Shown in pieces: positions 1-32,000 of a DNA stretch of 32,000 nt. Origin of the DNA: Tepidanaerobacter acetatoxydans Re1 (GTDB lineage Bacteria > Bacillota > Thermosediminibacteria > Thermosediminibacterales > Tepidanaerobacteraceae); NCBI RefSeq assembly GCF_000328765.2, contig NC_019954.2:2473780-2505779 (forward strand), in the 5' to 3' direction. Made by a program: the position numbers and the translations under genes. Each line of letters opens with the position of its first letter. Within the stretch, counting starts at the first letter, position 1. The notes under the pieces are model-generated. The model saw only the letters and a program-made list of their open reading frames with translations, was not told the DNA's origin and searched no databases.

Positions 1-785
1 TTTTCTACATCTTCACCGAATACATTAATAACACCGGCCTTATTCATCATTTCCATAGATTGTTGAGGGGTAATTTGCATTAACTCATTAATATCAGGCA
101 TCCCCTCTACCTCAGCCAAATCCTGAACTATCCACTGGTCAAACCCGGGGTTCTTCTGATAAATAGCATTGTCCAGCCAAACAATCTCTGTAACCATCTC
201 TTCATCAAGGCCTTCTGCTTCCAATTCTTCGGGACTAAGCCCCAACTCCTCCAGCTCATCCAAAGGCATATTCATGGTTTGCTTTATATACATGGCCATT
301 GGTTCGTATTGAAAAATTCCTTCAATTGTAGCTTCCATTTTTGGCATATTCGGAATTTCAATTAAATCCTGAACTCCTTCAACTCCAAACTCAAGCTGAT
401 AGCTGCCTTTCATCTTATAAGTATTAGCCTCTTTAAGGCTTTCAGAATACTTTATAACTAGCTCGTCTGCTGTAAGATCTCCTGCTTTTTCCCTCCAAGA
501 TACTATTACCTGATTATTGTCATTATCCCAGGATACCACCCCGCCTTGACTTTCAAATAATTTTCGAATTGGAACGATTGGATCGTTTCCTACTTCTAAA
601 CCTGGGATTTTATTAAGAGCTGCAGACTGCACATAAGTAACACCGTCTTTTAAAGTAACGTCTGCCTGATATTCCTTACCGTTAAAAATCAACTTGACCT
701 GTTCTCCGGCAAAAGCCGTAGGTGCTACTAAAAGCATGATAAGTAAAGCAATTAAAAACTTATTTCCTATCTTCCTAGATAACAT
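1..785 (-). CDS. Copper amine oxidase-like stalk domain protein with signal peptide and C-terminal DUF6612/LppX-like region (truncated by window edge)
   Basis: Reverse-strand translation from ATG at 785: MLSRKIGNKFLIALLIMLLVAPTAFAGEQVKLIFNGKEYQADVTLKDGVTYVQSAALNKIPGLEVGNDPIVPIRKLFESQGGVVSWDNDNNQVIVSW..., open to the window start. Confidence 0.75.
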   Translation of the reverse strand, partial: MLSRKIGNKFLIALLIMLLVAPTAFAGEQVKLIFNGKEYQADVTLKDGVTYVQSAALNKIPGLEVGNDPIVPIRKLFESQGGVVSWDNDNNQVIVSWREKAGDLTADELVIKYSESLKEANTYKMKGSYQLEFGVEGVQDLIEIPNMPKMEATIEGIFQYEPMAMYIKQTMNMPLDELEELGLSPEELEAEGLDEEMVTEIVWLDNAIYQKNPGFDQWIVQDLAEVEGMPDINELMQITPQQSMEMMNKAGVINVFGEDVE

Positions 786-1108
786 TAATTTTACCTCCAT
801 ATTTTTTAGTTAAACAATACATCTTAAATATATTCGACGAGATAGATATTAAATCCTTTTTTGGTTTTAAAATATTTTATAATTTCTTCACTGAAAATAC
901 AATCAATAATATCTTCAACTCTCATAACTCTTTGCTGCATCCTGATTATTACATGATTGCACCACTTGATTTTGTAAATTCTTATTAAGTTTTTATTTTT
1001 CCTGTATAAGTGTATAAGCGGGCACTAACCCCTTACGCTTTTACACCTTGACGCACGCATCTGAATAGACTATATAAAACATCTTCTTTTAAGGAGTGAG
1101 ATATTTAA

Positions 1109-1704
1109 TGATACAAAATCAACCCCGTGCGACTATTAAAACTCACCGTATAAAAAAAGAAAGATTGGATGTAGAATATCCGGCAGTCGAAGGATTGGCC
1201 GATAAAAACGTGGAACAGTATATCAATTCAGTTTTAATGAGTATTGTAAATACCTTGATAGAGAAAACCGGTTATTATGAAAACCCCGCAACTGATGTGA
1301 CGGGAAGATATCATATAAGAACAAATGAGAATGGCTTTTTAAGCATTTCCATCGAAATGTATTGGTTTGCGGGTGGTGCTCACGGTATGACGGTCTTAAA
1401 ATCAGTTACTTTCGATTTGGGCACCGGAAGCATATACCGCCTGGAAGATCTTTTTAAAGAAAATGTGAATTATGTAAAGTCCCTGTCCGATATAATAAAA
1501 CGTCAAATAAAGGAAAAAAACATACCTCTTATAGTTGATTTTACCGAGATAAAGCCCGACCAGGATTTTTATATAGAAAACAGGACTCTTATGATATATT
1601 TCCAGTTATATGAACTTGCACCTTATGTTTATGGTTTCGTAACTTTTCCCATACCTACCCGAGAGATCCAGGATATCATTAGCGCAAATGGGCCCCTCTG
1701 TTAG
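1109..1704 (+). CDS. DUF4163/DUF3298 (RsiV-like) domain protein
   Basis: ORF with start at MIQNQPRA after an AAGGAGTG-like RBS; contains SIEMYWFAGGAHGMT...FDLGTGSIYRLEDLFK, typical of DUF3298. Confidence 0.75.
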
Positions 1705-1717
1705 GCCCTGCAAAGTG

Positions 1718-1796
1718 GTAAAGCAATTTGAAACACAAAGTAAAAATATTAAAAAAACTGTCGCCAATATGCTTGAAGAAGCAGATGCCATTGCAG
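1718..1796 (+). pseudogene. Fragment of AbrB-type TA antitoxin (C-terminal part), paralogous to 19583-19951
   Basis: gtaaagcaatttgaaacacaaagtaaaaatattaaaa...aatatgcttgaagaagcagatgccattgcag closely matches the segment encoding VKQFEVQSKNIKRAVTNMLEEADAIAA in 19583-19951. Confidence 0.85.
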
Positions 1797-1838
1797 TCTT
1801 TCTATTGTGGCAGGATTTACATATTGGCTGCAAGTTGC
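1793..1838 (-). pseudogene. HNH endonuclease C-terminal fragment
   Basis: Reverse strand encodes (G)NLQPICKSCHNRKTA, the HNH end motif; compare NIQSLCKSCHDRKTA in 20879-21265. Confidence 0.7.
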
Positions 1839-1858
1839 CGGCATCGTAAAACAGCTCT

Positions 1859-2024
1859 TCAGGACTTGTATTTAATAATGCTGCGTTTCCCTGGAGTCGA
1901 TAAAATAACGATATATAATAAGAAAGACACCTCACAAGCATCTCTACTTGTGAGGTGTCTGCGTCAATCCGCTTGTTGCCATGTCCGTCCGTTTTCGACA
2001 AAATTCGGGCGGTGCCAGGCACCT
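1859..2024. repeat. Dispersed two-hairpin repeat, copy A
   Basis: Contains aatgctgcgttt..ctggagtcgataaaataacgatata, a perfect 14-bp stem (agacacctcacaag 1925-1938 / cttgtgaggtgtct 1947-1960) and tttcgacaaaattcgggcGGTGCCAGGCACC. Related copies near 10078-10186, 25420-25450 and 26113-26266. Confidence 0.85.
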
Positions 2025-2099
2025 TAACACTTGTTTTTTCTTATAATCTATGTTAATGTTTTATTACGCTTTGATTTTTAATTTTTCAAGCCATGGCAA

Positions 2100-3443
2100 T
2101 TAGCTTTCTTCATAGCTAATTTCCATGGTTACTTTTTTCTCTAAAAGAAAACCATATGCTATCGCAAAAGCAAATATGCAGAGATTTCCGATAACTGCCG
2201 CTTTAGAAATATTCCTTGCAAGCAAAAAAGTTTGAACAACATTTATTCCTGCGGAAACTATTGCAAAAAACCACAACATGCCGTTACTTACATGGAATTT
2301 AGATCTTTCCCATATCTCCGGTATAACCTTAGGCAGTCTTACTATCGAAATTGATAGCACTATTAAAAACCCTCTGTTTATAAACAAAACTATATTTCCG
2401 ACAAATCCGATATCCCATCCGGTCAAGATAGGCAGTATGCCTACAATATAGAAAAGTAGTAGTAAATAAACCGGTGTCTTATATTTTGGATGTAATTTTC
2501 CGAGTGTTTTAGGAAACCAGCCGTCAATACATGCTTGTAAGACGGGTTTTGTTATTCCACCTATTTGAGAGTTAAGTGTCGTAGTAAGTGCAAACAAGGC
2601 TCCGCAAACTATAAAGAATACGTACAACGGCTTTGGCAGTATTTTTGCAGCAACTACCGTAAGCGGCTGATTTGCTACTTCAGGCACCGGCAGCACTCCT
2701 GCTGCGACAATTGACATAAGCCCATATAGAAAGGCTACACAGACAGTGGATACTACAATCACAAATGGTATGTCTTTTACCGGATTTTTTGCTTCGGCTC
2801 CATAATTTAATACTATGCTTGCACCTCCTGTGGCAAAGGTTAAAAATGCGGCCGTTGACAGCAGCCCCAGCACTCCTGAGGTCATATAATACGGTTCACT
2901 AAAAAATCCCGGCTGCACTTTAGGCAACCCAAATCCGGTAAATACTGCTAATGCCGTTGCTAAGACAACAACCATTATGTTCTGTAGCTTTGACGCTTGC
3001 TGAATTCCAAAATAATTTGTTATGAAAAAAAGTGTCATTATCCCTGCAGATACTAATTTGTGCGGTGCGCCAGGTATAAGGGAAAGAAAATAATCGGCAA
3101 ATGACAGTGCATACATAGCTATAGATATATTGCTAACTATATATGTAATTATATACATTCCTGCCCATTTGGGGCTTGTCAAAAATGCTATCTGAGTATA
3201 ATTCCCGCCCCTCATCCTTACGGTTCCACCAAGTATTATTACAGGTATTTCCTGTATTAATACAAAAACCGCTGCAATAAGAAATGCCCAGAATACTGAT
3301 TTACCCGTCATGCCAATGGCTATTCCGGTCATAGACATGATGCCTGCGCCAATAATTTGGCCCACAGCCATGGCCATAAGATCCCACCTGCCTAAAACCC
3401 TGTTTAGGTCCTTGGTACTAACACTTACATCGCTCATAATCAT
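2100..3443 (-). CDS. APC family amino acid permease
   Basis: 447-aa multi-membrane ORF with LMAMAVGQIIGAGIMSMTGIAIGMTGKSVFWAF N-terminus typical of APC permeases; RBS ggagagatgat upstream. Confidence 0.85.
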   Translation of the reverse strand: MIMSDVSVSTKDLNRVLGRWDLMAMAVGQIIGAGIMSMTGIAIGMTGKSVFWAFLIAAVFVLIQEIPVIILGGTVRMRGGNYTQIAFLTSPKWAGMYIITYIVSNISIAMYALSFADYFLSLIPGAPHKLVSAGIMTLFFITNYFGIQQASKLQNIMVVVLATALAVFTGFGLPKVQPGFFSEPYYMTSGVLGLLSTAAFLTFATGGASIVLNYGAEAKNPVKDIPFVIVVSTVCVAFLYGLMSIVAAGVLPVPEVANQPLTVVAAKILPKPLYVFFIVCGALFALTTTLNSQIGGITKPVLQACIDGWFPKTLGKLHPKYKTPVYLLLLFYIVGILPILTGWDIGFVGNIVLFINRGFLIVLSISIVRLPKVIPEIWERSKFHVSNGMLWFFAIVSAGINVVQTFLLARNISKAAVIGNLCIFAFAIAYGFLLEKKVTMEISYEES

Positions 3444-3520
3444 CTCTCCTTTTTTTCAAAATTCAATATATATCCCCTTTTCCTGCACATGTTTTTACTG
3501 CAGGAAAAGGGAATTTGGGG

Positions 3521-4726
3521 TCATTTGCTGTATTCTTCGTTTATAGCTTTGGATATTCTTTCTAATCCCTGCGCAAGCAAGATTTTCGGGCATGCAAAAT
3601 TTAGCCTAATAAATCCGTCTCCGCCCCTACCAAACCAAGTTCCGCCATCTAAAGCAACTTTTCCTTTCTTATAAACAACGCTTTCCAATTTTTTGCCGTT
3701 TGGTTCATATTCCCTTAAATCAAGCCACCCTAAATAAGTCCCCTGAGGCTCAATCAATTTTGCTTTTGGAAGATGTTCTGCAAGGTAATAATGAATAAAC
3801 CTAATATTTTCTTCCAAATAATCTAAAAGCTGATCTAACCAATCTTCACACTCATTATAAGCTGCTTCAAGGGCTGCGATACTAAAGGGGTTTTGACCGC
3901 CAATCGCATTTTTCTCCAGTATTCTTTCAAATTTCTCCCTAAGAACAGGATTTTTTATGATAATATTGGATGCTTGCATGCCTGCAAGGTTAAATGTTTT
4001 ACTCGGTGCGGTACATGTTATAGAGTTTGCAGCAAATTCTTCCTTTATGGAAGCAAACATCGTATGCTTGTACCTTGAAAAGACCAAATCATTGTGAATT
4101 TCATCAGCAAGAACAATTACATTGTTTTTGCAGCAAATGTCACCGATTTTTTCCAGTTCTTCTTTTGTCCAAACCCTTGAAACAGGGTTATGCGGACTAC
4201 AGAGTATGAAAAGTGTCAGTTTTGGGTCTTTTGCCTTCTTTTCAAAATCCGCAAAATCTATTTCATAATAATCTCCGTTAAGCTTTAATGTATTATCTAC
4301 TATATGGCAGCCATTGTTTTCTATTGCACCGTGGAAAGGATAATACACCGGATTTTGTATCATTATCTTATCCCCCGGCATGCAAAAAGCTTGGATCGCA
4401 TAGTTAATCGCCGGCACTACTCCTGGGGTAAATTCAATCCATTCTCTCTTTATTTCCCACCCGTGGCGCCTCTTTGTCCAATTGATTATTGCTTCATAAT
4501 AAGAATCTGGCCTGCTGCTATATCCATATATACCATGCTCGGCTTGCTTTACAACCGCATCAACTATAGGACGTGCTGCTTTAAAATCCATATCAGCCAC
4601 CCAAAACGGCAGCACATCCTCTACGCCGAACATTTCTTGCAGAGTTTTTTTATCCCACTTTGCCGAATTAGTTCCTGAGCGATCAATTACTTCATCAAAG
4701 TTATACCTCACAACAATCTCTCCCAT
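3521..4726 (-). CDS. MalY/PatB family pyridoxal-phosphate enzyme (putative C-S lyase / class I-II aminotransferase)
   Basis: 401-aa ORF with VLPFWVADMDF, ILCSPHNPVSRVWTKEEL, VLADEIHNDL, APSKTFNLAGMQ (PLP lysine) and FVRLNFACP-like end. Confidence 0.9.
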   Translation of the reverse strand: MGEIVVRYNFDEVIDRSGTNSAKWDKKTLQEMFGVEDVLPFWVADMDFKAARPIVDAVVKQAEHGIYGYSSRPDSYYEAIINWTKRRHGWEIKREWIEFTPGVVPAINYAIQAFCMPGDKIMIQNPVYYPFHGAIENNGCHIVDNTLKLNGDYYEIDFADFEKKAKDPKLTLFILCSPHNPVSRVWTKEELEKIGDICCKNNVIVLADEIHNDLVFSRYKHTMFASIKEEFAANSITCTAPSKTFNLAGMQASNIIIKNPVLREKFERILEKNAIGGQNPFSIAALEAAYNECEDWLDQLLDYLEENIRFIHYYLAEHLPKAKLIEPQGTYLGWLDLREYEPNGKKLESVVYKKGKVALDGGTWFGRGGDGFIRLNFACPKILLAQGLERISKAINEEYSK

Positions 4727-4822
4727 CCTAATATTTTAAGATAAATCTTAGATAACTCTTGCTTCTTTTTTTGTTAGATTTTAAGCATCAATATTTGCAA
4801 CTCATTTTTTAATTTCATCATT

Positions 4823-5023
4823 TCAGGCAGGTCTGTTTAACAGTTCTTCAACCTTCACCCCCAATGCATCAGCAATAATTTTTAATTCGTTGGCCTTGAG
4901 GAATCTTGTATTGTTCTCTATTTTGCTAATCTGAGATTGGTTGAAGATTCTAGTCCTTCGAGCAAGTTCAGACTGTGACAAGTTGTTTTGTTTTCTAAGC
5001 TGCTTTATCTTTTGGCCAAACAT
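4823..5023 (-). CDS. XRE family helix-turn-helix regulator
   Basis: 66 aa: IKQLRKQNNLSQSELARRTRIFNQSQISKIENNTRFLKANELKIIADALGV. Confidence 0.85.
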   Translation of the reverse strand: MFGQKIKQLRKQNNLSQSELARRTRIFNQSQISKIENNTRFLKANELKIIADALGVKVEELLNRPA

Positions 5024-5218
5024 AAGCTATCCTCCATATCTGGCTAATTATCTTAAATATTATTCTATTATCGCATAATATACAACTCATTATTATTCGT
5101 TTTATGAATAATTAACCCTCATATCTTAGTTTTTACTCTAAAAAACTTGTGATTTTGTAGTTTTTCATATATATTTAGTTTAGTAATATTCTATTTTCGA
5201 ATATGGGGTTATGATAAT

Positions 5219-5530
5219 ATGGCAAAAGGCGGTACGGACATTGGTAAAAGAATACGTCAGTTGCGCGAAAGCCTAGGATTATCAAATCGGCAGTTGGCTA
5301 TAAAAGCAGGCTTGTCGCAACCTGTCATGAACAGAATAGAAAACGGCAATCGCAAAGCGGATATAGAAACTTTAGAAAAAATTTGCTATGCTTTAGGTAT
5401 TACACTTATCGACTTTTTCAGTATTGATGAAGAAGAAATGTCTCCCGAATACCTAGAGCTTTTAAAAAACGCCAAAAAACTCTCTACCGAGCAGCTAAAA
5501 ATATTAAACGATATTATAAAAAATTTTTAG
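5219..5530 (+). CDS. XRE family helix-turn-helix regulator
   Basis: 103 aa: GKRIRQLRESLGLSNRQLAIKAGLSQPVMNRIENGNRKADIETLEKICYALGI. Confidence 0.9.
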   Translation: MAKGGTDIGKRIRQLRESLGLSNRQLAIKAGLSQPVMNRIENGNRKADIETLEKICYALGITLIDFFSIDEEEMSPEYLELLKNAKKLSTEQLKILNDIIKNF

Positions 5531-5540
5531 CAAGAAATTA

Positions 5541-5605
5541 TTACAGGATCGAATCAGTTTTGGGAGATAGATATAAAATACGGCTATATTATAGGAAACA
5601 ATCAG
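5541..5605 (+). pseudogene. Fragment of IS3-family OrfB (start of rve domain)
   Basis: ttacaggatcgaatcagttttgggagatagatataaaatacggctatatta... matches the segment of 7671-8483 encoding TGSNQLWEMDVKYGYITG. Confidence 0.8.
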
Positions 5606-5610
5606 TGTTT

Positions 5611-5850
5611 CAAAAAAGCGTCAAACTTTGATGACATTTTTGGCTCAAAGGACTGATTGTGAACGTTTTTTTAAACTAAAGGAAAAGCCTCTAAAAAATG
5701 CATATAAAACAGCTTTACTAAAATTAAATGAAAATCCTTATATCGGTTAGCCAAAACGTGGTGATCTAAGCGGTATTTATTGTTTTGATGTGAAGTATAA
5801 CGGTATTAATTATGAAGTTGCTTATACAATCAACGAAGTTAACGGTATAT
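5611..5850 (+). pseudogene. Decayed AbrB-type antitoxin tail plus RelE-like toxin relic, paralogous to 19900-20190
   Basis: aactttgatgacatttttggctcaaaggactgattgtgaacg... and cctttatcggttagccaaaacgtggtgatctaagcggtatttat...ggtattaattatgaagttgcttatacaatca align with 19920-20160; multiple in-frame stops and deletions. Confidence 0.85.
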
Positions 5851-5931
5851 GATCAACCACCGTTGCTGGGGTAAGTCTGATGCATTTCTTGCATTTATTC
5901 ATTTGTTCCAACCCCTAAAATAGGCATAAAA

Positions 5932-5950
5932 AAAGCCCTCTTTGGGCTTA
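5932..5950 (-). terminator. Rho-independent-like terminator
   Basis: Minus strand reads taagcccaaagagggcttttttta. Confidence 0.55.
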
Positions 5951-6096
5951 ATCAAGAATGTTGCGGTTCCTTATAATATCACAATTTTCTACATTTCTAT
6001 ATCAGGATCAATTAATTCTAACCATCTTTCACTCCCATCCTCTAGCCTTTCGTAGATATGACTATTAATTGCTTCTTCAAAAGCTTCATAATACCA

Positions 6097-6122
6097 TTTC
6101 GGGCGGTACCAAGCAAGGCACC
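6097..6122. repeat. Degenerate dispersed hairpin repeat, copy B
   Basis: tttcgggcGGTACCaagcaaGGCACC; one side degenerate relative to ttcgggcGGTGCCaGGCACC. Confidence 0.55.
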
Positions 6123-7670
6123 TTTTCTCACATTTTTATCTCTGCTACAAGTATTTGAAGTTCTTCTGCAAGCATTGCTAAACTCCCACTTGCTGATGCT
6201 ATCTCTTCCATAGAGGCTGCTTGTTCTTCTGTTGCTGCTGATACATTTTGTATGTTTTCTGCTATTCCTCTAGATTTGTTTTCTATAGAAGTTACAGAAC
6301 CAACTACATCTTCTGTTCCTTCTGCTACTTGGTTTATGGCTTTGGATATGTTTTGTATTTGTTTGGATATTTCGTCTATGGAGTCTATGATTGCTATAAA
6401 TGTTTCTTTTGTCTCGTCTATGGTTCCTAGTCCTTTGTCTACTTCTTCTTTGCTCATGTTCATGTTTTCATTTGCTTCGTCTATTATACTTTGATTTTTC
6501 TTTATTATTTCATATATGTCTTCTGTTGAGTGCTGTACTTCTCCTGCTAGTTTCCTTATCTCCTCTGCTACTACCGCAAATCCTCTTCCTGTTTCTCCTG
6601 CTCTTGCTGCTTCTATTGCTGCATTTAGTGCAAGTAAGTTGGTTTGTTCTGCGACATTTTGTATAACTTGAATTATGTTGTCCATCTCTTTGGAACTGTT
6701 GTCTACATCTACTAGGGATGTTTGTACTTTTCCGGTACTTTTGACTATATTATTCATTTGGGATATGACATTTTCTATATTATGCCTTCCTTCATCAGAA
6801 ATGCCTGATACTTCTTGACTTAGGTTGTTTATTTCTTCTGCGTTTGATGATATTTCTTGAATTTGAGCTGATATTTCTTCTACTGCTGATACAACGTTTA
6901 ATATATCCTTCTGCTGTTCTTCTGAGTCTGCGGCTATTTCGCTGGCTGATTCTGCTACGCTGCCACCTGCTGCTGCTGCTTCTTCGGATACGGCTGTTAG
7001 TTCTTCCGAGGATGAAGCGACTTGTTCCGAGGATTCTTTTACTTTTTTTGCAAAATCTCTTAAGGTGTTTATTATGGATTGGAAGGATAATGATATTTGA
7101 CCAATTTCATCTTTTCTTTTTAGGTCTTTTTCATCTATATCCTCTGTCAAATCCAATCTTTCTATTTTTTCTGCTACCTTTACTGATTTTATGATTGGTT
7201 TGGAAATAGAGTTCCCCATTATGGTGGAAAACATTATTGCAATTATAACTATTATTATACTAATCATAATTAATCTGTTTACTGATTTTTTAAAGGTTTT
7301 TAACATTTCAGCACTTGATATGGCTACTCCTACTTTCCAATTGGCTTCTTCCATATCTTCTACAAAAAATACTCGTTCTTTCCCATCATAATCATTTATT
7401 TTATTTATTCTATTTTTTGCAGCTTTTCCTGTTTCCATTATGTTTTTTAGTTCCCCATCTAATATTTCATTTATGTTTACATAGCCTTTTTCCGGGTCAG
7501 GATTAAAGGCTTCATTTTTGTGAGTTATAATATTTCCTTCTCCATCTATTAAAAATCCATAGGAATCTTTTCCTAAATCGGTCTGGTCCCCTATCTCTGG
7601 ACAATATCTTTGTATTTCTCATAAAATCGTACTTTTGCATTAACTTTAATAATTGTTTAAAGCTTAAAGA

Positions 7671-8483
7671 TTACGCCGTAAAAGGTTTGACCTTTACTGT
7701 ATCATCTATAAATGCTGCATAAAACTTATGCGGTGACATGAATTTTATACTGCCATGTCTCCTGCGCTCGTTATAGTATTTCATGTAGTCTGTTACTACG
7801 GAATAGACATGCATAAAACTTTCAAACTCGTTTTGACTGTAGCATTCATCCTCTAGAATTGAATGAAAAGATTCTATGTGAGCATTCATGTTTGGAGTTT
7901 TTACAGGAATTCTCTCATGTACGACGCCTAATTCCTTTACTGTTTCTTCAAAAAGATTGGAAGTAAATTGCGGACCGTTATCCGTTCTTATTTTAGGAAG
8001 TATCATACCTTTTGCCAAATTTCTTTTAGATAGTGAATTTTTAAGTACTCTTGCTGCATCTTTTGATTTGCAAGATAGTCCCAAATGATAATCAATTATT
8101 GAGCGGTCAAATACATCTATTAAAGACAGCTGAAAGAAGAATTGATCGGTTCCTGTAATATAGCCGTATTTTACATCCATCTCCCAAAGCTGATTAGATC
8201 CTGTTATAGTATCTTGCCTTGCTAAATGTTTTGGATGCTTTCTATGTATTGTTCGCTGGGGCTTTAGTATATTTAGCTCTTTACAAAGCCTATAAACCTT
8301 TTTACGGTTTATTAGCAAGTTATACTCTTCTTTGAGGCAAATAGTAAGCTTATTGTATCCATAGGGGAAACCGTCACCACATATTAGTTCGTTCAGCCAT
8401 TCTTTGATTTGTTCATCAGATATCTTTTCACCGGTTTTGGTTAAAGAGTATCCCGGACTTTCCTTCCTCCTACATTTTTGCAA
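7671..8483 (-). CDS. IS3-family transposase OrfB (rve integrase core); probably made as OrfAB by frameshift
   Basis: NQLWEMDVKYGYITGT..., IRTDNGPQFTSNLFEE, NAHIESFHSILEDECY, YNERRRHGSIKFMSP. Confidence 0.93.
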   Translation of the reverse strand: MQKCRRKESPGYSLTKTGEKISDEQIKEWLNELICGDGFPYGYNKLTICLKEEYNLLINRKKVYRLCKELNILKPQRTIHRKHPKHLARQDTITGSNQLWEMDVKYGYITGTDQFFFQLSLIDVFDRSIIDYHLGLSCKSKDAARVLKNSLSKRNLAKGMILPKIRTDNGPQFTSNLFEETVKELGVVHERIPVKTPNMNAHIESFHSILEDECYSQNEFESFMHVYSVVTDYMKYYNERRRHGSIKFMSPHKFYAAFIDDTVKVKPFTA

Positions 8484-8631
8484 GGAACAGATGAATTATT
8501 TTCTTCTTGTTTGCTTTTTTCTCTTGATAAATTAGCATAATATGTGGATGAAGATAGCCCGACAAAGTTCAGTATAAGGGATGCCTTATAGCCTTTACTG
8601 ATCCACTTTTTAGCTATTGCAACTTTGTCGG

Positions 8632-8943
8632 CTACTGAGGGTTTATCCTATCCCTCAAATCTCTCAATACTGCAAGCTCAAGTTCTTTTTCACCTAATAG
8701 TTTCTTAAGTGTATTGTTTTCTTTGCTTATAGCTTCTAATCTGTTCTCTACCTCACGGATACGTTTTTCTTCGCTTTTCGGCAATGGAGTAATTGAGCCT
8801 CTTTTTTGAGCTTTCCTAATCCAATTATGAATAGTATTTGATGAAATATCGTGTCTGCGAGCTACTAGGGCTACGTTTCCCACTTCCTGGCATTCTTTAA
8901 TTATTTGCTCTTTAAATTCTTCTGTGTATTGTTTTCTTGTCAT
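8632..8943 (-). CDS. IS3-family transposase OrfA (helix-turn-helix)
   Basis: MTRKQYTEEFKEQIIKECQEVGNVALVARRHDISSNTIHNWIRK. Confidence 0.93.
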   Translation of the reverse strand: MTRKQYTEEFKEQIIKECQEVGNVALVARRHDISSNTIHNWIRKAQKRGSITPLPKSEEKRIREVENRLEAISKENNTLKKLLGEKELELAVLRDLRDRINPQ

Positions 8944-9847
8944 TTAAGTTAACCCCCTGTTTTTATACTATCATATACAAAGATTTTCTCCAAGTTGGTT
9001 AGGGGGCTATAGAGAAATCACCTAAATCTATATTTGAAGTAACTCCTAGTATATAGGATAAATGTATGTCTGAAGCTAAAACTCCTACTAGTTTGTTATT
9101 TTTTTCAAGAGCTCTAGATATAGTAATTGTAACATCTCCTGTTTTAGCGTCTATATAAGGAGAAGATATTACTACATCATCTGATCCTTTAGCATTTATA
9201 TACCAATCTCTTTCAGTAGGTTTATAATCATCTGGAGGTATCCAACCGCCTCCTGATATTAAAGAATCATCGGGCAATCCAACATAGTATTCATTGCCTT
9301 CATTGATTTCTCCTTGACCACTTAAATAACCATATACATAATCAAATTCAAAATCGTCATTATATAAAAGAGCATCTGCTATTTCTTTTAAGGAATTTTT
9401 TTGTATGCTTAACCATTTATCCAATTCCTTTGCAGTAATTTTAGCTGAATTTCTTGCATTCTCTTCTGTTTCATTTAGAAGCTCTCCTGCTAAAAATTTA
9501 TAATTTATTAGTGTTGCTGAACAAATACTTACTATACATAAAATACATGTAAATAAAATTATTTTCGTTTTGATTTTCATATAAATTGCCTCCTCTATGT
9601 TTATCGTATTGTCAAATATAAAGATATATTTACAGAGAGTTTAATTTTAATTTAAATGATTTTCACCTGATAGACCTAAAATTGATATTAATAAGGCTCA
9701 TAATTCTCTTACTACTAAATATCACCTCCTATGGATTGCTTTGTTGTTTTCATGCAACTTACAAGTAAGCTAGCAGTTATGATAAGAATAACTATTAAAA
9801 TTTTTGCCCAAACCAGATACCTCCTAAACTTTATTTTTTTCCTCTAA

Positions 9848-9871
9848 AATTCGGGCGGTGCCAAGCACCTT
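9848..9871. repeat. Dispersed hairpin repeat, copy C
   Basis: aaattcgggcGGTGCcaaGCACC, followed by ctttttctcccccaagtttgct, which resembles the tail of the copy at 26240-26310. Confidence 0.75.
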
Positions 9872-10077
9872 TGTGAAGGAAGATCTTTTTCTCCCCCAAG
9901 TTTGCTAATTAATTAACTTTCATAGGTAAATTATAACATATTTTTGATAAGATTTAATATTCAGCTTGCAATCGTGGATTTAATTTGTAGGACGTTTTGA
10001 GGCTAAACGTGGGAGGATAGAGGATATAGGACTGGCTGTAGAATTAAGATTCTCTAGCAAATCCGCGAACAGAAAAA

Positions 10078-10186
10078 AGACACCTCGCAAGTATCTCTAC
10101 CTATGAGGTGTCTGTGTTTTTTAGCTCAAACCCGCTTGTTGCCGTGCCCGTCCGTTTTCGACAAAATTCGGGCGGTGCCAGGCATC
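10078..10186. repeat. Dispersed two-hairpin repeat, copy D
   Basis: Stem agacacctc (10078-10086)/gaggtgtct (10105-10113), then cgcttgttgccgtgcccgtccgttttcgacaaaattcgggcGGTGCCaGGCATC as in copy A. Confidence 0.85.
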
Positions 10187-10190
10187 TTCG

Positions 10191-12520
10191 TCAATTTATC
10201 AGTGCTTTTACTATCTCTTGCTGATTGCCTGTATCACCGATAAATTGGGTTTCATAGACAACATCGTTTTGTTTCCATATATAATTCTGGGTCTTAGTTA
10301 TGCCTTTTGATATTATATTGGGGTTTGTGATATCTAGTTCATATTTTAAGACTTTAATGTCATTAATCATTATAGAAACAACATCTATCTTCTTTTCGGC
10401 AACATTATTTTTTACTTTTGCATCTATAATAGGGTCTTTGTAATATTCCAAGCTTATATAGCCATTTTGAATCATGTCATCATATTTTGAGGTGTCGTTT
10501 GTCTGGTATAAAGATATTTCTTGTATGGAGTCTTTATCTTTTAATTGAAAAATTGTCTCCATTTTAATCATTTCAACTAGCTTATTATCGTGTAGAGTTT
10601 CGCTAAAAGGACGGATGAGCGAAGAAACTGGAACAAATCCGCCGGGCAAGTTTAGTGGAAATTTAGGGGCAAATCCCAGTATTTCTCGGGCCGCTTCTAG
10701 GTCTTTATTACTGTAAATTTCCAAAAACCTATCATAATCCCTTGATTTATATTCAATATTTTGTATGTCTTTAGGGAATTTAAGGGATGAGAGAAGTATC
10801 TTTATATCATCTCTTGGAATTTCGCTAAGGGAAAAACCTTCGAAATCGCCATTTTTACGATAATATGGTATGCTATACCATATATTTCCATCTTGCCATA
10901 TAAAGTATTTTTCAACTATTTTAGTAATAGGTCTAACTTTTATACGTCCTGTATCATGTTTTCTGTAATCTTCTAAGTCTTCTTCCTTTATATCCCAGTC
11001 TTTGCTTACTGTTAAACAAGTTCCCTGTATATTTGAAATGTTCATGGGTTCTTCACTAAACTTTATATTGGGCTTAATAGTCCTTTCATTAATAACTTTT
11101 TCATTGGCATCTGAATGCATTTCCTTCAAATATTTTATCATATCATTGTTAGAAACTAAGATGGATACACCAATTTGCTTATCAACGTCAACTTTAGTAA
11201 AATCTACACTGGCTAATCCTTTCTCTTCATAAAAAAATATTTTGTCAAATTCATAATCTGTAGGCATCTTGTCAGGCACCTTAAAGTCAAAATCAATAAA
11301 ATCCATGGCTCTATCTAAAGTGGAAAAAACTTTTTCGGCCTCATCAAAGCTAAATTGCTCTGTTTCCGTATTTTTTTCCGGCTTTAAAGTTGTGTTGGTA
11401 CCAGTTTCTGCATTTGTAAGGGTGCAGCAGCCAAGAACTATGAAAAATATCAGGGCAATAGCCGATAGTTTATATGAACCCTTTTTAAACATGTTTATCA
11501 TGATAATTCTCCTCTCAATTTGCTCTTTGCCTTCATAAAAATATGCATAGAGCATTTTATTGTGCTGTGGTCTTGATATTAAGCTAGAGAGTTTTATTAT
11601 TGTCCTGCCGTAATGGGTGAATTCATTTTCTTCTAGGTTTTCAAGTACATACATATCGCATGCGCACTCTATGTCAGCTCTCATTTTTTTCATGGCAAAC
11701 CATACAATGGGGTTAAACCAGTGCAGCATTATGGCTAGCGTTGAAAGTAGATTGCATAATAGGTCTTTTCTTTTGTAATGGCTGAGTTCATGTAGGAGTA
11801 TGTGTGAAAGTTCTTTGTCGTCAATTTTGTTTAAGATATGTTTAGGTAGGTATATTCTTGGTTTTAATATGCCGAAGATAAAGGGGCTGCAAAAGCCTTT
11901 ACCACAGAAAAGCTCAATTTGCGTGTTTATTGCCAGCTTTTTTTTGCAATTATTTAGTATATCTAAGTATTTGGATGGGTTATTTTTTCGAAGGTTTTTG
12001 TGTCTTTCTTAAATCTTATTGCTGCAGTTAATAAAAATGCAGCCATTGTTAGAAAACCGATAAGCCATGCACAGCTGCTTAAGCCAATGATGTTTTCAAA
12101 CTTATTTGTTTCATTTTTATTTAAAATTGATTTCTTTGGTTTTAGTAGGTCATCTTCTAAGAAATTGTTGTCTTGGTGTCCTTGTTTATTGATATTAGTT
12201 AGATCTGGCTTTGCTTTATTTATTGCCATGTCTATTTGCCTTTTAGTAAAGGGTTCCGTTTCTTTTGTGCTGGGTATTAGTGTCTCAAGTGATATGCTGT
12301 CTTTGCTGCCTGGCAAAAGGTTGAATATGCTTAGGTTGCTTTCAGGGGCAAAAGGCATCAATAGTCTTATTAATACAAGAAGCCATAAAATGTGATGAAA
12401 TCTAGGTGTAAGTTTATCTTTAAATATTTTCCCGATAAAAAGAATGAGTAAGGCTATTGTTGTTGATGTCAAAGACGCATATAAAACCCTCAAGAATATT
12501 TTCTTTAATACAATAATCAT
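10191..12520 (-). pseudogene. blaR1: BlaR1/MecR1-like M56 family metallopeptidase with C-terminal tandem DUF4367-like regions, one frameshift
   Basis: N-terminal membrane part (12520-11963), HELSHYKRKDLL zinc motif and MLHWFNPIVWFAMKKMRADIECACD in another frame. The two frames join if a single T is added near 11965 (HPNT-LDILNNCKKKLAINTQIELF). Confidence 0.8.
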
Positions 12521-12548
12521 TTTTAAAAACCCTCATTAATTAAATTTT

Positions 12549-12941
12549 CTATGGTTTTTTTTTAGATGCTTTTTTCTGTTCTAGAATATTTTCTAGATGT
12601 TTGATTTCCTTTTCTGTCAGTTCCTCTTGTTCTAGGAACTTTGAAAAAAGCATACCCACAGCACCATCATATACCCTGTGCAGAAAGGTTTTGTTTTCTG
12701 CTTTGATGTATTCATCACGAGATACTGCCGGATAGTAGATATAATTCCTTCCGGATTTTTTATGAGTTATAGCTTGCTTTTTAAGAAGTCTGTTTAAAAA
12801 GGTTTTTACAGTTTGGTCTGACCAGTTTATCTCTTCTGGCAGTAATGCGATGATTTCACTGGCTAATAACGGACTCTTTTCCCACAATATCTTCATGACC
12901 ACAAGCTCTGATTCGGTTATATTAGGGATATTTTTCATGTA
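12549..12941 (-). CDS. blaI: BlaI/MecI/CopY family transcriptional repressor
   Basis: MKNIPNITESELVVMKILWEKSPLLASEIIALLPEEINWSDQTVKTFLNRLLKKQAITHKKSGRNYIYYPAVSRDEY; start at 12941 after aggggtggtt RBS. Confidence 0.9.
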   Translation of the reverse strand, partial: YMKNIPNITESELVVMKILWEKSPLLASEIIALLPEEINWSDQTVKTFLNRLLKKQAITHKKSGRNYIYYPAVSRDEYIKAENKTFLHRVYDGAVGMLFSKFLEQEELTEKEIKHLENILEQKKASKKKP

Positions 12942-12960
12942 ACCACCCCTGTTGTTTTTA

Positions 12961-13006
12961 TTTACAGCTGTAAACGATGAAACTATGTATAGTTTACATG
13001 TGTAAA
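12961..13006. promoter_or_regulatory. Two BlaI-type operator boxes
   Basis: TTTACAGCTGTAAA (12961-12974) and TTTACAtgTGTAAA (12993-13006), upstream of blaI, next to TTGACA on the minus strand at 13019-13014. Confidence 0.7.
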
Positions 13007-13462
13007 TGATATTTGTCAAGTGCTATTTTGAGCCTTAAATAAAAAAAGACAAGGAATCGCTCTCTTCCGAACTATACCATTGATTTTCTTCTGCTATGGT
13101 TTAATATATCTGTTTCATCATCAGATTCAAGAATTAATGTTTGGTAAGTCCCTTTATTTTTATATCTATATTTATTAAGCATCCTTTCTTTTACAAATTT
13201 AAACATTTTATATCCATATACTATTCTTACACCTATGTAGGAAAATACAATCCCGGCTTGTATACCTATTAGCATCCCGAATACAATATAAAATAAACTT
13301 GATCTCGAAACATTCTTTTAATGTCTCTATTTGATATCCCAATGTCTCTCAATATTCCAATTTTTTTATTCTGTCAACTAATATAATGTTGTAGATATTG
13401 TATATAATATTGAAAAGATTAGCATAACCGCTAATCCTGCATGGTTTTCGTTAAAAAATACT

Positions 13463-13680
13463 CCGGTATTGGCTGTCCTCACTTATCTTAGCTTCTGCTG
13501 AAGAATGACTGTATCTTTTTCACAACATTACTAAATTTAAATTGAATCTCTTTAGCATTAATAGCACAAAATATACTATTTTCATGTATAATAAAAAAGC
13601 CCTAACCCCATTAAAACAGGGGTTTAGAACCTCCCTGCATGCCTAAATTGGTATCCGTTCATATCAAAGGTATTCTTCAT
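13463..13680 (-). pseudogene. Decayed partial copy of the Ig/S-layer-like gene 5' segment plus its upstream terminator region (paralog of about 28080-28330)
   Basis: Shares ctctttagcattaatagcacaaaatatact, aaaaaagccctaacccc, gggtttaga.cctcc.t.catgcctaaatt and a ttcagcagaagctaag.taagtgaggac block with 28080-28330. Confidence 0.8.
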
Positions 13681-13897
13681 CAAAATAAACATAAGTCCTA
13701 CATTTATCTCGTTTCTCATATCTGAAATAGCATTCTTGGAGTTCCTATTTAAAGGTTTGAAAATCAAAATTTTTATTGACCGGGACAATTGTTCCATCTT
13801 CTTTAGTTCCAGATAAAAGTAGGCATAAAAAACACCTGATTGCAAGGTACCTGCTTAAGTTTAAGTATGCAGTTCTATTCCTAAGCCAACCGATAAC

Positions 13898-14128
13898 TTA
13901 TCGTTCTTTGCTTTCCCAATACTTCTTTGCATTATCATATATCTCATCTAAAGACATACCCTCAAAGATTCCATCTTCTAGTTTTAAATAATCTTCTTTG
14001 CTTATGCCCTCAGCATAGCGTATAAACCTTAAAAATCCAGAATATCCTAATTCCTTTATCAACGCCCTAGAACCTTTTTCTATTATTTCTCTATCTGTAA
14101 ATTTACTTTTCTCATTCAATAACATCAA
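13898..14128 (-). CDS. Hypothetical small protein (possibly TA-associated)
   Basis: 76-aa ORF overlapping the end of a PIN-like reading frame; no family recognised. Confidence 0.4.
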   Translation of the reverse strand: MMLLNEKSKFTDREIIEKGSRALIKELGYSGFLRFIRYAEGISKEDYLKLEDGIFEGMSLDEIYDNAKKYWESKER

Positions 14129-14245
14129 TATCCATCTCCGTTTATAACAAATTTATCATCATATGTTATAAAGTATTCACAATTCCCATAGACAGCTGAT
14201 GCAAGATGTAATGCGTCTTTATCTTTACAGTATCTAACAGATTTT
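14125..14245 (-). pseudogene. C-terminal PIN-domain-like fragment
   Basis: Reverse strand reads YQSKKSVRYCKDKDALHLASAVYGNCEYFITYDDKFVINGDGY*, resembling the DALHLA..A....C..FIT.D..F pattern of PIN proteins; N-terminal half missing. Confidence 0.6.
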
Positions 14246-14521
14246 TTACTTTGATAACTCTTCAAAAGCCTTCCTGCACTTAGATAGTATCTTTTTAGCT
14301 ACTCTATCTACTTCCTCATCGCTTACTGTCTGCATACCTTCTGATTTGTCTTTTGTCGCCCTGATATATTTTTCCTTTAAGCCTTCAAAGACATCCTTCG
14401 CATCTAACAATAGTTCTGTGCTTTCAAGCTGTTTTCCTGCTTCAGCGAGCTTCGAACAAAGGTCTTCCTTAGCTAGTTTTTTCGTATCAGTATCCGAATT
14501 TATATTATTTTTCTTAGCCAT
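14246..14521 (-). CDS. Hypothetical protein
   Basis: 91-aa ORF MAKKNNINSDTDTKKL...VSDEEVDRVAKKILSKCRKAFEELSK; family not recognised. Confidence 0.4.
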   Translation of the reverse strand: MAKKNNINSDTDTKKLAKEDLCSKLAEAGKQLESTELLLDAKDVFEGLKEKYIRATKDKSEGMQTVSDEEVDRVAKKILSKCRKAFEELSK

Positions 14522-14623
14522 AAATCTTCACCTGTCTTTAAAATTAAGATATCTTTTAATGGCATCGTTTAAGACGGCAGCTGCGATTTCTAATAATATC
14601 ACAAATTGTCCTCTCCTTAGCGG

Positions 14624-14932
14624 TTATGTTGTATTGTTTTCCCTGCGAAGATTTCCAAGTATCAGTTTCATCACTTTAATGGTTTCTGAAATACCGCCGC
14701 TCTCGTTTTTCATGTAATAGTGGGCTTCCTCTCTTTTCTCATACATATTGGCCACACAGTAAAGAACAGCTTGCCTTAATACTGCCGGTGTTCCTTCAAA
14801 TTCAGATAAGGGGTACCTCAAGATATCTTCGCAAATTTCCTGGGCAGTAAGAATTAAATTAGTGATGAGTGCATCTTCTTCATCACCATCTATTCTTAAA
14901 TACAGTTTTGTTTCTTCCAAAGTTACCACCAT
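14624..14932 (-). CDS. Phage head-tail connector protein (gp6-like)
   Basis: MVVTLEETKLYLRIDGDEEDALITNLILTAQEICEDILRYPL...VLRQAVLYCVANMYEKREE. Confidence 0.85.
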   Translation of the reverse strand: MVVTLEETKLYLRIDGDEEDALITNLILTAQEICEDILRYPLSEFEGTPAVLRQAVLYCVANMYEKREEAHYYMKNESGGISETIKVMKLILGNLRRENNTT

Positions 14933-15004
14933 ACACTCATCACCCCTTTATTTGTTAACCTGATTCCATCAGCCCTGCTGCTTTTAGCTCTGTTCCCTGG
15001 AAGG

Positions 15005-15268
15005 TTAGCTTGCTGTAGAGAATCTCATTAGCAAAACCTGGCTCCACTGCTCTCCTGCACTAACCCATGTCTCGGCGTCCATCATTTTAGCGATTTGTGT
15101 TCGCTTAAGACCCGTCTTGGCTTCAAAGGCATTGATGATGGCTTCCTTGACTTCCGAGAGCATCTCGATGCCTTTTTGCATGTCGGCTTCCTCACCCCAA
15201 ACAAAGGTAACCGGGTTGTGAATCATCAGCATGGCTGTAGGTAACATAAGCACATCACCCCCTGCCAT
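15005..15268 (-). pseudogene. Phage ClpP-like head maturation protease, truncated
   Basis: AMLMIHNPVTFVWGEEADMQKGIEMLSEVKEAIINAFEAKTGLKRTQIAKMMDAETWVSAGE; N-terminal half absent and C-terminus altered. Confidence 0.8.
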
Positions 15269-15445
15269 CCCGGATAATCTGGGCGTAGGGCCGAAAAAGA
15301 AGGCATAGGTGCTCTGCTAGAAGCTGTTTTCAGGAGCGGCTCTGGACTTAAATAAGTTCGACAGGATAGGTATTTTCATACAAGAGTTCTCACTCCCTTA
15401 AAAATAGGCATGAAAAAAGCGCCTCCATCGAGATGCCATTATGGA

Positions 15446-15784
15446 TTACTCAACAATTTTTGTGTTTGACAATTGTAAATCTATATTACGGCCGCCATAC
15501 ATTATTCTTACTATTGCAACCGTCTTTTCTTCTTCAATTACTATATAAAATACAAGATAGCTATCCACTGTAAGGACTCTCAAGCCCTTACTGTGCCATG
15601 GTTCATCTTGGTAGAGTTTATGCCGCAAGGGCAATTCATCCAGGCCTTTAATTGCATTCATAATTCTATCGATTTGCTTTTTCGCAGTTTCTGGCATTAA
15701 TAAATTCATTGCAACATACCTGTAAACATTTACAAGATCCCACTCTGATTCTTCGGTATAAATAATTTTATAACTCATGCCCAT
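15446..15784 (-). CDS. RelE/ParE family toxin
   Basis: YKIIYTEESEWDLVNVYRYVAMNLLMPETAKKQIDRIMNAIKGLDELPLRHKLYQDEPW...VDSYLVFYIV....VAIVRIMYGGRN. Confidence 0.9.
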   Translation of the reverse strand: MGMSYKIIYTEESEWDLVNVYRYVAMNLLMPETAKKQIDRIMNAIKGLDELPLRHKLYQDEPWHSKGLRVLTVDSYLVFYIVIEEEKTVAIVRIMYGGRNIDLQLSNTKIVE

Positions 15785-16079
15785 ATTCCCTATTGATGCG
15801 CTCGGCTACCTTCTCCGCAGATACAACTCTGCCTGCCCTTAAATCATTAAACCCTTTTTCAATTTCATTATTAAACTCTTCAGGTGTTAAATCCTCAACT
15901 GCAAGAGGTCTGTTATGTGTAATTTTAACTTCAAATGGTAGTCCGTTTTGCAAAATAACCTGTCTTAAAAAAATATTAATAGCATTTGACATAGGTATGC
16001 CAAGTTTATTTAACACCTTTTCTGCTTGTTCTTTTATTTCCGGCTCGACACGAGCAAAAACACTTGTGGTTTTCGACAT
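15768..16079 (-). CDS. RelB/DinJ family antitoxin
   Basis: MSKTTSVFARVEPEIKEQAEKVLNKLGIPMSNAINIFLRQVILQNGLPFEVK; overlaps toxin start by 17 bp. Confidence 0.92.
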   Translation of the reverse strand: MSKTTSVFARVEPEIKEQAEKVLNKLGIPMSNAINIFLRQVILQNGLPFEVKITHNRPLAVEDLTPEEFNNEIEKGFNDLRAGRVVSAEKVAERINREYGHEL

Positions 16080-16120
16080 GCATATCGCCTCCTTCTTGTT
16101 ATTTATATTTTACCATTTTG

Positions 16121-16137
16121 TATTGCGATATGCAATA
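16121..16137. promoter_or_regulatory. Candidate autoregulatory operator of the relB-type gene
   Basis: Inverted repeat TATTGC-gatat-GCAATA 42 bp upstream of the antitoxin start. Confidence 0.45.
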
Positions 16138-16444
16138 TATCAGCAGTCTAACTTCATCGGCACACATAAATATCAAGATTAAATCCCCACCGGGATGATA
16201 TCGTCAAGGAAATATTCTCGCAACTGTTATAAAGCTGCTGCGTTCATTATTATTAGCCCAATGACTTAAAAGCATCAATGATTAATTCTGCGTGTTTTTC
16301 CCTATTAATATCTTTAAGACCTTATGGTCTTTTAGAAACAACTATTCAATCTTCTGTGAGTAAGCAACTTCTTCTTGGTTTATTATATATCCTCTAAAAC
16401 TAATCATAAAATCAGAATTTGTTCCGTGCCTAAATAGTCTACCC

Positions 16445-16495
16445 GGCAAAGAACACAAAAGAAGGAACACAAAAGAACCGTCCCCTTGTGTTGCG
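16445..16495. repeat. GGGGACGGTTCTTTTGTGTTC-type motif with a partial extra unit
   Basis: ggcaaagaacacaaaagaaggaacacaaaagaaccgtccccttgtgtt. Confidence 0.5.
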
Positions 16496-16747
16496 CTGGT
16501 CTTTGTTTTTTAAAGGAATATCCAAAAATATGGAGAATATATATTTAAGATGTTTATAGATATTCTTTCGTCAAAAAAACGGTTGATTTCGTTTAATAAA
16601 AAAGGAGGGATGTCGAATTTTTAAGATTTAATAGTTTTACATTAATATTGCAAAAAATTAAGAATTGAGACTGGATAGCTGCAGTTAGGTTGAAAATCTA
16701 TTGTGTGTATTATTTTTAGAAATATCAGAAAGGAGCGATAAATTCAA

Positions 16748-18325
16748 ATGACTGTAAAACTTACAAGATTTTTTGCTATGGTTTTGATTCTCTTGATCGG
16801 TTTAACGGGGTTTTCAGGCACAGCTCAGGCACAAACAGATATAATAGATGACAAATCATCAGTTCCTATAGAAAAAATAGAACTTGAAATCGTCCTTAAA
16901 ATCGACGATAACCAAGCCTTTATAAATGGGATGCCTATGCTCTTAGATGTTCCTGCTATGTTGCATAAGGATCGCACCCTTGTGCCGATTCGGTTTATTG
17001 CTGAGGCTATGGGGGCAAATGTAGAGTATGAGCACAGTGAGCAGAAAGTTACTATAAGCAGTAAAGAAGAAAGAGAACTTGAAATCGTCCTTAAAATTGG
17101 CGATAACCAAGCCTTTGTAAATGGGGTGCCTATGTTCTTAGATGTTCCTGCTATCTTGCATAAGGATCGCACCCTTGTGCCGATTCGGTTTATTGCTGAA
17201 GCTATGGGGGCAAATGTAGAGTATGAGCACAGTGAGCAGAAAGTTACTATCCAATTAACTTCGCGATCTCCTTTTGCTGATAACATCAGCAAGATGGAAG
17301 ATGCAAATAAAGTCTTTCGAGCTGAAACTAAAAAAATCATGCATGAGGTAGCCCGGCAAGAAAAAATTGAGCTTGCTGATATAGGACCTATCAATGTTGT
17401 AGCTTTAAATAATCCTGATGCCAAAATTATCAGCACTGCCGTCGAAGGCGTAGATACTTTAACTATTGAGCAATTAGCAAAGGGATCTGACGTTCTATTT
17501 ACTTTTGTGCAGCTGCCTGATGGTTCTGAGATTCCTTCCGGATTTTACGTTATTCATGTTTTAGGCGATCCAAAGGCCAATAAATGGACAGCTCAGTTTA
17601 GGAATTTAGATGGTAAAGTAGTTCTTGAAACCTCGGCTGAAGTAGAGTCGCGAGCCTCTGCTGAATCTGGCAAGGCAGCCGCGCCTGCTGGCGTAAAAAC
17701 CGATATAAGCATAACAATATCTGGCTCATCGGTAGAATTTAACTTTGAAGGGGAATGGTCAATTTTTATAAAAACTCTCCTTAAAATAGGTCAAAATGGT
17801 TCTGACTCCACACCTTTGCCAGATGCAGGAGAAAGGATTGTAAAAGCAGCAGAAGACTTCGCTTTTACTATAAATGATTCTCTTGTGCAGGCATCTAAAG
17901 AAACTGGAAAAGATATGTTAGATGGGTGGATGTCTATTTCTGGAGGAGATGATGAGCTATTTGCAGCTTTTACAGCCTATGAAGACGTGACAAAGCTTAC
18001 TATGGAGCAACTTGCAGAAGGTCAAGATATTCTATTTGGCTATTTCCGCACTCCGGAAGATTCTAAGCTTTTGGCCGACTTTTATAATATTCGCATTGTG
18101 GAGGAATCCGGTCGCTGGGTTGGGCAATTTATAGATCATAAGGGGAAGGTGATATATCAGGGGTTAGCTGATGTTAAAGAGGGTGAACTTCAGCTAAAGA
18201 AAAAAGTAGAATTATCCGCTGAATTAGAATCCGGCGAAGGAACAACCACTTTTACTGGAGATGTTCATATTGGAAAACTAAATATCGAATTTACAATTAA
18301 GTGGGTAAGAAAACCCAAACCATAA
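16748..18325 (+). CDS. Copper amine oxidase-like stalk domain protein with duplicated stalk domain
   Basis: Signal peptide MTVKLTRFFAMVLILLIGLTGFSGTAQA, then two copies of INGMP..LDVPA..HKDRTLVPIRFIAEAMGANVEYEHSEQKVTI. Confidence 0.9.
   Translation: MTVKLTRFFAMVLILLIGLTGFSGTAQAQTDIIDDKSSVPIEKIELEIVLKIDDNQAFINGMPMLLDVPAMLHKDRTLVPIRFIAEAMGANVEYEHSEQKVTISSKEERELEIVLKIGDNQAFVNGVPMFLDVPAILHKDRTLVPIRFIAEAMGANVEYEHSEQKVTIQLTSRSPFADNISKMEDANKVFRAETKKIMHEVARQEKIELADIGPINVVALNNPDAKIISTAVEGVDTLTIEQLAKGSDVLFTFVQLPDGSEIPSGFYVIHVLGDPKANKWTAQFRNLDGKVVLETSAEVESRASAESGKAAAPAGVKTDISITISGSSVEFNFEGEWSIFIKTLLKIGQNGSDSTPLPDAGERIVKAAEDFAFTINDSLVQASKETGKDMLDGWMSISGGDDELFAAFTAYEDVTKLTMEQLAEGQDILFGYFRTPEDSKLLADFYNIRIVEESGRWVGQFIDHKGKVIYQGLADVKEGELQLKKKVELSAELESGEGTTTFTGDVHIGKLNIEFTIKWVRKPKP
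16880..17250 (+). repeat. Tandem near-identical duplication (176-bp blocks, 195-bp period) inside the stalk-domain gene
   Basis: gaacttgaaatcgtccttaaaat...gagcagaaagttactat at 16880-17055 and again at 17075-17250. Confidence 0.92.
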
Positions 18326-18391
18326 AAAAATACTATATGTCCTAGCTATATCTTGCCTTAATTTAAAAATCAACCAAGAATTATGTATTAA

Positions 18392-18436
18392 AATACACCC
18401 CTGTGAAAGAAAATAATACTTTCTCAGGGGTGTATT
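18392..18436 (+). terminator. Long stem-loop terminator-like structure after the stalk-domain gene
   Basis: aatacacccctgtgaaag / ctttctcaggggtgtatt, 18-bp stem with one mismatch, 9-nt loop. Confidence 0.7.
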
Positions 18437-18593
18437 AGTTTAAATTAAATTTAGTAACCCACATTTCGCATCTTAACCCATGACTATTTTCAATTATTAT
18501 TCTCTATAAAAAAATGGGTTTGGCCTCACTATAGTGTAAATTTCCGGTCCAAAGCCGATTAAACGAAGTAAAAAAATGACTCTTTCCTCTGTG

Positions 18594-18842
18594 TTAGCTG
18601 GTAGATGTGCCATCAGAAAAAAAGGAAAGTGCAAGAAGCATTACATAGGTCAATATTTCTATCCTACTAGGCTTCTTTTTAAAAATTTCATTTGGAAATA
18701 CGGTATCCTTTAAAAACCCAAAAGAAATTTCTACAGAATTTTTGTTTTTGTACTCTCTTAAAATATCTACAGGAGTCTTATTAAAGTAGTTGGTAATTAA
18801 GGCAAAAAGTTGGCTTTGTCTATAGCCTTTTGCTTTTTGCAC
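18594..18842 (-). pseudogene. C-terminal fragment of an IS4/IS1634-superfamily transposase
   Basis: KGYRQSQLFALITNYFNKTPVDILREYKNKNSVEISFGFLKDTVFPNEIFKKKPSRIEILTYVMLLALSFF. Confidence 0.65.
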
Positions 18843-18889
18843 TTAAAAGACCGCTTTTGAAAACGAAAGCGGATTATTAGATGCAGAAC

Positions 18890-19440
18890 TTAAAAACAGG
18901 CTTTATATGGTATTTTCTTCCCATCTCTTATTAGAAAAACCTCATCATCCGAGCCTGCATACTCAACGAACCTTTTTACTCCTACATCTACATATTTTTC
19001 GTCCAGTTCGATAGCGTAGCAGATACGATCTAGCTGCTCACAAGCAATTCCTGTTGAAAAGCTACCAGAGAAAGGGTCGAGAACAATGCCGTTGGGAGCG
19101 CTGCTATTTTGTATGGGATATGCACACAGGGCCACCGGTGAAATTGACATTATATGGGGGATCTGTCACCACCAGATTTGCCTTTTTACCGTCCATCAAC
19201 TTTTCATAGGTTTTGGCTTTGGTGCTGTCCCCGCATATGAGCCTATGCCTTCCCAAAAGCCAAAGATCCCCTTACTTGCTAATCGTGGGTTCTTTTAAGG
19301 CCTCATCTACATCAAAGTCGTCTTCTTTAACATCCTTATCATGGACTTTAGAAAATAAATCCTCTATTTCAGCGGCACCAAAGCCGGTTAAGGTGATGTC
19401 AAATATTCCGTTATCTTGTTCGCCGGCTTAATCTGATCTA
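18890..19440 (-). pseudogene. Phage site-specific DNA-methyltransferase, internally deleted and frameshifted
   Basis: Reverse-strand pieces LLGRHRLICGDSTKAKTYEKLMDGKKANLVVTDPPYNVNFTGG (19290-19150) joined directly to SSAPNGIVLDPFSGSFSTGIACEQLDRICYAIELDEKYVDVGVKRF (19100-18900); usual middle portion absent. Confidence 0.85.
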
Positions 19441-19582
19441 TGGAAATGCGCCGAATATCCACGTTTTATCACTCCTTAATCTATTGAGTTTTCTTTGTTT
19501 CTTTGTTATAATAATTGTAAAGATAAAGGATTTGTGTATTATATTTATGAATTTGGCATATACTACAAAGGAGGTTTAAGTT

Positions 19583-19951
19583 ATGTCTGCAAATGCTGCA
19601 GAGCGTGATATTATGGATCGTAAAATAATCAGCGTTTCAAAGAAACGTCAGATTACCATACCTTTACAATTCTATAAACACCTTGGGCTCGAGAATGAAG
19701 TTGAATGTTTCCTTGAAGATGGTAGAATTGTTATTCAACCGCTTCATAGGGAACCTAGTGAATTTTCCGTTGAGATTCTAAAAGACTTAGTTTCCCAGGG
19801 TTACTCTGGTGATGAATTAGTAAAGCAGTTTGAAGTGCAAAGTAAAAATATCAAAAGAGCTGTTACCAATATGCTTGAAGAAGCAGATGCCATTGCAGCC
19901 GGTGAAAAAGAAGCGGCAAATTTTGATGACATTTTTGGCTCAGAGGACTGA
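19583..19951 (+). CDS. AbrB/MazE/SpoVT-type DNA-binding antitoxin
   Basis: IISVSKKRQITIPLQFYKHLGLENEVECFLEDGRIVIQPL (swapped-hairpin domain) plus acidic C-terminal tail; 2-bp gap to the downstream toxin ORF. Confidence 0.88.
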   Translation: MSANAAERDIMDRKIISVSKKRQITIPLQFYKHLGLENEVECFLEDGRIVIQPLHREPSEFSVEILKDLVSQGYSGDELVKQFEVQSKNIKRAVTNMLEEADAIAAGEKEAANFDDIFGSED

Positions 19952-19953
19952 TT

Positions 19954-20244
19954 ATGTACGAAATATTATTCAGTTCCCAAGCTGAGCGTTTCTTTAAAAA
20001 GATAAAGGAAAAGCCCTTAAAAGAAGCCTATAAAACGGCTCTACTAAAATTAAGTAAAAACCCTTATATCGGTCAGCCAAAACGTGGTGACCTAACCGGT
20101 ATTTATGGCTTTGATGTGAACTATAACGGTATTAATTATGAAGTTGCTTATACAATCAGCGAAGTTGACGGTAAAAAGATTGTAGTGCTTCTTGCCGGAA
20201 CCCGTGAAAACTTTTATGAACAGCTAAAAAGATATATTAAATAG
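19954..20244 (+). CDS. RelE/ParE-like toxin
   Basis: MYEILFSSQAERFFKKIKEKPLKEAYKTALLKLSKNPYIGQPKRGDLTGIYGFDVNYNGINYEVAYTI...IVVLLAGTRENFYEQLKRYI. Confidence 0.88.
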   Translation: MYEILFSSQAERFFKKIKEKPLKEAYKTALLKLSKNPYIGQPKRGDLTGIYGFDVNYNGINYEVAYTISEVDGKKIVVLLAGTRENFYEQLKRYIK

Positions 20245-20507
20245 CTCTCTAAAAGAGGGCTATTTTGCTTTATACCCCCGCCCTTGAATTTTGCGAATTC
20301 TTGCGCGATACCCCGCCGCCGTTCCAGGCACACCTGGCTTTAGAAAATTAGACCCCCCTCATAACCCTCTAACGTGCATATAAAACTATTTACTGCATAT
20401 ACTACTTTTTGAAAGTTATCGCAATGCTAATATCACTACATTAGCTTTACAGTGCAAGGGATATCTGCTATAATATTTATATAAACTATGAAAAGGAGGC
20501 GATCCCC

Positions 20508-20786
20508 TTGGCCAAAAAAACATCTAGTGTTAGCTTTAGAATCGATGCCGATATTAAAAAACAGGCGGATGAACTATTTGCAAAGCTTGGACTCAATATG
20601 ACTACAGCCTTCAATATTTTTCTACGCCAATCAATAAGAGAAGGCCGTATTCCCTTTGATATCACTCTAAATACCCCTAATGCTGTGACAGTCGCCGCTC
20701 TACTTGAAGCAGAGCAAATTGCTAATAACTCAGATGCTAAACGTTATTCTGATGTCGAGGAAGCGCTGCGGGAGTTAAAATCATGA
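20508..20786 (+). CDS. RelB/DinJ family antitoxin (toxin partner truncated)
   Basis: MAKKTSSVSFRIDADIKKQADELFAKLGLNMTTAFNIFLRQSIREGRIPFDI; strong aaggaggcgat RBS. Downstream ATG at 20783 encodes only MSRQILWTTQFKDVNN before homology appears lost. Confidence 0.9.
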   Translation: MAKKTSSVSFRIDADIKKQADELFAKLGLNMTTAFNIFLRQSIREGRIPFDITLNTPNAVTVAALLEAEQIANNSDAKRYSDVEEALRELKS

Positions 20787-20878
20787 GCCGCCAGATTTTA
20801 TGGACAACACAATTTAAAGATGTTAATAATTTAATTCTTGTTTTAGCCTTGCCTCTACCTGGTGCATAAGGTGCACTA

Positions 20879-21265
20879 TTATCTGTAACCATACACAGCA
20901 CCCTTCTTGCCCCAGCGTCCCTCTCCGGCAGTCTTGCGGTCATGGCAGGACTTGCAAAGGGATTGTATATTGTTCTCATCCCAGAACAGTTCCAGCCTAC
21001 CTTCGTGGGGGATGATATGGTCCACCACTGTTGCCGGGGTAAAGCGTCCTCTTCGTTCGCACTCCACACACAGTGGATGCTTCAACAGATGCCGCTTTCT
21101 TAATCGCTGCCAGCGGCTGTTGTTGTAGAGCTTCTTGTAAGGTCTATTGGTTCTGTTGTACTCCCTATCTGTTTTCTTTTGATGCGCCGGGCAATACCTA
21201 TCCTCGGTTAGTTCTGGACAACCGGGATAGCGGCAGGGCATCTTTGGTTTTCTGGGCATTCCCAT
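20879..21265 (-). CDS. Phage HNH endonuclease
   Basis: CRYPGCPELTEDRYCPAHQKK...YNNSRWQRLRKRHLLKHPLCVECERRGRFTPATVVDHIIPHEGRLELFWDENNIQSLCKSCHDRKTA. Confidence 0.93.
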   Translation of the reverse strand: MGMPRKPKMPCRYPGCPELTEDRYCPAHQKKTDREYNRTNRPYKKLYNNSRWQRLRKRHLLKHPLCVECERRGRFTPATVVDHIIPHEGRLELFWDENNIQSLCKSCHDRKTAGEGRWGKKGAVYGYR

Positions 21266-21490
21266 TCACCTTCTTTCACCACAGGCACACCCTGACCACG
21301 ATATCCGAGTATGCTTGTCGCCATCGGCAGATACATTTAATAAGGCTTTATGATATTTGCTTTCAGGGTTGCTGCACTCATACGCCTTCCATCTGCTTTC
21401 GCTTACATATTCATCTACCTTGGCAAAGCAACAGGATATACACCTGATACTTTTATTTGTTTTTATAGGGCACCTCCTAAAAAAGGGCAT
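21266..21490 (-). CDS. Phage-associated hypothetical protein
   Basis: 74-aa ORF directly upstream of the HNH gene on the same strand. Confidence 0.4.
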   Translation of the reverse strand: MPFFRRCPIKTNKSIRCISCCFAKVDEYVSESRWKAYECSNPESKYHKALLNVSADGDKHTRISWSGCACGERR

Positions 21491-21593
21491 AGAAAAAGCC
21501 CTGAGAGCAAAAGCCCCAGAGCTAAGATTTGATCCGAATTTAATTGTATAATAAAATAGGCTGTCTAAGTTTATCTTGGAAAAATCGCATACA

Positions 21594-21671
21594 TACTACG
21601 TTAAATATCATTTAAAAATAAAAATACGAGATGGTGCGGGCACCTTCTCGCTAAAAACCATAAAGGTTTTC
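21594..21671 (+). repeat. 78-bp direct repeat, left copy (IS flank)
   Basis: atactacgttaaatatcatttaaaaataaaaatacgagatggtgcgggcaccttctcgctaaaaaccataaaggtttt, identical to 23657-23734. Confidence 0.95.
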
Positions 21672-23656
21672 CCTAGTTTTGCAGCCAATTCCAAATTAGC
21701 ATAGCCCGAAACCATTGACATTACTAATGATTTCGGGTATTTTTATTTTAAATTTTAGTCAAATAATGCTGGTGTTTTATGGCGTTACATGGTATAATTG
21801 TAAGAGATGCCTAATTGTTAAAACGGTGGGGGTTTTTAAAATATATCTTAAAAAAAGTACAAATAAAAAGACTGGAAGGACCTATTTATCAATCGTTAGT
21901 AGCTATTATGACAAGAAAACTAAACAATCTCGTACAGCTACAGTTCGCTCCATTGGATATCTGGATGAGCTTGAAAAGAAATATGACGATCCTATTGCTT
22001 TTTTCACTGAGGAAGTCCGCAAAATGAATGAAAAGCATTATGAAGAAAGGCTACCCGTTAATCTTAAAATTTCTCTAGATGAATCTATGGAATCCAATTA
22101 CGATGGCCTGAAGAATTTTGGCTATGCAGCTTTGAGTAAAATTTATCATGAACTTAAAATTGATACATTCCTTAAAAACAGGCAACGACATTCTAAAGAA
22201 AAATATGATGCCAATGCCATTATGAAACTACTGGTATTCTCGCGTTTGTTGTATCCTTGTTCTAAGAAAAAGACTTTTGAAAATAGGGATATGTTCTTCG
22301 AGAAGTTTGACTTTTCTTTGGATGATATTTATCGATGCCTTTCTTTTTTTAATAAATACAGTGATGATCTTCAGTTTTGGTTACATGAACGCATTAAAGA
22401 GCAGTATGGGCGCAATACTGATTTGGTTTATTACGATGTTACAAATTATTATTTTGAAATAGACAAGCAAGATGAGCTAAGGAAGAAGGGGGTTTCGAAA
22501 GAACACCGTCCGGATCCGATTGTGCAGATGGGATTATTTATGGATACAAATGGTATACCTATCACGTATAAGCTTTTCCCTGGGAACGCTCCCGATAAAA
22601 CTACGTTGATTCCTGCATTGGGTAAGATCCAAAGAGAATATTCTTTAGGTAGAATTATTATTGTTGCAGATAGAGGGATAACCACAGGGGATAATATTTG
22701 GTATATCCTTTCTGCTAAAAACGGATATATATTGAGCTACTCTGTTCGATCAGCCGATAGGGAATTTAAGGATTATGTCCTTGATGAGGATGGATATATC
22801 CATAAAGGCGATGGTTTTAAAATTAAATCTAGGCTTTATCCAAGAGAAATAAAGGTGACTTCGGTGAGAGGAAAGAAGTTAAAAAAGACGGTAGATGAAA
22901 AGCAGGTGATTTTTTATAGCCCTAAGTATGCAGCCAAAGCTAAACAAGAGCGTGCGCAAGCACTGATTAAGGCAATGGATTTGATTAAGAATCCTGCAAA
23001 ATACAATAAATCAACATCTTTCGGTGCTGCTAAGTATGTAAAAAACCTTACCTTCGATGCTAAAACCGGCGAGATATTGGAAAGTGTTTACCAACACTTG
23101 GCTTTTGATGAAGAAAAATTACGTGAAGAAGAAAAGTTCGACGGATATTATGCCATTGTTACTAGCGAATACAAGGAGTCTCCTGAGAAGATCATTGAGA
23201 TGTACCGCGGTCTTTGGAAGATTGAAGAATCTTTTAAGGTTACAAAAAGCGATTTTGAGAGCAGACCGGTTTATCTGTCGCTGCAAGAACATATTGATGC
23301 TCATTTTTTAACTTGCTTTATATCACTTGTAATTATCAGGATACTTGAGTACAGGTTAAAGTGGAAGTATTCTGTGACAGAAATACTTGAGAGCCTTAGT
23401 AGGGCATCCTGTTGTAATATTAAGGAGAATTATTATCTTTTTGGCTTTTACAATGATGTTCTTAAAGATATCGGTAATGAGTTGGATATTGATTTTAGCA
23501 AAAAGTATATGAAACTCGGAGATATTAAAAAAATTTTAGGTGAGGTTAAAAAAAGGTGATTTTCACTACAACTTTTTGACAAAAATAAAAAGCCCAAAAC
23601 CCTTTGTATCAAAGTGGTTAGGGGCTTTTTTGTCTCGTTTTACTGCAAAAGTCAGG
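21672..23656 (+). mobile_element. IS1634-family insertion sequence (1985 bp)
   Basis: Bounded by the 78-bp direct repeats; imperfect terminal inverted repeats ccctagttttgcagccaa (left) and cctgacttttgcagtaaa (right, complement). Confidence 0.88.
21826..23559 (+). CDS. IS1634-family transposase (probable GTG start)
   Basis: VGVFKIYLKKSTNKKTGRTYLSIVSSYYDKKTKQSR..., LVYYDVTNYYFE, IVADRGITTGDNIWYILSAKNGYI, YRGLWKIEESFKVTKSDFESRPVY (DDE with YREK-like region). Confidence 0.92.
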   Translation: MGVFKIYLKKSTNKKTGRTYLSIVSSYYDKKTKQSRTATVRSIGYLDELEKKYDDPIAFFTEEVRKMNEKHYEERLPVNLKISLDESMESNYDGLKNFGYAALSKIYHELKIDTFLKNRQRHSKEKYDANAIMKLLVFSRLLYPCSKKKTFENRDMFFEKFDFSLDDIYRCLSFFNKYSDDLQFWLHERIKEQYGRNTDLVYYDVTNYYFEIDKQDELRKKGVSKEHRPDPIVQMGLFMDTNGIPITYKLFPGNAPDKTTLIPALGKIQREYSLGRIIIVADRGITTGDNIWYILSAKNGYILSYSVRSADREFKDYVLDEDGYIHKGDGFKIKSRLYPREIKVTSVRGKKLKKTVDEKQVIFYSPKYAAKAKQERAQALIKAMDLIKNPAKYNKSTSFGAAKYVKNLTFDAKTGEILESVYQHLAFDEEKLREEEKFDGYYAIVTSEYKESPEKIIEMYRGLWKIEESFKVTKSDFESRPVYLSLQEHIDAHFLTCFISLVIIRILEYRLKWKYSVTEILESLSRASCCNIKENYYLFGFYNDVLKDIGNELDIDFSKKYMKLGDIKKILGEVKKR

Positions 23657-23734
23657 ATACTACGTTAAATATCATTTAAAAATAAAAATACGAGATGGTG
23701 CGGGCACCTTCTCGCTAAAAACCATAAAGGTTTT
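23657..23734 (+). repeat. 78-bp direct repeat, right copy (IS flank)
   Basis: Identical to 21594-21671. Confidence 0.95.
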
Positions 23735-23781
23735 TGTTCATCGTTAGTATTTACTATACACATAGGTCGTGAAAATACTAC

Positions 23782-24005
23782 TAGGGAGCCCACTCGTGAC
23801 TCCCTATTTTTGACTTTCATACTACTTTGAGCACTCGTCTCAAAATGTTTTTGTGTTCTTTATTATCCCCACACATTTATATAATATTCATATGCAAGGT
23901 TTTTGATTACATTTTTTTAATTGCTTTTTTAAATTGATACTAGGGGACTCACTCGTAGTCCCCTATAATTTGAAACGTAATACTGCTGTCCCACTCGTGA
24001 ACAGC
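23782..24005 (-). ncRNA. Array of four conserved-loop hairpins (candidate structured RNA downstream of MazF-like gene)
   Basis: Minus strand: GCUGUUC-ACGAGUG-GGACAGC (24005-23985), UAGGGGACU-ACGAGUG-AGUCCCCUA (23965-23941), AUUUUGAG-ACGAGUG-CUCAAAGU (23846-23824), UAGGGAGUC-ACGAGUG-GGCUCCCUA (23806-23782), with (AGU)AGUAU at or just after each stem. Confidence 0.7.
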
Positions 24006-24065
24006 TTCTTTGTATATTAATAATAACACTTCTATCCCTTTTTGTCTAGGGTAAATTTAAAAAAA

Positions 24066-24623
24066 CTAATCTGATTTCTTTTCTTGTGCCAAGAGCTCTT
24101 CCAAGTCTTTTACCCTTTTTTTGAGCTTGTCTATATAAACCAGCTTATCATTAAGTATATTATCCAACTTATCATAGTATCCCTTAATATCCAAGGAAAT
24201 TGCAATCGCTTCATCAACAGCTTTCATTTCTGAAGGCTCTAGTCTTGCGACATAATCTCCTAATCGAGCTTTGCTTACACAAACAATGTTTCCCAATAAC
24301 ACATTCCCATCTAGCACAACGCCCCCAGAACTATCGTGTTTAGGACTTATTGGTATAACTACGGGCAGTGTAGATGAAGTATGGGTTATCGGGGCCACTA
24401 TCGTGTTAGGCGATTCCAAATTAGCCCTATCTCGCTGCAAAACCACACAAGGTCTTTCTTTGGACTCTTCGCTGCCAATACCTATGCCTAGATAGCATTT
24501 ATAAACTTCGCCTCGCTTAACTACTCTTCTTTTTGCACTTTCGGCATTTGAGTCAAGAAATAATTTCGTTTTAAGCCACTCTAAATATTGTTGTGTTTTG
24601 GACAAACTGATACTTCTGGACAT
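24066..24623 (-). CDS. MazF/PemK-like toxin domain protein with N-terminal extension and C-terminal coiled-coil-like tail
   Basis: VVKRGEVYKCYLGIGIGSEESKERPCVVLQRDRANLESPNTIVAPITHTSSTLPVVIPI...GVVLDGNVLLGNIVCVSKARLGDYVARL; SD-like ggggaggggt before ATG. Confidence 0.88.
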   Translation of the reverse strand: MSRSISLSKTQQYLEWLKTKLFLDSNAESAKRRVVKRGEVYKCYLGIGIGSEESKERPCVVLQRDRANLESPNTIVAPITHTSSTLPVVIPISPKHDSSGGVVLDGNVLLGNIVCVSKARLGDYVARLEPSEMKAVDEAIAISLDIKGYYDKLDNILNDKLVYIDKLKKRVKDLEELLAQEKKSD

Positions 24624-24787
24624 ACCCCTCCCCCTTTAAAATCGTTTCTTCTGTTAAAATAAACTACTACCAAATAAAATTCCCACCCTAGTCCGCATTG
24701 TTAAGAGGCGTGGTGGGCTCTGTTACCTTTACAATATACTAAACAAACCCTGCTGCCAATCACCGGAAACAACTTAACAGGTTTCCA

Positions 24788-24970
24788 CTATTTACATTCT
24801 ATCACATTTTTCGCCTTGCTTTTTGGAATTTCTCTTCTTTTTTCCTTAAGTCTGTCCTTTAACCACTCAGGGTATTTATCTTCTATCGCAACCATCCTGG
24901 CATGATATTTACAATAAAGGCTGCCGGGTTTTGCTTCAAGCAGGTAGCCTTGGTAGGCACATTTTTTCAT
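24788..24970 (-). CDS. Small hypothetical phage-region protein
   Basis: 60 aa, MKKCAYQGYLLEAKPGSLYCKYHARMVAIEDKYPEWLKDRLKEKRREI; ttaggagatgaaacca RBS. Confidence 0.55.
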   Translation of the reverse strand: MKKCAYQGYLLEAKPGSLYCKYHARMVAIEDKYPEWLKDRLKEKRREIPKSKAKNVIECK

Positions 24971-25081
24971 TTGGTTTCATCTCCTAAAAAAGTAAAGCAC
25001 ACAGTTTCCCGAGGCTTCACTTGAATATCTTTCATTTTTATATCTATACACTTTATACTATATCACATCTTTAACTACATT

Positions 25082-25345
25082 TTAGTCCATTTTAGTCCAC
25101 TTTTTTAGTATTTTGTTGATTTCTTTTAATCCTTCACTGTGGATTCTAAAAATCCCACTTCTGCTATAGCCTAATTCTAGGGAGATATCCTCCCAGGACC
25201 TACCGTTAATATATCTCTTCTCCAATACCAATTGACAATTCACATCTTCCACCTGGCAAATAGTCTCCATTATTTCTTGCTTTAGCTTTATAAACCGGTC
25301 TATTTCTTGGTTGATTTCATTTTCCAAATTGATGATTTTAGCCAT
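25082..25345 (-). CDS. Phage sigma-70-like / ArpU-DUF1492-type helix-turn-helix protein
   Basis: VEDVNCQLVLEKRYINGRSWEDISLELGYSRSGIFRIHSEGLKEI. Confidence 0.8.
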   Translation of the reverse strand: MAKIINLENEINQEIDRFIKLKQEIMETICQVEDVNCQLVLEKRYINGRSWEDISLELGYSRSGIFRIHSEGLKEINKILKKWTKMD

Positions 25346-25419
25346 AGTGTTTTCAAAAGGACCCCTTAGTTCCTCTGATATGCTATACCTGTGAGGTCCT
25401 TCTTTATCTCGTTAGCAAG

Positions 25420-25450
25420 TTTCGACAAAATTCGGGCGGTGCCAGGCACC
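25420..25450. repeat. Dispersed hairpin repeat, copy E
   Basis: tttcgacaaaattcgggcGGTGCCaGGCACC. Confidence 0.9.
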
Positions 25451-25455
25451 TTTTA

Positions 25456-25686
25456 TTAAGCTACCATTTCACTGTAGTTTACGATAAATACTTCTGCTTT
25501 GTTTTTCTTTATTTCTTCCACAATGGATTCTAATTTTGAAGCTATTTTGGTATCTAGATAATACTCTCCACACTGCTTGCAGATATTTGCAGGCACATTT
25601 TTTATAATGATTATTCCTTCTCCAAAATCAACAATATGATTTACTTTTCCCTCTATCAAATTAGCTTTGCAAATAATGCAATTCAT
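25456..25686 (-). CDS. YgiT-type zinc-finger protein (MqsA N-domain-like; putative antitoxin)
   Basis: MNCIICKANLIEGKVNHIVDFGEGIIIIKNVPANICKQCGEYYLD (CxxC...CxxC). Confidence 0.88.
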   Translation of the reverse strand: MNCIICKANLIEGKVNHIVDFGEGIIIIKNVPANICKQCGEYYLDTKIASKLESIVEEIKKNKAEVFIVNYSEMVA

Positions 25687-25691
25687 GATGC

Positions 25692-26006
25692 CTACCTCCT
25701 TCTAGTTTTTAAATCATCTAACCATTCGCTTTTACTCGGGTAGTATGCCGTTATCATCCAAATATTGTCCTCTTCCAAGGCACATACCACATGAATACTT
25801 TTATTATCAACTGTATCGCCTAGTATAAGGCAGCTTGGATAAGGATAGTCATCTTCATAATACTCTATAATTTCTCCGTTTGAAAGACAATTTATAATAT
25901 CTTTAATCTTTATTCCTCTTTGCTGCATTCTAGTTAAAATATGTCCACTCCACTTTATCTTATCTTTTTTCAAAGCCTCTTTAATATCATCCATCTTAAA
26001 TGCCAT
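25692..26006 (-). CDS. DUF4258 domain protein (putative toxin partner)
   Basis: WSGHILTRMQQRGIKIKDIINCLSNGEIIEYYEDDYPYPSCLILG...IHVVCALEEDNIWMITAYYPS; 5 bp upstream of the YgiT-type gene. Confidence 0.85.
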   Translation of the reverse strand: MAFKMDDIKEALKKDKIKWSGHILTRMQQRGIKIKDIINCLSNGEIIEYYEDDYPYPSCLILGDTVDNKSIHVVCALEEDNIWMITAYYPSKSEWLDDLKTRRR

Positions 26007-26112
26007 ATTTACCTCCGTGCGCCTATCCTTTTACTACTTAGATTGCTTTTAATTATATTATACAGTAAACAGTAATAATATACCATCCTTGATTTAAGGC
26101 ATGGAAAAGGCC

Positions 26113-26266
26113 ATCTTCAGGGGATTTAAGAATGCTGCGTTTACTTGGAGTCGATAAAAATAACGATATAATGATAATAAGAAAGAACCCCACAAGTATT
26201 TCTACCTGTGAGGTCCTTCTTTATCTCATTCGCAAGTTTCGACAAAAGCCGGGTGGTACCCGGTAC
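26113..26266. repeat. Dispersed two-hairpin repeat, copy F
   Basis: aatgctgcgtttacttggagtcgataaaaataacgatata...aaccccaca..tgtgaggtcc...tttcgacaaaagccgggtGGTACCcGGTACC. Confidence 0.85.
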
Positions 26267-26323
26267 CTTTGCGAGGGGGAAGGCTTTTTCTCCCCCGAGC
26301 TTGCTACTTGTGTTTGACGTTAG

Positions 26324-28235
26324 TTACCTTGTAGCAGTTACTGTCTTGGCACCTTTGTTAAGGTTTCCGTTCATATCTTCTATAACTCCGTCTGCTATCT
26401 CAACTGTTACTACATCGCTTATATTTGCTATTCCTGTAGTAAGAGTTAGCAATACTTTAGTATCTCCGACAGCTACAGAAGTCCCATCTTCTTTAGTAAC
26501 AGAAGTTACTGGATCCGGAACGCCGTTAACTTTTACTGTAAAGTTAGCAGGTACAGCTGAAGTAGCTTTTATTCCTTCGCTAAATGTCACCAATACCTTG
26601 TCAACATCTACTATTTTAGCTGAAAGCATTTGAGGTTTTACATTCTCAATAAAGTTTACAGAGAGTGTAACAGAATCCATAACGTTTCCGGCTTTGTCTG
26701 CTATGTTCTTAATCTCTAAGCTTCTTTCACCGTTAACGTCAATAGCTCCATCTCTTAGAGTTAACTTAACTTTTGTTTTGTCTCCATCAAATATCGCAGA
26801 CACAAATACCTTTTCGCCCTCTACAGTGTAGTTTGCGGTATTTAATGCTGTAGCATTTGTAACTTCCTCACTAAATAATACTATAAAAGTATCATTATCA
26901 CTATAAACAGCCGACATTACTGTTGGCTTAGTTGTATCGGCAATGTCGCCGATAGTAACGTTTATTGTAGTTAGTGCGTTAGTATTTCCTGCTGCATCTG
27001 CTACCAAATTTGCTGGTAGTGTAATGGTGTATTTGCCGTTTGGCATTACACTGTTACTGCCATCATAGTTTTCAGTATTAATCTTTACAGACTCATCATT
27101 TCCATCGCCGTCTTTATCATGACTAGTTACGGCTGCTGCTACAATTCCGCTAGTTAATGTCTTTTGAACTCCATCTACTACGTAGGTAACTGGTGTAAGC
27201 GCTGCTGCTGTTACAGTAACATCTTCGTCAAATTCTACAACTATATACCTTGTTCCGCTGATGGTTTCTACTGTTACAGCTTTTACCTTCGGCGCTTCGG
27301 TATCGGCTACGAAGTTAATTAAAGTGTTGTATGCCGACTCTGCTATAATGGCAGGATTACCGGATAGATCTTGGAATTCGGTTATATCAACTCTCTTTAA
27401 GCCTGATAATGAAGTAAAACCAGCGGTTGTTAAATCCACCGTAACTACAGTCTTATCATCGCTAACAGATGCATTTGTAGTAGTAACGGCTACCAGACTG
27501 CCGGTTGAGCCAATATCTAATTTAAATATTGTGCCTGTTGTTTTAATTGGCTCTGAAAAAGTCACTATTAATTTAGAATTATATACAGCTTTTACGGAAA
27601 CAACTTCCGGATTAACATTGTCGACAACCTGTTTTTTAAAGCTTACTGTTACAGGGTTTGGACTAATTAGATTGCTTGCAAAGTCCTTTGCTCCCACTAT
27701 GGTTAATTTGTATTCTTCACCAACTGTTAACCCTGTCATGTTTAGTGTAAATGACTTTTTATCTGCGGCTAAGGTAATAAGACCAGTAATAGAAACAGTT
27801 GCACCATTTTTATCCTTTAATGTTGAAATTCCTTCAAGTGCAGCTGCATTTGCTAAATTCATAGGTTCGGAAAACTCGAATTTTACAGTGTTATTGTCAG
27901 GATAAGTTGGTCCACTGATTGTAGGTCTTACAGTATCCTTAAGCGTCACAACAGCTGAATAAGCCTCTATTGGATTACCTTCTGTATCAGTTACTGCAAC
28001 CGGAACTAACACAGCGTATTGTCCATCAAAGTAATCTGTGCCGCTAGCAATTATAGTTAAAGTTTTGCCGTCCTCACTTAGCTTAGCTTCTGCTGAAGTT
28101 GAAGTAACAGCCGGAGCACTTCCGATATTTGTGAAAGTTATATTCTTTAACGTATCAGGTGTACCTGGAGTGATGACTGTGTCTTTTTTCACAGCTTTAC
28201 TAAACTTAATTTGAACCTCTTTAGCATTAATAGCA
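26324..28235 (-). pseudogene. Ig-like/SbsA-type (S-layer-like) domain protein lacking its N-terminus
   Basis: Tandem Ig-like units (AVYNSKLIVTFSEPIKTTG..., AVYSDNDTFIVLFSEEVTNATALN..., VDKVLVTFSEGIKATSAVPANF...). Frame extends upstream to CAINAKEVQIKFSKAVKKDTV with no signal peptide or RBS. Confidence 0.75.
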
Positions 28236-28240
28236 CAAAA

Positions 28241-28312
28241 TATACTGTTTTTATGTATAAGAAAAAAGCCCTAACCCCACTCATATCAAGGGTTTAGAGC
28301 CTCCTTACATGC
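28241..28312 (-). terminator. Stem-loop/T-run preceding the truncated Ig-like gene
   Basis: Minus strand ggctctaaacccttgatatgagtggggttagggcttttttctt; similar structure at 13590-13640. Confidence 0.65.
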
Positions 28313-28553
28313 CTAAATTAGTCTTCATTCATATAATGAGTAGCATTATCCATACTGATAGGTTTTATAAGCTTATAATTCATAAAGGTTTTGTAATAAA
28401 ATGATCTAATTATCCATTTCCGCGGCTATTTTTTCTATTTCTTTTTTAGGTAGCCCTGTAGCATCAACTATTTGCTCATGGGCAACCCTATAGTTATTAC
28501 CCTTTTAGCTACTTCCAATTTACCCTGCTTTGCTCCTAGTATTGCCGGCTATA

Positions 28554-29606
28554 CTAACCGAGATACTTTTTCACATCGTCTAGGCTCTCATAGTCGAAGA
28601 TGCCATCAATTATAACTTCTAGGGTAACTGCATCCAGCTTTAATATCTTGGATTTAAGTTCTTCTGGCAAAGGACCGAACTTTTTAGTTAGAAGCTTTAT
28701 TGCGGTAGTTATTCTTTCTTCTCTTTTTCCTTTTTCAAGCCCTTTTTCAAGCCCTTTTTCCATTCCTTTTTCAAGCCCTTTTTCCATTCCTTTTTCCAAT
28801 CCTTCTTTTAAGCCTTCTTCTCTAAGTTTTTCAGCAAGTGTCATCACAACTTCACTCCCTTCGGGATAAGTAGTTTCGATTTTCTTAACTATCTTGCTAA
28901 CATCCGAGCTTGTTAAGCTCTTGTCTACACTGAATATATAGCGCATAAGTGTTTCAAAGTATTCTGTTGCTGTTTGTTTATCTTCAAGTTCTTTTAGGTA
29001 TGCTATTGCTCTATCAATAGAATCCCATGCTCCTTTACTACTTTTAGTAAATATATCTCTTACTGTGGTAAAGAATATTTTAAGTTGTGCTTCCCCTTTT
29101 ATTTCTTCGTCTGTATACCTTGAAATATCATAAAGCAAGTATTCATAGTTTGGTATGTATGCTTTTACATCTTCAGGAAGCTTATCATATCCATTTATCA
29201 TCTCTTTAAGAGCGGTACTTGCTTTCCATCTTTCTGTCCCGTGGTATATTACAAGGGGTATAATTATTGGAAGCTTATTTAGCTGTTCCTTCCTAACCTT
29301 TGCCTCCCAGATTTCTATCATATACTTTAGAAGTTGAAAGGCTATATCCTTTGAGGGATAGCTTTTATGTTCAAAGAGAAAGTAGATATAACCTGGGGTA
29401 TTATTTATGTTTACCTTAAAGAGAAGATCTGAAAAGCTTTCTTCTAAGTCCTTGTTGATAAAGCTGTCCTTTTGAGGCTCAATAGTTTCAAGGTCTATAA
29501 TGTTTAATATGCTTTGAGGCAAGTAGTTGGTAAAAAAGTCCTCTGCTACTTCTACATTGCCGAATATTTCCTTAAAGAATTTATCGTGGGGATTTTGTAT
29601 TCCCAT
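28554..29606 (-). CDS. Rpn family recombination-promoting nuclease / putative transposase (PD-(D/E)XK)
   Basis: PHDKFFKEIFGNVEVAEDFFTNYLPQSI..DLETIEPQKDSFI..., YIYFLFEHKSYPSKDIAFQLLKYMIEIWE, PIIIPLVIYHGTERWK. Confidence 0.92.
   Translation of the reverse strand: MGIQNPHDKFFKEIFGNVEVAEDFFTNYLPQSILNIIDLETIEPQKDSFINKDLEESFSDLLFKVNINNTPGYIYFLFEHKSYPSKDIAFQLLKYMIEIWEAKVRKEQLNKLPIIIPLVIYHGTERWKASTALKEMINGYDKLPEDVKAYIPNYEYLLYDISRYTDEEIKGEAQLKIFFTTVRDIFTKSSKGAWDSIDRAIAYLKELEDKQTATEYFETLMRYIFSVDKSLTSSDVSKIVKKIETTYPEGSEVVMTLAEKLREEGLKEGLEKGMEKGLEKGMEKGLEKGLEKGKREERITTAIKLLTKKFGPLPEELKSKILKLDAVTLEVIIDGIFDYESLDDVKKYLG
28732..28815 (-). repeat. Short tandem repeats encoding (G-L/M-E-K)n in the Rpn-like gene
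   Basis: GLKEGLEKGMEKGLEKGMEKGLEKGLEKGK. Confidence 0.85.
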
Positions 29607-29682
29607 CTCATCACCTCTTTATTTTATTATACCTTATAATTTAAGAGTATAACAGTGGGTTTTACTTTTTGATACAATTTTA

Positions 29683-30426
29683 CTAATTTTTAAGTAAAGC
29701 ATCAACCTCCCTCTTATACCCATACTTTTTAAGGTATTCAATCAGTGCCCCTTCCATAACCTCTCTTTGAGTTATATTTTTCTCTTTGCTAAATTCTGCA
29801 GTAAGCTTTGCCACCATATCGCTCATGTAAATTGCTTTAGTCCTTACAAGCCCTGGCACTACATATCTTGGTATTGTTCCGTCTTCTTTAGTTCCAGATA
29901 AAAGTTGGTAAATATCATCCCTTTTTTCATAAAGGAATCTGATAAATGGGATGTATTCATCTATGTCATTTGGCAGGCTTTGGTTTTTTTCTGTTTCCTC
30001 TATTACCTCATCTGCTGTTTTTTCTTCTACCTTTCCTATAGTCTTTACATAGTTGCCTTTATAGGCATTCCACTCATAGCCTCTTTTTGCCATGTATTCT
30101 GCCATTTCCTTATGGTCTTTAAATCCCTCTTGCTTTGCAATCATCATCGGGTCTGCATTTGCCTTTTCAAAGGCGGTGATGATGCTTGCAACCTTTGTGG
30201 GTGCATAGCTTTTAGGGTCTTTTTTGAGTTTATCTGCTATGTTTTCCTTTGGCACATACTGCCCGCTTTCGCTGTCGTATTTAAAGTTCTTCCTTCTCAT
30301 GTACATGTCAAGGCTTCTATAGTTCTTATATCCCAGCTTTTGTGCAGCTTCATCCCTTGTCATAAACTTTAAGAGCTCTATTATTTTTCTTACCCTTGTA
30401 TCATAAATCGGTTTATTATCGCTCAT
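29683..30426 (-). CDS. Hypothetical protein with HTH-like N-terminus, cotranscribed-looking with recombinase
   Basis: RVRKIIELLKFMTRDEAAQKLGYKNYRSLDMYMRRKNFKYD...; 12 bp from the recombinase gene. Confidence 0.6.
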   Translation of the reverse strand: MSDNKPIYDTRVRKIIELLKFMTRDEAAQKLGYKNYRSLDMYMRRKNFKYDSESGQYVPKENIADKLKKDPKSYAPTKVASIITAFEKANADPMMIAKQEGFKDHKEMAEYMAKRGYEWNAYKGNYVKTIGKVEEKTADEVIEETEKNQSLPNDIDEYIPFIRFLYEKRDDIYQLLSGTKEDGTIPRYVVPGLVRTKAIYMSDMVAKLTAEFSKEKNITQREVMEGALIEYLKKYGYKREVDALLKN

Positions 30427-30437
30427 TCTTTTCCCTC

Positions 30438-31295
30438 CTATAAGAGATTTACGGTATCACTTAATTTATTCATGTCCTGGTGAAGGTATCTGGTTGTAAC
30501 TGCAAGGTTTGCATGACCTAATAGTTTTTGGATGCTCACAACTGATGCCCCTTTTTCTAAAAGGTTTGTTCCAAAGGAATGCCGCAAGATATGTGCTGAC
30601 ACATCCTTTTTAAGTCCTACCTCGTAGGCAGCTTCTTTAATGAGCCTGTTTACATATGAGCTTGAAACCTTTCCAGTGCTCTTTAGGGCAAAGAACCTAC
30701 TAGATTTTGCATCTCTTATATTTTCTATATAGTTTTTTAGGATATCATAGAGTTTGTCATTTATCGGGATGTCCCTTGCTTTTCCTCCTTTGCCTTTGGT
30801 GATGTGAATGACTTTTTCTTCTAAATTTACATCATCTAGTTTTAGATGTATTATCTCTGACATCCTCCCGCCAGTGTAAAACATGGTCTCGACTGCTGTC
30901 CTGATAACCGGTTGCTTGATGGCAACCGCCAATTTGTTAAATTCCTCCTCTGTTAAATAGCCTCTTTCTTTTTGCTTTACTTTTACTGGCTCGATAAGGC
31001 TTGCGATGTTTTTAGCTGTAATGTCCTTTTTTACGCAGTAGTTGTAAAAGCTTCTTAAGATGTAAACTGACCTGCTTCTACTGGCTGATGCTATGCCCCT
31101 TTTCTTTTGGTCTAAAAGATAATCTTCAATATCCTCCAGTGTGACATCTTCTATATACACTGGACAGTTATGCTTTACACTTAAAAAGCTGTCAAAGTAG
31201 ATAAGCTCTTTTTCATAGCCTGTGATGGTCTGCTCTGATCTGTCTATCAGCTTCATGTATTTTATAAACTCTTGTATCCCTTGACCTAATAGCAT
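30438..31295 (-). CDS. Tyrosine-type recombinase/integrase (XerC/XerD-like)
   Basis: ETMFYTGGRMSEIIHLKLDDV...VSAHILRHSFGTNLLEKGASVVSIQKLLGHANLAVTTRYLH. Confidence 0.93.
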   Translation of the reverse strand: MLLGQGIQEFIKYMKLIDRSEQTITGYEKELIYFDSFLSVKHNCPVYIEDVTLEDIEDYLLDQKKRGIASASRSRSVYILRSFYNYCVKKDITAKNIASLIEPVKVKQKERGYLTEEEFNKLAVAIKQPVIRTAVETMFYTGGRMSEIIHLKLDDVNLEEKVIHITKGKGGKARDIPINDKLYDILKNYIENIRDAKSSRFFALKSTGKVSSSYVNRLIKEAAYEVGLKKDVSAHILRHSFGTNLLEKGASVVSIQKLLGHANLAVTTRYLHQDMNKLSDTVNLL

Positions 31296-31434
31296 TTTAT
31301 CTCCTCCTTCTTTGGTACTAGCATGTTACCGTTACATTTCATTACTATCAAGTTAATTTTCACTTATAGTTAAGGCATAATTTATATTAGAAATTTAAGA
31401 GTTTTAGGGTTAAAAAAAAATAAGCCCTGAAGTT

Positions 31435-32000
31435 TCAAGGCTTATTAAATATCATGATAGTGGCATCAAAGCCCGCTTGCTTTAATTTCTGCACCTGCCT
31501 TTGTGCGTTTTCTCTTTCTTTAAAAGAGCCCGCCATTACTCTATATAGGGTTTGGCTATTTGCAGTATATTTTATTTCCAGCTGGGATAGGATTGCTCCC
31601 GCTATTGCTTTTATTATCTCGTCCCTTTTGCTGTCAAATAAACGGTTATCTTCTGTGTTATCTATAAATCCTATCTCAATGAGTACTGCAGGTGCCTTTG
31701 TTTCTCTTAGCACATAAAAATTTGCCTCTTTTACGCCTCGGTTAGTAAAACCGATACCCACCAGTGCTGACTGGATCTTTTCTGCTAGCGCTTTAGTCTT
31801 TGCTTTTGGTTTTAGATAGGTATAAGTCTCAACACCTTTTGCAGTTTCTGGCTTAAAAGCATTCCTGTGAAAGGATATGAAGTAATCATAGGCTTTTTTG
31901 TTTTCAAAGCTTGCCCTCTCTTTAAGGCTTACGGTTTTATCACTGGTTCTTGTTTCATCTACAATAACTCCATGCCTTCTTAGTTCTGCTGCAACTGCTT
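31435..32000 (-). CDS. N-acetylmuramoyl-L-alanine amidase with C-terminal SPOR-like domain (truncated by window edge)
   Basis: Reverse strand TRTSDKTVSLKERASFENKKAYDYFISFHRNAF...GVETYTY... GFTNRGVKEANFYVLRETKAPAVLIEIGFIDNTEDNRLF...LYRVMAGSFKERENAQRQVQKLKQAGFDATI. Confidence 0.93.
   Translation of the reverse strand, partial: AVAAELRRHGVIVDETRTSDKTVSLKERASFENKKAYDYFISFHRNAFKPETAKGVETYTYLKPKAKTKALAEKIQSALVGIGFTNRGVKEANFYVLRETKAPAVLIEIGFIDNTEDNRLFDSKRDEIIKAIAGAILSQLEIKYTANSQTLYRVMAGSFKERENAQRQVQKLKQAGFDATIMIFNKP

Follow-up and report, generated by a model that had tools for sequence, protein, structure and literature searches.

Directly 3' of a gene for a MazF/PemK-like endoribonuclease, the minus strand of the window (the whole 32-kb stretch of DNA analysed here) is predicted to hold two tandem small-RNA (sRNA) genes, each encoding two hairpins and each with its own promoter. 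On balance, we think it probable that these hairpin sRNAs are a previously unnamed RNA antitoxin of the adjoining MazF-like toxin, whose family has been regarded as neutralised by proteins alone. This reading builds on the structure and strand of the RNA, the signals for its transcription start and termination, how tightly it is linked to the toxin gene, the lack of a conserved protein antitoxin, the loops that go with individual toxin clades and the conserved catalytic residues of the toxin. An RNA that binds or neutralises the toxin would fit all of this sequence-based evidence, and from it we infer physical binding and neutralisation, processing at conserved ACAA/UCAA boxes, and a role in addiction or phage defence.

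The toxin gene lies at 24066..24623 on the minus strand, where the first-pass annotation had placed a MazF-like gene, and its 185-aa product carries a full-length PemK/MazF domain (PF02452, positions 1-109 of 109 covered, E = 3.4e-22), with PemK_toxin as the sole Pfam match. The closest solved structures are those of B. subtilis EndoA/MazF (4MDX and 1NE8, E ~3e-13). The AF2 model of the toxin has a pLDDT of 90.7, its target-normalised Foldseek TM-scores (TMt) against MazF structures are about 0.8-0.88, and the PDB sequence matches and the 50 Foldseek matches listed are all MazF-type proteins. Over about 115 residues the toxin is 34-38% identical to the MazF proteins of B. subtilis, B. anthracis, B. 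cereus and S. aureus. Residue R57 is invariant and T80 is at least 90% conserved; they align with the GGVRP Arg and the AAIT Thr of EndoA, which we take to be R25 and T48, the catalytic residues of MazF.

Helices flank the MazF core of the toxin on both sides, one at the N-terminus (residues 7-25) and a long one at the C-terminus (146-184), and these helices outside the core bear the invariant residues W16, K160 and Y163. The toxin's own terminal helices could also regulate it without any RNA. Shorter relatives that lack the C-terminal helix, on Geobacillus and Brevibacillus plasmids (n = 2), have a terminator alone downstream, and these two cases weakly suggest that the RNA goes with the extended, C-terminal-helix toxin family. 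Genome annotation currently labels these MazF-like genes 'type II toxin'; PADLOC gave no match for the toxin, and no defence-system or NCBIfam name was found for it. A consensus scan produced a weak candidate promoter for the gene (TTGGCA-17-TATTGT, 24731..24759, minus strand, 9/12 matches), for which no conservation was found across loci.

MazF and PemK are textbook type II toxins, neutralised by the proteins MazE and PemI. Across the loci compared, we found no conserved protein antitoxin or other upstream ORF beside the MazF-like gene; no neighbouring ORF is conserved, and the first-pass annotation was right that no protein antitoxin adjoins it. At many loci the 400 nt ahead of the toxin gene contain no ORF of 50 aa or more. 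An XRE-type HTH gene is the one neighbour that recurs; it is present at about 14/79 loci (Lachnospiraceae), ~45-50 nt upstream of the toxin gene, or 8 nt in locus L030. Within this Lachnospiraceae subgroup, it could be a protein antitoxin. A 60-aa ORF in the window (24788-24970) has no Pfam match and was seen elsewhere only in a near-identical Tepidanaerobacter contig (L007).

The sequence CACTCGT occurs exactly four times in the window, always on the plus strand (23791, 23832, 23950 and 23992), against a mean of 0.95 expected from shuffles, and a hairpin census of the whole window returned it as the sole 7-nt loop present four times. Every copy is the loop of a hairpin, and the plus-strand stem differs each time: TAGGGAGCC/GACTCCCTA in the first hairpin, (AC)TTTGAG/CTCAAA(AT) in the second, (C)TAGGGGACT/AGTCCCCTA(T) in the third and GCTGTCC/GAACAGC in the fourth. 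The four loops on unrelated stems and the 41-42 nt loop-to-loop spacing within two pairs had been described at first pass, and both the copies and the listed stems were reproduced here. On the minus strand the loops read ACGAGUG, and the two C/A stem mismatches of the plus strand become U-G pairs, again as first described for both stems. The fold z-score is -4.76 for the minus strand versus -3.49 for the plus strand.

The conserved boxes that had been reported around the hairpins were partly right: on the 5' side, hairpin A is preceded by ACAA and hairpin B by UCAA, and on the 3' side GUA(GUA)U comes after three hairpins and GUAUC after the fourth. The four hairpins are real, but the anatomy needs correction, for they do not make up a passive 3'-UTR array of equal members. 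TRF found no tandem direct repeats over the hairpins, the two units resemble one another only loosely in sequence, and the window contains no tRNA or tmRNA genes.

Each unit is ~85 nt long, has a sigma-70-like promoter and a predicted ACAA 5' end, and consists of hairpin A joined by a linker to hairpin B, which is GC-rich; all of this is on the minus strand. Unit 1 (23930..24016; covariance model R1, 81.5 bits, E = 4e-19) follows the promoter TAGACA-17-TG-n-TATTAT (24020..24048; 10/12 consensus matches plus the TG extension), which begins 18 nt past the MazF-like stop codon. From a predicted 5' end at ACAAAGAAG (24013), the unit runs through hairpin A1 (GCUGUUC-ACGAGUG-GGACAGC, 23985..24005; 7 bp including one U-G), the linker AGUAUUACGUUUCAAAUUA and hairpin B1 (UAGGGGACU-ACGAGUG-AGUCCCCUA, 23941..23965; 9 bp) to a tail. 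Unit 2 (23771..23856; R1, 66.7 bits, E = 3e-15) has a weaker candidate promoter, TGAATA-17-GATAAT (23862..23890; 8/12 matches), and at the equivalent position the second units of other loci have TACATA-18-TAAAAT. Its order is ACAAAAAC, hairpin A2 (AUUUUGAG-ACGAGUG-CUCAAAGU, 23824..23846; 8 bp with G-U pairs), the linker AGUAUGAAAGUCAAAAA, hairpin B2 (UAGGGAGUC-ACGAGUG-GGCUCCCUA, 23782..23806; 9 bp) and GUAGUAUUUU.

Downstream of unit 2, a canonical intrinsic terminator recognised from its sequence and coordinates (GCGAGAAGGUGCCCGCACCAUCUCGUAUUUUUAUUUUU, 23678..23715, minus strand) probably ends read-through transcripts. It falls within a 78-bp repeat that arose from the IS insertion and has a second copy at 21614-21651. 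The repeat belongs to a pair of 78-bp direct repeats (21593-21670 and 23657-23734) that border an IS1634-family insertion sequence (21671..23656, plus strand; NF033559, 407 bits). This element is not part of the module; it interrupts the original intergenic region between the MazF-sRNA genes and HNH, and IS-free alleles are found at loci L001-L010. A 51-aa ORF at 23665-23820, which overlaps hairpin B2, was dismissed as spurious, being unconserved and without an obvious Shine-Dalgarno sequence in a region where the stems change compensatorily.

The R1 covariance model gave 107 matches in 580 kb around 80 MazF-like homologue loci, and all except one (106/107) lie on the gene strand directly 3' of a MazF-like homologue; within the window, its matches are the two units only. 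The linkage of such arrays to MazF-like genes, which the first-pass annotation had put forward as a check, extends to dozens of Bacillota genomes. In a metagenome pattern scan that was blind to proteins, 73 matches could form the hairpins and 8 had too little flank; among the 65 evaluable units, 58 have a MazF-like gene directly upstream on the same strand and 7 are orphans.

Two sequence sets drawn from different collections both show strong covariation of the stems, which was also proposed at first pass. Pairing in set A2 reaches 99.1% for hairpin A, with double changes at 7/7 pairs, and 93.7% for hairpin B, with double changes at 9/9, giving compensatory changes at all 16 core stem pairs. 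The covariation score of this set is 0.661 versus 0.246 for shuffles, with 0/500 shuffles reaching 0.661, and sliding the pairing partners yields at most 0.18. A separate metagenome set scores 0.703 versus 0.256. The outer pairing UAC/GUA is weak (about 70% paired). G-U pairs, each of which would be a C-A mismatch on the opposite strand, are frequent (e.g. U-G in 31/67 sequences at one pair) and point to an RNA on the gene strand, as the strand asymmetry had suggested at first pass.

A promoter-like site (at least 8/12) lies ahead of 103 of the 116 distinct units; in 98 of these 103 promoter-bearing units the distance from the end of the -10 box to ACAA is exactly 6 nt, and a TG extension is present in 68. 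Hairpin B is followed by a T-run in 95/116 units and hairpin A is not; in the window, a terminator scan flagged hairpin B2 as terminator-like and left hairpin A and B1 unflagged.

The element does not match any Rfam 15 family at the gathering score, in the window or in 26 homologous loci, which agrees with the earlier remark that it is no named RNA family. The pemK RNA motif RF02913 is listed in Rfam, defined bioinformatically, named after pemK genes and treated as cis-regulatory (PMC7657543; bioRxiv 10.1101/2021.11.03.467129). It was absent from all Rfam 15 scans, including two short ones at E up to 10 that covered the element itself, and it is on these scans that the two RNA motifs are set apart here. 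In the literature searched, we came across no MazF/PemK toxin paired with an RNA antitoxin.

The module is carried by plasmids, integrative elements and islands beside tRNA or tmRNA genes, and the toxin family is widespread, occurring in Clostridia, gut Lachnospiraceae, Desulfitobacteriaceae, Bacillaceae and Negativicutes and on Bacillus and Fusobacterium plasmids. No downstream gene is conserved across loci, and for this reason a link to the downstream HNH gene or to a cos site was rejected; the HNH and DUF1492 neighbours are Tepidanaerobacter-specific. A phage element was likewise considered and set aside, with 0 blastn matches of the region to phage genomes. Searching phages with the toxin (tblastn) gave two weak matches only, at 35% identity, and when viral contigs were scanned for the pattern, 2 of the 20 matches were true units. 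Since these phage searches are nearly empty, the element is not typically a phage feature.

In the main toxin clade the loop follows the pattern ACGNGYG. Other clades keep the same architecture with other loops, which contain GGA, read (A/U)UGA(C/U), or are U-rich tetraloops with GUAACA, and the loop CGAWGW was found on a Bacillus plasmid. Such clade-specific loops further support the proposed function, an RNA that binds or neutralises the toxin. With few loci outside the main clade, the loop differences could reflect common descent instead of co-adaptation.

For an RNA antitoxin, we propose the following mechanism. Each ~85-nt RNA is predicted to be transcribed from its own sigma-70 promoter, starting at ACAA, and folds into two hairpins with variable stems and 7-nt loops fixed as A-C-G-N-G-Y-G; the second hairpin usually serves also as the intrinsic terminator. 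Binding of RNA and toxin would be direct: a symmetric toxin dimer would be contacted by the two identical loops of a single RNA, possibly at the helices that this toxin carries at its N- and C-termini. The bound nuclease would be held inactive, as in type III toxin-antitoxin systems, and a separate strong RNA promoter would keep the RNA in excess over the toxin. Loss of transcription, for example through loss of the element or phage takeover, would then let the RNA decay and free the toxin. Against this reading, hairpin B would be required as a terminator in any case, and the outer UAC/GUA pairing is weak.

A further proposal, to which we give a low probability, is that the MazF/PemK superfamily has here its first RNA antitoxins, acting by target mimicry of a clade-specific structured RNA element. 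Each hairpin would show the element recognised by the toxin in an uncleavable context, the toxin would be a structure-specific MazF (directed, for example, at an rRNA or tRNA loop), and loops and toxin specificity would diversify together across clades. One base separates the main-clade loop A-C[GNGY]G from the apex A-C[GAGA]G of the sarcin-ricin loop in 23S rRNA, and ACGAGAG itself is present in two units.

The design is best read as an RNA antitoxin acting in the type III manner on a toxin of type II fold, with the gene order reversed and promoters dedicated to the RNA. Type III toxins have been reported to share a Kid/MazF-like fold and, to our knowledge, RNA antitoxins of type III have been described for just three toxin families, none with sequence similarity to MazF. 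In type III systems the toxin binds its RNA, and usually processes it, to give an inactive complex, and the present RNA is a candidate for the same. Like those systems (ToxIN, CptIN, TenpIN; AbiQ/antiQ), the module has an endoribonuclease toxin and a cis-encoded structured RNA with a repeated recognition element, and it has no protein antitoxin but a conserved structured sRNA next to the toxin gene. It also resembles them in its plasmid, prophage or island setting, in an RNA apparently matched to the toxin clade and in the presumed excess of RNA. Unlike them, its toxin is a true PF02452 MazF/PemK and not ToxN/AbiQ, CptN or TenpN, the RNA is encoded on the 3' side of the toxin gene under a separate promoter, and in place of tandem near-identical, pseudoknotted 34-36-nt repeats there are hairpins with conserved loops and variable stems. 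The criteria for type III systems place the RNA 5' of the toxin gene, with a terminator between antitoxin repeats and toxin (PMC8860590); here the order is reversed, no terminator that would set the ratio of RNA to toxin lies between antitoxin repeats and toxin start, and RNA excess would be expected from the sRNA promoters instead.

With the type II MazEF/PemIK systems (EndoA-EndoAI), the module shares the core fold of the toxin and the conserved Arg/Thr, but no MazE/PemI gene adjoins, the conserved sRNA takes the place of the second gene, and the toxin has extra helices. As in CsrB/RsmZ, hairpins with free stems show one short conserved loop motif, which would suit titration of a dimeric RNA-binding protein, and one clade has GGA loops. 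However, CsrB and RsmZ are global regulators encoded apart from their protein, whereas this RNA adjoins a nuclease-toxin gene and has two hairpins per molecule. If the sRNA is an obligate partner, the module would join the type II and type III classes. It would represent a new and easily searchable class of RNA antitoxin, would explain many annotated 'solitary' MazF genes, and would supply a compact natural system, specific to each clade, in which an RNA loop is matched to a nuclease and RNA-protein specificity can be studied or engineered.

Strict linkage of gene and RNA, together with clade-specific loops, would suit any obligate RNA-protein pair, including one in which the MazF-like protein is a Cas6-like processing or partner enzyme of the RNAs, with the RNA as a cofactor or effector in, for example, sensing or targeting invaders. 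The single-stranded ACAA/UCAA boxes conserved 5' of each hairpin fit this idea, given that ACA is the core of MazF cleavage and that the characterised homologue EndoA of B. subtilis is reportedly UACAU-specific (Park et al. 2011, cited in PMC8860590). Nevertheless, we regard it as unlikely: the stems vary freely and no guide-like variable segment was found outside them, the conserved single-stranded parts are short and uniform across the loci of a clade, and an active MazF core without a neutraliser would be expected to be toxic.

It seems somewhat less likely still that the RNAs govern the synthesis of the toxin and not its activity, either as type I-like sRNAs that base-pair in trans or as a 3'-UTR element bound by the toxin. 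Small RNAs are encoded next to the toxin gene in the type I systems of Firmicutes, and there is no terminator from the toxin stop codon to unit 1, so that the toxin mRNA probably reads into unit 1. However, the RNA is co-oriented with the gene and has no antisense overlap with it, and the toxin mRNA does not contain CACUCGU, the complement of the loop. In a weak test, duplexes predicted for the units with the 5' region of the toxin gene were no better in energy than shuffles (mean z = -0.16), and with no signal, antisense pairing with this region was rejected. That the loops are invariant and the stems variable suggests that a protein recognises them.

It is very improbable that the hairpins have no specific partner and serve the MazF-like gene as ordinary terminators or as 3' structures that stabilise its mRNA. 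The GC-rich hairpin B with its frequent T-run, and the flagging of B2, would agree with such a role, but terminators do not keep an invariant 7-nt loop across Bacillota families while their stems change. Hairpin A lacks a T-run, a promoter stands at a fixed distance from each unit, and no further copies of the motif turned up in the rest of the window or in the flanks; the comparative data already largely refute this explanation. Finally, there is hardly any likelihood that the element acts as DNA, as single-strand hairpins for replication, transfer, recombination or IS targeting: its ATACTAC boxes resemble the nick-site motif of pMV158-type rolling-circle plasmids, the nearby IS1634 78-bp duplication starts with ATACTAC and the carriers are mobile elements, but the G-U pairs show a strong strand asymmetry, the positions of the promoter and terminator signals are fixed, model matches keep almost without exception to the gene strand, and most loci have no Rep, relaxase or recombinase gene.

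In the seven orphan units of the metagenome scan the RNA persists without a toxin gene, which fits orphan antitoxins and also an independent function.

The 32-kb window contains four copies of the heptamer CACTCGT, all on the plus strand (23791, 23832, 23950 and 23992; shuffle mean 0.95), and in a census of hairpins with 7-nt loops it was the sole loop seen four times, with a different stem each time, as the first-pass annotation had claimed. The strand asymmetry noted there was also borne out: the minus-strand reading gives ACGAGUG loops and turns the two C/A mismatches into U-G pairs, and the fold has z = -4.76 on the minus strand versus -3.49 on the plus strand. The gene ending at 24066, described as MazF/PemK-like, does encode a full-length PemK/MazF-domain protein of 185 aa (PF02452, E = 3.4e-22).

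This toxin family (~185-230 aa) is well conserved, with 823 matches, and 80 loci from species-representative genomes (580 kb) were taken as a comparison sample. The commonest 7-nt hairpin loops in these loci were ACGAGTG (78), ACGAGCG (55), ACGTGTG (26) and ACGGGTG (15). Across a main clade of ~55 loci (in Clostridia, Lachnospiraceae, Desulfosporosinus/Desulfitobacterium, Heyndrickxia, Epulopiscium and one Negativicutes MAG), the hairpins lie on the gene strand, beginning ~40-70 nt past the toxin stop codon and spanning a few hundred nt. A covariance model, R1, built from 67 distinct two-hairpin units, matched the window only at 24016-23930 (unit 1, 81.5 bits) and 23856-23771 (unit 2, 66.7 bits). 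Over both strands of the 80 loci it gave 107 matches, 106 of them on the gene strand, and these all lay immediately 3' of the toxin gene except one (L068, ~1.6 kb downstream). In a protein-blind test, metagenome contigs were scanned with the RNA pattern: of 73 hairpin-forming matches, 58 came directly after a co-oriented MazF-like gene, 8 had a flank too short to judge and 7 were true orphan units. In viral contigs, 2 of 20 matches to the same pattern were true units. No conserved downstream protein gene was found among the loci compared (HNH occurs in Tepidanaerobacter only), and many Lachnospiraceae loci carry integrase, excisionase and XRE genes upstream and tuf downstream. The element is tied to the toxin gene, not to other neighbours, and the link suspected at first pass is upheld by both scans.

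The seven orphan units, all on metagenome contigs without a MazF-like gene upstream, may be orphan antitoxins or deletion remnants. The promoter is kept in L165, L182, L185 and L215; L210 is without a clear one, and in L132 and L153 the 5' TACAA is the exact point of fusion to unrelated DNA.

Covariation among homologues is strong in both unit sets, A2 from genomes (67 units) and A5 from metagenomes (65 distinct sequences). Hairpin A is 99.1% paired in A2 and 97.3% in A5, and hairpin B 93.7% and 92.8%, with changes on both sides at 7/7 pairs of hairpin A and 9/9 pairs of hairpin B in each set. The covariation score was 0.661 for A2 versus 0.246 when shuffled (0 of 500 shuffles attained the observed value) and 0.703 for A5 versus 0.256; sliding the partners by 1-3 columns gave at most 0.18 and 0.19, respectively. 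All 67 A2 units carry the loop bases A, C, G, G and G unchanged in hairpin A and hairpin B alike. The AGUAU box reported beside the stems would be accounted for by a possible outer helix, UAC/GUA, but this helix remains uncertain, since it is ~70% paired and barely covaries.

The four-hairpin array described at first pass holds as to its hairpins, which are real; its anatomy is revised, as they are paired into two small-RNA genes with predicted promoters of their own rather than a 3'-UTR array. Each unit comprises a predicted sigma-70-type promoter (TAGACA or TTGACA, 17 nt, often TG-n-TAnnAT), six bases and then a 5' box ACAA(G/A)AAA, hairpin A (7-8 bp), a linker (A)GUAUAGUAUU-UCAAAC, hairpin B (8-10 bp, GGG/CCC-rich) and a U-rich tail. 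Among 116 distinct units, ACAA stands 5' of hairpin A in 115, a promoter-like site of at least 8/12 is present in 103 and a T-run follows hairpin B in 95. Where the promoter-like site is present, the -10 box ends exactly 6 nt from the A of ACAA in 98/103 units and a TG extension occurs in 68/103. Based on these counts, the units are predicted to be primary transcripts of ~85 nt with their 5' end at ACAA. G-U pairs are common (for example, U-G in 31/67 sequences at one pair) and would not pair if the other strand were read; combined with the promoter and terminator signals, they show that the functional molecule is an RNA of the same sense as the toxin gene.

In the window, the predicted promoter of unit 1 (24048-24020, minus strand) is good (10/12 plus TG), and that of unit 2 (23890-23862, minus strand) is weaker. 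Toxin transcripts probably run on into unit 1 as well, as no terminator separates it from the toxin stop codon. A 51-aa ORF (23665-23820, minus strand) begins in the unit 2 linker, crosses its hairpin B and ends in a 78-bp repeat; it is probably spurious, as it is without an obvious ribosome-binding site and is unconserved elsewhere.

The closest solved structures to the toxin are B. subtilis EndoA/MazF and S. aureus MazF (sequence E ~3e-13, Foldseek TMt ~0.8-0.88), and toxin residues R57 and T80, which are invariant or at least 90% conserved, align with the MazF catalytic Arg and Thr. In an AF2 model (pLDDT 90.7) the MazF core is extended by a helix at the N terminus (7-25) and a long one at the C terminus (146-184). 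Because these helices carry invariant residues absent from canonical MazF (W16, D159, K160 and Y163), they are candidate RNA-contact surfaces; Q11, L14 and K18 are also invariant in a 20-sequence set. No conserved adjacent protein antitoxin gene was found across 79 loci, in many of which the 400 nt upstream contain no ORF of 50 aa or more; an XRE-HTH gene (~14/79 loci) is the one neighbour that recurs. Two plasmid homologues of 33-37% identity (L233 from Geobacillus, followed by an HTH gene, and L234 from Brevibacillus) keep the N-terminal extension and lack the long C-terminal helix. Downstream of both there is a plain terminator and no sRNA unit; it may be the C-terminal helix that the RNA partner accompanies.

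More distant toxin homologues (at most 52% identity) share the layout of a consensus promoter, a 5' UACAAAUA or UACAAAGUA, GUA after each hairpin and a terminator. Their loops differ: GGA-containing (AUGGAUU, AAGGAUA or AGGAA) in L063, L064, L067, L069 and L073, AUGAC, AUGAU or UUGAU (UGAY) in L090, U-rich tetraloops plus GUAACA in L071-L088, and CGAWGW in L231, an 8.1-kb B. velezensis plasmid. In L231 and a 46-kb F. nucleatum plasmid (L232), two-hairpin units follow the toxin and R1 matches weakly. Protein clustering of the toxins agrees with the loop classes, and loops thus appear to track toxin clade. The 5' ACAA box is common to all clades, and UACAU specificity is reported for B. subtilis MazF, which is the closest relative with a solved structure (reference list of PMC8860590); from these two points we infer that the box is a candidate recognition or processing site.

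The GGA loops are similar to CsrA-binding sites. A single base separates the loop ACGNGYG (23791-23797, 23832-23838, 23950-23956 and 23992-23998, minus strand) from ACGAGAG, the sequence at the apex of the sarcin-ricin loop in 23S rRNA (AGUACGAGAGGACC; PMC3496166), and unit 2 of both L028 and L038 has ACGAGAG itself; the likeness may reflect either chance or mimicry of a target. Modules lie directly downstream of a tRNA gene in L075-L077, L081, L086 and L087 of the U-rich-loop clade, a tmRNA lies near L068 and group II introns lie downstream in L083 and L087, which suggests islands integrated at tRNA or tmRNA genes. A 6S RNA lies at L021.

Taken together, these data strongly support a real structured sRNA family, apparently unnamed so far, linked to a distinct MazF toxin family. 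On balance, we consider it probable that the sRNA is an antitoxin that would bind and neutralise the MazF-like nuclease, by analogy with type III systems. This is the simplest model covering every observation, as it explains an apparently active toxin without a protein partner, an obligate, co-oriented sRNA with separate, strong predicted transcription, two identical loops per RNA, loop change with toxin clade, orphan RNA copies and siting on plasmids and mobile islands. It seems unlikely that the nuclease processes the RNA within an RNA-protein particle serving some other role. Slightly less likely again is that the units control toxin synthesis rather than toxin activity, for which a duplex test gave no support (mean z = -0.16). 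Invariant loops, G-U asymmetry and promoter geometry contradict both plain terminators, a very improbable reading, and an element functioning as DNA, the least probable of all.

The module is most likely a new, type III-like variant of RNA-antitoxin systems, which it would resemble in how it works. It departs from three of the type III structural criteria listed in PMC8860590: the units are not tandem direct repeats; the RNA lies 3' of the toxin with a predicted promoter of its own, whereas type III RNA lies 5'; and the toxin is a PF02452 MazF, unlike ToxN, CptN and TenpN. MazF is a type II toxin, but the adjacent MazE/PemI gene of type II is lacking. In the Rfam comparison proposed at first pass, the pemK motif (RF02913) was absent from every scan of the window and homologous loci. 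In the literature searched, no MazF/PemK toxin paired with an RNA antitoxin was described, an absence that is no proof of novelty.

An IS1634-family insertion sequence (21671-23656; NF033559, 407 bits), with its transposase at 21715-23559, splits the stretch that runs from the hairpins to the next gene on the minus strand, an HNH endonuclease (20879-21265). Perfect 78-bp direct repeats surround the insertion (overall span 21593-23734) and duplicate an intrinsic terminator (21614-21651 and 23678-23715); IS1634 is known for unusually long target duplications. Ten contigs with an identical toxin (L001-L010) are free of the element where they reach that far, and run from toxin through the same four hairpins and a canonical terminator to HNH.

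The surrounding island is dense in toxin-antitoxin genes and phage remnants. The former are ParE and RelB (15446-16079), a ParE-like toxin with a 122-aa AbrB/MazE-like gene upstream (19583-20244), a lone RelB (20508-20786) and a DUF4258 toxin-like gene with an MqsA-like zinc-ribbon partner (25456-26006). Scattered phage-type genes, namely a head-tail connector (14624-14932), the HNH endonuclease and a gene for a DUF1492 protein resembling sigma-70 region 4 (25082-25345), suggest a decayed prophage or satellite; they are not shared by homologous toxin-sRNA loci in other genera. Further off, a BlaI-type repressor (12549-13019) is followed by a BlaR1 M56 peptidase that is split between two ORFs, 11963-12520 and 10191-11729; a frameshift or other disruption of the sensor gene is the probable cause.
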